Shown here piece by piece: positions 1 to 64,000 of a DNA stretch of 64,000 bases. The first letter of the stretch is position 1, and every line of letters begins with the position of its first letter. The position numbers and the translations under genes were made by a program. Below the pieces are notes generated by a model. It saw nothing but the letters and a program-made list of their open reading frames with translations, did not search any database and was not told the DNA's origin. The stretch covers positions 1,056,001 to 1,120,000 of the forward strand of contig CAWFOU010000001.1 of assembly GCA_963817525.1 (NCBI GenBank), given 5' to 3'. The DNA comes from an uncultured archaeon (GTDB lineage Archaea; Thermoproteota; Nitrososphaeria; Nitrososphaerales; Gagatemarchaeaceae).

Positions 1-429
1 GAAAGGGTGGGGATGAGCGACGAGGCGGCGATGGGCGGCTCGATGGGGGCCTTGAAGGCTCGGTCGTTCGGCCCTCCGCCCCACTGTGTAATCATCCCCG
101 GCCGGTTGCACTTTACAGAGGAGGAGGCGCTGGCGGCCATCCTCAAGGTCGACAAGAAGGACATTGTCGACAACTCGGCGGGCGTGAAGCGCACAGCACA
201 GGTGCTCGTGCCTCGCTACGTTGAAAAAGCCAGGCGGGCGCTCGAGGAGGCGAGGGCGGCCTTGAAGGACAAGCACAAGGAGCTGCTGGATAACGCGGAG
301 CTCTATCTCAAGGACTCGGAGAATTTCCTGGCGAACGACCAGGACGAGCTCGCCATGCTCAGCGTGGGGTATGCGGAGGGGCTCGTCGACGCCCTCTCCT
401 TCACCGGCGAGGTGAAGCTGACCTGGTGA
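1..429 (+). CDS. dph5: Diphthine synthase C-terminal part fused to a DUF357 domain (5' end outside window)
   Basis: FGPPPHCVIIPGRLHFTEEEAL matches the Dph5 C-terminus; ELYLKDSENFL...AMLSVGYAEGLVDAL matches DUF357. Confidence 0.8.
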   Translation, partial: ERVGMSDEAAMGGSMGALKARSFGPPPHCVIIPGRLHFTEEEALAAILKVDKKDIVDNSAGVKRTAQVLVPRYVEKARRALEEARAALKDKHKELLDNAELYLKDSENFLANDQDELAMLSVGYAEGLVDALSFTGEVKLTW

Positions 430-1052
430 GCAGGGCTGAGGGCGGTGGCCGGGTCGCCCCCTTGGACATCGTGAGGGCGGTCTACGTCGCCAGCCTGAGG
501 GACGGGGCGGCACGTGCGGGGGCGATAGGAGAGGCGCTTGGAGTGCCGCTCTCCTCGGTCCGTGCGGCGCTGCGCGAGGCGGCGGCGAGGGGGTTCGTAA
601 AGGCGAGGGGAGGGTCGGTGGAGCTCACCCCCGGTGGGCGGAGAAGGCTCAAGGTCGTGATGCTCGGCGGCGCGTTCGAGATAATCCACCCTGGCCACGT
701 CCACGCCCTTTCGGAGGCGAGAGGGCTCGGTAACACGCTCGTGGTCGTGGTGGCGACGGACGAGAGCGTCGAGCGAAACAAGGGCAGGCCGCCGGCGACC
801 GACCAGGCCCTGAGGATGGCGCTGGTCTCTTCCCTCAGACAGGTCGACCTGACGGTCGCAGGGAACAAGGGGAGCATCTACGACATACTGGTCAAGATAA
901 GGCCCGACGTAGTGGCCATCGGCTACGACCAACGTCACAACGGGGACGAGATAGTCCGCGAGGCCGCGAGGAGGGGCGTGATCGTGTCGACGGCTCGACT
1001 CGGGTCGCCGAACCCCGAGCTGAAGACCTCGAAGATCCTGATGTCCTTCTAG
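426..1052 (+). CDS. ribL: FAD synthase (cytidylyltransferase-like) with N-terminal winged-helix domain
   Basis: GGAFEIIHPGH (HxGH) motif, LVVVVATD, IRPDVVAIGYDQ, KTSKI; GTGA overlap with upstream stop; next to riboflavin kinase. Confidence 0.8.
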   Translation: MSRAEGGGRVAPLDIVRAVYVASLRDGAARAGAIGEALGVPLSSVRAALREAAARGFVKARGGSVELTPGGRRRLKVVMLGGAFEIIHPGHVHALSEARGLGNTLVVVVATDESVERNKGRPPATDQALRMALVSSLRQVDLTVAGNKGSIYDILVKIRPDVVAIGYDQRHNGDEIVREAARRGVIVSTARLGSPNPELKTSKILMSF

Positions 1053-1057
1053 GCGGT

Positions 1058-1744
1058 TCAGCTAGGCAGGACGTCCAGCTCAAGGGCCTCGCCGCTCTTC
1101 AATCCCAGGGCGCCGCGTAGGTACTCCGGCGAGATTATCTCCAGGACGCTGTCGTCGTAGTGGGTCCGGTCGATCACAAGGACTGCGCCTGGCAGACGCT
1201 TCTTGCCTATGGTGGCCCGGTAGCACCTGGCCCCGCCATAGGTCCTCCCGTCGCGCTGGAACCCCTCAATCCGCAGGCCGTCGAACCCCCTAAGCTCCTT
1301 CTTGAGCTCGACCTGGTCCGGGCTCTCGAGCTTCACGTTCAAAGTCCCCGCGTATGGCACGAATCCACAGGCCTTGGCCAGCTGGGTCTTGTAGGCCTCC
1401 AGGCCTATGTAGTACGCCCCCTCTCCCAGCCCCTGGAAGACCTTGCCGACGAAGGCCATCTTCCGCCTCGGCTTGCGCTCCAGGGCGGCCTTCAGGCTGG
1501 AGTAGTATGCGCGGACGATTTCTTGCCCCGCCTCGGTCATCCTCACCGAGAACTTCGCCCCTGACCGCCGCCTCTCGACGTACCCCAGCGACTCGAGCTG
1601 CTGCAAGTGCTTGGAAGCCGACTGCTGGCTCTGGCCGAGCTTCTCTGCTAGCTCCTCGGTCGAGAGGGGGACGAACCCCAGGTGGGCTTTGAGCTTCGCG
1701 AGCTCGACAAGCGTCGGGATGAGGACGGGTTTGATCTTCTCCAA
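1058..1744 (-). CDS. ribK: CTP-dependent riboflavin kinase with N-terminal HTH (RbkR-like)
   Basis: STEELAEKLGQSQQSASKHL HTH; GKVFQGLGEGAYY, PYAGTLN, RTHYDDSVLEIISPEYLR. Start TTG 1744 chosen; ORF track extends to 1828. Confidence 0.88.
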   Translation of the reverse strand: MEKIKPVLIPTLVELAKLKAHLGFVPLSTEELAEKLGQSQQSASKHLQQLESLGYVERRRSGAKFSVRMTEAGQEIVRAYYSSLKAALERKPRRKMAFVGKVFQGLGEGAYYIGLEAYKTQLAKACGFVPYAGTLNVKLESPDQVELKKELRGFDGLRIEGFQRDGRTYGGARCYRATIGKKRLPGAVLVIDRTHYDDSVLEIISPEYLRGALGLKSGEALELDVLPS

Positions 1745-1900
1745 CTTTATCGTACTCTTTTCTTGCGCGGACGAGCGGGCGAGCCGCTCCGGCCCGGATA
1801 TAAGTCCGCAGGGTCGGTCGCACCGCATCGCCTTTAATAGCCTGCCCCCGCGCCGGGCCCAGGTAGTCGCGCCTTGCAGGACAACTCTTCACGAGAAGCG

Positions 1901-2602
1901 ATGCTCGCACAGGAGCAGGCAGTCATCCGCCGCGGGCCCGGCCTCCGCAAGGGGGTGGAGGCGGCTTTCGGGGCGGGCGGAGAGAGCGAGGGCACGCTGG
2001 TCCTCACTGACCAGAGGCTGGTCTACGTCCACGGCAACGAAAAGGAGGAAGACCTCCGGATCGGCAGCTGGAGCGCAAAGCGCCTCTACTTCTCCGACGT
2101 GGATGACCTCGACTCGATGTCCCTCGACTCTGAGAGCCTGGAGATTCCGCTCAAGAGTGTGGTGAAGGTGACCGGCCACCGCGTGGAGGCGATGGCGCCC
2201 AAGCTAGTCGTGGACTGGACCGACGGAGGGGGAAAGCAGTCGACCGAGTTCGTCCAGCAGATAACGGGTGGCTCGCGGAGCAAGAACCTCAACGACTGGG
2301 CGAAGGTGATCGAGATGCTAAAGGCGAACCAGCTTGAGATAAGGCCTCTGCCGCCGGCGCCGAGCACCGAAACCCTCGATGGGAAGGTACTGGCCGTGCT
2401 CGGGGACATGCAGGAGAAAGGCCCGATGGTGATCGAGGAAGAGGTGGAGGAGCACTACAAGCTCGACCTCGACCCGGACGATGTAGAAGCGGCCTGCAAC
2501 AGGCTCGTCGCGGCTGGCCTGGCGCGAAAGGCTGCGCCCTCCGGCGAGGACCCGTACTACAGGAAGGTCTCCTCGCTAGGGGACTATGACCTCAGCGGCT
2601 GA
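1901..2602 (+). CDS. Hypothetical protein: PH/GRAM-like N-terminal domain plus C-terminal winged helix
   Basis: EGTLVLTDQRLVYV...LEIPLKSVVKV resembles PH/GRAM strands; C-terminal DVEAACNRLVAAGL resembles wHTH; host-like codon usage. Confidence 0.6.
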   Translation: MLAQEQAVIRRGPGLRKGVEAAFGAGGESEGTLVLTDQRLVYVHGNEKEEDLRIGSWSAKRLYFSDVDDLDSMSLDSESLEIPLKSVVKVTGHRVEAMAPKLVVDWTDGGGKQSTEFVQQITGGSRSKNLNDWAKVIEMLKANQLEIRPLPPAPSTETLDGKVLAVLGDMQEKGPMVIEEEVEEHYKLDLDPDDVEAACNRLVAAGLARKAAPSGEDPYYRKVSSLGDYDLSG

Positions 2603-2612
2603 CCGTCAGGGA

Positions 2613-3311
2613 TCAGGACCTGCTAGGTTTCTTCTTCGCCTTTGAGGCGCTCCGCTCGAGCGAGGCCTGGAGGCCTTGGATCGAGGAGACTATCAGCGAC
2701 CTCCTGGCCTCCTCCGCCATCACCCCCCGGACGTCCTCCGTGAGCATCCTGTCGACGTCGATCTTCCTTCGCACGCCGTTGGCGACGTGGTCGTAGACCG
2801 CGAAGGGGGAGAGGGTGGAGTAGAGGGCCTCCATGAGCTCGAAGTACCTCCTTGCCTTGTCTATCTCCGACCGCATTACGGAGTCAAGCAGTAGCCTCTT
2901 CGCCTCGCCGACAGTGTCGAGGAGGCCCATCAGGTAGCCCTCCCCCGAGACGCCCAGGTCCTTGGCCGTCGGGATCGGCTTCCCCAGCACGATGGCTTCG
3001 ACGGAGGACGCCTCGACGAACTCCGCCTCCGGAGAGGGCAAGTACCTCGAGAGCCCCCCCACCGTGGCCTCCTTCCTCATCCCCTTCAGGACCTTCTCCG
3101 CCTCCTTGATCTCCCTGTGGGCCTCCTCGTGCCTCCCCGTGTGGATGTGCACGATGGCCTTCGAGCAGAACGAGATGCAGTCCCTCGAGGTCTTGAGGAT
3201 CCTCTCCCTCCTGGCGAGGACTTCCTGCAGGTTTGCCTCGATCTCCTTCAGCGAATCTTCGACTCCAAGTTCCAAAGTGGTCTTCGACATCTGAGGGAAC
3301 GACGGAGACAT
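2613..3311 (-). CDS. Translin/Trax family protein
   Basis: RERILKTSRD, EAEFVEA, YLMGLLDTVGEAKR, RRKIDVDR motifs. Confidence 0.88.
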   Translation of the reverse strand: MSPSFPQMSKTTLELGVEDSLKEIEANLQEVLARRERILKTSRDCISFCSKAIVHIHTGRHEEAHREIKEAEKVLKGMRKEATVGGLSRYLPSPEAEFVEASSVEAIVLGKPIPTAKDLGVSGEGYLMGLLDTVGEAKRLLLDSVMRSEIDKARRYFELMEALYSTLSPFAVYDHVANGVRRKIDVDRMLTEDVRGVMAEEARRSLIVSSIQGLQASLERSASKAKKKPSRS

Positions 3312-3448
3312 AAGTCTGCCCCCTGGGGAGCGATGTCTCTATAACTGACTCGAGGGCGGTGCCCCCGTTTGGTGTCCTGGTATCAAGAAGAAAAACCATT
3401 CTTCTGCAAGTTATGCGGGAAGCCGTTCAAGGGGCGAGCTCCGAGAAG

Positions 3449-3745
3449 TTGCCTAACCTGAATTATAACAAGGGCCGATCAAAAGAATATCGGGTGATGG
3501 AGTTGCTGAGGGAAGACGGATGGGTGGTCGCGAGGACCGCGGGCTCTCACAGCCCCGTCGACGTGTTCGCGGCAAAGCTCGGCGCGACCCTGCTGGTCCA
3601 GGTTAAGAACGGCAAGGCTAGGATGAAGGCCCAGGAGGCCAAGGAATTGGTTAAATGGGCAGAGGCGTTCAACGCCGACGCAGAGATTTGGCACTTCAAA
3701 GGCCGGGGTCACCTGGAGAAGAGGCGCCTCCGCGCACGGAAGTGA
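3449..3745 (+). CDS. Hjc-like Holliday junction resolvase / PD-(D/E)xK nuclease
   Basis: KGRSKEYRVMELLREDGWVVARTAGSHSPVDVFAAK...LLVQVK; start uncertain (TTG 3449 or ATG 3413). Confidence 0.75.
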   Translation: MPNLNYNKGRSKEYRVMELLREDGWVVARTAGSHSPVDVFAAKLGATLLVQVKNGKARMKAQEAKELVKWAEAFNADAEIWHFKGRGHLEKRRLRARK

Positions 3746-3752
3746 GACCTCC

Positions 3753-3902
3753 TTGGAACTGAAGTGCTACCTTTGCGACTCCGCACTCAAGGCGGACGCC
3801 AAGCCCTTCAAGATCGGCACGAAGGAGGAGTACATCTGCGTCTCGTGCTTCACGAAGACCGTGAACAGGCGCGCCGCACTCGATAAGGAAAAGACCGGCT
3901 AG
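3753..3902 (+). CDS. Small zinc-finger protein (49 aa), not in ORF track
   Basis: TTG-ELKCYLCDSALKADAKPFKIGTKEEYICVSCFTKTVNRRAALDKEKTG-TAG; two CxxC pairs; fills the gap between flanking genes. Confidence 0.65.
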   Translation: MELKCYLCDSALKADAKPFKIGTKEEYICVSCFTKTVNRRAALDKEKTG

Positions 3903-3903
3903 C

Positions 3904-4257
3904 CTAGGAGGCGACGAAGCACTTGTTGAGCTGCTCGATCACCGAAGTGCATAGCTCGACCTTCTCTTCGTCTTCGCACATCGAATAGTACAGGCGGGCC
4001 TTTTCATATTCCGGGAGGGCTCGGATGGCGTTCGCGACGTCGCTGCTCGTCTCCCCGAGCGAGAGGAGACCGCTCATCTCATACCACTCGGCTGCGCTCG
4101 CGTACTCGCCGAGGCCCTCGAAGCAGGCTGCGATCCACCTGCACAGGTTGACCCTCTGCTCCGGAGACTGGAGCTTGCCGAACTCCTCCTTCAGGAGGAT
4201 CGCGGCCACGTCCCTCTGCCCCAACTTCGCCATGTGCAGGACGTCGGAGAAGCTCAT
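3904..4257 (-). CDS. Hypothetical alpha-helical (TPR/SNAP-like) protein
   Basis: WIAACFEGLGEYASAAEWYE helical-repeat pattern; AT-rich promoter-like tract upstream. Confidence 0.6.
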   Translation of the reverse strand: MSFSDVLHMAKLGQRDVAAILLKEEFGKLQSPEQRVNLCRWIAACFEGLGEYASAAEWYEMSGLLSLGETSSDVANAIRALPEYEKARLYYSMCEDEEKVELCTSVIEQLNKCFVAS

Positions 4258-4324
4258 CGGTGGTGGGTTCCCACGGCAGAGTTAACTCGTAGGAACTCTA
4301 TATTGTTTGAACTCTTTATCAAAC

Positions 4325-4834
4325 CTATTGCTTCCTCTGGGCGAGAGCCGCCTGCCTCATCTTCCTCCTGGCGAGCGCCTCTCGATACCTCCTCCTCTCG
4401 GCGGCCGTCTGCGGGATGACCGGCTCGACCAGGCTGGGCTTGCCGTTCCCGTCGAGGGCGACGAAGGTGAGGTAGCAGGAGCCCGTGTGCGCGGTCGCGC
4501 CGGTGAGGGGGTCCTCGGCCTCAATCCGGACTCCGACCTCCATGGAGGTCTTGCCGACGTAGTTGACCGCGGCCTTCAGTATCAAGAGGTTCCCCACGTA
4601 GACGGGCGCGTAGAAGTCCATCCTGTCGATTGAGGCGGTGACGACGTTCTTCCTCGCGTGGTGGAAGGCCACGATCCCCGCGACCTCGTCCATGTACCTC
4701 ATTATCGCCCCACCGAAGACGTTGCCCAGGACGTTCCCGTCGGTCGGCATCATCAGCCTCACCGTCGTCATCTGGGACACAGAGACGTGCTTACCTCCGG
4801 CGTTGCGGCTCATGGCTGGCTGTGGAATGCGCAA
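4325..4834 (-). CDS. Acyl-CoA thioesterase (hotdog fold)
   Basis: PTDGNVLGNVFGGAIMRYMDE, VTASID, GKTSMEVGV. Confidence 0.92.
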   Translation of the reverse strand: MRIPQPAMSRNAGGKHVSVSQMTTVRLMMPTDGNVLGNVFGGAIMRYMDEVAGIVAFHHARKNVVTASIDRMDFYAPVYVGNLLILKAAVNYVGKTSMEVGVRIEAEDPLTGATAHTGSCYLTFVALDGNGKPSLVEPVIPQTAAERRRYREALARRKMRQAALAQRKQ

Positions 4835-4875
4835 TGCTTGATAAAGCTGATTCGTCCCTTCGATAGTGGAAGCCC

Positions 4876-5526
4876 TTGGAGTATATCACGCCCGAAGAGA
4901 TGAGCGAGCTCGAGAGGGGCGCCGCCGGGTACGGCCTGAGCGTCAAGGAGCTCATGGAGAATGCGGGCGGGGGCGTAGCGGATTTCGTCCTGTCCAGGTT
5001 CGGCTCGGCGGGGCGAGTCTGCGTGGTGTGCGGGGGAGGGAACAACGGCGGGGACGGGTTCGTGGCCGCCAGACACCTCGCATCGCGCTGCGTCGTCGAC
5101 GTCGTCCTACTAACGCCGCCTGACAAGATCAGGATGGAGGAGGCCAGGGAGAACTGGAGGGCGCTCGAGGGGACGGGGGCGAGTCTCCACCTGGCGGAAG
5201 ACGTGGCGGCCCTTGAGCAGGAGGCGGGCCTTTTCACCTCCGCTGGGCTGATAGTCGTGGCTATATTCGGGACTGGCGTAAAGGGTGGGGTCGTGAAGGA
5301 GCCCTACGCATCTGCCATATCGATGGTGAACGCCGCGAGGGCAGTCAAGGTGGCGGTCGACCTCCCCTCCGGGATTGACCCTGCGACCGGGGCCGCGAGC
5401 GACCCGACGGTGAGGGCCGACTATACCGTCGCGCTGCACCTTCCGAAGGTAGGCCTCAGAGGGCGGGAGGAGTTCACGGGAGAGGTGGTCGTGGTGCCCA
5501 TCGGGATCAGGGGAACGCGGGCTTGA
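4876..5526 (+). CDS. nnrE: NAD(P)H-hydrate epimerase (YjeF N-terminal domain)
   Basis: LMENAG, CGGGNNGGDG, AIFGTG, AVDLPSG. Confidence 0.9.
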   Translation: MEYITPEEMSELERGAAGYGLSVKELMENAGGGVADFVLSRFGSAGRVCVVCGGGNNGGDGFVAARHLASRCVVDVVLLTPPDKIRMEEARENWRALEGTGASLHLAEDVAALEQEAGLFTSAGLIVVAIFGTGVKGGVVKEPYASAISMVNAARAVKVAVDLPSGIDPATGAASDPTVRADYTVALHLPKVGLRGREEFTGEVVVVPIGIRGTRA

Positions 5527-6134
5527 AGGTGTTCCAGATTCCCGTCGGTCCGATGCAGAACTTCGTCTACTTGGTGGAGGACGAGGAGAGCAGGGAGGCC
5601 ATAGCGATCGACTCGGGGTGGGAGACCCAGCCCATCGCCAAGGTCGCCGCCGCGGAGGGGATGAAGGTGAAGTATGTCGCGGCCACCCACGGGCATTTTG
5701 ACCACGTGAAGACACTGGGCCAGCTCGCCGCGGAGCTCGGGGCGGAGACGGTGGCCTTCGAGGGCTCCGAGGTCGACGCGAAGATAAAGGTCCGCGACGG
5801 TGAGGTCCTGAAGCTCGGCGAGAAAGGCGTGAAGGTCATCCACACGCCGGGGCACACCGAGGACAGCGTCTGCTACTACACCGGGAGCGACCTCTTCACG
5901 GGGGACACGCTCTTCATCGAGGCGTGGGGGCGCACCGACCTGCCCGGAGGCTCCCCCGAGAAGCTGTATTCGAGCCTGCACGGTGTGATAATGCGCTTGC
6001 CCGCGACGACGATGATCTACCCCGGGCACGACTATGGCGACGTCCGCTTCAGGACTCTCGCGGACGAGGCGGTCAAGAACAAGGCGCTGCGCGCGAAGAC
6101 CTTAGACCAGTTCAAGAAGCTGGTGCAGGCCTGA
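5523..6134 (+). CDS. MBL-fold metallo-hydrolase (glyoxalase II-like)
   Basis: THGHFDH, HTPGHT, TGDTLF, YPGHDY. Confidence 0.9.
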   Translation: MKVFQIPVGPMQNFVYLVEDEESREAIAIDSGWETQPIAKVAAAEGMKVKYVAATHGHFDHVKTLGQLAAELGAETVAFEGSEVDAKIKVRDGEVLKLGEKGVKVIHTPGHTEDSVCYYTGSDLFTGDTLFIEAWGRTDLPGGSPEKLYSSLHGVIMRLPATTMIYPGHDYGDVRFRTLADEAVKNKALRAKTLDQFKKLVQA

Positions 6135-6141
6135 CGGCGAG

Positions 6142-7167
6142 CTAGCCGAACCACTTCTCGAGGGTCTCGCTCTTGGAGCTCTCGAGCCCGACCACCCTCT
6201 TTACAGCGGCGTCTACACGGTCAGGGGAGAAGGAGTGCTCGTCGACCAAAAAGGCCCTTACCGCGTCGGGCTTCATCTCTCCCCAGGAGGGGACGATGCC
6301 CTTCTTGGCGGGCGGGTGGAGGAAGAGGTTCCTTATCGCTTGGTAGTCGATCTTCGCGACCTCGTCCTTCAGCGGCTCGATCTTGTCTAAGGAGTGGTAG
6401 GTCTTGAGCAGCTTCATCCCCTTCACCGGGCCTATGCCCTTGAACCCGTCGGGGTTGAAGTCCGTCCCCATCAGTATGCCAAAGTCGATCAGCTGCTCCC
6501 TGGTCATGTCGAGCACCTTCAGGGTCTCCTCGAGGCTGATGGTCTCCGGCTCTACCTCGATGAATATCCCCTTGCTGGGGAGCCTCCTCCTCCCGGAGAT
6601 GGTGATGTTCCTCGCGAGGAGCGGCGCCCCGAATAGGAGCGAGTCGTGGTCCTGCGAGCCGACCGCGTCGACGGTCCCCTCCGTGGCCATCACGGCGGCC
6701 TGGGCTTCGCCCTCGGAGGGGGCGTCCACCCACGGGATGCCCATGGCTTCGAGGAGCTGCTTGGATTCGACCACCATGTCCTGCCGGAGGGAGGTGGAGG
6801 CCTCCGCGTACTTCCTAGCGGCGGGCAGGTCGCCCGCTTCCACCGCAACGACGTACTGACGCTTGGCCTCGTCCCGCCTCTCTCTTCGCCTCTCGATCTC
6901 CGTGGTCTTGAGCTCGGGCGGGGCCCCGTCGAAGACGTAGACGAGCTTCATGTTGAGCTCTAGCAGGTTGATGTTCCTGTAGAAGAGCCCGCTGAGGTGG
7001 CTGGTCACCCTCCCACGAGAGTCCTTGAGATGCTCTCCGCCCACGCCCCGGATAATCGCAAGGAACTGGTATAGGGTGTTGTAGGCGTCGATGGCTATCT
7101 TCTTGTTGCTGAGGGCCTCGAGGGGGACCTTCTTCCTCGGCAGGACGTCACCGAGGTCTACGCCCAA
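6142..7167 (-). CDS. fen: Flap endonuclease 1
   Basis: IAIDAYNTLYQFL, APSEGEAQA, SQDHD, GTDF, GIGP; C-terminal PIP-like ETLEKWF. Confidence 0.96.
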   Translation of the reverse strand: MGVDLGDVLPRKKVPLEALSNKKIAIDAYNTLYQFLAIIRGVGGEHLKDSRGRVTSHLSGLFYRNINLLELNMKLVYVFDGAPPELKTTEIERRRERRDEAKRQYVVAVEAGDLPAARKYAEASTSLRQDMVVESKQLLEAMGIPWVDAPSEGEAQAAVMATEGTVDAVGSQDHDSLLFGAPLLARNITISGRRRLPSKGIFIEVEPETISLEETLKVLDMTREQLIDFGILMGTDFNPDGFKGIGPVKGMKLLKTYHSLDKIEPLKDEVAKIDYQAIRNLFLHPPAKKGIVPSWGEMKPDAVRAFLVDEHSFSPDRVDAAVKRVVGLESSKSETLEKWFG

Positions 7168-7248
7168 CTGACGAGCTTCACCCGACCGCTGGCCATCTTT
7201 GCAGATTCCCCTGCCGGAGCGCGCTCCCGCGGGCTAAAAAAAGTAGTC

Positions 7249-7485
7249 TCACTCTGCGTATCTGACGGGGGCCGCGGCGGCCTCCACGAACTCGATCCTC
7301 CGCTTCTCCTTGGCCACCCACCTCACCGTTATCGAGCCCTGGATCTCGAGGTCGAGGAGCGCCTTGTTCAGCTCGTGGACGGAGTAGCCGCCGGACTTTT
7401 CGAGGATTGTGAGCAGCTCTTCGTCCGTCGCGTGCTTCTTCTCCTTGACCAACTCGTAGACGGCAAAACGCAGCGGGGGCTTCAA
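7249..7485 (-). CDS. Small winged-helix protein
   Basis: ELNKALLDLEIQGSITVRW wHTH pattern. Confidence 0.7.
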   Translation of the reverse strand: MKPPLRFAVYELVKEKKHATDEELLTILEKSGGYSVHELNKALLDLEIQGSITVRWVAKEKRRIEFVEAAAAPVRYAE

Positions 7486-7565
7486 ATCTCTAACAACACT
7501 CTATGCGGGCTGATACCTTAGGACGACCTCCGGGACTCTGGCCCGGGTTATAAAGCTTCGAGGCC

Positions 7566-7822
7566 GTTGGTGTGCGTCTTCGGGAGATGACGCGGATTGG
7601 CGCTTTTATCATGAACCAAGCCACTCTCCCATGCGAGTGACTCGCATCGGAGGCCGCCGAGGTTCGTCGGTTTCCGTCCTTCTACCCTGTGGAGGTGACT
7701 CTTCATGGTAGAGGCGAGGAAGGGCTTGCAGGTGAAGCAATGGTACAGGAACGGGTCTGGTAGCCCTAATCCTGAAAGTCGATGCAAGCAAGGAGCGCCG
7801 TCTCCTGATGACGCGCCAGAAC
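7566..7822. mobile_element. MITE-like element with imperfect terminal inverted repeats and 7-bp flanking direct repeat; may encode a structured RNA
   Basis: Left end gttggtgtgcgtcttcgggagatgacgc pairs with right end gcgccgtctcctgatgacgcgccagaac; CGAGGCC at 7559-7565 and 7823-7829; nested internal stems; no credible ORF. Confidence 0.65.
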
Positions 7823-7834
7823 CGAGGCCTTGTG

Positions 7835-8119
7835 TCAGACCTTGAGTTGGCTCGACATCCTGCTCACGCCCATCAGGTCTGACTGGGTCACGAGAGGAGC
7901 CTTTGCGACCGCCTGCTCCACCTTGTCGACCATGCCATCTTCCTCTGGGGCGATGATGTCTATTATGAGCGCGTACAACCCGAAGGCGATCGGGTCGACC
8001 TTGCTGCCCTTCAGCTGCATCTCCTTCCCGAGGACACTCTTCACAGAATCTAGAAGGCTGTCTGACGGGATCTCGGGGCCCGACGGCATCACTTTCACGC
8101 GAACTACGTAGGATCCCAT
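7835..8119 (-). CDS. ef1b: Translation elongation factor 1-beta
   Basis: VKVMPSGPE...DPIAFGLYAL; ATG at 8119 (ORF track over-extends). Confidence 0.92.
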   Translation of the reverse strand: MGSYVVRVKVMPSGPEIPSDSLLDSVKSVLGKEMQLKGSKVDPIAFGLYALIIDIIAPEEDGMVDKVEQAVAKAPLVTQSDLMGVSRMSSQLKV

Positions 8120-8121
8120 CG

Positions 8122-8304
8122 CTATGGTCCCTCGAACCCGCAGTTGACGCACTTGTATCTCCTTGAGAACTTGCGGCACTTTTCGCATCGCCAGACTAAG
8201 AGCTGGCTGCAGCTGGGGCAGCGGAACTTCGAGGCCTTCTCCCCAGGCATGATGGGCCGGTTGCAAGAGGTGCAGACCGGGAGCGCGACCGACCTTTGCG
8301 ACAA
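8122..8304 (-). CDS. DUF1610-type zinc-finger protein
   Basis: CTSC..CPSC..RCEKCR..YKCVNCGFEGP; usual position upstream of ef1b. Confidence 0.9.
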   Translation of the reverse strand: MSQRSVALPVCTSCNRPIMPGEKASKFRCPSCSQLLVWRCEKCRKFSRRYKCVNCGFEGP

Positions 8305-8358
8305 GCTGGAAAGGCCCCGCCGAGGCTAGGAATTATACCTTCCGAGGCCCGCCATGGC

Positions 8359-9564
8359 TCATTCTCCGGTCGAGCCAGACGACCGCACGAGGGAGGCCAC
8401 CGCCTGCTTCGCCTCGGAGGATACGAGGACCCCCGCGAGCTGCAGGACGCCCTTTACCCCCAACGCTGAGAGGGCCGCGCTGGCATGGAAGTCGAAAGAG
8501 CCGGAGGCGAGCTTCGCGGCGACCTTGGGCCGCTCAAGGGTCGCGACCAGCTTGTCGAGGTCCTTGTTCGAGAGGTTCTCGTAGATGTGCCTCAGCCTGA
8601 TCATGAGCCGATACTCCTTGGCGTACGTGTCCGACCAGTCAGGCTGGTATCGCGACAGGAGCGAAGGGTCCTTGAGGTTGACGGCGTCCGAGACCCAGCG
8701 GGCGGCGACGACCCCTCCCGCGACGGAGCTCGGGATCCCGCCCGCGGTTGTAGGCTTCACCTGCCCGGCGGACTCGCCGACGTAGACGGTGCGCCCTGAG
8801 ACGAACTGCTCTATCGGGCCTCCCACGTATATCGTGCAGGCGACCTTGCTGACTATCTTCGAGTCGCGCTCCGCGAGGAAGGCCTCCAGGGCCTTTGCCG
8901 CGTTTATCCCAAAGCCCGCCGCGCCGACCTTCGCTATCCCCGGTCCGCGGGGGATGACCCAGGCGAAGAACCCCGGGTACTTCTCCTGGTCGGTATAGAC
9001 CTCGACGACCCCGTCCGTGAACCAGTCTCCCTCCACCTCGTACTTGGCGGTGGGGACGAGCCCTTCCCTCCTGAACTTCATCACCCCGGTCGGCCCTGTC
9101 GCGTCGACGTAGTATGACCCAAGGTAGACGTCCGGGCCCGCGCCTACCTTGACCCCGTCGCCCCGGTCCTCGACGCCGGTGACCCGGGTCCCCAGCTTGA
9201 CCTCGGCGCCCCAGGCCTCCGCGTTCCCAGCGAGCTGCTTGTCGAAGGCGCTCCGATCGATCACCACGACGTTGAGGCGCGACGCGTCGAGCGAGGCTTT
9301 CCTCCCCGAGGGCGAGTAGACCACGCCCTTTGTGACTCGGCTCTGGATGCAGGACTTCTCGGGAGTCGCGTAGCGCCTCAGCTCTTCGAGGCTCACTAGG
9401 CCGTCGCACTTCTCGGGCTCGCCGATCTCCTTGTCCTCCTCGAGCACGAGGACGCTCAGCCCCCTCCTGCAGGCCTCCGCCGCGAACGTAAGGCCCGCGA
9501 CGCTCCCACCCCCGACCACGACGTCGTAGCGGCGAGAGGAGGATGTTTCTGAAGGGTTTGGCAT
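8359..9564 (-). CDS. Geranylgeranyl reductase family FAD-dependent oxidoreductase
   Basis: YDVVVGGGSVAG, PEKCDGLVS, IDRSAFD, FAWVIP, GESAGQVKPTTAGGI; start ATG 9564. Confidence 0.88.
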   Translation of the reverse strand: MPNPSETSSSRRYDVVVGGGSVAGLTFAAEACRRGLSVLVLEEDKEIGEPEKCDGLVSLEELRRYATPEKSCIQSRVTKGVVYSPSGRKASLDASRLNVVVIDRSAFDKQLAGNAEAWGAEVKLGTRVTGVEDRGDGVKVGAGPDVYLGSYYVDATGPTGVMKFRREGLVPTAKYEVEGDWFTDGVVEVYTDQEKYPGFFAWVIPRGPGIAKVGAAGFGINAAKALEAFLAERDSKIVSKVACTIYVGGPIEQFVSGRTVYVGESAGQVKPTTAGGIPSSVAGGVVAARWVSDAVNLKDPSLLSRYQPDWSDTYAKEYRLMIRLRHIYENLSNKDLDKLVATLERPKVAAKLASGSFDFHASAALSALGVKGVLQLAGVLVSSEAKQAVASLVRSSGSTGE

Positions 9565-9637
9565 GCGATCGACCGGGTCCGAAGCCGAAGCAAGCCTTAA
9601 CCCGGCGCGTAATAACCCTTCGAATCCGGTGGCCGGG

Positions 9638-9997
9638 GTGTCCGAGATAAAGCAGGTCATAGTGGTCCGGTCTGACCTTGGCATGGGCAAGGGGAAGGTG
9701 GCCGCGCAGGTGGCGCACGCGGCCGTCGACGGTGCGGAGACGGCGAGGCAGAAGAATCCCAAATGGTACGACTCGTGGATGGGGCAGGGGCAAGCAAAGG
9801 TGGTGCTCAAGACGGATGGAGGCGAAGCGGCGCTCGTGGATCTCCAGAAGCAGGCGAGGAGCCTCGGCTTGCCGGTTGCGCTTATCCAGGACAGAGGCCT
9901 GACCCAGGTCGAGCCGGGGACGACGACGTGCCTAGGGATAGGGCCCGGGCCGGCCGGCGAGATCGACAAGGTCACCGGCAAGCTGAAGCTCCTTTGA
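9638..9997 (+). CDS. pth2: Peptidyl-tRNA hydrolase Pth2
   Basis: KQVIVVRSDLGMGKGKVAAQVAHA, IQDRGLTQV, GIGPG, KLKLL. Confidence 0.95.
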   Translation: MSEIKQVIVVRSDLGMGKGKVAAQVAHAAVDGAETARQKNPKWYDSWMGQGQAKVVLKTDGGEAALVDLQKQARSLGLPVALIQDRGLTQVEPGTTTCLGIGPGPAGEIDKVTGKLKLL

Positions 9998-11259
9998 CGT
10001 GCGTCCTGCCTCCCGACGCGGACGTCGACTCAGGCCTGGTCGTTTACTCTACCCCGGGCGGCCGCCACGAGGGGAGGCTGCGCACGAGCTTCCAGGACTT
10101 CCAGGTCCAGGAGCTGATCTCGCTCAAGGACGTCGTGGAGGCAAGGGGGCCTGGGCTCGTCCCAATCTACAGGGTGACCAAGGCGGGGGTCGACACCCCT
10201 CACGTCGCGCGGGAGATAGCCGCGATGATAAAGAGCGAGGTGAACTTCGCGGGTCTCAAGGACAAGAACGCGACCGTCGTCCAGTACCTCAGCGCGAGGA
10301 GCAGCAGGGCGCTGGCCCCTCCGGAGCTCCGAGGGAGCAGGTTCGAGGCGAAGCTGGTCGGGTTCTCAAGGCCGGTGACTCGCGCGCTCCTGACCGGGAA
10401 CAGGTTCAGGATCCTCGTGGAGACTTCGGAGGACATCGGGGGCGACATCGAGGCGTGCTTCAGGGCCTGCGGCGAGAGGCACGTGGCGAACTTCTACGGC
10501 TATCAGAGGTTCGGGCTGAAGGGAGGAGTGAACAGGAGGGTGGGGAAGGCGGTGGTGTCGAAGGACTTTCAGGGGGCCGTGAGACTGTTGCTCGCCGAGC
10601 CGAGGGAGGGGGAGGATGAAGACACCAAGGAGGCGAGGAGGCTCTGCGGGGAGGGGAGGTACGCGGAGGCGGTGTCCCTCTTCTCGCCTCACCAAGACCT
10701 GGAGAAGAGCGTCGCGTCGAGCCTGGCCCAGAAGCCGGGGGACCACGTGGGGGCGCTCAGGAGGATACCCATCCCGATAAGGCGGCTCCTCGTGAACTCA
10801 TACCAGTCGTATCTCTTCAACCTCGCGCTGAGCCGCGCCGTCGCTGAGGGGGTCGACATATCGAAGGCGAGGGCCGGAGACAACTGGGCCGCCGTGAAGG
10901 AGGGGGGCCTCGCGATGGGGAGGGTGCACGGGGTCAAGGAGGCCCCGGAGGGCGACGCCGTTCCGCTCCTGCAGATCGTGGGGTACGCGCACAGAGACTA
11001 TGGGTCGAGGCTCGACGGCGTGCTCTCCGAGGTCATGAAGGAGGAGGGCGTCGACCCGGGCTCGTTCTACGTCAAGGAGGCCGAGGAGGTGAGCAACGAA
11101 GGGGGCTTCAGGTCCGCGCCACTCCTTGCCGTGGACCTCTCTTCAGGGATGGAGGAGAGGGGTTTCGTGCTGGAGTTCTCGTTGGCGAAGGGCGAGTATG
11201 CGACCGTGCTCTTGAGGGAGCTGTTAAAGCCGGAGCAACCTAGGCTGGCGGGCTTTTAG
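9994..11259 (+). CDS. truD: tRNA pseudouridine(13) synthase
   Basis: DFQVQE, FAGLKDKNATVVQ, GNRF, NFYGYQRFG, FSLAKGEYATVLLRE; TTGA overlap with pth2 stop. Confidence 0.92.
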   Translation: MTCVLPPDADVDSGLVVYSTPGGRHEGRLRTSFQDFQVQELISLKDVVEARGPGLVPIYRVTKAGVDTPHVAREIAAMIKSEVNFAGLKDKNATVVQYLSARSSRALAPPELRGSRFEAKLVGFSRPVTRALLTGNRFRILVETSEDIGGDIEACFRACGERHVANFYGYQRFGLKGGVNRRVGKAVVSKDFQGAVRLLLAEPREGEDEDTKEARRLCGEGRYAEAVSLFSPHQDLEKSVASSLAQKPGDHVGALRRIPIPIRRLLVNSYQSYLFNLALSRAVAEGVDISKARAGDNWAAVKEGGLAMGRVHGVKEAPEGDAVPLLQIVGYAHRDYGSRLDGVLSEVMKEEGVDPGSFYVKEAEEVSNEGGFRSAPLLAVDLSSGMEERGFVLEFSLAKGEYATVLLRELLKPEQPRLAGF

Positions 11260-11261
11260 GG

Positions 11262-11717
11262 CTAGGATACGATGCCCAGCCTGCGGCGATAGTCGTAGTC
11301 CTTCTTTATCGCGGGGTGCGAAGGATCGACGAGGATGCACTCATACCACCTGTGCTTGCCGTCCACCCAGAGCTCGTAGGAGCCAAGGAGCTTCAGGTTC
11401 GTGTGCTTCTCCTTGACGCGCCTCTCCGCTACCTTCTGGACGGGCTCGTCCGACTTCATCCTGAGGACGCCCAGGTGCTTCGGCCTGCGGCCAGAGGTGG
11501 GGCGCGGCCTCCTCATCCCTCCTGCGGCGACCTTTATCCTGACCACGACGACGCCTTCCTTGGCCTTGTAGCCGTACATCCTCGCCTTGTTCAGGCGCGA
11601 GGGGCGCTCGATGCGCTCCATGGTCGGCCCTCTCCGGAGCTCGACCGCCCTCTGGAGGATGTCGCCGGACTTGTCCTTGAAGACCTTCTGCCAGGTCTCC
11701 CCTATCTGCCTATACAA
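11262..11717 (-). CDS. rpl15e: 50S ribosomal protein eL15 (short form)
   Basis: RIERPSRLNKARMYGYKAKEG, GRRPK, AERRV, WYECILVDP. Confidence 0.95.
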   Translation of the reverse strand: MYRQIGETWQKVFKDKSGDILQRAVELRRGPTMERIERPSRLNKARMYGYKAKEGVVVVRIKVAAGGMRRPRPTSGRRPKHLGVLRMKSDEPVQKVAERRVKEKHTNLKLLGSYELWVDGKHRWYECILVDPSHPAIKKDYDYRRRLGIVS

Positions 11718-11767
11718 ATCGAACGTTGCCCCGCTTCAAAAGAGGAAGATAAGTCTTCGGGTTTCGG

Positions 11768-12454
11768 GTTCTGGCGCGTCTTAGGGAATGAGGTTTTTCG
11801 AGGTAGGGGTGGTGCAAGTCGGGAGATGCTCACGCCACGTCCCCAAAAAATCACGCAGCATTATTGAAACGACCACCCTAACCCATGAAGGGGTGCGGAA
11901 ACCACGGTCCTATTCCGACAGGAAGAGGATTCGACGGAGAGAAATCTACCTGGCCGAACACCGCCGGGGCGGGGACGGAAGAGGCGACTATCTCGTAAGA
12001 ATAGACACCATAAGGCACAAGGAAGGTTATAGTGGACAGACTCTGATTGTTTGCGTGGGAAACTTCGTCCTCGGGCCATGGAAGAATCGTTGCGTTCGGG
12101 GGATTTGATTCGGTCAAGTTCCCTACGGCGCCGTTCGAGAGCCTGATGCTCCAAGGGACCCAACCCAATGTGTAGTGACCCCCCCAGAGGTCTTCTTGGA
12201 TGAAAGTCAATTCATGTAACCCCGCAGCGGAACTTGAACTTGCCGTTCGAGAGTAGGTGGTTGTTGTCGTTGTCTCCGTCCTTGACAGGTCGGTGGATGC
12301 GGAAGTCAGCGAGCCGAGCAGCAGGAAGGTAGACAGGAAGGTGAAGCTGACAGTCAGGATGCTCATGGTCCTTGAACGCATCACAGTCCTACCGGATTCT
12401 TGGCAACTGCCTGCTTAATTAGGGCATTCCATCTGATTCCCTCGAGGCCCAAGT
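11768..12454. mobile_element. Putative cargo cassette 1: conserved left end (11768-11829) and right end (12408-12454) around one gene
   Basis: Both ends match the ends at 42547-42609 and 42936-42982; lower GC than flanking genes. Confidence 0.55.
11878..12384 (-). CDS. Hypothetical secreted/surface protein (cargo gene)
   Basis: Hydrophobic N-terminus, Thr/Ser-rich linker, then beta-rich domain (LTFIQE..WSIRLSN..TITFLVPYGVYSYEI); atypical codon usage. Confidence 0.6.
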   Translation of the reverse strand: MMRSRTMSILTVSFTFLSTFLLLGSLTSASTDLSRTETTTTTTYSRTASSSSAAGLHELTFIQEDLWGGHYTLGWVPWSIRLSNGAVGNLTESNPPNATILPWPEDEVSHANNQSLSTITFLVPYGVYSYEIVASSVPAPAVFGQVDFSPSNPLPVGIGPWFPHPFMG

Positions 12455-12582
12455 CCGACCCCTCAATTTAAGGGGAGTCTTCCCATCTAGGCCTATGTGA
12501 GGCCTCAGAAGTTGTAGGTTGACCTGATTCCGTCGGAAGTGATTTTTTGAGCCGAGCGGTCGTTGTCTGTCCCTCTGGATTG

Positions 12583-13503
12583 CTATTGTCTTGCGGCGAA
12601 GAACTGGTTTATCTTGGCCCCGACTATCGTGACAGCCGTATCCTGGGCGTCCTTGGTCTGCCCTCCAATGTGCGGAGTGGTGATGATGTTCGAGGCTGAC
12701 ACTATCTCTGGCCCGGGGGGCTCGTGCTCGAAGACGTCGAGGGCGGCCCCGCCTATCTCCCCGGCCTCCAGCGCCTTCACCAGTGCGGCCTCGTCGATGA
12801 CCTCCCCGCGGGAGGTGTTGATGATGACGGCGCTCCGCTTCATCAGGGAGATACGCCTCGTGTCGACCATGTGCCTCGTCTCGGATGTCAGGGGGACGTG
12901 GAGCGTGATGAAGTCGGAGGACGCGAAAAGGGAGTCCAGGTCGACCATCCTGCACCCCAGCGCCGCCAGCGTCTCCTGCGGCACCTCGATTACGTCGTAG
13001 CCAAGGAGTGAGAGGCCCAGCGCCCTGGCGATCTCCGCGACCCTTCTCCCGATGCGCCCGAGCCCCGCGATGCCGAGCGTCTTCCCCTTGAGCTCCGTCC
13101 CTACGAACCGCTGCTTGTCCCAGACGCCGGACTTCATCGAGGCGTCGGCTGCGGGGATGCTCCTCGCGACGGCGAGCATGAGTCCGACCACGTGCTCGGC
13201 TACCGCCTCGACGAGGGCCTCGGGGCTGTTCACCACTTCGACCCCCCTGGCGTTGGCCGCTCTCAGGTCTATGTTGTCGAGCCCCGTCCCGGGCCTCGCT
13301 ATGATCCTCAGGCGCGTGGCGCGCGCTATGACCTCCGCGTCCACCTTGGTGCGGCTGCGGACGACCACCGCGTCGTAGCCCTCCACTTTGGCGAGCAGGT
13401 CTTCCTTGGTGATGCTAGGCTCATAGTCTACCTCGAACGCGTCGGTGAGGCCAAGGGTCGCGACGTCCAACGTGTCGCAGACCAGGACTCTGCGCTTCGC
13501 CAA
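12583..13503 (-). CDS. D-3-phosphoglycerate / D-2-hydroxyacid dehydrogenase
   Basis: RPGTGLDNID, GIAGLGRIG, INTSRG, ALDVFEHEP, TPHIGGQT. Confidence 0.92.
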   Translation of the reverse strand: MAKRRVLVCDTLDVATLGLTDAFEVDYEPSITKEDLLAKVEGYDAVVVRSRTKVDAEVIARATRLRIIARPGTGLDNIDLRAANARGVEVVNSPEALVEAVAEHVVGLMLAVARSIPAADASMKSGVWDKQRFVGTELKGKTLGIAGLGRIGRRVAEIARALGLSLLGYDVIEVPQETLAALGCRMVDLDSLFASSDFITLHVPLTSETRHMVDTRRISLMKRSAVIINTSRGEVIDEAALVKALEAGEIGGAALDVFEHEPPGPEIVSASNIITTPHIGGQTKDAQDTAVTIVGAKINQFFAARQ

Positions 13504-13504
13504 T

Positions 13505-14812
13505 TCAGGCTCCTTCTAGCTTGGGTATTTTTCCTGCTGTTAAGGCTATTGGAGAGACCTCGTACCCGAAGCCGGGAGAGTAAGGGGACTCCACCTGCTG
13601 GAGCTGCTCCACGGTGGCGCCGAGTGAGACCACCATGGAGGCGGCACTGGAAAGCGAGGATGCGCGCCACCCCGCGACCTGGACCCCGTAGACTCGGTGC
13701 GTCCCCGCGTCGTAGACGATGGAGACGAAGGTCTGCCTCTTGGCGCCCCTCTCGAAGTTGGACACGCTTCCCATCTCCGTGGAGGCCTCCAACCCGATGG
13801 CTGAGGCCTCCTCCCCGCTCAGCCCGGCGGCGCAGAACTCCAGCCCGAAGTACGTCTGCTCGAAGGCCCAGGAGGGGGTCGCGAAGGCATTCCCTCCCGC
13901 GGAGTTGGTCCCGGCCACCTCTCCTCCCATCCGACTCGTCGAGTACAGCCTGGCGGCGACCGAGCCGGACTTGAAACTGATCTCCGCCGAGTCGCCCGCC
14001 GCGAACACCCCCTGCTGGGTCGTCGCCATCCTCGAGTCGACCAGGAGTCCGCCGTCCCGCCCCTTCTCGCAGTCGACGAGGGGAACCGAGGGGGCGCTCC
14101 TGGGAACGACCACCACGGCGTCGCAGGTGCTCACCTTCCCTCCAGAGACCACTGCCTCCGCCTTGGAGACCCCTAGGATCGAGTCCAAGGAGCCGTCGAT
14201 GATGACCGCGCGCTCGGCCTCGGGACCTGAAGCGGCGGCGCGCCGTATGGCGGCCGCGACTAAAGTGGAGAACTGCCTCTCGAGGCCGTCCCTCCCGCAG
14301 TAGACCCTCGCAGTCTTGCCCCGCCTCGCGAGCGCCTCTCCGAGCCTGAGCGCCAGCGGCACCGGTCCCGAGACGGCCACCACGGCCAGAGAGTCCATCG
14401 CCCGGGAGAGAGCCAAAAAGTCCGCGACCTCACTCATGACGAAGACGTTCTTCTTCGAGAGCCCTCTGAGCGGCGGCGGTTGGGCCGCTGAGCCCGTGCA
14501 CACCACGACAGAGTCGAAAACCAGGCCCGCCGCCCTCCCTGAGGTCTCCAGGAGCAGGCCTCCGCCCCTCCGCCTGACGGCGGCGACACCCTCCCCGGTC
14601 CATGCCAGGACCCCCGCCCCGGCGAGTCTCCCCGCCTGGGGGAGGACGAGGTCTTCCTCCGTCCACCCATCCGAGAGCAGCAGGGGCATCAGCGCCTTGG
14701 ACACCCCCACCTTCCTCGAGGACTCTACCAGGGTGGTCTCCGCGCCCTGAGAGGAAGCCGCTAGCGCGGCGGAGAGACCCGCGACGCCGCCTCCGATGAC
14801 CGCGACCTTCAT
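13505..14812 (-). CDS. Divergent FAD-dependent pyridine nucleotide-disulfide oxidoreductase (NADH oxidase/CoADR-like)
   Basis: IGGGVAG, VVCTGS, GVFAAGD, C-terminal dimerization domain with ESPYSPGF. Confidence 0.75.
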   Translation of the reverse strand: MKVAVIGGGVAGLSAALAASSQGAETTLVESSRKVGVSKALMPLLLSDGWTEEDLVLPQAGRLAGAGVLAWTGEGVAAVRRRGGGLLLETSGRAAGLVFDSVVVCTGSAAQPPPLRGLSKKNVFVMSEVADFLALSRAMDSLAVVAVSGPVPLALRLGEALARRGKTARVYCGRDGLERQFSTLVAAAIRRAAASGPEAERAVIIDGSLDSILGVSKAEAVVSGGKVSTCDAVVVVPRSAPSVPLVDCEKGRDGGLLVDSRMATTQQGVFAAGDSAEISFKSGSVAARLYSTSRMGGEVAGTNSAGGNAFATPSWAFEQTYFGLEFCAAGLSGEEASAIGLEASTEMGSVSNFERGAKRQTFVSIVYDAGTHRVYGVQVAGWRASSLSSAASMVVSLGATVEQLQQVESPYSPGFGYEVSPIALTAGKIPKLEGA

Positions 14813-14897
14813 CCTCCACCGGCAGGGGCGTTTCCGTGAAAAAGCTTCGTCCCGGATGGCTTTTTACCACCTGCAAGAGGAAGCGCAGAATGGCGCG

Positions 14898-15473
14898 ATG
14901 TCTTCCACCCTGGGGTACGTCTTCTGGCACAGACCCCGCTCCGGGGTCTCTCTCAGAGCGTACGAGAAGAAGCTCTCTGACTTTCAGGCATCGTTGAAGG
15001 CCCACCCGCCCAACGGACTCATCGACGCTTTGAGCTTCAGGGAGAGCACCTCGGCTTGGTCGAAATCCCGGTCGACGACCTACGAGGACTGGTATCTGGT
15101 GCGGGACTACAAGTCGCTCGGAGCTCTCAACCAATCTGCCGTCGCGGACTCGAACGCGAGGCCGCACAACGAGATCGCGAAGGAGGCGGACGACGGCGTC
15201 GGGGGGCTGTATCGTATGAGGCGGGGCGGCCTCAGCCTGCGAGACGCGCGCTTCGCGACCTGGCTGGGGAAACCGGCGCGGACTCCTTATCAGAGCTTCC
15301 TGGATGGCCTGTCCATGTTGACGGAAGACCGAGCGACAGATCTTTGGCAGCGGCAGATGGTCCTGGGTCCGGCACCCGAGTTCTGCGTCCACAGCAAGGG
15401 CCCGCTCGGGCTTCCTAAGGACTGCAGGCCCTTGACGGTGCGCGTACGGCTGGTCGCGGAGACCGCACAATGA
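14898..15473 (+). CDS. Hypothetical protein
   Basis: GYVFWHRP..YEDWYLV..LWQRQMVLGPAPEFC; ATGA overlap with ychF start. Confidence 0.6.
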   Translation: MSSTLGYVFWHRPRSGVSLRAYEKKLSDFQASLKAHPPNGLIDALSFRESTSAWSKSRSTTYEDWYLVRDYKSLGALNQSAVADSNARPHNEIAKEADDGVGGLYRMRRGGLSLRDARFATWLGKPARTPYQSFLDGLSMLTEDRATDLWQRQMVLGPAPEFCVHSKGPLGLPKDCRPLTVRVRLVAETAQ

Positions 15474-16672
15474 TAGTCGGGATCCTGGGGAAGCCCAACG
15501 TAGGCAAGTCGACTTTCTTCGTCGCAGCCACCCTAAAGAGCGTCCCCATCGCGGATTTTCCGTTCACCACGATAAAGGCGAACGTCGGGATGGCGTACCT
15601 CAGGACCAAGTGCGTCCACGAGGAGATGGGTGTCGTCGACAAGCCGAAGAACTCGGTCTGCGCGAACGGCATCAGGCTCATCCCGGTGAAGCTGATCGAC
15701 GTGGCCGGGCTCGTCTCCGGAGCGTCGAGCGGCCGGGGCCTCGGGAACCAATTCTTGGAGGACATCATGCAGGCCGACGCCATCATACACGTGGTCGACG
15801 CGTCGGGGTCGACCGACCTCGAGGGGCAGAAGACCACCCCCGGCAGCCAGGACCCGATAAAGGACGTGGAGATGGTGGAGAACGAGGTAGACCTCTGGCT
15901 CTTAGGGATCATAAAGCGCGACTGGGAGAAGGCCTCGAAGCTGGCGGAGCAGCTCAAGACCAGCATCGCGCCCGCCCTGGCCCAGAGGCTCACAGGGATA
16001 GGGATCAGCGAGGCCATGGTTGAGGAGACCCTCCTGAGGCTCCACCTCAAGGCCGACAGACCCCTGAGCTGGGGGCCGGGCTCCCTCGAGTCCCTCGTCA
16101 GGGCGCTCAGGGAGAGGAACAAGCCCAGCCTGATAGCGGCAAACAAGGCGGACCTCCCGACCGCGTCGGATAAGCTGCCCGCGCTCAAGGCCTCCGGGAA
16201 GACGGTGATCCCCTGCGCCGCGGAGGCGGAGCTCCTCCTCAGGAAGGCCGCGGAGGCAGGAGTGGTCGCCTACACCCCGGGAGACCCGGCCTTCAGCGTC
16301 ACGAAGGAGGGCCTCACCCCGGCCCAGGTCAGGGCGCTCGAGCTGGTCAAGGAGAAGGTGCTCTCGGTCTACGGCGCCACGGGCGTCCAGCAGGCCATAG
16401 ACCAAGCCTACTTCGGGCTCCTCAAGGCTGTGGTCGTTTACCCCGTCGAGGACGAGACCAAGCTTTGCAACAGGGACGGGGACGTGCTGCCCGACGCGTA
16501 CGTGATGAACGGGGGGTCCACGGCCGTCGACCTGGCTAGGAGGATACACAGCGACCTCGCCGCCACGTTCCTCTACGCCATCGACGCGAGGACGGGGATG
16601 CGGCTCTCTTCGGACTATGTCTTGAAGGACAGGGATATCGTGAAGATCATTTCAAGCGGCCGGCGCGGCTAG
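15470..16672 (+). CDS. ychF: YchF/OLA1-like Obg-family ATPase/GTPase
   Basis: GKPNVGKST, FPFTTI, DVAGLV, GLGNQFL, ANKAD, TGS domain. Confidence 0.93.
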   Translation: MIVGILGKPNVGKSTFFVAATLKSVPIADFPFTTIKANVGMAYLRTKCVHEEMGVVDKPKNSVCANGIRLIPVKLIDVAGLVSGASSGRGLGNQFLEDIMQADAIIHVVDASGSTDLEGQKTTPGSQDPIKDVEMVENEVDLWLLGIIKRDWEKASKLAEQLKTSIAPALAQRLTGIGISEAMVEETLLRLHLKADRPLSWGPGSLESLVRALRERNKPSLIAANKADLPTASDKLPALKASGKTVIPCAAEAELLLRKAAEAGVVAYTPGDPAFSVTKEGLTPAQVRALELVKEKVLSVYGATGVQQAIDQAYFGLLKAVVVYPVEDETKLCNRDGDVLPDAYVMNGGSTAVDLARRIHSDLAATFLYAIDARTGMRLSSDYVLKDRDIVKIISSGRRG

Positions 16673-17290
16673 CTCTTCGACCTGGACTTCAACAGCCCCG
16701 GGCTGTGGCCTGCCGATGAGCTTGGTCTTCCTGACGCCGACGTGCCTCAGCCTTGTGACCTTCCTCGCCTCGTTGTAGACGTCGGAGGCGAGCTTCTGGA
16801 GGACGGTCTCCTGGACGAACTGGTCGTAGGTCAAAGAGGCGGCCCTCTCCTCCATTATCTTGTCGATTATCATGCGGATCTCGTGCTTCTTCGAGGAGTT
16901 CATCCTCCCCTGCGAGAGCGCGATGGTGTAGACCCTGACGGTGTATCCGTCCTTGGTCTTGTAGTCCTTGATGAAGTCGGACATCGACGAGCCCCTCCTG
17001 ATGAGGCTGCGGAGGTACTCCCTCGAGAACTCGTGCCCCTTCAGGATGGTGTAGGCCGTGTCGCCTTCCACCTTGTCTATCTGGAAGTATAGCTTGAAGC
17101 TGTAGTGCTGAGGGTCCTGCTTGAGGATGTCATAGAGGGTGGTCTCAACGACGCGCCCGGCCGGCTTCTCCACGTCTGTGATGGGGACCCTTCCGATGGG
17201 CGCGTTTCCGAACGATGGGGAGGCGAGCACCGTGACCCATTGCTTCAGCTTCCACTTGTCACGGACCTTCCCGGAGACCTTCTTAGGCAA
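16652..17290 (-). CDS. rps3ae: 30S ribosomal protein eS1 (S3ae)
   Basis: RDKWKLKQW, GRVVETTLYD, SREYLRSLIRRGSS, TKDGY. Confidence 0.95.
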   Translation of the reverse strand: MPKKVSGKVRDKWKLKQWVTVLASPSFGNAPIGRVPITDVEKPAGRVVETTLYDILKQDPQHYSFKLYFQIDKVEGDTAYTILKGHEFSREYLRSLIRRGSSMSDFIKDYKTKDGYTVRVYTIALSQGRMNSSKKHEIRMIIDKIMEERAASLTYDQFVQETVLQKLASDVYNEARKVTRLRHVGVRKTKLIGRPQPGAVEVQVEELAAPAA

Positions 17291-17334
17291 CTAGCTTGCC
17301 GCCCTGATTTCTCTGGCTTAAAAACATCAAGCCC

Positions 17335-18609
17335 CTAGCCGATTCTCTCGCGCCCTCCCATATACTGCACGAGCGGCTTTGGGATGGCTATCGAGCCGTC
17401 CTTCTGCTGGAAGTTCTCCACCACGGCGACCAGCGCCCGGGTTGTGACCGCCGTCGAGTTGAGCGTGTGCACCAGGGTGGGCTCGGCGCTCTGCTTCTCC
17501 TTGTACCTGATCATCAGGCGCCTGGCCTGATAGTCGGTCACGTTGCTGCACGAGACCATCTCCCTGAACCTCTGCTGGGTGGGCATCCAGGCCTCGAGGT
17601 CGTACTTCTTCGCGGCGACAGTCCCGATGTCGCCTGTGCAGATGTTGACGACGCGGTAGTGCAGGCCCAGGCTCTGGAAGATGGACTCGGAGTTCGCGAT
17701 GAGCTCCTCGTGGAGCTTCCAGCTCTGGTCTGGCTTGGAGAAGACCACCTGCTCGACCTTGTAGAACTGGTGGGTCCGGAAGATCCCCTTGGTGTCTTTC
17801 CCGTGCGCCCCGGCCTCGACCCGGAAGTTGGGGCTGAAGCCGCAGTACTTGAGCGGGAGGGAGTCGCCCGCCATTATCTCGTCCATGTGCATGGCCACGA
17901 GCGGGTGCTCCGAGGTGGCGATGAGGTAGAGGTCGTCGCCTTCGACCTTGTAGATGACCGAGCCAAAATCAGCGAGGTCGACGACGCCCGCGTAGGCCTC
18001 TTTGCGCATCATCAGCGGCGGCCCTACGGCCGTGAAGCCCCTGTCCGAGAGGAAATCCACGGCGTACCTCATTATGGACTGCTCCAGCCTGAGGGCGTCC
18101 CCCTTCAGGAAAAAGAAGCGCGACCCGGAGATCTTCGCCGCCCTCTCCATGTCGAGGAGGCCCAGCTCGCCCAGGAGGTCCTGGTGGTCCTTGGGGGTAA
18201 AGTCGAACTTCCTCGGCTCGCCCCACCTTCTCACCGTCACGTTGCCGCTGTCGTCCGGACCAACGGGGACGGATTCGTCGAGGATGTTGGGGAGCGACAT
18301 GAGTATCTCCCTGACCCGCGCCTGGAGCTCCTGCGTCCTCTTGTCCAGTCCGGCGATCTCCTCGGGGATCCCTTTCACCTCCTTGAGCTTGTCCGTCGCG
18401 TCCTTCCCCGACTTTTTCAACGCCGCCACCTCCGCGGTGAGCTTGTTCTGCGCGTGCCTCAGGTCGTCTACGCGCTTCTTCGCCTGCCGCCACTCCGCGT
18501 CGGCGGCTGCCGCTTCGTCCACGAGGGGGAGCTTGTCCAGCCAGCCTCGCTTCCTGAGGTCTCGCCGGATCACGTCAGGGTTTTCGCGCAGAAGCTTTAC
18601 GTCTAGCAT
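17335..18609 (-). CDS. serS: Serine--tRNA ligase
   Basis: LPN, LIATSE, FRVEAG, RTHQFYKVEQ, KKYDLEAW, SCSN, HTLNST. Confidence 0.97.
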   Translation of the reverse strand: MLDVKLLRENPDVIRRDLRKRGWLDKLPLVDEAAAADAEWRQAKKRVDDLRHAQNKLTAEVAALKKSGKDATDKLKEVKGIPEEIAGLDKRTQELQARVREILMSLPNILDESVPVGPDDSGNVTVRRWGEPRKFDFTPKDHQDLLGELGLLDMERAAKISGSRFFFLKGDALRLEQSIMRYAVDFLSDRGFTAVGPPLMMRKEAYAGVVDLADFGSVIYKVEGDDLYLIATSEHPLVAMHMDEIMAGDSLPLKYCGFSPNFRVEAGAHGKDTKGIFRTHQFYKVEQVVFSKPDQSWKLHEELIANSESIFQSLGLHYRVVNICTGDIGTVAAKKYDLEAWMPTQQRFREMVSCSNVTDYQARRLMIRYKEKQSAEPTLVHTLNSTAVTTRALVAVVENFQQKDGSIAIPKPLVQYMGGRERIG

Positions 18610-18685
18610 GGTTCTCCTCTCTCGTTCTCCGGCCTTGCCCTACCCCACGCTCCGCCGTGAGATAATCGTTGCAGGGCTCGCGGCG

Positions 18686-18985
18686 TCATTGGAGGGCGCT
18701 CCCGAGCCCTCGGGTCTTGGCCTCGACCCAGACGTCCCGGAACAGCCTCGCGTCCGAGACGATGCTCGTCACCGTGCTCAGCGCGGGCCTAGCCCGGGGG
18801 GACGCCACGCTGAAGCGGACGAGGGCGCCCTTCCTCGACGCGTCGAATCGCTGGTCCTTTGGAAAGTAGCGGTTGTCGGGCATCAGCGCTTCGTTGAGGG
18901 CCTCTGCGACGGCCTCGTCTCTGCACTCTATCGAGAGCTCGATCGTCATCGCCGTCTCTGGCCTCTTGCCTTTGCCCGCGCTCAT
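18686..18985 (-). CDS. pcc1: KEOPS subunit Pcc1-like protein
   Basis: AEALNEALMPDN pattern, size, and position in the kae1/bud32 operon. Confidence 0.7.
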   Translation of the reverse strand: MSAGKGKRPETAMTIELSIECRDEAVAEALNEALMPDNRYFPKDQRFDASRKGALVRFSVASPRARPALSTVTSIVSDARLFRDVWVEAKTRGLGSALQ

Positions 18986-20430
18986 CCCCCCGCGACCTTC
19001 TCGAGGACTAGCCTCGTAAATTCGTCCCGCCTCGAGAACGGGATCTTGGCGCCCGCGGCCATGCTGTGGCCTCCCCCAACTCCCCCGACGCTCACGGCCG
19101 CGTCCCGCATCACCTCTCCAAGGTTGACCTTCCCGGGATACGAGTCCCCGATGCGCGACGAGTACTTCAGCTCCGAGTCGCCCGACCTCGCCCTCACCAG
19201 GACGAGCTTGTCACGGAAGCGGTCGGAGGAGGCGAGGAGCGACGAGACCGAGCCAGTCATCCTCTCCTCGATGAACTCCTCGCCCATCACGAGCATGACG
19301 TCCCCCTTTGTGGCGACCTTGTCGGTCTCGAGCTGGAGCTTCTGGATGGCCTTGTTCAGTTTGGTCCGGTATTCGGACATCAGCGCCAGGGCCAGGCGCA
19401 GCGCCTCCTCCCTGTCGCCGAGGCAGATCGCAATCCCCAGGTCGGTCCTGTCCATCCGTCCGCAGGCGTTCAGGACGCTGACGAACTCCCGCGCGTCCCT
19501 CAGCGGTGTGAGGGGGTCCTCGAACTCGAAGGTGTAGACGGTCCCCACTAGGTCCTTGAGGATGTCGGACCCCTGCCCCGCGGAGGCGATGAACCCGGAG
19601 ATGACCTCGATGACCTTCTGCTTCTCGTCGTTGCTGAGCTCGCCGAGGGTGCGCCACCTCCCTCCCTCCTTGAGCTTGAACCCCGCGTTCGAGAGCGCGG
19701 CGAGCGCTGCGTCCTTCGCCCCCGATAGGCCCGAGATGAAGGGGTTGTAGCTCATGGCGATGGCCTCATGCACGGGCCGCGTCTCCCTCCCGTAGAATAG
19801 GAGGTCGTTGGAGACGGCCACCAGCCCCTTCGAGACGGCATCGTCCACGGCCATCTTGTTGAGGCCCCCCAGCGACCTGCCCTCCCCCTTGTCCTGCCGG
19901 TCGCCGAGCGCGCCCACCATGGCGAGAGCAGAGAGGTCGAGGTTCTCCCGCTCGTCGAACGCCTTCGCGAACGCGTACGCCATGGTGGATGAGCACGCCT
20001 CGACTCCTCCGTCGTAGCCGTAGTTCCAGGCGTTGATCAGGCGGGGATGAGAGGAGTCGGCCTCGGGCACCTGGTGGTGGTCGACGACCGCGAACCTCTC
20101 GCCGAAGGCGCCCGAGAGCGCGCCCAAGAGCCCCGAGCCTAGGTCCGTGAACAGGTAAAAGTCGAACTTGTCGGCCTTCAGTCTGTCGATGGCGCGCGGG
20201 TCGAGGTCAGGGATGGCCCTCACCGAGACGGCGAAGTTCTTCCTCGCGAGCGCCGTGAACGCGATCGTCCCGCTGGAGAGGCCGTCGGCGTCTATGTGGG
20301 TGACGACGAGGAACCTCGCGCCGCGACTAGATAGGCCGGATAGGTGCTCCGCCTCCCTCTTGGCCCGGCCCATCAGCGCCCCGAGGTCTTGGCGGAGAGT
20401 CTCGGTCGTAGCAGCCTCGCTCGCTACCAC
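18982..20430 (-). CDS. DHH-family phosphoesterase (RecJ-like exonuclease)
   Basis: HIDADG, TDLG, VDHH, GALGD, DHHA1 GGGHSMAAGA. Confidence 0.92.
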   Translation of the reverse strand: MVASEAATTETLRQDLGALMGRAKREAEHLSGLSSRGARFLVVTHIDADGLSSGTIAFTALARKNFAVSVRAIPDLDPRAIDRLKADKFDFYLFTDLGSGLLGALSGAFGERFAVVDHHQVPEADSSHPRLINAWNYGYDGGVEACSSTMAYAFAKAFDERENLDLSALAMVGALGDRQDKGEGRSLGGLNKMAVDDAVSKGLVAVSNDLLFYGRETRPVHEAIAMSYNPFISGLSGAKDAALAALSNAGFKLKEGGRWRTLGELSNDEKQKVIEVISGFIASAGQGSDILKDLVGTVYTFEFEDPLTPLRDAREFVSVLNACGRMDRTDLGIAICLGDREEALRLALALMSEYRTKLNKAIQKLQLETDKVATKGDVMLVMGEEFIEERMTGSVSSLLASSDRFRDKLVLVRARSGDSELKYSSRIGDSYPGKVNLGEVMRDAAVSVGGVGGGHSMAAGAKIPFSRRDEFTRLVLEKVAGG

Positions 20431-20452
20431 TCCGAGATCGCACCCTTCTATT

Positions 20453-20902
20453 CTAGCTTAGCTGGGCCACTATGGCGCTGTACTTGAAGTCCTGCGGGAG
20501 GACCCCTATCTCCTTGTAGTACTTTGAGAGCCTGTAGATCTTTGCCTCTATGAGCTCGAGAGAGCGGACGTTCTTCCTGTCCGCTTTGTAGGCGTCGAGG
20601 TGAGATTGGACCCTCCTCGCCGAGTCGAGGAGGTTCTGTAGGTCCTCCGGGATGGCTGGCGCGAGCTTGTTCTCCCTGAGCAGCGCCATGACCGACTTGC
20701 CGATTATCGGCTTTACCAGCGGGATCCCATAGTCGTCCCTAAGCCTCACGCCTATGGAGCTGGGGGTGACGCCTTCCTTTGCGAGCTTGATGACCATCGC
20801 CGCGACCTCGTCGGCGCTGTAGGTGAGCCAGCTGGGGGCCCGCTTGCTCGTGGGCCTGGTCTGGTGGCTCTTCCCGTGCCGATGCGAATGAATCCTAGCC
20901 AA
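20453..20902 (-). CDS. rps15: 30S ribosomal protein uS15
   Basis: MARIHSHRHGKSHQTRP, IGVRLRD, PEDL, IEAKIYRLSKYY. Confidence 0.96.
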   Translation of the reverse strand: MARIHSHRHGKSHQTRPTSKRAPSWLTYSADEVAAMVIKLAKEGVTPSSIGVRLRDDYGIPLVKPIIGKSVMALLRENKLAPAIPEDLQNLLDSARRVQSHLDAYKADRKNVRSLELIEAKIYRLSKYYKEIGVLPQDFKYSAIVAQLS

Positions 20903-20950
20903 GCGAAACGATGCGACTCGATTTCCCCCGGTTTAAAACCATTGCCGGCC

Positions 20951-21526
20951 TCAGCACCGGTCTCGCGATAGATACCACTTTGCGAACTTCTTCATCGAGG
21001 CCGCCCTGTGGGAGACGCGGCACTTCTCCTCGACCGTGAGCTCGCCGAAGGTCTTTGGGCCGCCCAGGGGGAGGAATATCGGGTCGAACCCGAATCCTCT
21101 CTTGCCCCTCGGCTTGGCCGTGATAGACCCCAGCGCGGTGCCCTCGAACTGGGTCGGCTCGCCTCCGGGCTCGCAGTAGGCGAGGGAGCTCACGAACCTC
21201 GCACCCCTCCTGGCGGAGGGTCGTAGGAGGGCGACGACCCCTGCGACCCCGATGGTCTTGAACGCGTACGCGGAGTAGGGGCCTGGGAACCCGCCCAGGG
21301 AGTCGACGTACAGGCCCGCGTCCTCCACGAGGACGGGCATCCCAGCCGCGGCCGCCGCACCCTTCGACGAGTAGGCGGCGATCTCCGCCGTGGTCTCCGC
21401 CTGGATCTCGACACCCTTGCCGTCGAACTGCTCGACCCTGAGTTTGAAGGGGGCGAGGATGGCCCGTGCCTCCTCGAGCTTCCCGCGGTTGGAGGTGGCG
21501 AAGACGACCCTACTCGACCCTGGCAT
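20951..21526 (-). CDS. rdgB: Non-canonical purine NTP pyrophosphatase (RdgB/HAM1)
   Basis: ATSNRGK, EDAGL, GFPGPYS, GFGFDPIF, SHR. Confidence 0.93.
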   Translation of the reverse strand: MPGSSRVVFATSNRGKLEEARAILAPFKLRVEQFDGKGVEIQAETTAEIAAYSSKGAAAAAGMPVLVEDAGLYVDSLGGFPGPYSAYAFKTIGVAGVVALLRPSARRGARFVSSLAYCEPGGEPTQFEGTALGSITAKPRGKRGFGFDPIFLPLGGPKTFGELTVEEKCRVSHRAASMKKFAKWYLSRDRC

Positions 21527-22148
21527 ATCTCCCTCTCCTCTCTATCTCGGTGAGCTTCCTTGTTGCGGCCCCCGCCCTCTCCTTGCCCAGGACAGAGGAG
21601 TACCCCGAAAGGAGCGCCTGCATGAACGGCTTTGAGACGGCATGGTGCGCGCCCGTCAGCGTCTCCTTGATCAGCCTCAGGTCCACGGCCTGGTCCTCGA
21701 GCCTCTCGGAGTGCACGGCCAGCCCGAAGTCGATGAGGGAGAAGGCGTCGCCGTCCACCAAGACGTTCGACGTGGTGAGGTCCCCGTGCATGATCCCCGC
21801 GGCGTGGAGCCTGGCGATGCTCTGTCCGAGCTCCTCGCCGAGCGCCTCGACCTTCTCCCTCGTCATCCCCTCCTCGAGCAGGAGCGTCTTGAGCCTCTCG
21901 CCGTCGACATACTCCATGACCAGCAGAGCCTCTGGAGGCGAGAGGTAGTAGAGGTGGGGAGTGGACACGCCCGCGAGCTTGGAGAGGTGGAGCATCTGCG
22001 CCTCGTGCACGGTCCTCTGGGTCCGGATCTGCTTGTCCAGTTCAGGGAGCCGGTAGGGAAGCGGCTTGCGCAGCTTGTAGACGGCGGGCTCCCCGCACCA
22101 GTCGCCCTTGAAGACGTCGGCCTCGGCGCCTCGGTAGAGCAGCCTCAA
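21510..22148 (-). CDS. bud32: KEOPS kinase Bud32
   Basis: RGAEA, HGDLTTSN, IDFGL, AVDL, RRGRY. Confidence 0.93.
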   Translation of the reverse strand: MRLLYRGAEADVFKGDWCGEPAVYKLRKPLPYRLPELDKQIRTQRTVHEAQMLHLSKLAGVSTPHLYYLSPPEALLVMEYVDGERLKTLLLEEGMTREKVEALGEELGQSIARLHAAGIMHGDLTTSNVLVDGDAFSLIDFGLAVHSERLEDQAVDLRLIKETLTGAHHAVSKPFMQALLSGYSSVLGKERAGAATRKLTEIERRGRYARVE

Positions 22149-22152
22149 GGGG

Positions 22153-23163
22153 TCAGCTCCTCCAGGGCGTTGGGACGGTGTCGAGGCGCCAGGACTGCCT
22201 CACCACGCTGTCGGCAACCTTCGGGAGGAACTCGCCGGCCCGGAACGCCAGCAGCCCCGTCCAGGCTATCTGCGCGCCGCAGTCCCCGCTGAACTTGGGA
22301 GGGACGACCTTGACGGAGGCCCCGTGCCTCTTCGCCATGGTCTCGAGCATGTCCGAGAGCCTTTGGTTTGCGGCCACTCCGCCCACCACAAGCAGCTCCT
22401 GGGCGCCGGTGAAGGCCAGTGCGCGCTCTGTCACCTCGGTCGTTATCGCGAAAGCGGTCTCCTGGACCGAGTAGCAAACGTCCTCGAACGACGCCCCGCC
22501 GTCCACGAGCCTCTTCGCGGCGGTGAGGACCCCGGAGAAGGAGACGTCGTTCCCCTTCACGGTGTAGGGGAGCTTCAGATACCTGGTCGATTTTGCGGCC
22601 GCCACCTCTATCCTCCTTCCGCACGGCGAGGCGAACCCGACATGCCGGCCTATCTGGTCGAGGAGCTGGCCCAGCGTCAGGTCGAGGGTCTCCCCCAGGA
22701 CCCGCCACACCCCGTCGGAGTGCGCGACCACCATCGTGTGCCCCCCTGAGATGAGCAGCACCAGCGGGGTCTTCGCGCCGGTCAGGAGGCAGCCGAGCTC
22801 GATGTGCCCGACCGCGTGGTTTACGGCGACGAGCGGCTTACCCGTCGAGAGCGCGAGCGTCCTCGCGGTGACCGCCCCGACCCTGAGGCACGGGCCGAGC
22901 CCGGGCCCCATCGCGTAGGCGATCGCGTCCACGTTCCCAATGTCGGTCTCGCGCTCGCCCCTCCTCTCGAGCGCCTCGTGCACGACCCTCGTCGCGACCT
23001 CGAGGTGGTGGTCGGCGGCCTCGCCCGGATGTATCCCGCTCCCCTCCGGAGGCATGTAGACGTCCTTGGTGTTCGTGAGCACCCCGTCCCGCTCCGTTAC
23101 GACGGAGGCGGAGAACGTGTGGGCCGTGCTCTCGATCCCCAGGACCTTCAAGTTGCCGCGCAT
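22153..23163 (-). CDS. kae1: KEOPS t6A synthase Kae1
   Basis: GIESTAHT, GPGLGPCL, VNHAVGHIE, SGGHT, GETLD, GGVAAN. Confidence 0.95.
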   Translation of the reverse strand: MRGNLKVLGIESTAHTFSASVVTERDGVLTNTKDVYMPPEGSGIHPGEAADHHLEVATRVVHEALERRGERETDIGNVDAIAYAMGPGLGPCLRVGAVTARTLALSTGKPLVAVNHAVGHIELGCLLTGAKTPLVLLISGGHTMVVAHSDGVWRVLGETLDLTLGQLLDQIGRHVGFASPCGRRIEVAAAKSTRYLKLPYTVKGNDVSFSGVLTAAKRLVDGGASFEDVCYSVQETAFAITTEVTERALAFTGAQELLVVGGVAANQRLSDMLETMAKRHGASVKVVPPKFSGDCGAQIAWTGLLAFRAGEFLPKVADSVVRQSWRLDTVPTPWRS

Positions 23164-23233
23164 CTCAGAGCTCTTCTGAGAGGTTTCAGCCCGCGAGACT
23201 TGATAAACTTATTTCGGCGCAGAGGGCCGCGCA

Positions 23234-23674
23234 GTGAGCTCGTCAGTCCAGTCGCTCGAGGTCTCCTATTTCATCCAGATGACAGAGGACGAGGAGAGGG
23301 TGAGGAAGGCCGTCGCGCAGCTCCTGGGCGGGGAGTTCCCCGAGGAGCGCCAGGAGGCGGATGGGCATTTCGGAAACGCCATCGTGTGGGTAAGAATACA
23401 CCTCACTGGCGACGAGGCGGAGACCGCCCTCCGACTGCTCATCTCGCGGATGGACCGGGAGGACAGGAAGGCGGTCCTTGCCGACCTGGGAGGGACGGTG
23501 GACGAGCACGGCGCGCTTTACATAAGGCTCAGCAAGCAGGTGCTACTGATGAAGGGGAGCGCGGTCCTTGCGAGCTCGGACCCCGTGAGGGTGAAGGTGA
23601 AGCCCCGCTCATACGTCATGAAGCGAGACCCCGAGGGGTTCTACACCCGGCTCTTCGAGGGACCGGCCGATTGA
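23234..23674 (+). CDS. DUF54-type RNA-binding protein
   Basis: TEDEERVRKA, GHFGNAI, LYIRLSKQ. Confidence 0.8.
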   Translation: MSSSVQSLEVSYFIQMTEDEERVRKAVAQLLGGEFPEERQEADGHFGNAIVWVRIHLTGDEAETALRLLISRMDREDRKAVLADLGGTVDEHGALYIRLSKQVLLMKGSAVLASSDPVRVKVKPRSYVMKRDPEGFYTRLFEGPAD

Positions 23675-23946
23675 GAGGGCCCCGGCACAAGAGGTACCTG
23701 ATGCTGGCCAGCGAGGCCCCCATCGACGACGAGACGAAGAGGGAACTAACCCACCGGATCGCGAAGATATCGCCCACCATGGCCAAGAAGGCGGTCTGGT
23801 TCGAGCGCGCAGTCATAGTCAAGACCGACAACGTCGACCTCCCTATGGTGAAGGACGCCCTGGAGATGAGCGTGGGAGGGGTCGTCCTCAGGTCGATGCT
23901 CGTCTCGGGCTCGATAGGTAAGCTCAAAAAAGCCGTCCCGGGGTAG
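23671..23946 (+). CDS. Rpp14/Pop5-like RNase P protein (divergent)
   Basis: TTGA overlap; HKRYL N-terminus, IVK, VSGSIGKLKK C-terminus. Confidence 0.6.
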   Translation: MRGPRHKRYLMLASEAPIDDETKRELTHRIAKISPTMAKKAVWFERAVIVKTDNVDLPMVKDALEMSVGGVVLRSMLVSGSIGKLKKAVPG

Positions 23947-23956
23947 CTGGTCGCGA

Positions 23957-24340
23957 ATGGTAACGCTCTTCTCGCCCGAGTTCTACGCTCAGCTCCAGGA
24001 CAACCTCTCCAACGACCCGAAATGGCAGGAGAGCACGAAGGGGCTCAAGACCAGCATCAAGCTCACTTCAAGCAGCCAGGGGGTCTCCTCGACCTACCTC
24101 CTCAAGGTGGAGGACGGGAAGACGACCATCGCCCAGTCCGAGCCCGCGGCGCAGGCGGAGTTCTCCTTCGACGGGACCTACGAGACCTGGGCGAAGGTAG
24201 CGAAGGGGGAGCTGGACTTCCAGTCCGCCGTCCTGAAAGGTGTCCTCAAGTTCAAGGGGTCCATCACCAAGATCCTGTTCTACAAGGACAGGTTCATGAG
24301 GATCGCAGAGGTCATGCGGTCCATCCCCGTCGAAGTCTAG
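23957..24340 (+). CDS. SCP2 sterol/lipid-binding domain protein
   Basis: TWAKVAKGELDFQSAVLKGVLKFKG; next to beta-oxidation genes. Confidence 0.85.
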   Translation: MVTLFSPEFYAQLQDNLSNDPKWQESTKGLKTSIKLTSSSQGVSSTYLLKVEDGKTTIAQSEPAAQAEFSFDGTYETWAKVAKGELDFQSAVLKGVLKFKGSITKILFYKDRFMRIAEVMRSIPVEV

Positions 24341-24346
24341 GGACCT

Positions 24347-24787
24347 TCAGCGCGCCACGAAGACGTAGTAAGGGCTGCCTTCCGAGTCCTTCCTGGGCTC
24401 GAGCCTGAGCTTCGCTCCAGGGCTGAGCTTCATGTGGTCGACCCCTTCCAGCCACGCAAGGACGTTCACCCCGTCCTCCAACCTCCCGATGCCGACAACG
24501 TAGGGGTCGTGGTCGACGAAGCTCGTCGGGGTCACCTGGACGTAGGTGAAGGTGAGTAGCTCCGCGTCGGTCCCCAGCTCCACCCACTCCGCGTTCCCGC
24601 TCATGCAGTTCGGGCAGTCGGCCTGCGGGGGGAAGGTGAGCCTCCCGCAGTCCTTGCATTTCGTCGTGACGAACTTGCCCTCGCCCAGCGCCTCCCAGAA
24701 CCTCTGGGTTTTCGTGATCGGGATGTTGAACCTAAGGGTGAGGCTCCTCTTCGAGCGGAGCGTCGGGGGCGGGTTCTCGTCTGGCAG
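24347..24787 (-). CDS. DUF35 Zn-ribbon/OB-fold thiolase partner
   Basis: FWEALGEGKFVTTKCKDCG..FPPQADCPNC lies upstream of the ORF-track ATG; the open frame begins at CTG 24787 immediately after the thiolase TAG. Confidence 0.85.
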   Translation of the reverse strand: MPDENPPPTLRSKRSLTLRFNIPITKTQRFWEALGEGKFVTTKCKDCGRLTFPPQADCPNCMSGNAEWVELGTDAELLTFTYVQVTPTSFVDHDPYVVGIGRLEDGVNVLAWLEGVDHMKLSPGAKLRLEPRKDSEGSPYYVFVAR

Positions 24788-25951
24788 CTATTTCGACCTC
24801 GAGAGCACCGTGACGTAGCAATAGTGGCCGGTCCCGCCGACGTTGTGGACCAGCCCGATTCCGTTCTTTATCTGGGCCTGCCTGCTTCCGGCCTCGCCCC
24901 TGAGCTGCTTAGAGACCTCGACCATCATCGAGACGCCGGTCGCCCCGATCGGGTGGCCCTTTGCCTTGAGGCCGCCGTCGACGTTGACGGGGATCCTTCC
25001 CCCTACCTCCGTCTGCCCCTCGCGGATGAGCTTCCCCCCTTCCCCCTTGGCGCAGAACCCAAGGTCCTCGTAGGCCATCAGTTCCGCGATGGTGAAGCAG
25101 TCGTGGCAGGTGGCGACGTCCACGTCGCCCGGCCCGACCTTCGCCGCCGAGTAGGCCTTCCTGGAGGCGTCGACGGTTGCCCTGAGCCCCACGAAATCGG
25201 CCCTCTTGCTGAGGTTGGCCGAGTCGGACGAGAACCCCATCCCCTTGATCCAGACCGGGGTGTCGGTGAGGCGCCTGGCCGCCTCCTCGCTCGCGAGCAC
25301 GACGGCGGCCGAGCCGTCGGCGATGGGGCAGGCGTCGTAGAGCTTCAGCGGCCAGGCGATGACCTGCGAGGCGAGCGCCTTCTCCAGGGTGATCTCCTTC
25401 TGGAACTGGGCGAGCGGGTTCATGGAGGCGTAGTGGTGGGCCTTCACGGCGACCCGCGCCATGTCCTCCTCGGTCGTCCCGTATCTGTTCATGTGCGCCA
25501 CGGCGTAGAGGGCATAGTAGGCAGGGAAGGTCATCCCATAGTTCTCGAACTCCCAGAGATAGGAGCCCGACCTCCCCATCAGTTCGACAGAGGTAAGGGT
25601 GTCCACCTCGGTCATCTTCTCGACCCCGACCGCCATGGCGACCTCCGACTCCCCGCTCGCGACGCTGAGGTAGGCGCTCCTGACCGCCGCGCTCCCGCTC
25701 GCGCATGCGGCCTCTACCCTCATCGTCCCCACGTCCTCGAACCCTGCGTATTCGTTGACCAGGACCGCGGGGAGGGACTCCTCATACCACCCGCCCGCGC
25801 TCCCGAGCGTGACGTTGTGGATCTCCTTTTTGTCGACCCCGGAGTCCTCCATCGCCCCCTTGATGGACTCGAATGCCAGCTCAGCCACGTCGACGTCGGT
25901 CCGCCTGCCGAACTTCGAGTGGCCTATCCCGACGATCGCTACGTCTCTCAA
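24788..25951 (-). CDS. Thiolase-family protein (SCP2-thiolase/acetyl-CoA acyltransferase type)
   Basis: VEAACASG, GVEKM, HDCF, GGLKAKGHPIGATG, HNVGG. Confidence 0.92.
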   Translation of the reverse strand: MRDVAIVGIGHSKFGRRTDVDVAELAFESIKGAMEDSGVDKKEIHNVTLGSAGGWYEESLPAVLVNEYAGFEDVGTMRVEAACASGSAAVRSAYLSVASGESEVAMAVGVEKMTEVDTLTSVELMGRSGSYLWEFENYGMTFPAYYALYAVAHMNRYGTTEEDMARVAVKAHHYASMNPLAQFQKEITLEKALASQVIAWPLKLYDACPIADGSAAVVLASEEAARRLTDTPVWIKGMGFSSDSANLSKRADFVGLRATVDASRKAYSAAKVGPGDVDVATCHDCFTIAELMAYEDLGFCAKGEGGKLIREGQTEVGGRIPVNVDGGLKAKGHPIGATGVSMMVEVSKQLRGEAGSRQAQIKNGIGLVHNVGGTGHYCYVTVLSRSK

Positions 25952-25958
25952 TGCCCGC

Positions 25959-27119
25959 TCAGTCCTGCAGGACCTCCCTTGAGAGAATCCAGCGCTGGAC
26001 CTCCGAGGTTCCTTCGACGATGTCGAGAATCTTCGCGTCCCTGAGGTAGCGCTCCAAGGGGAGGAGCTTGCTCAGGCCTATCCCCCCGTGGATCTGGATG
26101 GCCCGCTCACAGACCCAGACCGCGGTCTCCGTGGAGAAGACCTTGGCCATCGAGGCCTCCTTGACGAACTCTTCGCCCTGGTCCCTCAGGTAGGCCGCCC
26201 TGTAGGTGAGGAGGCGGGCCGCCTCGATCCTGGTCACCATGTCAGCGATGAGGAACCTTATCGACTCGAACTTCCCGAGCTGTCTGTCGAAGAGCACCCT
26301 CTTCTTGGAATAGGCTATTGACGCCTCCAGGGCGGCGCTCGCAACCCCCAGCGCCCCCCCTGCCGCCCCCACGCGGCCCTGGTTCAGGACCGCCATCGCG
26401 ATGAGGAACCCGTCGCCCAGGGAGCCCAGCATGTTGGACGCGGGCACGTTGCAGTCGTTGAACACCAGCTCGGCCGTCCCCGTCCCCCTTATCCCGATCA
26501 CCTCCAGCTTGCCCCCCACCCTGAACCCGGGCGTGCCCTTGTCCACGAGGAAAGCGGTCATGCCTGCCGCCCCGTCGGCGACGCTCCCCGTCCTCGTGAA
26601 AAGGACCACGACGTCCGCAAGAAGCCCCTGGGATATCCAGATCTTCGAGCCGTTGATCTTGTACTCGCCCGTGGGGGTCTTCTCTGCCTTGGTCTGGATG
26701 TTGGCGGCGTCGGACCCGGCCCCCGGCTCGGTGAGGCCGTAGGAGCCGATGATCCCCCCCTTTGCGAGGCCGGGGAGGTACTTCTCCTTCTGCTCCTTGG
26801 TCCCGAACTGGGAGATCGGGTAGGCGACGAGGGCGTTCTGCACCCCGATGATCAGCCCAGCGGAGAGGCTCACCTTGGCGATCTCCTCTGCGACCAACAC
26901 CGAGGAGGTCAGATCGAGGCCGAGGCCCCCGTACTCGGTGGGCGTGCCCATCCCGAGGAGGCCGTAGTCCCCCATCTTCCTGGCGAGGTCTCGAGGGTAC
27001 TCGTCCGTCCTGTCGATCTTCTCCGCGATCGGGGCGATCTCCCTCGTGGCAAAGTCCTTCGCCCATGAGCGGAGCTGCTCGTGCTCAGGAGTGAAGCAGA
27101 TCGCGGGAAGGCTTGTCAA
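25959..27119 (-). CDS. Acyl-CoA dehydrogenase
   Basis: GLTEPGAGSD, NGSKIWIS, QIHGGIG, IVEGTSEVQR. Confidence 0.95.
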   Translation of the reverse strand: MTSLPAICFTPEHEQLRSWAKDFATREIAPIAEKIDRTDEYPRDLARKMGDYGLLGMGTPTEYGGLGLDLTSSVLVAEEIAKVSLSAGLIIGVQNALVAYPISQFGTKEQKEKYLPGLAKGGIIGSYGLTEPGAGSDAANIQTKAEKTPTGEYKINGSKIWISQGLLADVVVLFTRTGSVADGAAGMTAFLVDKGTPGFRVGGKLEVIGIRGTGTAELVFNDCNVPASNMLGSLGDGFLIAMAVLNQGRVGAAGGALGVASAALEASIAYSKKRVLFDRQLGKFESIRFLIADMVTRIEAARLLTYRAAYLRDQGEEFVKEASMAKVFSTETAVWVCERAIQIHGGIGLSKLLPLERYLRDAKILDIVEGTSEVQRWILSREVLQD

Positions 27120-27158
27120 TCTTTCTGAAAAAAGGCACGTCCGACTCTATTTATCGTT

Positions 27159-29153
27159 TCATTGACCCTTGAAGTCCGGCTCCTTCTTGGAGAGGAAGGA
27201 GCTGATGCCCTCAGAGGCGTCCTGGGTCGAGACGGCGAGGCCGAAGCCGCCGGCCTCGAAGAGCTGCCCTGCGTCCGCCGACGAGCCTTGCTGGGCTAGG
27301 TTGATGGCGCTCTTCGAGAGCCTCAGGGCGATGGGGGCGCGCTTTGCGAGCTTCATCGCGAAACTCTCCACCTCCGCCTGGAAACTCTCGTTTGCAAAGA
27401 CCCTGTCGAGGAGCCCCAGCTTGAGCGCCTCCTGCGCCTGGAGCCGCTCCCCGAAGTATATCATCTCCTTCGCCTTGCTCAGCCCGACCAGGCGCAGAAG
27501 CCTCTGTGTCCCGCCCGCCCCCGGAATGATCCCGAGGCTGGTCTCCGTGAGGCCGATCTGGCTCGACTCCGAGGCAAGCCGGAAGTCGCACGCCAGGGCG
27601 AGCTCGCAGCCCCCGCCGAACGCGTAGCCGTTTATCGCCGCGACCACGGGCTTTGGCATCTTCTCGAAGAGGGTGAAGACCTCGAACATCCTCCTCGCCG
27701 ACTCGAACGCCTTCAGGGGGGATGTGAACTCGAACGCGGTCAAGTCCGCCCCGGCGCAAAACGCCTTCCCTCCCTCCCCTGAGATCACGACCACCCTTAT
27801 CGTCCCGTCCTTGGCGAGATCGTTCGCGACGGCCTCGAGTTCGTCCATCATCTTCGGGGTGACGGTGTTGTGCCGATGCGGGCGGTTGAGCGTGACCCAC
27901 CCGAGCGGGGGCGCCTTCCTGAGGACGACCTCTTCCAACCTGGTCTCTTTCGAGCCGTATTCATAAAAACCTCTTCCCGTGGGCGAGCCAAGTTCGCCCC
28001 GCGCCACCATCTGGACGAGCAGAGGGTCGGGGGCGTAGGCCTGCCCGTGGGCGGCCTGCTTTCGCCGGAGGGCCGCGACCGCCCGGTCGATCCCCCACCC
28101 GTCCGCCATCCGGAGTATGCCTTCAGGGAAGCCGAGCCCTAGCTTCACGGATGCGTCTAGGTCGTCCCTCGAGCAGACCCCGTTCCGCAGGAGCCATGCC
28201 GCCGCGTTTATCCCGACGGAGAAGACCTCGAGCGGGTCGAGTGCCTCGCCCTCGGCGCGGGCGTACGACGCCCCGCCCGCCGAGTATTCGTAAAAGCCCG
28301 CGCCGCTCTTCCGCCCGAGCTTGCCCGCCTTTACCATCGCGCCGAGCGCGGGGGCGACGGGCAGCGATGAGGCGTCCCTGGCCTTCATCGTCTGCGAGGC
28401 CGCATAGATGATGTCGATCCCCGTGTAGTCCGCGAGCTCGAAGAGGCCCATCGGGAGGCCCACCTTGTAGACGCAGCACGAGTCTACCTCCCTCACCGTC
28501 GCCTCTCCCCTCTCCACGACCCACGCGGCCTCGTTGATCATCGGGCCGATTATCCTGTTGACGATGAACCCGGGGACGTCCTTCTCGCAGACCACGACCT
28601 GCTTTCCCAGCCCCTTGCAGAAGGCGACAGCCCTCTCGACCGAGCCTGCGCTGGTACTCTCGCCCTTGACGACCTCGACGAGCGGCATCATAACGGGCGG
28701 GTTGAAGAAGTGGATTCCCACGACGTCTCCTGGCCTGCTCGTCGCCGCGGCGATCTCGGAGATGGGGATGCTGCTGGTGTTGGTGGCGAGCAGCGACCGT
28801 TGCGTCAGCGCGTCCAGCCGGGCGAATAGTGCCCTCTTCAGTTCGAGGTTCTCGGGAGCGGCCTCCACGACGAGGTCGCACCGGGCGGCGTCCTCCAGGG
28901 AGGTGGTCGCGGTGATGGCCGCGCCGGCCTCCTCCGCCTTCTTGCTCGTGATGGCGCCCTTCTCCGCGAGCTTGTTGAGGCTCCACCTGATCTTCTCCAT
29001 CCCTGCGCCCACGAAGCGCGCCTCCACATCGTAGAGGACGACGCTGTGCCCAGCTAGCGCCGCCACCTCGGCTATCCCGTGGCCCATCGTTCCCGCGCCG
29101 AGGACCGCGACCGAACGGATGGAAGTGGTTTCACGCGGTGCGCTCACGGTCAA
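27159..29153 (-). CDS. Bifunctional 3-hydroxyacyl-CoA dehydrogenase / enoyl-CoA hydratase
   Basis: GAGTMGHGIA, TNTSS, HFFNP, PGFIVNR; AFCAGAD, GGGCE, PGAGGT. Confidence 0.94.
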   Translation of the reverse strand: MTVSAPRETTSIRSVAVLGAGTMGHGIAEVAALAGHSVVLYDVEARFVGAGMEKIRWSLNKLAEKGAITSKKAEEAGAAITATTSLEDAARCDLVVEAAPENLELKRALFARLDALTQRSLLATNTSSIPISEIAAATSRPGDVVGIHFFNPPVMMPLVEVVKGESTSAGSVERAVAFCKGLGKQVVVCEKDVPGFIVNRIIGPMINEAAWVVERGEATVREVDSCCVYKVGLPMGLFELADYTGIDIIYAASQTMKARDASSLPVAPALGAMVKAGKLGRKSGAGFYEYSAGGASYARAEGEALDPLEVFSVGINAAAWLLRNGVCSRDDLDASVKLGLGFPEGILRMADGWGIDRAVAALRRKQAAHGQAYAPDPLLVQMVARGELGSPTGRGFYEYGSKETRLEEVVLRKAPPLGWVTLNRPHRHNTVTPKMMDELEAVANDLAKDGTIRVVVISGEGGKAFCAGADLTAFEFTSPLKAFESARRMFEVFTLFEKMPKPVVAAINGYAFGGGCELALACDFRLASESSQIGLTETSLGIIPGAGGTQRLLRLVGLSKAKEMIYFGERLQAQEALKLGLLDRVFANESFQAEVESFAMKLAKRAPIALRLSKSAINLAQQGSSADAGQLFEAGGFGLAVSTQDASEGISSFLSKKEPDFKGQ

Positions 29154-29209
29154 GTTATCCTGTGGAGGCGGCGGGCCGCCTTCGTAAAAGACTTGCTTGG
29201 CGACCCAGC

Positions 29210-29440
29210 TCAGCCGGGAGGCGGAGAGATCATGATTATGTTGTCTCCCCTGACGATCAGCGTCCCTAGGGAGCTCGACTTGCCATCCGCGGAGATGTCC
29301 TCTGCCTTTTCGAGCGAGAGGTTCATGTGCTGGTCGAAGCCCTGCAGGGAGCCCCGGATCACCTTGCCCCCCTTCAGCTTGATGAGGACCACTTTGCCGA
29401 CGCTCGTCTCGAGAGCCTTTATCGCCATGTCCGCGGACAT
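29210..29440 (-). CDS. Sm/Lsm-like protein (SmAP)
   Basis: GSLQGFDQHMNL, LIVRGDNI; start ATG 29440. Confidence 0.93.
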   Translation of the reverse strand: MSADMAIKALETSVGKVVLIKLKGGKVIRGSLQGFDQHMNLSLEKAEDISADGKSSSLGTLIVRGDNIIMISPPPG

Positions 29441-29519
29441 TGTGTCTAATTGCACCGGTTGAGATTGGGCGTCGCAGGCTGGCTTTATTAAATTGACGTA
29501 TTCGGCGTCCCTCTGAGAA

Positions 29520-30008
29520 TTGAAGAGACAGGTTGTGTCAAAGCACGACTCGAGGGAGCTCATCGCCGAGATCGAGCGCTCCACGGGCGTCCATCTGGAG
29601 GTCCCCCGATCGGCCCAGGTCGAGATCCTGGAGCCCGACGAGCAGACCAAGTTCGTGATAATCGACGGCAGGTTCACCTTCGTCAGCGGAGGCCCGGGAG
29701 GTGGGTACCTCCCCTACGTAGGGTCGGCGGACGCTGTCGGACTCTTCCCCTCGGTCTCGATAGATGAGGGCGCGGTGAAGTACATCATCAAGGGGGCCGA
29801 CGTGATGCGCCCCGGGATCTCAAAGTACGACGACTGGGGGGACGCAGGGAAGCTGGTGGTGGTGAGGGAGGACCAGAAGGGAAGGGCAGCCGCGGTGGGG
29901 AGGACCGCAGTCGCCAGCTCCGAGATGGCCGAGCTCAAGAAGGGGAACTGCGTCAAGAACCTTCACCACGCGGGTGACAAGTTCTGGAACTCGTACAAGA
30001 AGATTTGA
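29520..30008 (+). CDS. PUA-domain RNA-binding protein (DUF1947/MCT-1-like)
   Basis: IDEGAVKYIIKGADVMRPGI, NLHHAGDKFW. Confidence 0.88.
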   Translation: MKRQVVSKHDSRELIAEIERSTGVHLEVPRSAQVEILEPDEQTKFVIIDGRFTFVSGGPGGGYLPYVGSADAVGLFPSVSIDEGAVKYIIKGADVMRPGISKYDDWGDAGKLVVVREDQKGRAAAVGRTAVASSEMAELKKGNCVKNLHHAGDKFWNSYKKI

Positions 30009-30032
30009 CCTCACGTTCTATATATCGGATTT

Positions 30033-30392
30033 ATGTTTAAAAGCCGGGGCAATCTCTCGAAGGGTGATAAGATCAGTTTGGAATCGAGCTTGACAACCGA
30101 GGAGTCTGGAGAGGCCGGCGCGCAGGAAGGAGGGGGCATGCTGCTGAAGGCTCTGCAGCTCAGGAGCGCTGACGACCTCCAGGCGATACAGGATGACGTG
30201 GCGAAGAGGACCATCGTGATATTGCGGGTCACCCCATTGGCTCAGAAGAGCGTCGAGGACCTGAAGGCCGTGGTCGAGCAGCTCTACGAGTTCGCGACCT
30301 CCATAGGCGGGGACATCGCGAGGCTTGGCGAGGAGAGGATCGTCATAACGCCTCCCGGCGTCCGCATCTGGAGAGGCTCGCTCTCCGGCTAG
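30033..30392 (+). CDS. sepF: SepF-family cell division protein (start uncertain, possibly 30078-30138)
   Basis: IVILRVTPL, IGGDIARLGEERIVITPPGVRIW. Confidence 0.8.
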   Translation: MFKSRGNLSKGDKISLESSLTTEESGEAGAQEGGGMLLKALQLRSADDLQAIQDDVAKRTIVILRVTPLAQKSVEDLKAVVEQLYEFATSIGGDIARLGEERIVITPPGVRIWRGSLSG

Positions 30393-32302
30393 AATACGCG
30401 GATCGCTTCTTGGACGGCCGGCCTGAGCGCCGGCACCCTGTATATGCGCTGTATCACGTAGGCCAGGTTCTCGATCTTCCTCTTGTCCCCGTGCTGGACG
30501 ATCACCTGCTGGAGCTTCGGGCGCATCTTCCCGATGAATCGGATTATCTGGTTGTAGTCGCTGTGGCCGCTGAACCCGTCGACCTTCTCGGTGCTGGCGT
30601 TCACGTCCACGATCTTGATCTTGCCGTTGTCGCCGAGGAGGCTCGCCTGGTGTGTGCCGTCAAGGACGCGCCTGCCCAGAGTCCCCTGCACCTGGTAGGA
30701 GACGAAGAGTATCTTGTTCCTCTCTGACGGGGCGATGTGCTCGAAGTACTGGAGCACCGGGCCGCCCTCGAGCATCCCCGAGGTCGCCATGATCACCGCG
30801 GGACCTTCCCTGAGGGCCTCGTCCCTGTTGGAGGGGTGCTCGATGGAGGTGAAGTACTCGCTCACGAAGGGGTTGACACCCTGCTCGAGTATCTTGCTCC
30901 GTAGCTCCCTTGAGAGGTAGTCCGCGTAGGAGACGTGTATAGCGGTCGCCTCGGAAATCATCCCCTCGAGGAAGACGGGCGCCTCGGTCAAGACCTTGTT
31001 CCTCATGTAGTGGTCGAGCACGAGGATTATCTCCTGCGCCCTCCCCACCGCCGGTATCGGGATGAGGACCTTCCCGCCGCTCGCGAGGGTGCTGTTGATC
31101 GCCCTGACGAAGTTCATCTCCACCTCCTCTCGGGCCGGCATTATGTCCTCCTTGTTCCCGTAGGTGGCCTCGGTGATCAGCGTCTCCACGCGCGGGTAGT
31201 TCCAGCTCGCGGAGTCGAAGAGTTGCGTCCTGCCGTACTTGTAGTCGCCCGTGTAGACTATGTTATGGACCCCCTCCCCTATGTGGAGGTGCACGGTCGC
31301 GGAGCCCAAGATGTGGCCAGCGTTGTTGAGGACGAGCTTGATGTCTGGAGAGATGTCGGTGACGGTCCCGTACTGGAGCGTGATGGTGTGCTGTATGAGG
31401 TCCCTGATGTCCTTCTGGTCGTAGAGGACCCTCCCCCCTTCCATCTGGGCGATCTTGATGAAGTCGTTCTGGAGGAGGGTCATCAGGGGCAGGGTGGGCT
31501 CCGTGCAGTAGACGGGGCCTTCGTAGCCGAACTTGTAGAGCGCCGGGAGGAAGCCCATGTGGTCGAGGTGCGCGTGGCTCAGGACGACCGCGTCGAGCTC
31601 GTTGAGGTTGACGTCCGCCCAGTCCAGCCTGGGGTAGGCGTCCCAGCTGTTCTTCGCGCCTGGGGATATGCCCGCGTCCATGAGGACCTTGCTCTCGGAG
31701 GTCTCGACCAGCCAGCAGGACCTCCCCACCTCCTGCCCGGCCCCGAGGCACTTTATCGTGACCTGCTCGGCGGACGTGTACCTAGGCCTGAAGATGGTCT
31801 CGCCGAGCTCCCTGTAGAACTTCTCCCTCACGTCGCTCCCCGTCCTCAACGCATAGTACATGCTCTGGATCGCCGAGGACGCGATGTGCGGCGCCTTCCG
31901 CACCTTGATCTTCCACCCGGTCTGCCCCATGAGATCCCCCAGGTCGTATCCGACGTCGGCTGAGAGGACTCGGGGGTTGCTCGCCTCGACCGTGACCTCG
32001 CCGGTCGCGTCGTCGAAGAAGAAGTTGGAGACGCCCGCCTCGACGGGGAACTTCTTCTCGAGGATCGTCTTGGCGTCCTGCTCTGGCTTCCTTATCGACT
32101 TCTCGGTGCGGGTGACCACCCGCTTCTTCACCGTGTTCACTATCTCGGAGATGATGTAGTTGTTCTGGTGGAGGTACTTTGGGTTCTTGGTGTAGAGCGC
32201 GATCCTAGGGCCCTCGTATTCTATCCTGGTTATCTGAGCCTCCGCTGGGATACTGTTTAGAATCGTCCCCATGAGGCTTACGTGATTTGCCTTTTGCGCC
32301 AA
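30389..32302 (-). CDS. Beta-CASP ribonuclease aCPSF1 / FttA
   Basis: N-terminal KH (IEYEGP), EVGRSC, SHAHLDH, AGHILGS, TSGMLEGGP, FSGHSD. Confidence 0.95.
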   Translation of the reverse strand: MAQKANHVSLMGTILNSIPAEAQITRIEYEGPRIALYTKNPKYLHQNNYIISEIVNTVKKRVVTRTEKSIRKPEQDAKTILEKKFPVEAGVSNFFFDDATGEVTVEASNPRVLSADVGYDLGDLMGQTGWKIKVRKAPHIASSAIQSMYYALRTGSDVREKFYRELGETIFRPRYTSAEQVTIKCLGAGQEVGRSCWLVETSESKVLMDAGISPGAKNSWDAYPRLDWADVNLNELDAVVLSHAHLDHMGFLPALYKFGYEGPVYCTEPTLPLMTLLQNDFIKIAQMEGGRVLYDQKDIRDLIQHTITLQYGTVTDISPDIKLVLNNAGHILGSATVHLHIGEGVHNIVYTGDYKYGRTQLFDSASWNYPRVETLITEATYGNKEDIMPAREEVEMNFVRAINSTLASGGKVLIPIPAVGRAQEIILVLDHYMRNKVLTEAPVFLEGMISEATAIHVSYADYLSRELRSKILEQGVNPFVSEYFTSIEHPSNRDEALREGPAVIMATSGMLEGGPVLQYFEHIAPSERNKILFVSYQVQGTLGRRVLDGTHQASLLGDNGKIKIVDVNASTEKVDGFSGHSDYNQIIRFIGKMRPKLQQVIVQHGDKRKIENLAYVIQRIYRVPALRPAVQEAIRVF

Positions 32303-32305
32303 ACC

Positions 32306-32965
32306 TTAACTGCGTCCCGCAAACTGAGCGAGGAGCTTCTCCTTCTCCTGCTCTGATACCTCTCTGAAGCCCGCCTTGTCTATTATGGCGATGTCGAAGT
32401 GGTCGCCGGTGTAGACGTTGCGCCTCGTGGCCGCGATTATCGCGTTCGCCGCCAGCGTCACTCCCTTTGCGACGCCCATTCCCTCCTGGAACCCTTCCTC
32501 AAGGACCCCGAAGGCGACTGGAGAGCCGCTCCCGGTGGCCGTCACCTTCTCAGGGATGGCCGAGCCGAAGAGGTCGACGTTGTAGATGGAGCCGCCCGCG
32601 CTATCGTAGCCTCCCACCAGGACTATGGCGATGTACGGGTAGTAGCGCGAGCCGAAGAGGATGTTGGAGAGTATCCTGGCCGCGGACTTTACGGGCAGCG
32701 GTATCCCCTTCTCGATCCTATACGAGTTCGCATAGTACTTCAGGCTGTCCACGACGTTCTGGGCGTCCGCCACCCCTCCCGATATCGTGACCGCGAGATG
32801 GCGGTCGACCTGGAGGAGCTTCTTGCCCCTCTTGTGGGCGATGAAACCTCCGGCGGTGACCCTTGTGTCCGTCGCCAGGACCACTCCGTCGGAGCAGACG
32901 ATGCCCGCGGTCGTGGTCCCGTGGTACTTTGCCTGTTCGGGAATCTTCTGGCTGGTAGTGTTCAA
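32306..32965 (-). CDS. psmB: Proteasome beta subunit (catalytic)
   Basis: Propeptide then HG/TTT, DTRVT, GSGS. Confidence 0.93.
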   Translation of the reverse strand: MNTTSQKIPEQAKYHGTTTAGIVCSDGVVLATDTRVTAGGFIAHKRGKKLLQVDRHLAVTISGGVADAQNVVDSLKYYANSYRIEKGIPLPVKSAARILSNILFGSRYYPYIAIVLVGGYDSAGGSIYNVDLFGSAIPEKVTATGSGSPVAFGVLEEGFQEGMGVAKGVTLAANAIIAATRRNVYTGDHFDIAIIDKAGFREVSEQEKEKLLAQFAGRS

Positions 32966-33059
32966 GCTCTATCTTCTCTCTCTATCTGAATCGATGATTA
33001 ATTGTATATGCATCCGGAATGCCCCCGGGAGAGGACGAAAAATGGTTGAAGTGCCTCGC

Positions 33060-33785
33060 TTAATTAACCTTCCGACGGGCGAGGCCCTCCTCGAGAACGT
33101 ACGCGCGGATTGCACGTGTCCGGCCGGCGAGCTTCCAGCGCTCTCTTCTCTGCGTGATCCGACCGATCGCGTATAGCGAAGCAAGGAAGACGATCGACGG
33201 GATGGGGGCGATTGGAGGCCGCCCTTCTTCGTCGGCTGCTTCCGATGACGCGTGAGGGGGGTTTTTCGTGGGAACGGCCCCGTCGGGTTTCCAGACGAAG
33301 CGCATGGACATGAGATACGTGACCGGGTAGGCCACGATAGCCCCCACGACGTTCCCGATCACCGGGTTGACGGCCAACGCAGCCAAGAGGGAAAATTGGA
33401 CCCCCAGTATGGCTGCGTTTCCCAGTGCGTTCACGCCCTCGAACTTGAGCAATCGGATGGGAAGGCCGTGCGAGCCGTCTTCCTTGTGAGTCCTGTGATA
33501 CTGGACCGTGAAGCGCTCATTCAGGGAGAAGGAAAGGGCGACCCCCAAAGCGAGCGCCGCCACCTCGAACGCCAACAAGATCGGTGAAGAGGAGCCTTTG
33601 CTCGGGACGGACAGTCTGCCGTAGAGGAGGAAGACGCCGAGGGTAAGTATCCCTTCAGCGAGAAGGAACCCCGTACCCGCGGCGACCCCGAACTTGGCCA
33701 GCTTGAAGAAATGATATTTCTTGTCGAGGTCTATGACTTTCTGTTTGACGCCGGTCCCCGCCGGCGGGGGGCTTCGGCGGTCCAA
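33060..33785 (-). CDS. GtrA-family membrane protein
   Basis: KLAKFGVAAGTGF, SFSLNERFT, LLKF, TYLMSMRFVW; lower GC. Confidence 0.72.
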   Translation of the reverse strand: MDRRSPPPAGTGVKQKVIDLDKKYHFFKLAKFGVAAGTGFLLAEGILTLGVFLLYGRLSVPSKGSSSPILLAFEVAALALGVALSFSLNERFTVQYHRTHKEDGSHGLPIRLLKFEGVNALGNAAILGVQFSLLAALAVNPVIGNVVGAIVAYPVTYLMSMRFVWKPDGAVPTKNPPHASSEAADEEGRPPIAPIPSIVFLASLYAIGRITQRRERWKLAGRTRAIRAYVLEEGLARRKVN

Positions 33786-33797
33786 TTAGGACCTCGG

Positions 33798-34073
33798 CTA
33801 TGCCTTGCTCTTTCGGCCTAGAAGCACGCCAGCAAGGATCCCTGCGCCGAGGGTGACGCCTACAGCTAGGAAGGGATGCTTTCTCACAGCCTGCCTGCTG
33901 TCGTCGACGGATTCGCTCACCCTGACGCGAACTTGATCGGCCCTCTTGCCGTATTCCTTCCTTAGGCCGTCCATAGCGTGAGTGACGTCATCGGTCCTGC
34001 TCTCATACTCCTTCCTGATGCTCTTTGCGATCTCGCTAGGCTCAGGCGTCTTGGTGTCTGCTCTCTTTGCCAT
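33798..34073 (-). CDS. DUF883/ElaB/YqjD-like tail-anchored protein
   Basis: Helical body then VRKHPFLAVGVTLGAGILAGVLLGRK. Confidence 0.78.
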   Translation of the reverse strand: MAKRADTKTPEPSEIAKSIRKEYESRTDDVTHAMDGLRKEYGKRADQVRVRVSESVDDSRQAVRKHPFLAVGVTLGAGILAGVLLGRKSKA

Positions 34074-34150
34074 TTTTGGTCATAGCCCAAATAGGGCGGG
34101 TGGCCTAATCGCTTTGCGCGCATGGACCTGGTGGATTCTTCGAGAGCAGA

Positions 34151-34200
34151 GTTCTGGCTCATGGCGCGTCTTCGGTTACCGTGAATGGGTCGGTGCAAGC
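34151..34200 (+). repeat. Degenerate copy of the cassette/MITE left-end motif
   Basis: gttctggc..tggcgcgtcttcgg...ggtgcaag versus tggcgcgtcttagg...ggtgcaag at 11772-11818. Confidence 0.45.
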
Positions 34201-34306
34201 GCCGATTTCGTCCGGGCTTGATCCCGAATCCTTGGCGCGCGACCTCACAGGTTGACGCAGCAAAGCTGGGAAGCTTTTATCCCCGGCCTTGCCGGGACGA
34301 AGCCGA

Positions 34307-35347
34307 ATGCCGCTGGGCTCCCACACGATGGAGTTCCCTCGGCGGATCCGCATAGGGGACGGGATCCTCGGGGAGCTCGGTCACTTCGTCGAGTTCCCCC
34401 CGGGCAAGAGGTCGGCGGTCATAGCATCCGGGGCGAACGTGAGGGAGAAGCTGAGGGGAGTGGTCACAAAGTCTCTGGGCGTCCCCGTGGAGTGGGTGGA
34501 GGTCGACGCCTCCGACATGCGTAACGTCGAGAGGGTGATGAAGGCCTCGTCCAAGGCGTACTGCATCATCGGGATAGGCGGCGGGAAGAGCGTGGACGTT
34601 GGGAAGCTGGCGGCCTACAGGAAGAACCTTCCCTTCTTCTCGGTCCCTACAAGCGCGTCGCACGACGGGATCTCTAGCCCGTTCGCCTCGATATCGGGGA
34701 CGGGTACCCACTACTCGGAGCGCGCGAAGCCTCCGGTGGGGATACTCGCCGACATCGGGGTCATAGCCGCCGCCCCCAAGAGGCTCGAGGCGGCGGGGTG
34801 CGGGGACCTCGTCTCGAAGCTCACGGCAGTGAAGGACTGGGAGCTGGCGAGCGAGGAGGCGGGGGAGTACTACGGGGGCTACGCGGCCAACCTCGCCCTC
34901 ATGAGCGCCCAGGTCTTCCTCGACGGCTCGAAGGAGATCGGGGCTTACGACAGAGAGTCGGCACGGGCCTTGGTGGAAGGCCTGATCAGCGCGGGGGTCG
35001 CGGCGGGGATAGCCGGGAGCAGCCGCCCCTGCAGCGGGTCAGAGCACCTCTTCAGCCACGCGCTCGACGCGATCTCCCCCGGGAAGGGTCTCCACGGGGA
35101 ACAATGCGGGATCGGGACGATAATGATGGCGTCCCTCCACGGGCTCGACTGGAAGAACGTGAGGAGGGCGCTCCTAGACGTAAAGGCGCCGACGACGGGG
35201 GCAGAGCTCGGGATCACCGACGAAGAGGTGGTCAGGGCATTGGTCGAGGCCCCATCCATTAGGCCTGACCGCTACACTATCCTCTCGAAGGTCAAGCTCA
35301 ACAGGAAGACCGCGACCGAGCTCGGCCGCAAGACGGGCGTGATTTAG
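34307..35347 (+). CDS. egsA: sn-Glycerol-1-phosphate dehydrogenase
   Basis: GGGKSVDVGK, PTSASHDG, SSRPCSGSEH, LHGEQCG, RYTIL. Confidence 0.95.
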   Translation: MPLGSHTMEFPRRIRIGDGILGELGHFVEFPPGKRSAVIASGANVREKLRGVVTKSLGVPVEWVEVDASDMRNVERVMKASSKAYCIIGIGGGKSVDVGKLAAYRKNLPFFSVPTSASHDGISSPFASISGTGTHYSERAKPPVGILADIGVIAAAPKRLEAAGCGDLVSKLTAVKDWELASEEAGEYYGGYAANLALMSAQVFLDGSKEIGAYDRESARALVEGLISAGVAAGIAGSSRPCSGSEHLFSHALDAISPGKGLHGEQCGIGTIMMASLHGLDWKNVRRALLDVKAPTTGAELGITDEEVVRALVEAPSIRPDRYTILSKVKLNRKTATELGRKTGVI

Positions 35348-35351
35348 CGCA

Positions 35352-36137
35352 CTAGGCCGTCTGCTTCGCTTCTTCCTTGTTCTCGGCCGGAGCCTCTTCC
35401 TTGTTCTCGGCAGGGGCCTCTGGGGCAGCCTTTGCCTTGGCCTTGCCCGCCTCCTCCTTGCGCGGGTAGACCTCGGTGAAGGTGACCTTTTGCACCTCGG
35501 GTACGAAGTGCAGGACGTCGTTTGCTATGCCCCTCTTGATGAATTGCAGACCTTCGACCAGGAAGGCCTCGTCGGGTATGGTCACCGAGACGTCTCCGTC
35601 GCTCTGGGCGAACGCGAGCTTCTCGCCTTCCCCGGGGAAGCGCCTCTTGATGAGGGAGCGGATGGTGTCATCGCCTGCCTCGACCTTCCTTGTGACCTCG
35701 ATGTCGTAGACCAGCGTCTTGCCCGCGAGCTTGTGGTTAAAGTCCACCTGCGCCCTCCCGGAGCCTATGAACCGGACCACGGCGACCCGGTTGTCGATCT
35801 CCACCTCGTCCCCCACCCTCAGCTCGTCCGCCTTCTCCCCGAACTTGCGCAGGGGCACCATCCTCAGGAGGGTCGGGTCCCTTCCTCCCCATGCCCTGTC
35901 GGGTGGGAGCTCGGCGGTCTTCTTTTCGCCCACGTCCATCTTGGATATCTCCTCGTCGAGGCCCTTCAGCACCCAATCCTCCCCGACCGCCACGAGGCGG
36001 GGCTCGTACCTGCGGTCCGCGTCGTAGATGTTGAGCTTCTTGGCCTCCTCCTCCAGGGTCGACTCTATGGGGTCGCCAGTGTCCTTGACCTTGGCCGTGT
36101 AGTTCACGTATACGAGAGTGCCTTTAGCGAATGCCAT
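35352..36137 (-). CDS. FKBP-type peptidyl-prolyl isomerase (long archaeal type)
   Basis: VNYTAK, LKGLDE, PDRAWG, VDFNHKLAGKTL. Confidence 0.92.
   Translation of the reverse strand: MAFAKGTLVYVNYTAKVKDTGDPIESTLEEEAKKLNIYDADRRYEPRLVAVGEDWVLKGLDEEISKMDVGEKKTAELPPDRAWGGRDPTLLRMVPLRKFGEKADELRVGDEVEIDNRVAVVRFIGSGRAQVDFNHKLAGKTLVYDIEVTRKVEAGDDTIRSLIKRRFPGEGEKLAFAQSDGDVSVTIPDEAFLVEGLQFIKRGIANDVLHFVPEVQKVTFTEVYPRKEEAGKAKAKAAPEAPAENKEEAPAENKEEAKQTA
35371..35418. repeat. 24-bp imperfect in-frame tandem repeat (APAENKEE x2) in the FKBP tail
   Basis: tcttccttgttctcggc(cggagcc/aggggcc) twice. Confidence 0.85.
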
Positions 36138-36184
36138 TTAGTATGAAGCACTATTGCCGTTCCGGGTCAGTTTAAATGCTTTAG

Positions 36185-36800
36185 GGGTTCGGCACTGAAT
36201 GGCTCAATTCTAACCCACGGATGTTTCCCAGCATCCCCCGGTGCGCGTAGACGCCAAGGATGGGCTTCTCGCTCCCGAGGATATAGAGAGATATTTTGTG
36301 CACCATCAGCAATAGCTTTGCGTGAGGCAAGCTATACATTCTCGCTGGAGCTGCATGTAACGACAGCTCGTGTCAAAGTCTCCCCGAAAACCCTCGACAT
36401 CGCCAAAGGGCAAGATGAAGCTCTCGATCTCGTTCGGACAGAGAGAAGAAGACGGCACGATGTTCATAGAGTACAGGGAGGAGAACGCGAAGGACATGGA
36501 GGAGGCGCGCTAGCAATGGGAGAACAAAGCGTCTCGCCGTTGCGGGGGAGGATAGAGTCAGACCCTGACGGAGTGAGGGCTCGTTTGACAATCTGTCAGC
36601 AGTGCAGGGAGAATGAGGTAGAGCCGGGCTCAGAATGCTGTACCGTGTGCCTCATCATGTTCGCGATGCTCAAGACCAGAGCATGTTGCGACCCATTCTA
36701 GGGCCTCCCGAGCACATTCCAGGGCACGAGTCTGTTGCCACGTTACCGCACCCCATGCCGACCCGTCCTGGCCTTCCCGTATGAATTCGGTGCCGAAGCC
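36185..36800. mobile_element. Inverted-repeat-bounded lower-GC insertion carrying small ORFs
   Basis: gggttcggcactgaat (36185-36200) and attcggtgccgaagcc (36785-36800) are 14/16 inverted repeats at the edges of the FKBP-aminotransferase intergenic gap. Confidence 0.45.
36516..36701 (+). CDS. Small Cys-rich protein (CQQC...CCTVC...CC)
   Basis: ATG 36516 preceded by ggagg; Zn-finger-like Cys spacing. Confidence 0.4.
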   Translation: MGEQSVSPLRGRIESDPDGVRARLTICQQCRENEVEPGSECCTVCLIMFAMLKTRACCDPF

Positions 36801-36813
36801 AAGTGCTTGGTGC

Positions 36814-37980
36814 TTACTTCCCTCGCACGGCCACGTCCGCGACCCGCTTGGGGTCCAGCGGGTAGCCGAGCTTCGAGAACGTCTTCGCCATGGCGTCGAC
36901 GGTCCTCTGGATGTCTGCCTCGGTGACGTTCCCCATCGACCCGAGCCTGAGGATCTTCCCCTTGAGCGGGCCTAGCCCTCCGGTTATCACCACGTCGTGC
37001 TCGTCGCTCATGATGTCACGGAACTTCTCGTCGTCGACGCCCTTCGGACACTTTACCGTTATCACGGTGTTTGACCTGCAGCTCCTGTCAGCGAAGCACT
37101 CGAGGCCCATCGATTCTATGGCGGAGTATAGCTGATTAGCGCACCTCACGTGCCTCGCCACCCTCTTCTCGAGCGTCTCCTCCATCAGGGCCGCCAGTGC
37201 CTCGTCAAGGGCGTAGTAGAGGGAGACGGCCGGAGTGAAGGGCGTGTAGCCGTGCTCCAGAAAGTCCAGGTGCTTCCCCAAGTCGAAGTACCTCACGGTC
37301 GGAGGCGTCTTCTTGAGGAACTCGGCCACCCGCTGGTTGAGCGAGATGATGACCAGCCCGGGAGGGGCTGCGACGCACTTTTGGGTCGCCGTGACGCACA
37401 TGTCGACCTCCCACGCGTCCACCGGGACCGAGTACCCTCCGATGCTTGAGACGCCGTCAACGACCATGAAGGCGCCCTTCTCGTGGGCCGCCTTCGCCAG
37501 CTCCTGGATGTAGGGGATGGCGCAACCCGTGCTTGTCTCGTTGTGGACGGTGTAGACCGCCTTCAGGTTGTCCGTCCTGCGGATCGCCTCCTTGACCTCT
37601 TCGAGACGTGGGACGTTTCCCGGCTCGGCGAAGACCTTGACCACGCGCGCCCCGGCGAGCTCGATCGCCTCGGCGAGGCGCTGCCCGAACTCCCCGTAGA
37701 CCGGGACGACCACGTTGTCCCCGGGACGGACGAGGGCGAAGGCGATGGCCTCGACCCCTCCGGTCCCTGACGCTGTGATCGTGACTATGTGCTCCTTCGT
37801 CTGGAAGAGATACCTGCCCTTCTCGGTGATGCTCTCGACGAGGGTCGTGAACTCTGGAGACCTGTGATTGATCATCGGCTTTAGCATGGCTGCCATCACC
37901 CTGTCCGAGACGTTCGTCGGACCAGGTATCATGAGGAGCTTCTTCTTCGGGAAGACCTTCGACATTGTTTGACCCCTCAC
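36814..37980 (-). CDS. Class V PLP aminotransferase (serine-pyruvate/alanine-glyoxylate type)
   Basis: LMIPGPT, SGTGG, VHNETSTG, VDGVSS, TQKC, PFTP, RLGSMG. Confidence 0.92.
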   Translation of the reverse strand: MRGQTMSKVFPKKKLLMIPGPTNVSDRVMAAMLKPMINHRSPEFTTLVESITEKGRYLFQTKEHIVTITASGTGGVEAIAFALVRPGDNVVVPVYGEFGQRLAEAIELAGARVVKVFAEPGNVPRLEEVKEAIRRTDNLKAVYTVHNETSTGCAIPYIQELAKAAHEKGAFMVVDGVSSIGGYSVPVDAWEVDMCVTATQKCVAAPPGLVIISLNQRVAEFLKKTPPTVRYFDLGKHLDFLEHGYTPFTPAVSLYYALDEALAALMEETLEKRVARHVRCANQLYSAIESMGLECFADRSCRSNTVITVKCPKGVDDEKFRDIMSDEHDVVITGGLGPLKGKILRLGSMGNVTEADIQRTVDAMAKTFSKLGYPLDPKRVADVAVRGK

Positions 37981-38507
37981 CCCTCCCCTTCAAGGTCTTT
38001 GTGAATCATGCTTCTAACCCTCTCCACGCCGCCGATGCTCTTCACCATCGACGCCACCGAGGCCGGGACCAGCTTCTCCCACTCCTTCATCTCCAATATA
38101 CGGTTGCGGACGTTCGTCGCAGAGAGGCTCGGCCTGTCGAGGTACCTCACCGCCTCGACGTCGACGCCCTCCTCCTTGAGGAGCCGAGTCGTCAGTCCGT
38201 CGTTGGTGAAGACGATGTCGAACGGGGGGACGGTCGCCTTCAGGATAGCTGGCCACAGCGCGTGAGAGTCGGTGTCGGCGATGGGGATGGCCATCCACTT
38301 GCCTGGCTTTACGTCTCCGGCGTCGAGCGCTGCCTTGATCATCGCGATCCTCTCGCCCGCGGTGAAGGGGTTGTCGCGCTCGTGGTCGCGCTGGGAGCTC
38401 CCGATCACGATGTAGAGGTAGTCGACCTTTTTCAGGGCGTAGCGTACGGCTTCTAGGTGTCCGTTGTGGAAAGGCTGGAATCTCCCCACAAGTACGCCGA
38501 CGGTCAA
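37977..38507 (-). CDS. nadM: Nicotinamide-nucleotide adenylyltransferase
   Basis: GRFQPFHNGH, IGSSQ, NPFTAGER, SATNVR. Confidence 0.93.
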   Translation of the reverse strand: MTVGVLVGRFQPFHNGHLEAVRYALKKVDYLYIVIGSSQRDHERDNPFTAGERIAMIKAALDAGDVKPGKWMAIPIADTDSHALWPAILKATVPPFDIVFTNDGLTTRLLKEEGVDVEAVRYLDRPSLSATNVRNRILEMKEWEKLVPASVASMVKSIGGVERVRSMIHKDLEGEG

Positions 38508-38609
38508 CTGCTTCTATCCCTGCGGGTCTTCGGTGAGTATTTAAGCGGTTTTCGCCGCTCTCCAGAACTAACGACAAGAGCGCATAGCCCGCCGGCCTCC
38601 CTCGAGGGC

Positions 38610-39653
38610 GTGGTGGAGGTGGACGGCTCGTACGGCGAGGGCGGGGGACAGATCCTGAGGACGGCGGTCTCGTTCTCCATGGTGCTGGGGCTCCCGATAC
38701 GCGTCACCAAGATAAGGGCCGGGAGGAAGGTCCCGGGGCTCCGCCCGCAGCACGCCGCGACGATAAAGATCCTCGGGGAGATATGCTCGGCGGAGGTCGA
38801 AGGGGCGACCGTCGGCTCCACGGAGCTGAGCTTCTCCCCCGGGGAGGTCGTGTCCAGCCGCGGCTCCTTCGACCTTGGGACGGCGGCGAGCATCCCCCTC
38901 GTCCTGCAGGCTGTGATACCCGCGGTGTCCCTGATGGGGAGGTCCTACGAAATCGAGCTCGTGGGAGGGACCGACGTGCCGTGGAGCCCTACCTCTGACT
39001 ACATCGAAAGGGTGGTCGCCCCCGCGATGAAGGAGGTCGGGATAGGCTTCGCGTTCAAGGTGGAGAGGAGAGGATACTACCCCAACGGGGGAGGCAGGGC
39101 GACCGTCCACATCGACCCGTGCGAGCGAGTGGCGGCGCTGCAGCTAGCCTCCAGGAGGGGGGACGGTAGCAGCCCCTCCCTGGTCAGCCGGTGCGGGCAG
39201 CTCCCCGTGAGCGTGGCGGAGAGGCAGGCGAAGGCGGTGGTCTCCGCGCTCAGAGCCAGGGGGGTGGAGGTGGGCGCGAAGGACGTGAGGTTGGAGAACT
39301 CAGTGTCGCCGGGCAGCTCGGCGTTGGTCTCCCTCACGGGAAGAAACTGCTACATCGGGGGGGACTCGATCGGGGCCCGGGGAAAGCCGGCGGAGAACGT
39401 GGGCAGGGAGGCCGCAGACGGCTTCCTGACGGCCTTCCTCTCCGGCGCCCGGGCCGACGTCCACCTGGCGGACATGCTCGCCCCCGTGCTCTGCCTCTCG
39501 GACCTGCCCTCGGCCATCCTGATACCGTACGTCACCGAGCACCTCAGGACGAGCCTCCACGTTGCGGAGCAGTTCACGTCCGCGGAGAGCGGATTCGAGG
39601 ACCGTGGAGGCGCGGTCCTGCTCTCCATCGCCCCGCGGGAGCAAAATAGCTAA
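38610..39653 (+). CDS. rtcA: RNA 3'-terminal phosphate cyclase
   Basis: DGSYGEGGGQILRT, PGLRPQH, GGTDV, RGYYPNGGG, HLADM, TEHLRT; start uncertain. Confidence 0.92.
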   Translation: MVEVDGSYGEGGGQILRTAVSFSMVLGLPIRVTKIRAGRKVPGLRPQHAATIKILGEICSAEVEGATVGSTELSFSPGEVVSSRGSFDLGTAASIPLVLQAVIPAVSLMGRSYEIELVGGTDVPWSPTSDYIERVVAPAMKEVGIGFAFKVERRGYYPNGGGRATVHIDPCERVAALQLASRRGDGSSPSLVSRCGQLPVSVAERQAKAVVSALRARGVEVGAKDVRLENSVSPGSSALVSLTGRNCYIGGDSIGARGKPAENVGREAADGFLTAFLSGARADVHLADMLAPVLCLSDLPSAILIPYVTEHLRTSLHVAEQFTSAESGFEDRGGAVLLSIAPREQNS

Positions 39654-39694
39654 TAACACCGCGTCAACGGCGACCATCAGGTCGTAATCAGAGC

Positions 39695-40294
39695 ATGTCA
39701 TTTGACGCGTACATCCCAGGAGCGACGGCGGTAGGGATAACCTACAAGGACGGGGTCGTCCTAGGAGCGGAGAGAAGGATCACTCTGGGCAGCTTTGTGG
39801 TCAGCAAGAGCGGCAAGAAGACCTTCAGGGTCACCGAGACCGTCGGGGCGACCTGCGCGGGGATGGTCGCAGACATGCAGAACCTCGTGAAGGAGGTCGG
39901 CGTCTACGTCAAACTCAAGGAGCTCGAGGCCAAGAGACCGCTGGCCGCACCCTCTGTGGCGAAGCTCACGTCCGTCATCATGTTCGAGAGGAGGTTCTCA
40001 CCCCTGCTGACGCAGGTTATCCTGGGAGGAGTGACCCCCAAGCCGAAGATATGGGTCCTAGACCCCCTCGGGAGCCTGCTGACAGACGAGTACGCCTCCG
40101 TCGGCACGGGCGCCGAGATTGCGACTGGAGTAATAGAGGCTGGCTACAGCGCAGGCTTGTCAGAGAAGGACGCGAGGGAGCTCATAGTGACCTCGATAAA
40201 GGCCGCCATCGAGAGGGACTCTATGAGCGGGAACGGCATCGACCTCCTGACGCTGGACAAGCAGGGCTTCCGCGAGGAAGCGATATCGCTCTAG
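39695..40294 (+). CDS. psmB: Proteasome beta subunit, probably non-catalytic paralog
   Basis: PGATAVGI (Ala at the Thr1 position), AERRI, GMVAD, LDPLGS, ERDSMSGNG. Confidence 0.9.
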   Translation: MSFDAYIPGATAVGITYKDGVVLGAERRITLGSFVVSKSGKKTFRVTETVGATCAGMVADMQNLVKEVGVYVKLKELEAKRPLAAPSVAKLTSVIMFERRFSPLLTQVILGGVTPKPKIWVLDPLGSLLTDEYASVGTGAEIATGVIEAGYSAGLSEKDARELIVTSIKAAIERDSMSGNGIDLLTLDKQGFREEAISL

Positions 40295-40309
40295 GGCCGA
40301 AGTTTCGGC

Positions 40310-40456
40310 TTATTCTGGGACGCTCTCAGAGTGAAGCTTTCCGTCCTTCAGACTTACGAAAAGGAAACGGTTGTCCTCGAAGACGAGAGTCAGCTCGTTC
40401 TCCTTCTCCGTCACAGTGAGGAGCCTCTTCTCGACAATCCCGCTGAACTTGGCCAT
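40310..40456 (-). CDS. Small hypothetical protein (48 aa), not in ORF track
   Basis: MAKFSGIVEKRLLTVTEKENELTLVFEDNRFLFVSLKDGKLHSESVPE; ggagg upstream; host-like codons. Confidence 0.6.
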   Translation of the reverse strand: MAKFSGIVEKRLLTVTEKENELTLVFEDNRFLFVSLKDGKLHSESVPE

Positions 40457-40505
40457 CTGGCTTGGCCTCCCTGCCTAGTTTATTTCTGTCTTCCGCATGA
40501 GGCCG

Positions 40506-40691
40506 TCATTCGAAGGCGGAGAGCCGCGTGTTGTTCTTCTGGGCAGAGTACTCCTCCACGCTCTTCCCCGTCGCGCCCCTTATCAGCGACCTGATGACCT
40601 CGTCCATGCTATTGCTCCTGTTCCTCTCCTTCAGCGTCTTCAGGACCCTGTGAGTGTCGTCGTGGACCTTGACGCCTTTCGTCACAAGCAT
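40506..40691 (-). CDS. Ribbon-helix-helix / antitoxin-like small DNA-binding protein
   Basis: KGVKVHDDTHRVLKTLK...SMDEVIRSLI. Confidence 0.7.
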   Translation of the reverse strand: MLVTKGVKVHDDTHRVLKTLKERNRSNSMDEVIRSLIRGATGKSVEEYSAQKNNTRLSAFE

Positions 40692-41128
40692 TAGTCCGCT
40701 CCCGACAGGGCGTCGCTTGAAAAGTTTCCGCGACCGTGGAAGGGTGGATGACTCAGTGTCGTCGATAACTTCAGAGGACCTGCCTCCGGCGCTTTCCCCG
40801 AGGCGGTCTCAGGAAGACGTCCCTAGCCCTCCTGCACTTGGCAACGGAAACGAGTGGCGATGACGGTATGAGAATATCCAGCATGCAACATAGGCCGTTA
40901 GTTCATTTGTCCAAGGCCCTACCTACAGGGTTTTGGTGACTCAGCTTTGTCGCGAGTTCATCATCTTGCCCCGGAGCTATTCTGGGGCATCTGACTGGGA
41001 CGGCGACTCCTTCATCGTCGTGAAAATACTGGCCTGCGCTCCTTTTAGGCTTTTTGCCGGCGACGGTTTTTCCGAGGGTCCGGACCCGGCGAACGTTAAT
41101 ATCCCCGACGCGGACAAACCCAGCGCAG

Positions 41129-41848
41129 ATGTCCCTCGACCCCTCGCTCCTGATCGGAGTGGCGGCTGGCGGGGCGGCAGGTCTCGGAATCTCGTACGCG
41201 GCATTCTATCCCAGAGGCAAGAGCCGAAAGGTCCAGGTGACGCAGAGAGACGAGTCAGGCCAGCTCCGCAAGAAGACCGTGACCTCGGAAGACCTCGAAA
41301 GGTCGAAGAAGGAGATGCGCACTCTGTTGCTCGAGAGGGACCTCCTCTCAGGGGCGCTCACCAAGGTCTACGAGGCGGAGAACGAGGGCAAGATAACTCG
41401 GGACGAGAGGGAGATGATAGCGAAGAGGTACAGCACTCAGATAAGGGAGCTCGAGTCCAAGCTCAGCGACAAGGAGCTGATGGTGGAGGTCGGGGAGCTC
41501 GAGGGGCTCAGGGACGAGCTCATGACGCTCTTCAGGGAGAAGATCCAGAACATCGAGAGCAGGCTCGACCAGGCCAAGGAGAGGCTCCCCAGCGTTGCCC
41601 AGCCGGCCAAGGGGACGGAGGCGCCGATGGCGGCTGGCGGGCGTCCCAAGCCCGCGGCGACGATCTCCACGACGGTCTCCGGGCAGGCCTCGCAGGGCGA
41701 GGACCTTGAGAGGGCGGTCGAGCGCAAGTCCCCCAAGAGGGACGACACAGAGGGGGAGAGGAGGGTGAAGGCCATCCGCGACGAGGTGATGGAGGCGCTC
41801 GAGCGGCTCGAGCAGATAGACACGAGGAAGGAGACCGAAGGCACCTGA
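41129..41848 (+). CDS. Membrane-anchored coiled-coil protein
   Basis: N-terminal TM LLIGVAAGGAAGLGISYAAF; long charged heptad region. Confidence 0.7.
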   Translation: MSLDPSLLIGVAAGGAAGLGISYAAFYPRGKSRKVQVTQRDESGQLRKKTVTSEDLERSKKEMRTLLLERDLLSGALTKVYEAENEGKITRDEREMIAKRYSTQIRELESKLSDKELMVEVGELEGLRDELMTLFREKIQNIESRLDQAKERLPSVAQPAKGTEAPMAAGGRPKPAATISTTVSGQASQGEDLERAVERKSPKRDDTEGERRVKAIRDEVMEALERLEQIDTRKETEGT

Positions 41849-42543
41849 GCGGGAAGGCCTCTACATCGGAGAAGCTGGGCAAGGAGCTCGCCGCGGGGAT
41901 CAAGGACGGCGACGTGGTGGGACTGGGAAGCGGGTCCACCGTCGCGCGGCTCCTGCCCTTCATGGTCAAGGCGATGCGCGACAACGGCGTCGAGGCCACC
42001 TGGGTGCCCACATCCCTCCAGATCCAGGCCGTCGCACAGGAGCTCAAGGTGAGGGTCGGCCCTCTCACCAGCCCTGAGATCGTCAAGGTCGTCGACGGGG
42101 CGGACCAGGTCGACAAGAAGCTCAACCTCATCAAGGGAGGGGGAGGCGCCCTCCTCAAGGAGAAGGTCCTCCTCGGGAGCGCGAAGGACTCCGCGATAGT
42201 GGCCGACGAAAAGAAGTTCGTCGAGAAGCTCGGGATGGGCGACTACCGCGTGCCCATCGAGGTCAGCCAGTTCGCCAGGGAGACGGCCATGGCCATGCTC
42301 AAGAAGAGGGGGAGCAAGGACGTCAAGATACGCCTGGACGCGAGGGGGTACCCGGCATACTCAGAGAACGGGAACATGCTCTTCGACGCCCTCTTCGCGC
42401 CTATCGACAACGCCGCGAAGCTGGAGGTCGACCTAAAGTCCATCCCGGGCGTCCTCGAGGTGGGGATATTCGTGATCAGGCCCATCACAGTATACAAGAT
42501 AAGGCCAGACGGGTCGTATGACGCCTTGAAGCCGGCAGCCTAA
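41845..42543 (+). CDS. rpiA: Ribose-5-phosphate isomerase A
   Basis: GLGSGST, DGADQV, KGGGGALLKEK, PIEV, ENGN, IPGVLEVGIF; probable CTG start overlapping the upstream TGA. Confidence 0.93.
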   Translation: MSGKASTSEKLGKELAAGIKDGDVVGLGSGSTVARLLPFMVKAMRDNGVEATWVPTSLQIQAVAQELKVRVGPLTSPEIVKVVDGADQVDKKLNLIKGGGGALLKEKVLLGSAKDSAIVADEKKFVEKLGMGDYRVPIEVSQFARETAMAMLKKRGSKDVKIRLDARGYPAYSENGNMLFDALFAPIDNAAKLEVDLKSIPGVLEVGIFVIRPITVYKIRPDGSYDALKPAA

Positions 42544-42546
42544 GAA

Positions 42547-42992
42547 GTTCTGGTGCGCCTTGGGGCGATGCGGGGTTTTTGGGGTCAGGTGGTGCGACTC
42601 GGGCGATGCGATTCATATAATGCGTGAGGCTCAGAATAGCCGCACAAATCGAGGAAACCACACGATGCCATATCCAGCGGGTTGTGTATCCCCGGGGACG
42701 ACGAGGGCGTGGGGAATATACAGCGCTCCGTATCCTCCATGCCCGTAGTCAGCCGTCAGCATCAGGAGCGGGGATTCGTAGAACACAACCGTGCCGTGGA
42801 TGCATGTGGTAGGATAGCCTGCACAGAGATATGGGAACACCGGGGCAAAGAAAAGGAAGGCAGGAACCGCTACGACAAGAACCGCGACGACGAGCATTTT
42901 TCGTCTCATCGAGTATCATCGTTGCGATTGAGGGTTGCCAGCTTTAAGAAGGCTTTCCGTCTTGTTCCTTCGAGCCCCAAGTGCCTGAGAAC
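42547..42992. mobile_element. Putative cargo cassette 2: conserved ends around one gene, termini GTTCT...AGAAC
   Basis: Ends match cassette 1; gttctggtgcgccttggggc is an imperfect inverted repeat of gccccaagtgcctgagaac. Confidence 0.58.
42631..42909 (-). CDS. Small membrane-anchored/secreted protein (cargo gene)
   Basis: MRRKMLVVAVLVVAVPAFLFFAPV signal anchor; atypical codon usage. Confidence 0.6.
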   Translation of the reverse strand: MRRKMLVVAVLVVAVPAFLFFAPVFPYLCAGYPTTCIHGTVVFYESPLLMLTADYGHGGYGALYIPHALVVPGDTQPAGYGIVWFPRFVRLF

Positions 42993-43007
42993 AGATTTAT
43001 AATCTAG

Positions 43008-43463
43008 GTGACGGGCCTGCATGATTCGCACAAAATGACGCGTGAGTTAGGCTACAAGACCAAGCCGATCGACCAGGCATTCCTCTCCAAGGCGGACGAG
43101 TTTCCCATCACTGGAGAGCACAACGGCCACAAGGTCAGGGCGGCCGGGATGCCCAGGATGGACGGGGAAGGCAAGCCGGCGCCGACCTCGCAAGGGATCC
43201 ACGGGACCAACACGGCGGTAGACTGGGACGCCTGCAGCGCGGACGGAGTCTGCATGGACGTCTGCCCCGTCTTCGTGTACGAGTGGGCGCTCAACACCGG
43301 CCAGTCCGGCTCTGGGAAGGACAAGATCCTCGCCCCGAACACGCCAGAGTGGCAGACCATGAGGTCGGACAAGTCAGACCCGGTGAGGGAGAAGGACTGC
43401 ATCTACTGCATGGCGTGTGAGACTTCATGCCCGACCCAGTGCATCAAGATCACGCAACCATAA
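43008..43463 (+). CDS. Dicluster ferredoxin with N-terminal His-rich extension (zinc-containing ferredoxin-like)
   Basis: HNGH..GIHGT; CSADGVCMDVCP (CxxDxxC) and CIYCMACETSCP. Confidence 0.88.
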   Translation: MTGLHDSHKMTRELGYKTKPIDQAFLSKADEFPITGEHNGHKVRAAGMPRMDGEGKPAPTSQGIHGTNTAVDWDACSADGVCMDVCPVFVYEWALNTGQSGSGKDKILAPNTPEWQTMRSDKSDPVREKDCIYCMACETSCPTQCIKITQP

Positions 43464-43498
43464 CTGGATGAGCCAATTTTCGTCGTCACACAGCCACG

Positions 43499-44821
43499 TC
43501 AAGGATGGCGGCGAAGATAATCTTCCTCTGCTTGCTTGGTGAATGCCGCAACGTCATCATCCACGGACTTTCGCAGCGCGTCCCTTTTTGGGGCAACCTC
43601 TGACCAAAGAGTTCCCTTCTTGATTGAGAGTGCGAGATTCCTCTTGGCTGTCCTCTCCCTGTGCACTAGCGGGAGTTTCAGCAGAAGGTCCTGAGCCTCT
43701 TCGAAAGTCCCCACCATCACTCGCCAATAGTTCTTCTTCATTTCTATATGAAATCCGGGAGACCTGAATCCGATCTTCTTGTCCAAATAAGGGTCGAGTG
43801 CGCGATATCCCAAATGGACCAGCCACTTCTGGACGCATTGAATAAGATCCAGGTCAGTGTTGTAGTAGACTACTTGCACCGAAGTGGTCCTCGCATTTGG
43901 ATAAACGCCGATCGTGCCTTCGGCGTCGAATAGCCCGGCCAGATACGCCAATACAGTGGAAGGTCTGCGAAATATCCAGCCTCGGCACTCGGCACTCCGT
44001 TCGGGGCTCTAGAAGGAATGAGAAGCTGACGTCCAGGATTGTGGAAAGATTCCATTCATATGTGTGAGTGTCCTTCTTGAATCTGGAGTGCTGATAGACA
44101 TGGCCGTATTTTTCAAATAGATTTCTGAAAAGCTCCACCATCGCTGGGTGCGTACTGCTGGTTGAAACACGGACCGCGTCTCCAAATGGTCTAGAAACAT
44201 GAAAGTCTCCGTGGGATATTCCAAGTAGGTACGCCTTGTCCTCGTCGGTCCCGTCGAACGGATTGCGTTTGTGTTTCCTCGCGTCGGCGATTCCTTTCAG
44301 CCTTCCTTCTTCGAAGTCCCTCGCCTTGACTTCAATCTTCTTGAATAGCCAAGATACGTATCCGCTCGTTTTGCTCCCAATGAGTTCGGCTATGTCCGTC
44401 ATCGAGACTTCACGCACCCAGTGGAGGTACTCCATCACGGCTCTGATTCGTCCCCTCGTCTCCTCGTCTCCTCGTCCAGATGCTCGATGCTCAGTCCCTC
44501 GTTCCGGATGAGCTCTAGCACTGCGCCCTCCTCTCCCTCCACGTCCGGGTTTTCCTGTTTGGGGTGTTTCTCCTTCCAGGTCGTGACCATGTCCTCTGTA
44601 TCCTTGACCAACTCTGCGACTCTGTTGCGCCTCTCAATCCTATACTTCTTCAGATAATGACGAATGAGTTCGGCGCCGGACCTGGAGTTTCCTGTCCCGT
44701 GACCGTAGACTTTGGCTATCTTCGCGGCGGAGAGCTTCTCATCGACGTAGAGGCGTTGCAGGTCCTCTTTGATGGGAGGCCAGGCGGGCGGGGGCTGGGG
44801 GGACTGCTCCTCTGCAGACAA
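43499..44821 (-). pseudogene. Free-standing two-motif LAGLIDADG endonuclease-like gene with N-terminal HTH domains, frameshifted twice
   Basis: LQRLYVDEKLSAAKIAKVYG HTH; YLLGISHGDF and YLAGLFDAEG motifs in different frames; removing one 8-bp and one 7-bp repeat unit gives a single 435-aa ORF. Confidence 0.85.
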
Positions 44822-44935
44822 TTAGTCAGAGACTTCAGAGCGCCTATTATCCGCCCACTTCAGAATGAGATCCGGCTTCGACCGCGCTAGCGGGGCAACA
44901 AAGTATTTAGGCCTAGAAGTGACCGTCGGTCCATC

Positions 44936-45331
44936 TTGGACGAAGACGCGGAGTTGAACCTGATAAACGCCCGCAAGCTAGCGGAGCTCAAGAAGAGGGC
45001 GTCCATCGCGTCCGCGGCGCCTCCGTCTCCCGCGCCCAAGCCGGTCAAGAGCGACAGGGACGTCCTCCTCGGGGTGCTCTACGACAGGGGCGACGAGGTG
45101 CTCCAGACCGCCTACCAGACGTATCCCCGCCAGACGCAGATCGTCGTCACCCAGCTGGCGAGGCTCCTCAAGCAGAACGGGATGAGGGAGCGGATCTCCG
45201 GGGGCGAGCTATACCAGCTCTTCAGGAACCTCGGCCTGAGGTTCAGCCTGAAGACGACGATAAAGATCCAGGACAAGGGCAAGTTCGTGGACCTCAAGGA
45301 CAAGCTGAAGATGGACATGCAAGAGGGCTGA
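44936..45331 (+). CDS. PDCD5-like double-stranded DNA-binding protein
   Basis: DEDAELNLINARKLAELKKR N-terminus; RISGGELYQL. Confidence 0.65.
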   Translation: MDEDAELNLINARKLAELKKRASIASAAPPSPAPKPVKSDRDVLLGVLYDRGDEVLQTAYQTYPRQTQIVVTQLARLLKQNGMRERISGGELYQLFRNLGLRFSLKTTIKIQDKGKFVDLKDKLKMDMQEG

Positions 45332-45336
45332 GCGGG

Positions 45337-46119
45337 TTGGCCCAGACGAAGCCACTCCCCGAGATAGAGGTGAGGGTGCTCTCGACCCCCGACCCCGTGA
45401 AACCGGTCTTGGTCTGCGGCCTCCCCGGGAGCGGCTACGTGGGAAAGCTCGCGGCGGACTACCTCGTCACGGCCTTCACGGCCAAGAAGGTGGCCGAGTT
45501 CTACTCCGTCTCCTTCCCTCCACACGTGAACGTCGGAGACGACGGGGTGGCAACGAGGCTCAGGGGGGAGCTGCACCACGCGGACACCGGGCAGGCGAAC
45601 GACCTCCTCGTGTTCACAGCCGACGCCCAGCCCACGACCTCGAGCGGGGAATACGAGCTCGCCGACGCGGTCCTCAGGGAGGCCGCGAAGCTGGAGGCGA
45701 AGATGGTCTTCTCGCTCGCCGCCTACGTCACCGGGACCTTCGTGAGGGAGCGCCACGTCTTCGGGACGGCCACCTCGAAGGAGGTGATACCCCGCCTCTC
45801 CGAGAACGGCGTCCAGATAATGAGGGAAGGAGGCATCAGCGGCATGAACGGCATCATCGTCGGGATGGCGAAGCTTCACGGGATGGACGGGGTCTCGCTC
45901 CTAGGGGAGACCGCCGGCTACCTTCTCGACCCTGCCGCCTCGCACTCGGTGCTAGAGTCCCTCTCCCACATCCTCGGGCTGAAGATCGATCTGACCTCCA
46001 TCGAGGAGAGGGCGAAGGAGGCGCAGCAGATCTTCGGCCAGGTCCAGAGGATGACGGAGCAAAACGTCGAGGAGGCCAGGGGTACGAAGGAAGAAGGGAA
46101 GCCCGGCTACATAGCCTGA
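45337..46119 (+). CDS. PAC2-family proteasome assembly chaperone
   Basis: GLPGSGYVGKLAADYL, FPP, ADAQP, ISGMNG, LLGET, DPAAS. Confidence 0.88.
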   Translation: MAQTKPLPEIEVRVLSTPDPVKPVLVCGLPGSGYVGKLAADYLVTAFTAKKVAEFYSVSFPPHVNVGDDGVATRLRGELHHADTGQANDLLVFTADAQPTTSSGEYELADAVLREAAKLEAKMVFSLAAYVTGTFVRERHVFGTATSKEVIPRLSENGVQIMREGGISGMNGIIVGMAKLHGMDGVSLLGETAGYLLDPAASHSVLESLSHILGLKIDLTSIEERAKEAQQIFGQVQRMTEQNVEEARGTKEEGKPGYIA

Positions 46120-46126
46120 CGCCGGC

Positions 46127-49084
46127 TCAGCCCTTTATGTTTCCGATGGGCCTGAGGGCCGCGACCTTCAGCGAGATGCCGGCCTGGTGCATCGTCTCGA
46201 CGACCTCGGAGATGTCCTTGTAGGCCATCCCGGCCTCCTCGGCCAGTCCCTCCCACGTGGCGGCCTTGACGTAGATGCCGCGCTTCTCCATCCTCTGCTG
46301 TAGGTCCTTGCCGCTCACCTGCCTCTTCGCTGCCGTCCTCGACATCGTCCTCCCCGAGCCGTGCGCGGTGGAGCCGAAGGTCTCCTCCATCGCCTTCTCC
46401 GTCCCCAGGAGCAGGTAGGAGCCGGTCTCCATCGAGCCGCCGATGATCACGGGCTGGCCCAGCGCGCGGTAGGCCGGGGGTATGTCGGGGTGGCCTGGGC
46501 CGAAGCTACGGGTGGCCCCCTTCCTGTGGACGAGCAGGTCCTTCGAGCCCCCGTCGACCTTGTGCCTCTCCACCTTCGCGATGTTGTGGCAGACGTCGTA
46601 GATGATGTGCATGTCGAGGGCCTCGGGGTCCTTGCGGAAGACCTGCTTGAAGGCCTCGCGTATCCTCATGACTATGACCTGCCTGTTGGCGAAGGCCATG
46701 TTGGCGGCGCAGACCATCGCGCCGTAGTAGTCCTCGCCCTCCTTGGAGGAGAAGGGCGCGCAGGCGAGCTCCCTGTCCCGCACGGTGATGCCGTACTTCT
46801 TCATCGCCCCGTCGAAGACCCTTAGGTAGTCAGAGCCTATCTGGTGGCCGAAGCCCCTGCTGCCGCAGTGGACCATGACCACGACCTGGTCGTCGTGGAC
46901 CAGGCCGAAGTGCTTGCCCATCTTGGCGTCGAAGAACCTGGCGGGGTCGACCACCTGGACCTCGCAGTAGTGGTTCCCCGAGCCGAGCGTTCCCAGCTGG
47001 CTGATCCCCCGGCTGGAGGCCTGCTGGCTGACCTTGGAGGGGTCCGCGCCCTTGATGTATCCGCCCTCCTCGACCTTCTCCACGTCGTCGTCCCAGCCGT
47101 AGTCGTTCTCGGCGCACCACTTCACTCCCCACCTCATGATGTCCTCGAACTGCGGCTGGTTGAGCTTCACCAGCCCCTTGACCCCTACCCCGGTGGGGAT
47201 AAGCCTGAAAAGCAGGTCTACGAGCTCCTTTATCCTGGGTTTGACCTCCGAATAGCGCAGATTCGTCCGAACGAGTCGCATTCCGCAATTGGAGACCACC
47301 ATCCCGTCGGAGACGAAGTTGTGGTTGGCGTCGCCGATAGTCACGTCATACACGAGACCTTCATATGGTATCGACTCGATCGAGACGATCTTGTCGTAGA
47401 CCAAGCCGCTCTTTCCCTCCTCTGAGCTGGCTGCGAACTGCTCCAGTCGGACTGACCGCCAGACCCTGGCGTGTCCTCTGGTCTGCCAGATTGAATGGCG
47501 GATGAAGCTTGGGCCCGCCACGTCGGAGGCAAGAGAGCTCACTATCTCTCGGGCGGGGACGCCGGCAGCGCGCATCGCCACCGCCTGCGCGCGAACCCTG
47601 TCCCTTTCGTCGCGGATCGTCTGGACGTGCGAGAGGAAGCATGATGCGACGCTGGCTAGCCTCTGCTTGTCGCGGTTGTAGAGGTAGCCAACCTGACCGA
47701 AGAATCTGAGAAGGTTGGGAGTGTTCGAAAGTATCGAGAGGCGGTGACCCGTCGAGGGGCCGTCGATTCCTGCGTAATCGTAGCCTTCCACACGCACGGG
47801 ATTGGAGGTCTCCACGCCGAGTGACAAGAGAACCCCGCGGAAGTCCTCGAGGAGCTCGACCGCGCTCTTCGAGAGCCGGACCAGCTTGCTTACGCTGAAG
47901 GACGGCATCTGGAAATCGTAACCGTTTCCGGTGATAGGTTTCGAAAGCTCGGCGCCGAAGAAGGCGCCGAGGAAGAGCTTTTTCTGCCACGCTTCCGCGG
48001 AGAAGAGCCATTCAGGAAGGCGATACGCCTGATTTGTCTTCTTCCCATAAGGGGCGCCGAGCGCCACCATGAGGACCGCGAGCGCGGTGGAGGAGGCCTG
48101 AAGTGAGTGCTCTGTGAAGTCGAACTCGGACGTGCCATAGGCCGTCTTGATCCTGTGGTGACGATCCCTCGTGAAGCTATGGGATGCGAATCCGAGAGAA
48201 CTGATATCCTTCTGTATGTCTGCGAGGTCTTCGGGATTTCCCCAGAAGGAGGTGTAATGCCCTTTTTTCACCGCGGGGATGTTGCCGTCTCCGAAGATGA
48301 AGCCTAGCAACTTGGCAACTGCTACCATCCTCGGGTCGCTGAGCAACAGACGGTCGAGGCCGCGTTCCCTGAGCTCGCGCAGAATCTGAGTCCTGGAGTT
48401 TCCTCGATCTGTTATGCCCATCCTCGTCATCGCGAGGTCGAGCGTGTCCGAAGAGACGATCTCAATCGAATAGGGCTCCGTGAAGGGGATGCCTTCGACT
48501 CCGGTCGTCAACAGCGTGTCTTCGATCGTGAGCTTACCTGCAGGGACCATCCCGGCCGGGGTGCGGATGGGATGGTCGGCGGTAGCCAGCAGAGTCTTGC
48601 CGGCCTTGGTCTTTATCTTGAGGATCGACTCGGCTTCCCAACGGCGCTGTTTCAGCACCGCCCGAGTGGGAATCCCAGACCGCGTAGTCTCGTCGAAGGT
48701 TAGGAACCCCTGGGTGGTGGTGTCGATGTCTGCGATTCTTCTCCAAATCCCGTTCTCGTCGATGACCTTGGAGTCCGGGTGGAGGCAGTTGATATCAAAT
48801 CCGATTCCGCCAGGTGAAATTATCCCATTTTCAGGGTCGAACGCGGCGACGCCCCCTATAGGGAAGCCGTAGCCCCAGTGGGCGTCGGCCATGGCGTAGG
48901 AGTACTTTACGATGCCAGTGAGGGACGCGACGTTCGTGACCTGCTCGATCACCCCGTTGTCCATCTCCTCGAGGAGCTTCTTGGTCGCGTAGATCCGGGC
49001 GGGGACGTTCATCCCGGCCTTGTAGGAAGTGGGAATCTCCCAGACGACGTCCGAGATCTGCTTTGCGTTCTTGACGTCGGTCAT
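46127..49084 (-). CDS. rtcB: tRNA-splicing ligase RtcB containing an intein
   Basis: DAHWGYGFPIGG, GFDIN|intein|CGMRL, LGSGNH, HCGSRG, HNIAK, HRKGAT, HGSGR. Confidence 0.97.
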   Translation of the reverse strand: MTDVKNAKQISDVVWEIPTSYKAGMNVPARIYATKKLLEEMDNGVIEQVTNVASLTGIVKYSYAMADAHWGYGFPIGGVAAFDPENGIISPGGIGFDINCLHPDSKVIDENGIWRRIADIDTTTQGFLTFDETTRSGIPTRAVLKQRRWEAESILKIKTKAGKTLLATADHPIRTPAGMVPAGKLTIEDTLLTTGVEGIPFTEPYSIEIVSSDTLDLAMTRMGITDRGNSRTQILRELRERGLDRLLLSDPRMVAVAKLLGFIFGDGNIPAVKKGHYTSFWGNPEDLADIQKDISSLGFASHSFTRDRHHRIKTAYGTSEFDFTEHSLQASSTALAVLMVALGAPYGKKTNQAYRLPEWLFSAEAWQKKLFLGAFFGAELSKPITGNGYDFQMPSFSVSKLVRLSKSAVELLEDFRGVLLSLGVETSNPVRVEGYDYAGIDGPSTGHRLSILSNTPNLLRFFGQVGYLYNRDKQRLASVASCFLSHVQTIRDERDRVRAQAVAMRAAGVPAREIVSSLASDVAGPSFIRHSIWQTRGHARVWRSVRLEQFAASSEEGKSGLVYDKIVSIESIPYEGLVYDVTIGDANHNFVSDGMVVSNCGMRLVRTNLRYSEVKPRIKELVDLLFRLIPTGVGVKGLVKLNQPQFEDIMRWGVKWCAENDYGWDDDVEKVEEGGYIKGADPSKVSQQASSRGISQLGTLGSGNHYCEVQVVDPARFFDAKMGKHFGLVHDDQVVVMVHCGSRGFGHQIGSDYLRVFDGAMKKYGITVRDRELACAPFSSKEGEDYYGAMVCAANMAFANRQVIVMRIREAFKQVFRKDPEALDMHIIYDVCHNIAKVERHKVDGGSKDLLVHRKGATRSFGPGHPDIPPAYRALGQPVIIGGSMETGSYLLLGTEKAMEETFGSTAHGSGRTMSRTAAKRQVSGKDLQQRMEKRGIYVKAATWEGLAEEAGMAYKDISEVVETMHQAGISLKVAALRPIGNIKG
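47288..48787 (-). mobile_element. 500-aa intein with LAGLIDADG homing endonuclease
   Basis: Starts CLHPDS, block B ATADHPI, LLGFIFGDG and FLGAFFGAEL motifs, ends VYDVTI..HNFVSDGMVVSN before Cys+1. Confidence 0.95.
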
Positions 49085-49141
49085 CTTGCTGAGAGCGTCT
49101 CTCCCCGCGGCGCCTGCTCACCCGACTTAAGCCTTCTGCGT

Positions 49142-49594
49142 TCAGATGTCGAGGACGACGGTCGCCTCCCACCAGCCCCGCTTCCCTTTCTTCTTCACTT
49201 CGAACATGTGCATCGTCACCGCCTTCACGTCGTTCCTGAGCGCGTGCCTCTCCCTGTCGATCTCCTCGCCCAGCATCACGCAGTCGAGGGCGTGTCCCTG
49301 CGAGGCGATCGAGACCTTGTAGTCCTCGAAGAGGAGCGAGTCGACGTCCTTGATCACTATCAGCTCCGTGAGAAAGTCGTAGAGAAGCCTATCGACGGAG
49401 GGAGATTCTACCTCGATCCTTCGCTCGACCCTCCCTGCGACCGTCCTCCTGTCCACCATTACGTCGGTGAGTGCCCTCGCCGCGGCCTCGAAGAGTGAGG
49501 GGAGTGAGTCCGCGCGGGCGACGAACGCCACGTCGGCTAGTGCGATGTTGGAGAGAAAGCGGTAGTCCGAATGGCGCCGGCCTGGGCTGACCAA
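49142..49594 (-). CDS. Archease
   Basis: ADVAF, LFEAAA, LLYDFLTEL, DVKAVTMH, VLDI; directly upstream of rtcB. Confidence 0.92.
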   Translation of the reverse strand: MVSPGRRHSDYRFLSNIALADVAFVARADSLPSLFEAAARALTDVMVDRRTVAGRVERRIEVESPSVDRLLYDFLTELIVIKDVDSLLFEDYKVSIASQGHALDCVMLGEEIDRERHALRNDVKAVTMHMFEVKKKGKRGWWEATVVLDI

Positions 49595-49825
49595 CGCCCC
49601 GACGCGAAATCAGGCTCTTAAGAACGTGCGTCAGGCGCCTACCCAGTGGCGGCATGACCACGTGGGCGAGAAGATTCCTTAGACGAGACCCAAGCAAAGA
49701 GCCTTGACAAACGTGTGATATTGGATCAAGCTACAACCTATCAGGCGCCAATACGCTTTTCACGATGGAGGCGCGGGGATTCATCATTGACGGGATCGGG
49801 TGACGAGTGGGGCCCGGCGAGGGCG

Positions 49826-50611
49826 ATGCTGCCACGCCAGCCGGGAGTGGTCGAGGCGGAGCCCGCCGCCAACCTCGCGCTCGAGGAGGCGCTCTTCCTC
49901 AGGAACGAGGGGTTCCTCGCAAGGGTCTGGGAGAACGCAGAGTCCGTGATCATAGGGCGGGCCCAGCTGGCGAGCCACGAGACGGACGTCGGGTATTGCA
50001 AGTCGCATTCCATCCCTATAGTCAGGAGGTTCACCGCGGGCGGGGCCGTCTACAACGGGCCGGGGAACCTGAACTGGTCGCTCTTCGTGGCGAGGAGCCT
50101 CGACTCTGGGCCGCTTAGGTACGAGTCGAGCCCCCACGCGATATTCAGGGGCGCCTCGAGGCCCCTCCTCTCCGCCCTCGAGGAGTGCGGCGTGGGCGCC
50201 TGGCTTGACCCGCCAAACAGGATCCTCACAAGGGAGGGCAAGATCTCGGGGATGGCCGCCTACGTCTCGAGGAGAGGGTTCCTCTGCCACGGGACTCTCC
50301 TGGTCGGGGCGGACATGGGGAGGGTGAAGGCGCTCACGACGCCGTCGCCCGAGGCCATCGGGAGGAAGTACACCAGGAGCAGGGACGTCAAGACCGCGAA
50401 CGCCCCGTTGGACGTAGATTCGTTTATTCGCACGTTCGTGGGGACTCTCGCCGACGAGACCAAGATGGAGATGAAGACGACCTCCCCTGACGCGCGCGAG
50501 CTGGCCCTCATGAGGGAGCTGATGGCGGCCCGCTACGGGGACGAGGGGTGGAACCTGGGCGACCCGTTCGCCTGGAGCGAGAGGGCCGTCGCGGACGCCA
50601 TGGTGAGATAG
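49826..50611 (+). CDS. Lipoate-protein ligase A family (catalytic domain)
   Basis: NLALEEAL, VIIGRAQ, RRFTAGGAVY, KISG, HGTLL; start ATG 49826 chosen. Confidence 0.85.
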   Translation: MLPRQPGVVEAEPAANLALEEALFLRNEGFLARVWENAESVIIGRAQLASHETDVGYCKSHSIPIVRRFTAGGAVYNGPGNLNWSLFVARSLDSGPLRYESSPHAIFRGASRPLLSALEECGVGAWLDPPNRILTREGKISGMAAYVSRRGFLCHGTLLVGADMGRVKALTTPSPEAIGRKYTRSRDVKTANAPLDVDSFIRTFVGTLADETKMEMKTTSPDARELALMRELMAARYGDEGWNLGDPFAWSERAVADAMVR

Positions 50612-50614
50612 CGG

Positions 50615-51835
50615 ATGGAAGACCAAGAAGTCACGCTCGAGGAGATCGAGAGGGCGGCCGCCGTGCTAAAGGGAGTGATCCGGGTGACGCCCCTCGACCG
50701 CTCCAGGACCCTCAGCGAGGAGACGGGGATCGACCTCTACCTCAAGATGGAGAACTTTCAGAGGGCGGGCTCCTTCAAGATGCGCGGCGCCTACTACAAG
50801 ATACACTCGCTCTCGGACTCGGAGAGGAAGAGGGGGGTCGTCGCCGCCTCCGCGGGCAACCACGCCCAGGGCGTGGCCAACGCCGCGACCCTCCTGGGGG
50901 TCAAGTCTACCATCGTGATGCCAGAGAGCGCCTCGCCCGCCAAGATAGACGCGACCAAGGGCTACGGCGCGCGGGTGGTCCTGCACGGGGCGAACTTCGA
51001 GGAGGCCCTGGAGATGGCGCGCGAGATAGGCCGGAAGGAGGACGCGACCCTCATCCACGCCTTCGACGACCCGTTGGTCGTCGCGGGGCAGGGGACCGCC
51101 GGGCTCGAGATGATGGAGGCGGCTCCCGAGCTCCAGACCGTCGTGGTCCCGATAGGAGGGGGCGGTCTCATCTCCGGGGTCGCCGTCGCGTGCAAGAGCA
51201 TCAAGCCCTCGATCAAGGTGGTCGGTGTCCAGTCGGAGGCGTTCCCCAGCATGTACATGGCGTTCAAGACCGCGAAGATGGTGCCCTACAAGACCCAGGA
51301 GACGATCGCCGACGGCATCGCCGTGAAGCAGCCGGGCAAGCTCACCTACAAGCTGATTCGGAAGTTTGTGGACGACGTGGTCCTCGTGAGCGACGCCGAC
51401 ATCGCGAGCGCGATCTTCTTCATGCTCGAGAGGATGAAGGTGGTCGCGGAGCCCGCGGGGGCCGCTAGCGTCGCGGCCTGCATGGCGGGGCTCGTAAAGG
51501 CGCGGGGGGAGAAGTGCGCCACGGTGGTCAGCGGCGGCAACATCGACATGTACCTCCTCGACCAGATAGTCACGAAGGTCCTGGAGAAGCAGCACAGGCT
51601 GCTCAGGATCAGGATCCTGATCTCCGACAAGCCCGGCGCCCTCAAGGACATTATCGAGGTGATCGCCCAGTCGAGGGCCCACGTCATCAGCATCGAGCAC
51701 GACAGGGTGGGAGAAGGCGTCCCGATCGGCAGGGCGGAGGTCATCTTCGACCTGGAGACCCAGAACGCACAGCACACCAAGAACCTCATCTCGGCGCTGG
51801 GCAAGTCCAGGGTGAAGTACAGGGTCGAGAGCTGA
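50615..51835 (+). CDS. ilvA: Threonine ammonia-lyase with C-terminal ACT domain
   Basis: KMENFQRAGSFKMRGA, SAGNHAQG, PIGGGGL, SGGNID, DKPGAL. Confidence 0.93.
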   Translation: MEDQEVTLEEIERAAAVLKGVIRVTPLDRSRTLSEETGIDLYLKMENFQRAGSFKMRGAYYKIHSLSDSERKRGVVAASAGNHAQGVANAATLLGVKSTIVMPESASPAKIDATKGYGARVVLHGANFEEALEMAREIGRKEDATLIHAFDDPLVVAGQGTAGLEMMEAAPELQTVVVPIGGGGLISGVAVACKSIKPSIKVVGVQSEAFPSMYMAFKTAKMVPYKTQETIADGIAVKQPGKLTYKLIRKFVDDVVLVSDADIASAIFFMLERMKVVAEPAGAASVAACMAGLVKARGEKCATVVSGGNIDMYLLDQIVTKVLEKQHRLLRIRILISDKPGALKDIIEVIAQSRAHVISIEHDRVGEGVPIGRAEVIFDLETQNAQHTKNLISALGKSRVKYRVES

Positions 51836-51838
51836 GCC

Positions 51839-52960
51839 TCAGTCGCCCCGGCCGTGAAGGGCCTTTATCTCCAGGAGCGCCCCGGATATCACCTTGATCG
51901 ACCCGAGGTAGTCCGGGATGTCGACGAACTCCATGTCGGTGTGCCCCAGGTTGGAGTCGGCGGGGCCGTAGGTGAGGCAGGGGAGCCCCATCCTCTCTGC
52001 GAGGGTGTTCATGTCCCCCGTCCCGGTCTTGTTGGTGAGCACGGGGCGGGTGTTGAGGGTCTTCAGGATGGAGCGCTGGAACGCCCTCACCACGACGGAG
52101 TCGAGCGGCGCCGAGTAGGGCTCGGTGAAGCCGTCGAACTCGACCTTCGCGTCGATCCCCCCCTTCATCCGGGCGTAGCCGTCCACGATCGCGGTAAGGT
52201 CTTCCTGCACCCTCGACGAGCTGGTCCCCGGGGGGATGCGGACGTCGAAGGTCATCTGGCACTTCTTCGGGACGACGTTCGAGTAGGCGCCGCCCCTGAT
52301 CATCGTCAGGGAGGCGCTCAGCGACCGAAAGTGGTTCCCCTCCACCGTGTACTTCCTCTCGTATTCCTTGATCAGCGACATTATGGCGAGGGACTCGTCG
52401 ACCGCGCTGGGGTGGGCCCAAGAGGAGGAGGCGTGGCCTCCGTGCGTCCCCACGGTTATCTTGGCGGCGGTCCTCCCTCGGTATCCCACGGTGATCCTCG
52501 CTGCTCCCGCGGGCTCGCCGAAGACGGCGTAGTCGTAGTCTCCCCCTGAGTCGATGAGGGTCTCCACGCCCAGGCTGTCACCCTCCTCCCTCGTCACGCA
52601 CGCCATCGTCACCTTCATGCCTTCGGGAGGCGCGCTGGCCGCTGACATCATGGCGCACATGGGGGACTTGGCGTCGGCCGCGCCCCTTCCGTAGACCCGC
52701 CCCCCTTCCACCCTGACCTTGAGGAACCCCGGGACCGTGTCCATGTGGCCGCAGAGGAGGACGTGTGGGTGGCCGCTCCCGACATCCCCTATCGCGTTGC
52801 CCGCCTTGTCCGTCCTCACGTTGTTGAACCCCATCCGGCGCATCCGGTCTCTGAGCAGCTTGGAGAGCCTCTCCTCCTTGGTGGAGACGGAGTAAGTCCT
52901 GATGGCCTCCAGGAGGAGGTCTACCGCAGGGTCGTTCTTGCTCTTCATGCGCTCAGCCAA
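51839..52960 (-). CDS. lysK: [LysW]-lysine/[LysW]-ornithine hydrolase (M20)
   Basis: GHMDTV, GRGAADAK, EE, GEP, GDMN; operon context. Confidence 0.88.
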   Translation of the reverse strand: MAERMKSKNDPAVDLLLEAIRTYSVSTKEERLSKLLRDRMRRMGFNNVRTDKAGNAIGDVGSGHPHVLLCGHMDTVPGFLKVRVEGGRVYGRGAADAKSPMCAMMSAASAPPEGMKVTMACVTREEGDSLGVETLIDSGGDYDYAVFGEPAGAARITVGYRGRTAAKITVGTHGGHASSSWAHPSAVDESLAIMSLIKEYERKYTVEGNHFRSLSASLTMIRGGAYSNVVPKKCQMTFDVRIPPGTSSSRVQEDLTAIVDGYARMKGGIDAKVEFDGFTEPYSAPLDSVVVRAFQRSILKTLNTRPVLTNKTGTGDMNTLAERMGLPCLTYGPADSNLGHTDMEFVDIPDYLGSIKVISGALLEIKALHGRGD

Positions 52961-52979
52961 GCTTCGTGGGTCAGCGCTA

Positions 52980-53834
52980 TCATCGCTTGTCGAGGGACGC
53001 GAGGTAGTCGACGGCGAGTCCTGGGATGTCGATGCCCGTGGCTGGGACCGAGTTCTTGAACTCCGTGGTGTTGTTGACCTCGTGGCAGACCAGGCCGTCC
53101 TTGGACTCCATGAGGTCTACCCCCACGAACCTTCCCCCCACTGCCTTCGCCGCCTTCACGGAGATGTCGTCGATCTCTTTGGTGACCTTGCAGGGCTCTG
53201 CCTTCCCCCCTCTCGCCGTGTTCGTCCGCCAGTCGCCGGCGGAGGTGCGGTAGATGGCGGCTATCGTGCTGTCCCCGATCACGTACGTCCTGATGTCCCG
53301 AGGAGGCCGCTTGACGTACTCCTGGAGATAGTAGACCTGGTAGCTGGGGTGCATGTACTCCCTGTCCTCGATGATTGCCCTGGCGAAGTCCTCGTCCTTG
53401 AGGAGGGCGGCGAGCCGGCCCCAGCTCCCCACCGCCGGCTTTAGGACGGCAGGGTAGCCGAGTTTGGCCAGGGCGCGCATCACCCCCTCCTCCGTGAACG
53501 CGAGGCGGGTCTCCGGCGTGGGTATCCCGGCCTTCTTCAGCGCGAGGGTGCAGAGGACCTTGTCGCTGGAGTTCCAGGCCGTGCTCAGCGAGTTGACCAC
53601 GGTGTGCCCGGCGGCCTCGAGCGCGGCCGTGGAGTAGAGGTTCCGGTAGTGGGAGACGCACCTCTGGAGGACGACCCTCTCGGCGATCCTCGGGTTGGCG
53701 CCGCCGCCGGTGAGCCCTATCTCGGTCTCCTTGAGGTCGACCATGGCCACCTTGACCCCCTTCTTCTCGGCGGCCTGTGCGAGGGCCTTCTCCTCCCACC
53801 TGATCACGTCGTATAGCAGAGCGAACGAGGGCGT
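52980..53834 (-). CDS. lysX: Alpha-aminoadipate--LysW ligase (ATP-grasp)
   Basis: ALLYDVIRWEEK, QRCVSH, GSWGR, WRTNTARGG, EVNNTTEFK; start probably upstream of the ORF-track GTG (ACG 53834 or CTG 53819). Confidence 0.88.
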   Translation of the reverse strand, partial: TPSFALLYDVIRWEEKALAQAAEKKGVKVAMVDLKETEIGLTGGGANPRIAERVVLQRCVSHYRNLYSTAALEAAGHTVVNSLSTAWNSSDKVLCTLALKKAGIPTPETRLAFTEEGVMRALAKLGYPAVLKPAVGSWGRLAALLKDEDFARAIIEDREYMHPSYQVYYLQEYVKRPPRDIRTYVIGDSTIAAIYRTSAGDWRTNTARGGKAEPCKVTKEIDDISVKAAKAVGGRFVGVDLMESKDGLVCHEVNNTTEFKNSVPATGIDIPGLAVDYLASLDKR

Positions 53835-53838
53835 GCCT

Positions 53839-54012
53839 CTACTCGCCCCAGTCCTCTTGCTCTTTCTCTGCTGGCTTTAGTGTGATGAGCCCGGAGGCCA
53901 CGTCTTTCCTGACCTCGTAGGACGCGCCGCAGTCCTTGCAGCTCACGATCTCGCCTTGTATCGCGTCGCCGGGAATCGTCAGCGGGGCTTCGCATTCGTC
54001 GCAGTTCGTCAG
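53839..54012 (-). CDS. lysW: Amino-group carrier protein LysW
   Basis: CDEC..CKDCG..EDWGE; GAGGTGA ribosome-binding site then CTG start. Confidence 0.93.
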   Translation of the reverse strand: MTNCDECEAPLTIPGDAIQGEIVSCKDCGASYEVRKDVASGLITLKPAEKEQEDWGE

Positions 54013-54174
54013 TGGCTCACCTCGATTCCTTTGACCCGTCGACGGCCGATTATATTTAACGGTAACGACGGCGCATGACATCATTATATCGGAGCTTGAC
54101 CCCTGTGGGAATAGGCGAAAAGTTGGACTGGAAGGAGCTTGTGGGTAGAACGTTGAGACGAAACTGGTGATATT

Positions 54175-54873
54175 ATGGCAACAGCAAAAGCAACACTAGA
54201 AAGGAAAAGAAATGAATTAGGATTTCATGAAATTGGAAAGGCCCATGGAATACCAATATACATGCTAAATGAGAAAGCAAATGCGTCGCAGTCGGCGAAG
54301 CGCATGGTAGGGCTTAGATTGGCGCTGCCTACTTTCCAGTTAATGCTTTCTGCATTTGGCTCAGAAAGTTCACTCAAAGATAAATTCAATGACAGTGGGA
54401 AAAGCGACTACTCTTTTTGGATGACGGGCACCGGTAAGGACACAAATCATCTGATAGACGAATCCCAAGAGTCAGAAATCACACCTGCTCAGGAAGCAGA
54501 GGCCATGAAGCTCGCTGACTCAGGCATGAACTACCAGGAGATAGCCAAGAAGTTAGGCGTCACTGCTTTGAGCGTATATTACGCACTGAAGAAAAAGGGG
54601 AAAACCAAAGCAAAAAAGCCGATCAAGCCAAGAAGCTCGGCTCTTTGCACGTTTGACAAGAAAGGAGATCTTAACGTAGGCAAGGGAGCCTCCTTGGAAA
54701 GTACAGTCCGTGTTTCCAGAGGCTCGGACGACATGCCTCTTCTCTTCTTCGTTCTCCGTGACAGCTACTCCAGGATTGGCGGTGCGCGTTTCGTCATTGC
54801 CGCATGCAATGGCAGACAGTTTACTCCTGTTACTGCCGCTAGAGTGGTGGTAGGAGTTCCGCAAGAAGCGTGA
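54175..54873 (+). CDS. Low-GC hypothetical protein with central HTH
   Basis: GMNYQEIAKKLGVTALSVYYAL HTH; ggtga RBS; AT-rich codons (about one third GC in 54181-54240). Confidence 0.7.
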   Translation: MATAKATLERKRNELGFHEIGKAHGIPIYMLNEKANASQSAKRMVGLRLALPTFQLMLSAFGSESSLKDKFNDSGKSDYSFWMTGTGKDTNHLIDESQESEITPAQEAEAMKLADSGMNYQEIAKKLGVTALSVYYALKKKGKTKAKKPIKPRSSALCTFDKKGDLNVGKGASLESTVRVSRGSDDMPLLFFVLRDSYSRIGGARFVIAACNGRQFTPVTAARVVVGVPQEA

Positions 54874-55010
54874 GCCTGGATACATGGCAGATAGCGGCCA
54901 TTCTGGGAAGGGTTTAGTCTGTGCCCCGTTGATGCCCAAACTGTCTGTAACAGCGTCTTTTGTTAAGCTAAATCAGCGATATCGCGCGAGACAACGCGGT
55001 TCGGGGAGTC

Positions 55011-55331
55011 TCAGGAGAATCTGACGAACCAGAGGGCGAGCATCAAGACTATCGATATGCCGAACATCTTGAACAGCCCGCCCGCGAGCCTGGTCCTTTG
55101 AGTGGAGACGAGCAAGGCAGCCCCGACCAGGGCGACGCCGATGGCGAAGACGTCCTGCGAAGAACCCATCTGTCGAAGGATGCGACCGCAGACGCCCAGG
55201 GTGGCCGTGCCGCTACAGCTGCGGAGCGGCTGGAGGAACCAGTCTCCCAAGAATATGATGCCGGATATCCCGGCCGCCACGGCTCCGGCCCCACCGAGGC
55301 AGTAGCTTATCGCGAGGCGAATGTCGAGCAA
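55011..55331 (-). CDS. Small multi-pass membrane protein
   Basis: Three hydrophobic segments; TATA-like ataaat upstream. Confidence 0.5.
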   Translation of the reverse strand: MLDIRLAISYCLGGAGAVAAGISGIIFLGDWFLQPLRSCSGTATLGVCGRILRQMGSSQDVFAIGVALVGAALLVSTQRTRLAGGLFKMFGISIVLMLALWFVRFS

Positions 55332-55388
55332 GGCCTGAAGGATGGCGGCGGCCCTTGCATTTATGGGATGCCTTGAGCCGCCCGAGGC

Positions 55389-55805
55389 TCAACGAATGGT
55401 CCGCAGGATTATCGTCGTCTCGGTCTTGAGGACGCCCTCGAGACGCCTAATCTCCTCGACGGACTTGTTGACCTCCGAGATGCTGGTCCCCTTAATGATG
55501 GCGGCGATGTCGAAGGGGCCGGTGGTCTCGTAGATGGTCTCGACCCCCTTCACGGACTTTAGCTTCCTGCTCACGTCGGCGGTCGGGGCGGCCGGGCTGA
55601 CCGAGACGTAGGTGACGGCGCTCGTGGCCGTCTGCGGCTCGTCGACGTCGATGGTGAACCTCCTGATCGTGCGAGCTTTGACCAGGTTGGCGACCCTCCT
55701 CCTCACGGCCGCTTCAGAGAGCCCGACCTTGGCCGCTATCTCGACGAAGGGGAGCCTGGAGTCTTCGCGCAGGATCGTGAGGATCTGCTCGTCAGTCTTG
55801 TCCAT
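55389..55805 (-). CDS. lysM: Lrp/AsnC-family regulator (LysM-type)
   Basis: MDKTDEQIL..IAAKVGLSEAAVRRRV, TGPFD; within lys operon. Confidence 0.85.
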   Translation of the reverse strand: MDKTDEQILTILREDSRLPFVEIAAKVGLSEAAVRRRVANLVKARTIRRFTIDVDEPQTATSAVTYVSVSPAAPTADVSRKLKSVKGVETIYETTGPFDIAAIIKGTSISEVNKSVEEIRRLEGVLKTETTIILRTIR

Positions 55806-57027
55806 CTTTCCCGCCGCCCCCGGCGCCCGCCCTTCGTGCCTCCTCAGCGCCGACCGCGTCGCCCAGAAGCTTGACGGCCTTCTTGATCTGAGCCTCGGTG
55901 ATGACCAGCGGCGGGAGCATCCGGATGATCGTCCGGCCCGAGTACGTGAAGATCACGCCGCGCGCCATCGAGTCGTTGAGGACGTCGGGCATGTCCACCC
56001 GCATCTCGTAGGCGAGCATCAGGCCCATGCCCCTCGACTCCCTGGTGAGCTTGTGCTCGGCCCCCATCTTCTTGAGCAGGTCTAGGTAGAGCCTCCCCTT
56101 CCTCTTGGCCTGTCCGGGGAGGTCGTTCTTCACGATGTGGTTGAGCGTCGCGGTGCCCGCCGCACAGGCGAGCGGGTTCCCCCCGAAGGTGCTGGTCGCC
56201 TCGCCCTTCTTCAGCGAGTCGAGTATCTCCGCGCTGGTAACGGTGGCGCCTATCGGCACCCCGCCTCCGAGCCCCTTGGCCAACGTCATCACGTCGGGGA
56301 CTACGCCCCAGTTCTCCATCGCCCAGAGCTTGCCCGTCCGGCCTAGGCCGGTCTGGATCTCGTCCGCGATGAGCAGCACCCCCTTCTTGTCGCAGATCTC
56401 GCGCACACCCTTGAAGAAGCCTTCCGGCGGGAGCATTATCCCTCCCTCGCCCTGGATCGGCTCGAGTATCACGGCGCCGACGTCGGAGTCCACCTCCCTC
56501 TCCACGGCGGCGAGGTCGCCAAGCTCTACGTGCTTCACCCCCTCGAGGAGCGGCTCGAAGGGCTCCTTGTACTTCCTGCTCCACGTGGCCGAGAGCGCAC
56601 CCGCCGTCTTGCCGTGGTACGCGCCCTTCATCGCGACTAGGCCCTTCTTCCCGGTCACCTTCCTGGCGAGCTTGAGCGCGACTTCGACGGCCTCCGCGCC
56701 GCTATTGGAGAGGAAGGCCGCGTCAAGCCCCTTTGGCGAGTAGTTGGTGAGCGTCTCGAGGAACTCTGCCCTCGCGTCGTTGTAGAGCGAGCCGTGGCAT
56801 ATTATTAGCTTCCCGGCCTGCCGCTTTATCGCGGCGACCACCGCCGTGTTCGAGTGGCCGACGATGGCCACCCCGTATCCGCCCATGCTGTCGATGTACT
56901 CCTTCCCCTTGTCGTCCCACACCAGCGCCCCCTTCCCCCTGACTATGGCGATTGGGAACTTCTGGTAGGTGTGAGGGCCGTGGGCGTCCTCCGTCGCGAT
57001 TATGTCGAGCTTCTTCTTTGTTGCCAA
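55792..57027 (-). CDS. lysJ: [LysW]-semialdehyde transaminase (class III)
   Basis: SNSGAEAVE, EPIQGEGG, DEIQTG, AKGLGGG, TFGGNP. Confidence 0.92.
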   Translation of the reverse strand: MATKKKLDIIATEDAHGPHTYQKFPIAIVRGKGALVWDDKGKEYIDSMGGYGVAIVGHSNTAVVAAIKRQAGKLIICHGSLYNDARAEFLETLTNYSPKGLDAAFLSNSGAEAVEVALKLARKVTGKKGLVAMKGAYHGKTAGALSATWSRKYKEPFEPLLEGVKHVELGDLAAVEREVDSDVGAVILEPIQGEGGIMLPPEGFFKGVREICDKKGVLLIADEIQTGLGRTGKLWAMENWGVVPDVMTLAKGLGGGVPIGATVTSAEILDSLKKGEATSTFGGNPLACAAGTATLNHIVKNDLPGQAKRKGRLYLDLLKKMGAEHKLTRESRGMGLMLAYEMRVDMPDVLNDSMARGVIFTYSGRTIIRMLPPLVITEAQIKKAVKLLGDAVGAEEARRAGAGGGGKDGQD

Positions 57028-57036
57028 TTTCGACCA

Positions 57037-57846
57037 CTATGCGTTTGACATGACCGTGCACCCGTTGTGCATGAGGGCGTTGGTCAGGGGCTCTGGACCG
57101 AACCCCGAGGCGATTATCGCCTCCCCCACGCCGGCCTCGACGGCCTCGACGCCCGCGAGTATCTTCTTCTGCATCCCGAAGCCCGTCTTGGGCAGGAGCC
57201 CGCGCGCCTCCTCGGTGGTGAGCCTCTCGACGACCTTCCCGTCCATCAGGAAGCCCTTGACATCGGTGAGGAAGATGACCGAGTTGGCGTGGATCCCCAT
57301 GGCCATGAACGCGGCCGCCCTGTCGGAGTCCACGTTGAGCGGCTCGGCCTCCTCCCCCATCGCGACTGGGGAGACTACCGGGACTACCCCCAGCTCCAGG
57401 AGCGCGTCAATCACGGGGCCGCCCGCCGACTGCATCTTGCCCGTGTAGCCCCCCTCTATGGCCACCTTCCTCCCTCGTTCGTCGACTATGAGCAGCTTCT
57501 TCTTCCGCGTGGCACGGAGGACCCCCCCGTCGAGCCCGGAGAGCGAGACCGCGGTTATCCCTCCACGCTCAAGGAGCTCCACGAGCTTCTTCGCGATCAT
57601 GCCGCACATCACCATTGTGAATATCTCGACCGTCGCCCTGTCCGTGTACCTGCTCTTCATCCCGTCCGGGGAGACGACGAAGCGCTGCTCCTTGCCCAGC
57701 TTCGTGGCCACCTCGGTCACTACGTCCCCTCCCCCGTGGACGAGGATTACCTGGTTTGTCTGGACCAGCTTCTTCAGGTCGGCCATGAAGTCGGGCGGTA
57801 TCTCTCCCTTGACGATGTCGCCCCCCAGCTTCACTACTGTCCTCAT
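57037..57846 (-). CDS. lysZ: [LysW]-aminoadipate/glutamate kinase
   Basis: VKLGG, VHGGG, SRYT, GGYTGK, NVDSD, GMQKK. Confidence 0.92.
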   Translation of the reverse strand: MRTVVKLGGDIVKGEIPPDFMADLKKLVQTNQVILVHGGGDVVTEVATKLGKEQRFVVSPDGMKSRYTDRATVEIFTMVMCGMIAKKLVELLERGGITAVSLSGLDGGVLRATRKKKLLIVDERGRKVAIEGGYTGKMQSAGGPVIDALLELGVVPVVSPVAMGEEAEPLNVDSDRAAAFMAMGIHANSVIFLTDVKGFLMDGKVVERLTTEEARGLLPKTGFGMQKKILAGVEAVEAGVGEAIIASGFGPEPLTNALMHNGCTVMSNA

Positions 57847-57850
57847 CGGC

Positions 57851-58912
57851 CTACACCGGGTGGAGCGGGGCCGCCGCTATCCCCTGCTTCTCATCCAGCC
57901 CTAGCATCAGGTTCATCACCTGGACCGCGTTCCCCGCAGCTCCTTTCAGGAGGTTGTCGATGGCCCCGAGCGCCACTATCCTGTGGCCCCTCTCGTCTAT
58001 CTCGAAGCCCACGTCGCAGAAGTTCGACCCTATGACGACCTTGGGGTCGGGGAGGCGGTACGGCCCTCCCTTGTCCTTGACCATGCGGATGAAAGGCTGG
58101 CCGTTGTAGAGCGAGCGATACATCTTCCACACGGTCGAGTTCTGGACGTCGCCCTCGTAGAAGACGTGGCAGGTGGAGAGTATCCCCCGGACCATGTTGA
58201 TGGCGTGCGCTGACATCGAGACTGTCACCTTCGCCCCCGAGAGCCCGCTCATGACCTGCTCTATCTCCCCGCTGTGCCTGTGCCCCACCGGCTTGTAGGG
58301 CCTGACGACGCCGTACCTCTCCGAGAAGTGGGTCGCGAGCGAGGGCTTGCCTCCCGACCCCGACGAGGCTATCTTGGCGTCGACCACCACGTGGTCGATG
58401 TCGATCTTCACCTCCCGCTGCTTGAAGAGGGGTGCTAGCGCTAGGATCGAGGTGATGGCCATGCACCCTGGGGAGGACGTGAGGCTGGCCCCCTTGATCT
58501 CCTCTTTGTTGATCTCCGGGACGGCGTAGACGAACTTCTCCAGCATCTCTGGGGCCGGGTGCTTGAAGCCGTACCAGGTCTCATAGTCCGTGGGGTTCTT
58601 GAGGCGAAAGTCCGCGCTCAGGTCGACCACCTTCACCCCGGTCTTGATGAGGTCGGGAAGGAACTTCATCGCCTCCCCGTGCGGGAGTGCGGTGAAGATC
58701 AGGTCTGCCCCTCCCTGGACCTTAGAGAGGTCGTTGCCCACGAACTGCATGTCCGTGACGCCCCTCAGGTTCGGGTGGACCCGGAAGAGGTACTCGCCAG
58801 CGTATCTCCGGGAGCTCGCGAATGCGAGCTCGACCCCCCCGTGGCCTAGGAGGAGCCGGAGGAGCTCCCCGCCCGCGTATCCAGAGGCCCCCAGCACGCC
58901 TACCCTGACCAC
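57851..58912 (-). CDS. argC: [LysW]-phosphate reductase (ArgC/LysY)
   Basis: GASGYAGGE, ALPH, DLSADFR, PGC, HRH, IDNLLKGAAG. Confidence 0.93.
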   Translation of the reverse strand: MVRVGVLGASGYAGGELLRLLLGHGGVELAFASSRRYAGEYLFRVHPNLRGVTDMQFVGNDLSKVQGGADLIFTALPHGEAMKFLPDLIKTGVKVVDLSADFRLKNPTDYETWYGFKHPAPEMLEKFVYAVPEINKEEIKGASLTSSPGCMAITSILALAPLFKQREVKIDIDHVVVDAKIASSGSGGKPSLATHFSERYGVVRPYKPVGHRHSGEIEQVMSGLSGAKVTVSMSAHAINMVRGILSTCHVFYEGDVQNSTVWKMYRSLYNGQPFIRMVKDKGGPYRLPDPKVVIGSNFCDVGFEIDERGHRIVALGAIDNLLKGAAGNAVQVMNLMLGLDEKQGIAAAPLHPV

Positions 58913-59769
58913 TAGTGCTTCGCCTCCCGTATCACATAGTCCACTATCTTTCTGGCGATCCTGTCCTCCGTGGACGCCTGCGCCCCCTTGAACTCGACGG
59001 TGTTGTTGACCTCGTGGATGGTGTAGCCGTGGTCCTTAGTCTCCATCGCGTCGACCCCCAGTATGCCCCCTCCGACCGCCTTCGCGGCCTTGAGGGTGAT
59101 GTCCTCGATCTCCTTGTTCAGCTTGAACGCCGTCGTGGTCCCGCCCCTGGCCACGTTGGTCCGCCACTCCCCCTTGGGGGCGTTCCGATATACTGAGGCG
59201 ATGACCTCGTCCCCGGCCACGATCAGCCTGATGTCTCGTGGAGGCCTCTTGACGAACTCCTGGATGTAGTACATGTGCTCGACTGGGCTCTGCATGGACT
59301 CCCGGTACTCCACTATCGTCCCCAGGGTCTGGGGCTCCTTGGCGATGTCCACCATCCGCCCCCAGCTCCCCGTGAACGGCTTGATCACCACGGGGTAGCC
59401 CACCTTCTCGGCGGTCTCGAAGACGGACTCGGCGTCTAGCGCGACGTAGGTCTTCGGGGTAGGGACTCCCGCCTTGGCCAACAGCATGGAAGTGACCAGC
59501 TTGTTGCCGCAAGCCTCCGAGACCTTCGTGGAGTTAATCACGTGGATCCCGAAGTTCTCGAGTATCCGGGCGAGGAATATTGACCGGTAGTAGCTTATGC
59601 AGCGCTGGAGCACTACGTCGCCGAAGCCGTTGTTGATCTTCTTGCCGGTGACGTTGAATGAGAGCTTTCTCACGTCGATGAGCTCAGACTTGCATCCGGC
59701 CTTCAAGGCCTCCTTCTGCAGCTCCTTCTCCTCGAGGCGCAGCCTGTCGAAGGTTATGGCGAGCTTCAA
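58912..59769 (-). CDS. LysX/ArgX-family LysW ligase (probably the arginine-branch paralog)
   Basis: FDRLRLEEK, QRCISY, GSWGR, WRTNVARGG; follows argH and a second lysW. Confidence 0.85.
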   Translation of the reverse strand: MKLAITFDRLRLEEKELQKEALKAGCKSELIDVRKLSFNVTGKKINNGFGDVVLQRCISYYRSIFLARILENFGIHVINSTKVSEACGNKLVTSMLLAKAGVPTPKTYVALDAESVFETAEKVGYPVVIKPFTGSWGRMVDIAKEPQTLGTIVEYRESMQSPVEHMYYIQEFVKRPPRDIRLIVAGDEVIASVYRNAPKGEWRTNVARGGTTTAFKLNKEIEDITLKAAKAVGGGILGVDAMETKDHGYTIHEVNNTVEFKGAQASTEDRIARKIVDYVIREAKH

Positions 59770-59775
59770 TGGAAT

Positions 59776-59949
59776 CTACTCGCCCCAGTCTTCCTCGGCG
59801 ACCTCTGCAGGTTTGAGCTTGACGACGCCCTTGGATATCGACTCCACTTCGTAGTCTGATCCGCACTCCTTGCACTTCACTATCTCTCCTACTATTGCGT
59901 CGTCTGGGACGTTGATGTCCGCATCGCACTCTTCGCACTTTGTCTTCAG
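59776..59949 (-). CDS. lysW: Second LysW/ArgW carrier protein (57 aa), not in ORF track
   Basis: CTG-KTKCEECDADINVPDDAIVGEIVKCKECGSDYEV...EEDWGE-TAG; GAGGTGA RBS. Confidence 0.92.
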   Translation of the reverse strand: MKTKCEECDADINVPDDAIVGEIVKCKECGSDYEVESISKGVVKLKPAEVAEEDWGE

Positions 59950-61449
59950 CTAGCTTCTCACCTCTCGTTTCAGATAGGGGCGCACTTCGCCGCGGAGGCT
60001 GGTAGTTGATTCATTGAGCTTGTTCTCTTTCTCTTTGAGCCAATTGTGTAGTGTTTGTATGTCTTTCTTGTCCTGCACCATCTGTCGCGTCGTGAACTTT
60101 GGGTTCGCTCCGCCGGCGCTTCCGATAAGCGTCAGGGTTTTGAGTGCATCGAGAACCGCCCGGAGACGGGCCTTATCAATCTTTATCGCCCGGCCCGTGA
60201 TTTTCTTGGAGACACCTTCGAGAGACTGCTCGGCGGCCTGCTCGAGGCTCATGTCCTTCTCGAGCGCGACGCGCACGATCTCTCCCACTATCTGGTGCGC
60301 CTGGCGGAAGGGGACCCCGTGGGCGCGTACGAGCTCGTTGGCCAGCTCTGTCGCGGTGGACATGTCGCCCTTGAAGGCCTCCTTCAGCACGTCCGCTCTG
60401 AACTTCGCGGTCGAGAGCATCCCCGCCATGTGGGAGACCGAGGACGTGGCGTCGTCGAGCGCGCGCCAAAGGTGCGGGGTCATCTCCTGGAGGTCGAGGT
60501 TGTAGGCGTTGGGCAGGCCCTTCGCGATGGTGAACGCCGCGGTCGCCTCGCCTATGACCGACCCTGACTTTGCGCGGATCGTCTCGGCGACGACCGGGTT
60601 CTTCTTCTGGGGCATTATGCTGCTCGTGGCTGAGTACTCGTCCCCGAGCTCGACGAAGCCGAACTCGGTCGAGCTCCACAGGATGAGCTCCTCAGCGATC
60701 TTGCTCAGGTCGACCATGAGGATCTCCAAGACCGCGAGGGTCTCCAGGAGGAAGCTCCGCGATGAGACAGCGAACATGGAGTTCTTGATGAGGCCGTCGA
60801 ACCCGAGAAGGGTCGCGACAGAGGCCCTGTCCACCTTTACCGAGGTCCCCACGAGGGCGGCGGCGCCCATGGGAGAGAGGTTCACGCGCCCGTAGAGCTG
60901 CTCGAGGCGCTCCGCGTCCTCGGAGAGGGCCTCGAAGTGCGACTGCATGTGGTGGGCGACCGTCGTCGGCTGGGCGCGCTGGAGGTGAGTGTACCCGGGG
61001 AGAGGCAGCTGGCCGTAGCGGGCCATTACCCGCACCAGCGAGGCCTGCAGGCCCTTCACCTCCCGCAGCATCCGGAGCACGCCGTCGCGGGTCTCCATGC
61101 GGAGTGCGGTCGCGACCTGGTCGTTCCTGCTCTTCCCCAGGTTGAGGTAGCCCGCGGCCTCCATCCCGATCGAGGCTATGGCCTCCTGCTCGAGCCAGTG
61201 GTGGACGTCCTCCGTCGAGGGGTCGACCTTCATGCGGCCAGGGAGGCGGTCGAGGAAGAGCAGGCAGGCGGCGCCCTCCTCCTTCCCCACCTCACCCGAG
61301 CGGACGAGGGAGAGCATGTGAGCCTTGTTGATCTCCACGACGTGCCGGCTCAGCGGGCCATCGAAGCCGACCGAGGAGGTGAAGGCGTTGGCCTTCTTGC
61401 TAGACCGCTTTACCCTGCTTCCTCTCAGTATGTTGCTCACGCTTTGCAC
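59950..61449 (-). CDS. argH: Argininosuccinate lyase
   Basis: GKSRNDQ, PGYTHLQRAQP, SSIMPQKKNP, YNLDLQE, PFRQAH. Confidence 0.95.
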   Translation of the reverse strand: MQSVSNILRGSRVKRSSKKANAFTSSVGFDGPLSRHVVEINKAHMLSLVRSGEVGKEEGAACLLFLDRLPGRMKVDPSTEDVHHWLEQEAIASIGMEAAGYLNLGKSRNDQVATALRMETRDGVLRMLREVKGLQASLVRVMARYGQLPLPGYTHLQRAQPTTVAHHMQSHFEALSEDAERLEQLYGRVNLSPMGAAALVGTSVKVDRASVATLLGFDGLIKNSMFAVSSRSFLLETLAVLEILMVDLSKIAEELILWSSTEFGFVELGDEYSATSSIMPQKKNPVVAETIRAKSGSVIGEATAAFTIAKGLPNAYNLDLQEMTPHLWRALDDATSSVSHMAGMLSTAKFRADVLKEAFKGDMSTATELANELVRAHGVPFRQAHQIVGEIVRVALEKDMSLEQAAEQSLEGVSKKITGRAIKIDKARLRAVLDALKTLTLIGSAGGANPKFTTRQMVQDKKDIQTLHNWLKEKENKLNESTTSLRGEVRPYLKREVRS

Positions 61450-62653
61450 TCCCCTTGCCGCCCTTCGATGAGATCGCGTTGGCCGCTGTGCGAGATTGAA
61501 GGCCCCAGAGCTCGATGAACCCCACCGCGGAGTTCTGGTCGAAGGTCGACCCGCTCGAGTAGGTCGAGAGCTTCAGCCGGTAGAGGGAGTTCGGCGACGA
61601 CCTTCCCACCACCCTCATCCCGCCCTTGTGGAACTTGAGCCTCACCTTTCCCGAGACCCTCCCCTGGGTGGTCTCGATGAAGCTGTCGAGGTCGAACCTG
61701 AGGGGCTCCATCCAGAGCCCTGAGTAGACGAGCCACGACCACTCACGCTCTACCGAGGCCTTGAACGCGAGCTCGTTCCTCGTTAGCACCAGCTGCTCGA
61801 GGTCCCTGTGTGCCTCGATTATGGCCAGGGCGCCAGGGCACTCGTATACCTCGCGCGACTTTATCCCGACGAGGCGGTCCTCTATGTGGTCGACGATCCC
61901 GAAGGCGTGCTTCCCGGCGAACTCGTTGACCTGGCGTATCAGCTCGATGCCGTCCAGCTTGCGCCCCCCCAGCGAGACGGGGACCCCTCCTTCGAAGCCT
62001 ACCTCCAGGTAGCCGGGCGAGTCCGGCGACTCGTCGACCGGGGCGACCCACTCGAAGGCCTCGGCGGGAGGCTCGGAGTCGGGGTCCTCGAGAGGCCCGC
62101 TCTCGATGGACCTCCCCCAGAGGTTCTGGTCGGTGCTGAAGACCGACTTTTTCGGCTTGATGTTTATCCCGTGCTCCTTGGCGTACTCCATCTCCTTGTC
62201 CCGGCTCATGTTCCATTCCCGGACGGGCGCGATCACCTTGATGTCCGGGTTGAGGGAGCGCACAGTGACGTCCATCCTCACCTGGTCGTTCCCCTTCCCG
62301 GTGCACCCGTGGGCGACAGCGTACGCGCCCTCCCTCTCGGCCACCTCGACGAGCATCGTCGCTATGAGCGGCCGCCCGAGAGCGGTCGCTAGCGGGTACT
62401 TCCCCTGATACATCCCGTTGGCCTTTACCGAGGGGTAGACGTAGTCCGTCACGAACTCCTCCCTCGCGTCCATCTGGAAGTGCTTGATGGCGCCGGTGGA
62501 GTACGCCCTCTCCGCTATCTCCCGGAAGTCCTCGCGCTGGCCAAGGTTGAGCGTGAGCGTGATCACGTCGGCGTCGAACTTCTCCTGTAGCCACTTTATC
62601 GAGACGGAGGTGTCCAGCCCGCCCGAATAGGCCAACACTATCTTCTGCTTCAA
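61400..62653 (-). CDS. argG: Argininosuccinate synthase
   Basis: AYSGGLDTS, HGCTGKGNDQVR, DQNLWG, KSREVYE; start TTG 62653. Confidence 0.96.
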   Translation of the reverse strand: MKQKIVLAYSGGLDTSVSIKWLQEKFDADVITLTLNLGQREDFREIAERAYSTGAIKHFQMDAREEFVTDYVYPSVKANGMYQGKYPLATALGRPLIATMLVEVAEREGAYAVAHGCTGKGNDQVRMDVTVRSLNPDIKVIAPVREWNMSRDKEMEYAKEHGINIKPKKSVFSTDQNLWGRSIESGPLEDPDSEPPAEAFEWVAPVDESPDSPGYLEVGFEGGVPVSLGGRKLDGIELIRQVNEFAGKHAFGIVDHIEDRLVGIKSREVYECPGALAIIEAHRDLEQLVLTRNELAFKASVEREWSWLVYSGLWMEPLRFDLDSFIETTQGRVSGKVRLKFHKGGMRVVGRSSPNSLYRLKLSTYSSGSTFDQNSAVGFIELWGLQSRTAANAISSKGGKGSAKREQHTERKQGKAV

Positions 62654-62693
62654 TCGCGATTTTCCGACCCGACCTGAAATCCTTTTATAGATT

Positions 62694-63422
62694 TTGGCCA
62701 GCAACGTCCCAAAACAGGAGGCTTTTGACACGAAATCGGTCAACCCGGGTGCTATAATCGACGCGGTGAGGGAGGAGATCAGCTACGACCTCTCCATACA
62801 GGACGCCCTCGCCAGGGACTACGCTAACATCAGCGCCATCTCAAGGATGCTCCGGCCCAGGATCAAGGAAAGGCTGGGGAGGGACGTCAACTCGGAGAGC
62901 ATAATCACCTCCCTCAAGAGGCTCAAGGGGTCCTACTCTCCGGCCTCGGGCGAGATCAGGTCGATAATCGCCGAGAGCGTGGTGAACGTTAGGACGAACG
63001 TCTCCAAGATCTCTGTGGAGAAGACGAGGAAGACCCTCGAGGCTGTCAGCTCCCTCATAGCGAGCCACCAGCAGGACTTCCTCCACGTCTCGGAGAGCAT
63101 ATCCAACATCACGCTCATCTTCGACCAGAAGCTGCACAAGAAGGTCCGGAGCAAGCTCGGCGACGCCGCTATCCTCGAGGAAGGGGACGACTACGCCGCG
63201 ATAATCGTCCAGAGCCCCGTCGAGATAACGAACACGCCAGGATGCCTCATCAACTTCTACAACCAGATCGCGCGGAGGCACGTCAACATAGAGGACACCG
63301 TGAGCTGCCACACCGACACAATCATAGTAGTGAAGATGAAGGAGGTCGGCAAGGCGTTCACCTCCCTGACCGACCTCATCTCCGAGGAGAGGAAGAGGAT
63401 AGAGACTAGCGGGCGAGCGTGA
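62694..63422 (+). CDS. ACT-domain protein, probable regulator
   Basis: YANISAISR N-terminus; TPGCL..NIEDTVSCHTD ACT domain; divergent from argG. Confidence 0.75.
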   Translation: MASNVPKQEAFDTKSVNPGAIIDAVREEISYDLSIQDALARDYANISAISRMLRPRIKERLGRDVNSESIITSLKRLKGSYSPASGEIRSIIAESVVNVRTNVSKISVEKTRKTLEAVSSLIASHQQDFLHVSESISNITLIFDQKLHKKVRSKLGDAAILEEGDDYAAIIVQSPVEITNTPGCLINFYNQIARRHVNIEDTVSCHTDTIIVVKMKEVGKAFTSLTDLISEERKRIETSGRA

Positions 63423-63518
63423 CTTTGGTATTCGGCCACGATTTCGCCGCGATGCTCTGAATCTGGTCAAAGAGTTTAAAAAAGGAACGGGCGGAACTTT
63501 TCTTCTTTAAGAGACGTG

Positions 63519-64000
63519 ATGGAAAAGCCCGAGGGCAGCAGGCCCGCAGTTCTGCTTCTGGAGGACGGGACCCTTATCCTCGGGAAGGGCTTCGGGGCCG
63601 AGGCCACCGTGGTCGGGGAGCTCGTCTTCAACACCGGGATGGTGGGCTATCCCGAGTCCATGACCGACCCATCGTACGCCGGCCAGATCCTTTGCTTCAC
63701 CTACCCCCTGATTGGGAACTACGGCGTCCCCTCGGCCCAGGAGAGGGACGTCTTCGGGCTGCCCAGGTACTTCGAGTCGGGCGGCATCAAGGTCACGGGC
63801 CTGGTGGTCCAGGAGCAGTGCGAAAGGCCCAGCCACTGGGCGTCGGTCCAGACCCTCTCGAGATGGATGGCAGACCAGGGCGTCCCAGGGATAGAGGGGG
63901 TCGACACGCGCGCCCTGGTCTCGACGATAAGGGAGCGGGGCGTGATGATGTGCGCCCTGGCGAACGGTCCGGACGTGGCGAACAGGCGGGAGCTGAGGAG
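63519..64000 (+). CDS. carA: Carbamoyl-phosphate synthase small subunit (truncated by window end)
   Basis: LLLEDG, GELVFNTGMVGYPESMTDPSYAGQILCFTYPLIGNYG, GIEGVDTRAL. Confidence 0.95.
   Translation, partial: MEKPEGSRPAVLLLEDGTLILGKGFGAEATVVGELVFNTGMVGYPESMTDPSYAGQILCFTYPLIGNYGVPSAQERDVFGLPRYFESGGIKVTGLVVQEQCERPSHWASVQTLSRWMADQGVPGIEGVDTRALVSTIRERGVMMCALANGPDVANRRELR

What the first reader, a model, noticed from the sequence alone, without database searches (positions are those of the whole stretch)
7559..7829. 257-bp GTT...AAC element with 7-bp target-site-like duplication and fully nested fold
Seen: CGAGGCC flanks both sides (7559-7565, 7823-7829). The ends form a ~28-bp imperfect inverted repeat, and the reverse complement of 7810-7823 (ggttctggcgcgtc) is identical to 11767-11780, tying it to the cassette family. 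Internal stems nest: 7594-7604/7762-7772, 7617-7622/7723-7728, hairpin atgcgag-tga-ctcgcat (7631-7647), and a long stem 7679-7714 capped by a GUGA tetraloop. A TTATAAA box lies at 7548-7554. Inference: an ORF-less member of the family (MITE), and possibly a transcribed structured ncRNA. SRP, RNase P and tRNA hallmarks were not found.
Basis: partly seen in the sequence, partly recalled or inferred. Interest (0 to 1): 0.72.

Follow-up and report, generated by a model that had tools for sequence, protein, structure and literature searches.

The report
Gene-less transposon carrying TnpB guide RNA
The 258-bp element is a miniature, gene-less copy of an archaeal insertion sequence that still carries the guide-RNA scaffold of the RNA-guided nuclease TnpB, and its family unexpectedly has the inverted-repeat ends and 8-bp target duplications of IS6-type transposons.

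Summary
Window 7566-7823 (+) is an ORF-less element with imperfect terminal inverted repeats and a flanking direct repeat. It lies between the ef1b stop codon and the promoter of the next gene. In 21 of 23 relatives the same junction is only about 31-140 nt, so those sites are empty.

It is not SRP RNA, RNase P RNA or any Rfam family. Its 3' 176 nt are the omega-RNA (guide-RNA scaffold) and right end of a TnpB-only insertion sequence that is common in this archaeal genus. The structure has strong covariation support: 98% of cells paired, and 18 of 29 pairs with compensatory changes. A covariance model built from it hits directly 3' of seven TnpB genes in the same genome. The 5' part is the IS left end, with an internal TATA box and a remnant start codon.

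The family departs from IS200/IS605:
- Its ends are GGYTCTG inverted repeats with 8-bp target duplications.
- These are the features of the IS6-family DDE elements in the same genomes.
- No Y1 TnpA was found in this genome.
- Insertions lie at a fixed distance from a TATA-like box followed by TT (32 sites).

The likely mechanism is inferred, not shown. IS6 transposases mobilise the element in trans, and the omega-RNA, guided by the right flank, serves a TnpB made elsewhere.

The parts
7548..7559 (.). Host sequence TTATAAAGCTTC. It is the TATA box region of the promoter of the - strand ORF 7249-7485. It also matches the family's preferred target motif ATWTAA-N3-TT-N, which lies directly 5' of the duplication.
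   Evidence: The same box is present at the empty sites of relatives. The motif comes from 32 insertion sites.
7560..7567 (.). Left copy of the target-site duplication: GAGGCC exact, and GAGGCCGT if counted as 8 bp.
7566..7823 (+). The whole non-autonomous element, 258 bp, with no ORF.
   Evidence: Boundaries come from the family alignment and the duplication. Only short frames with stops are present. A soil-metagenome contig is identical across both junctions.
7566..7593 (+). Left terminal inverted repeat, with a degenerate tip: GTTGGTGT against the family's GGYTCTGG. Its continuation GCGTCTTCGGGAGATG is shared with the left ends of TnpB insertion sequences in the same genome.
7604..7611 (+). 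Internal TATA-like box TTTTATCA. It is homologous to the TTATATC box that lies about 25-30 nt upstream of the tnpB start codon in full-length copies.
   Evidence: Left ends compared. Promoter function is inferred.
7631..7647 (+). Remnant ATG at the position of the tnpB start, which is the expected transcription start region, together with a local hairpin ATGCGAG-TGA-CTCGCAT.
   Evidence: Related ORF-less copies have an analogous hairpin.
7648..7823 (+). TnpB omega-RNA scaffold, which is also the IS right end. Helices:
- H1 7653-7658/7666-7671
- variable hairpin 7679-7714
- P2 7724-7735/7779-7789
- P3 7746-7750/7770-7774
- P4 7753-7755/7764-7766
- P5 7792-7796/7813-7817
   Evidence: Model R1 scores 138.7 bits here, E 1.9e-28. 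27 of 29 consensus pairs are intact in the window copy. Covariation is; coordinates are.
7661..7665 (+). H1 loop GGUUC, the proposed pseudoknot partner of the 3' end GAACC (7819-7823).
   Evidence: 98.2% of cells are paired, with one compensatory change and four single-sided changes that keep pairing, over 23 copies. The pairs are mostly invariant, so support is weak.
7796..7823 (+). Right terminal inverted repeat. It ends ...GACGCGCCAGAACC, whose reverse complement is GGTTCTGGCGCGTC, an IS6-type tip.
7824..7843 (+). Right copy of the duplication (GAGGCC, then TT) and the predicted guide segment GAGGCCTTGTGTCAGACCTT. It overlaps the ef1b stop codon at 7835-7837.
   Evidence: In all 23 copies sequence conservation stops at ...AACC. 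The guide's only match in the genome is its own flank. The guide role is inferred.
7835..8110 (-). Flanking host gene for elongation factor 1-beta (ef1b).
   Evidence: PF00736, E 5e-14. It is conserved in 41 of 41 genomes searched.
7249..7485 (-). Flanking host ORF of 78 aa, with no Pfam match. It is conserved next to ef1b and FEN1 throughout the genus.

Best explanation
Window 7566-7823 is a miniature, ORF-less deletion derivative of a roughly 1.2-1.36 kb TnpB-only insertion sequence. The family is abundant in this archaeal genus.

The element keeps three things:
- the left end, with the IS's internal TATA box and a remnant start codon;
- the complete omega-RNA scaffold, which in full-length copies overlaps the last codons of tnpB;
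- the right end.

Shown:
- homology to the TnpB 3' end and right end;
- the covariation-supported RNA structure;
- the species-specific insertion, with short junctions in relatives, eight of which I read and found to lack the element;
- family-wide GGYTCTG inverted-repeat tips and 8-bp target duplications, identical in kind to co-resident IS6-family (DDE_Tnp_IS240) elements;
- a phased target motif (TATA-like box, 3 nt, TT, 1 nt, then the duplication).

Inferred:
1. Elements of this family, including this one when it inserted, are moved in trans by IS6-family DDE transposases rather than by a Y1 TnpA.
2. The element is transcribed from its internal promoter into an omega-RNA whose guide is the adjacent flank (7824 onward).
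3. A TnpB made by a full-length copy, for example the one on contig C11, could load this RNA and cut copies of the site that lack the element. These would be TT-flanked and match the guide. Cutting would favour retention or spread by recombination.
4. The degenerate left tip and the 7-of-8 duplication suggest that this copy is old and may no longer move.
For: Not a known RNA:
- There is no Rfam hit at the gathering score or at E up to 10.
- SRP RNA and RNase P RNA lie elsewhere in the genome.

Homology to TnpB elements:
- Relatives' matches lie directly 3' of ORFs with the PF07282 TnpB domain (E 5e-16 and 4e-15).
- Those ORFs read through the conserved motif. The window keeps frameshifted remnants of that reading.

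RNA structure:
- Over 23 copies, 98.2% of cells are paired, against 24-43% when the partners are slid.
- 18 of 29 pairs show compensatory changes, and 0 of 500 shuffles reach the observed values.
- Model R1 finds 13 places in the own genome. Seven are immediately 3' of TnpB domain hits.
- The model finds the family in 18 of 22 genomes of the same genus.

Empty sites:
- The junction is 352 nt in the window and about 31-140 nt in 21 of 23 relatives.
- In the 8 short junctions whose sequence I read, the element is absent.

Target duplications:
- 9 of 22 copies have perfect 8-bp repeats and 6 more have 6-7-nt exact repeats.
- 14 of 39 further copies have them, nine at 8 of 8 and five at 7 of 8.
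- In the own genome there are two perfect 8-of-8 cases and one 7-of-8 case.

IS6 link:
- Four DDE_Tnp_IS240 elements have GGYTCTG tips and 8-of-8 duplications.
- Their tips match TnpB-IS or miniature-copy tips over 11-13 nt.
- The own genome has 10 PF13610 matches and 0 Y1_Tnp matches.
- Passages of the IS6 review PMC7986276 give an 8-bp repeat, a GG tip and a cTGTt motif as the family's hallmarks.

Trans use of omega-RNAs from gene-less elements is proposed in passages of PMC10055086.

A cognate-family TnpB in the own genome (contig C11) is 69% identical to a relative's TnpB.

In the family to which I assign the window copy, the IS6-like ends are a feature of gene-bearing as well as miniature copies. 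Full-length TnpB copies such as L022 and L029 have GGCTCTGG or GGCGCTGG tips and perfect 8-bp duplications.
Against: - No transcript of this copy was seen. The only RNA-library evidence is one 152-nt contig of a 92%-identical relative, and that could be DNA carry-over.
- No empty allele of this exact species was found in the four runs laid.
- The window's scaffold subtype (GGUACAGGAA loop and helix) occurs only in ORF-less copies among the sequences I hold. No matching TnpB is identified, and cross-use of another subtype's TnpB is untested.
- The left tip differs from the family consensus at 4 of its first 8 positions, and the duplication is not a clean 8 bp.
- Many copies show no duplication: 7 of 22 and 20 of 39. 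Five further exact 8-mers were dropped as doubtful.
- Three genomes with the RNA family have no PF13610 match: G003, G011 and G021, which are 69-84% complete.
- Only 2 of 24 fetched DDE loci gave resolvable ends under my filter.
- Mobilisation by IS6 transposase rests on likeness of the ends, not on an assay.
Confidence: 0.8

Rival explanations
1. It is an ordinary IS200/IS605-type palindrome-associated element (PATE). A Y1 TnpA would move it by single-strand peel-and-paste. The flanking CGAGGCC would then be a pre-existing repeat in the spacer rather than a duplication.
For: - Gene-less IS605 derivatives that carry omega-RNAs are known (PMC3119063 passages; PMC10055086 passages).
- Both ends can form local hairpins.
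- With the element removed and no duplication assumed, the spacer CGAGGCCGAGGCC matches the closest empty site CGAGAGCGAGGCC at 11 of 13 positions.
Against: - The family shows perfect, copy-specific 8-bp direct repeats at many independent sites.
- It has true terminal inverted repeats that extend beyond the hairpins.
- No Y1_Tnp was found in a 95%-complete genome.
- IS200/IS605 elements are described as lacking both features (PMC13565253 and PMC3119063 passages).
- With one duplication copy removed, the spacer length (11-12 nt) fits the relatives' 10-14 nt.
Confidence: 0.05
2. It is an inert fossil. The element did insert as described, but it is now neither mobile nor expressed. Its good fold would only be inherited from the parent IS.
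For: - The left tip is degenerate.
- The duplication is 7 of 8.
- Two of 29 scaffold pairs are broken.
- No transcript of this copy was seen.
- No TnpB of the matching scaffold subtype is among the sequences I hold.
Against: - 27 of 29 pairs and all 5 pseudoknot pairs are intact.
- The R1 score of 138.7 bits lies within the range of TnpB-linked copies.
- The internal TATA-like box is kept.
- ORF-less copies of this subtype persist in at least six genomes of the genus.
- An RNA-library contig of a 92% relative ends exactly at the scaffold's end.
Confidence: 0.3
3. It is a host-owned or domesticated structured RNA. Examples would be an omega-RNA recruited to guide a nuclease-dead TnpB-like repressor, or an unrelated regulatory RNA of the ef1b / FEN1 region.
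For: - It is a single copy of its exact sequence in the genome.
- It folds strongly.
- It sits beside a conserved promoter.
Against: - It is absent from the 8 relatives' junctions whose sequence I read, and the junction is short in 21 of 23.
- The predicted guide matches only its own flank: no other site has 2 or fewer mismatches in 16 nt.
- It has transposon ends and a duplication.
- No Rfam family matches.
Confidence: 0.04

Closest known systems
PATEs (palindrome-associated transposable elements), the gene-less derivatives of IS200/IS605 / IS1341 elements that carry omega-RNAs
   Same: Both are ORF-less. Both arise by internal deletion of a TnpB insertion sequence. Both keep the right end with the omega-RNA scaffold and would need TnpB supplied in trans (passages of PMC3119063, and PMC10055086).
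   Different: PATEs have no terminal inverted repeats and cause no target duplication. This element and its family have both, and no Y1 TnpA was found in the genome.
IS1341-group TnpB-only insertion sequences and their omega (right-end) RNA
   Same: - The parent elements encode only TnpB (PF07282).
- The RNA overlaps the 3' end of tnpB and ends at the transposon boundary.
- The flank would serve as guide.
- A T-rich dinucleotide lies next to the target.
Recalled, not from a call: ISDra2-type omega-RNAs also have a pseudoknot near the guide.
   Different: The ends are IS6-like inverted repeats with an 8-bp duplication. The guide would therefore begin with the duplicated target bases. The candidate TAM lies 5' of the left duplication copy, not directly at the left end.
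IS6 (IS26) family insertion sequences and their rare MITEs
   Same: - GG tip and a CTGT-like motif in the inverted repeats.
- 8-bp duplication.
- Co-resident DDE_Tnp_IS240 elements whose tips are identical over 11-13 nt.
- The review lists two MITEs, of 227 and 336 bp.
   Different: - Canonical IS6 members are about 0.8 kb and encode the DDE transposase.
- Only one passenger-carrying member is listed, and TnpB is not mentioned in that review (0 occurrences).
- Here the cargo is TnpB plus omega-RNA, or the omega-RNA alone.
- Insertion shows a phased TATA-like/TT motif that the four DDE-only elements examined do not show.
TnpB lineages linked to DDE transposases (IS630, ISL2, IS1031) and eukaryotic Fanzor in TIR/TSD transposons
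   Same: An OMEGA module rides in a transposon with symmetrical ends and target duplications (passages of PMC13565253, and PMC10691335).
   Different: - Those cases have the DDE gene next to tnpB in the same element. Here tnpB is alone between IS6-type ends, and the transposase lies elsewhere.
- IS6 is not among the families named in the passages I read. The whole words IS6 and IS26 have 0 occurrences in the main text of PMC10691335.
- Its figures and supplements were not available to me.

Membership tests
TnpB omega-RNA (OMEGA right-end RNA) | Lies at and overlaps the 3' end of tnpB and stops at the transposon's right boundary. | tested here: met
   Met in relatives and in the own genome. Seven of 13 R1 hits abut PF07282 hits. 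Relatives' TnpB ORFs read through the motif. Conservation stops at ...AACC in all 23 aligned copies. The window copy itself has lost tnpB.
TnpB omega-RNA (OMEGA right-end RNA) | Conserved secondary structure. | tested here: met
   98.2% of cells are paired. 18 of 29 pairs have changes on both sides. 0 of 500 shuffles reach the observed values, and slid controls give 24-43%. The window copy keeps 27 of 29 pairs.
TnpB omega-RNA (OMEGA right-end RNA) | Transcribed, bound by TnpB, and guides cleavage of a TAM-flanked target. | not testable with these tools
   The only evidence is a 152-nt RNA-library contig of a 92% relative that ends at 7823.
MITE (non-autonomous element with inverted-repeat ends) | Terminal inverted repeats related to those of a transposase-encoding element. 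| tested here: met
   The ends match at 20 of 28 positions. The right tip GGTTCTGG equals the tips of DDE_Tnp_IS240 elements. The left tip is degenerate.
MITE (non-autonomous element with inverted-repeat ends) | Target-site duplication and an empty site in relatives. | tested here: met
   GAGGCC is exact, and 7 of 8 positions match under the 8-bp rule. The junction is short in 21 of 23 relatives, and the 8 short junctions I read lack the element.
MITE (non-autonomous element with inverted-repeat ends) | Too short to encode a transposase. | tested here: met
   The element is 258 bp. The only + strand frame from the remnant ATG gives 26 aa.
IS200/IS605 PATE | No terminal inverted repeats, no target duplication, and a Y1 TnpA available in trans. 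| tested here: not met
   Inverted repeats and 8-bp duplications are family-wide. There are 0 PF01797 matches in the own genome, which is 95% complete.
IS6 family (as a non-autonomous derivative) | 8-bp direct repeat, and inverted repeats with a GG tip and a CTGT-like motif. | tested here: met
   Met at family level: set against the review's definition. For the window copy, the right end is met, the left tip is degenerate and the duplication is 7 of 8.
IS6 family (as a non-autonomous derivative) | Mobilised by a DDE_Tnp_IS240 transposase. | not testable with these tools
   Transposase genes are present: 10 matches in the own genome and 18 of 22 genomes of the genus. Three genomes with the RNA family show none.
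Archaeal SRP RNA / RNase P RNA / other Rfam families | Match to the family's covariance model. | tested here: not met
   No hit in the window at the gathering score, nor at E up to 10 over 7300-8100. The genome's SRP RNA (93.5 bits) and RNase P RNA (183 bits) lie on another contig.

The most novel reading that the evidence does not exclude
A lineage of archaeal TnpB/omega-RNA modules has changed vehicle, from Y1-driven IS200/IS605 elements to non-autonomous IS6-type elements moved in trans by DDE transposases.

On this reading:
- The omega-RNA has adapted to the new ends. Its 3' pseudoknot strand GAACC is the IS6 inverted-repeat tip itself, and the guide begins with the 8-bp target duplication.
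- Insertions are placed, or survive only, at a fixed distance from a TATA-like box with a TT next to the duplication. Every insertion then creates a guide against its own TT-flanked empty site.
- That would allow homing between chromosome copies.
- Gene-less miniatures such as the window element act as extra guide genes.
Probability: 0.4. Interest if true: 0.78.

Novelty: new variant of a known kind. Interest (0 to 1): 0.62.

Why it matters
TnpB is the ancestor of Cas12. Its accepted role, restoring a scarlessly excised IS200/IS605 element, depends on the Y1 transposase choosing the same motif that TnpB reads. A recent review notes that OMEGA modules are rarely linked to DDE transposons in prokaryotes, and it asks how target duplications can be reconciled with TAM recognition.

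This genus offers a natural case with many independent insertions:
- tnpB plus omega-RNA, or the omega-RNA alone, sits between IS6-type ends;
- the duplications are 8 bp;
- the target context is phased, with a TATA-like box and then TT.

That makes the question testable with simple assays, and it gives compact archaeal TnpB/omega-RNA pairs with defined scaffold boundaries.

For annotation, it explains a class of 250-470-bp structured 'orphan' elements beside promoters in these genomes.

Tried and rejected
- SRP RNA, RNase P RNA (types A and T) and tRNA were rejected.
- 'Single-copy element' was rejected at family level. The DNA search listed only the window copy. tblastn and model R1 then found 12 further family members in the same genome, so one search's first-look filter had missed them.
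- A hammerhead or C/D-box reading of the CUGAUGA and GAAA strings had no Rfam support.
- A pre-existing spacer repeat in place of a target duplication was considered, because of an 11-of-13 match to one relative's spacer. I judged it less likely once the family-wide 8-bp duplications were seen.
- A right end for the IS6-type tip at window 11767 was sought within about 3 kb and not found.
- Reads:
  - No contig joined across the element (no empty allele) in the 4 runs laid. X2 covers only the right junction.
  - The RNA-library contig is from a 92% relative and cannot show transcription of this copy.
- My filter resolved the ends of only 2 of 24 fetched DDE loci.
- Supplements and figures of PMC10691335 and PMC3119063 could not be seen. 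They may already list a DDE branch of TnpB with IS6-like ends.
- Literature searches:
  - 'TnpB' with 'IS6 family' gave 7 papers, none relevant by title or abstract.
  - No paper I read describes TnpB between IS6-type ends.
Full report
**1. The observation**

- CGAGGCC at 7559-7565 and at 7823-7829;
- TTATAAA at 7548-7554;
- an imperfect inverted repeat at the two ends, 20 of 28 positions by my hand count;
- the hairpin 7631-7647;
- the stem 7679-7714.

The 257-nt stretch folds far better than shuffles on both strands. The + strand gives -112.7 kcal/mol (z -4.24). The - strand gives -100.5 kcal/mol (z -4.18). None of 200 shuffles reaches either value. There is no ORF of note.

**2. What it is not**

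- Rfam gives no hit in the whole window at gathering scores.
- In 7300-8100 at E up to 10 there is only a chance snoRNA hit outside the element.
- ARAGORN finds no tRNA.
- The genome's SRP RNA (93.5 bits) and RNase P RNA (183.2 bits) lie on another contig.

**3. What it is**

A DNA search of 40 relatives matched only window 7711-7810. Matches were in 10 of 22 genomes of the same genus, often in several copies, and in none of the 18 other genomes.

Reading the flanks of those matches showed two things. Most sit directly behind a coding sequence with CxxC...CxxC and DRDVNAALN. All copies stop being alike right after ...CAGAACC.

The upstream ORFs carry the TnpB domain PF07282 (E 5.4e-16 and 4.3e-15). 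They read through the conserved motif...GLAGEAV.GNGT..LILRVDASKL. The window keeps GLAGEAMVQE and LILKVDASK in two different frames.

This is therefore the region where a TnpB gene overlaps its omega-RNA and the transposon's right end. The window copy has lost the gene.

**4. The RNA**

I aligned 23 copies, from the first hairpin to the right end.
- RNAalifold predicts 29 pairs, 17 with compensatory changes.
- Counting on that structure gives 98.2% of cells paired, against 24-43% with slid partners.
- 18 pairs have changes on both sides, and 0 of 500 shuffles are as high.

A covariance model (R1) finds 13 places in the window's own genome.
- Seven lie immediately 3' of PF07282 hits, including TnpBs only about 30% identical to the relatives' proteins. 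That is an independent check that the model describes the TnpB-linked RNA.
- Six, including the window (138.7 bits), have no adjacent TnpB.

The remaining 8 of the 15 PF07282 loci above cut-off have no R1 hit. They presumably use other scaffolds.

R1 finds the family in 21 of 41 genomes searched: 18 of 22 of the genus and two other genera.

The window copy keeps 27 of 29 pairs.

The invariant H1 loop GGUUC (7661-7665) can pair with the invariant 3' end GAACC (7819-7823). Over 23 copies this pseudoknot is 98% paired, with one compensatory change and four single-sided changes that keep pairing. That is suggestive only, because the 3' end is also the transposon tip.

They are not supported.

**5. 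The insertion**

The gene order FAD-oxidoreductase, ef1b, 78-aa ORF, FEN1 is kept through the genus.

The distance from the ef1b stop to the start of the 78-aa ORF is:
- 352 nt in the window;
- about 31-140 nt in 21 of 23 same-family relatives that have both genes in the fetched locus;
- 1304 nt in G017 and about 403 nt in G024.

I read the junction sequence of 9 relatives. Eight are short. In seven of them the TATA box and AGCTTC- or AGCTTCG-like bases are followed after 10-14 nt by the ef1b stop codon. L059 reads ACTCTTCGGGG and L060 shows no such box. None of the eight holds the element.

The TTATAAA box at 7548-7554 is thus host promoter DNA.

A soil-metagenome contig is identical over 7435-8026 and so spans both junctions. 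No contig skipped the element.

**6. Ends, duplications and the link to IS6**

Full-length relatives are 1.32-1.36 kb. The three full-length subfamily copies in the own genome are about 1.2 kb.

Searching upstream for the bases that follow ...AACC gave these results for 22 copies:
- a perfect 8-nt direct repeat abutting the other end in 9 copies;
- a 6-7-nt exact repeat in 6 more, including the window (GAGGCC; 7 of 8 as GAGGCCGT against GAGGCCTT);
- nothing in 7. One of those, L024, had a mis-set end in that run.

In 39 further copies (40 fetched, one skipped for lack of flank), the results were:
- 14 had such repeats (nine at 8 of 8 and five at 7 of 8) next to a tip at least 5 of 8 like their own other tip;
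- 5 exact 8-mers beside unlike sequence were dropped as doubtful;
- 20 had none.

In the own genome:
- a second miniature copy, C1:344534-344789, joins the left end and first codons straight to the omega-RNA and has a perfect 8-bp repeat;
- of the three full-length copies of a subfamily, one has 8 of 8, one has 7 of 8 and one has none.

The ends are true inverted repeats with GGYTCTG tips.

The same tips and perfect 8-bp repeats bound four elements that encode DDE_Tnp_IS240 (PF13610), the IS6-family transposase:
- two in the own genome (E 1.1e-14 and 2.7e-13);
- two in relatives. Only 2 of 24 fetched DDE loci were resolved there.

Tip identities between DDE elements and TnpB or miniature elements reach 11-13 nt.

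The own genome has 10 PF13610 matches and no Y1 TnpA.

The IS6 review gives an 8-bp repeat, a GG tip and a cTGTt motif as hallmarks. It knows two MITEs and one passenger gene, and it never mentions TnpB (passages). Reviews state that IS200/IS605 elements and PATEs lack inverted repeats and duplications (passages).

I therefore read the family as non-autonomous IS6-type elements with TnpB/omega-RNA as cargo. This is inferred from the ends, not shown by an assay.

**7. Target context**

The 12 nt 5' of the left duplication copy form a phased motif, ATWTAA-N3-TT-N.
- The first set has 18 sites.
- It is reproduced in 14 new sites.
- Combined over 32 sites: A at -8 in 28, T at -9 in 26, T at -3 in 24 and T at -2 in 22.
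- TT at both positions is seen in 12 of 18 and in 7 of 14.

At random genome positions TT occurs at 3.8% and WTWTAA at 0.02%.

In 10 of 18 sites a mechanical - strand ORF starts 17-62 nt beyond the box. This includes the window, so the box looks like the TATA box of a gene that points away from the element.

Generic TTAWAW sites in the genome have A at the matching positions in only 29% of cases. The TT is thus enriched beyond promoter context, and it is a candidate TAM.

The four DDE-only elements do not show the motif in phase. That sample is small.

In G017 a different 1.2-kb element with GATTCTG tips and an 8-bp duplication sits in the same spacer, at the same distance from the box. This hints that the distance rule belongs to the insertion machinery.

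I cannot explain the box phasing.

**8. How the window copy would work**

Its left end aligns with the left ends of TnpB copies in the same genome. This includes the TATA-like box (7604-7611 in the window) that lies about 25-30 nt before their start codon. An ATG remains at 7631.

Transcription from there would give the scaffold followed by the flank GAGGCCTTGTGTCAGACCTT. That flank matches nothing else in the genome at 2 or fewer mismatches in 16 nt. This is as expected for a transposon guide and not for a recruited regulator.

At a site without the element, the same bases would follow ...GCTTC, that is TT-N.

A TnpB of the family is encoded on contig C11. It is a full-length copy at a contig edge, 69% identical to a relative's TnpB.

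The window's scaffold subtype occurs only without a gene in what I hold, so compatibility is open.

Expression is not shown. One RNA-library contig and one DNA contig from other soil studies are 92% identical to the scaffold and stop exactly at 7823.

**9. Comparison and novelty**

Gene-less IS605 derivatives with omega-RNAs are known and are thought to use TnpB in trans.

TnpB beside DDE transposases (IS630, ISL2, IS1031) is reported as rare. In the passages and main text I could read, IS6 is not named.

I rate the window element a new variant of a known kind. The family-level features may be new: IS6-type ends, a guide that starts with the duplication, and phased promoter-side insertion.

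Noticed in passing
L053 (G017) about 226-1470, the junction orthologous to window 7486-7834: The closest relative has a different 1.2-kb insertion in the same spacer. It has inverted-repeat tips GATTCTGAACGAT and an 8-bp duplication CGCAGAGG. It carries a 245-aa Thr/Ser-rich ORF with a hydrophobic N-terminus and has no R1-type RNA. It lies at the same distance from the TATA box as the window's element.
   Followed up: partly
window 11767-12418: GGTTCTGGCGCGTCTTAGGG, an IS6-type end tip identical over 14 nt to the element's right tip, opens a roughly 650-nt non-coding stretch between the L15e gene and the next ORF. No matching second end or duplication was found within about 3 kb. A similar tip lies at C1:734819 of the genome.
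   Followed up: partly
G000 C1:344534-344789 (- strand), outside the window: A second miniature copy, 256 bp. The left end and about 35 tnpB codons are fused directly to the omega-RNA region, with a perfect 8-bp duplication AGACCAAC. It is a clear example of how such miniatures arise by internal deletion.
   Followed up: yes
G000 C7:658454-659289, outside the window: An 836-bp element with 40-bp inverted repeats that equal the TnpB-IS left end (GGCTCTGGTGCGTCTTAGGGAGATAGGCCC...) and a perfect 8-bp duplication GTTCGGAC. It has no R1 hit. It appears to be built from two left ends.
   Followed up: partly
G000 C7:465011-468102 (locus L100): A 3.1-kb IS6-type element with an 8-bp duplication. Beside a SWIM-plus-DDE_Tnp_IS240 transposase it carries a 363-aa ORF with weak GmrSD_N and HNH matches, which may be a passenger gene.
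   Followed up: no
L069 / L032 (G021 C8:22978-23144): In G021 an ORF-less copy of the window's scaffold subtype lies on the other side of ef1b, between ef1b and the FAD-oxidoreductase gene. The surroundings of ef1b have thus been hit independently in three species: the window's genome, G017 and G021.
   Followed up: no
window 7661-7665 with 7819-7823, and all 23 aligned copies: The invariant hairpin loop GGUUC is complementary to the invariant 3' end GAACC, which is at the same time the IS6-type inverted-repeat tip. This may be a pseudoknot that ties the RNA scaffold to the transposon end.
   Followed up: partly
G000 C8:66489-66840: A 352-bp ORF-less copy (R1 146.8 bits) with good GGCTCTGGTAAC / GGTTCTGGCAAC tips but no recognisable duplication. 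It still lies beside an ATTTAAGGCTTG box.
   Followed up: no
L075 (G024, another genus of the family): The ef1b-to-78-aa-ORF gap is about 403 nt here, against 31-140 nt in most relatives. I did not examine what fills it.
   Followed up: no
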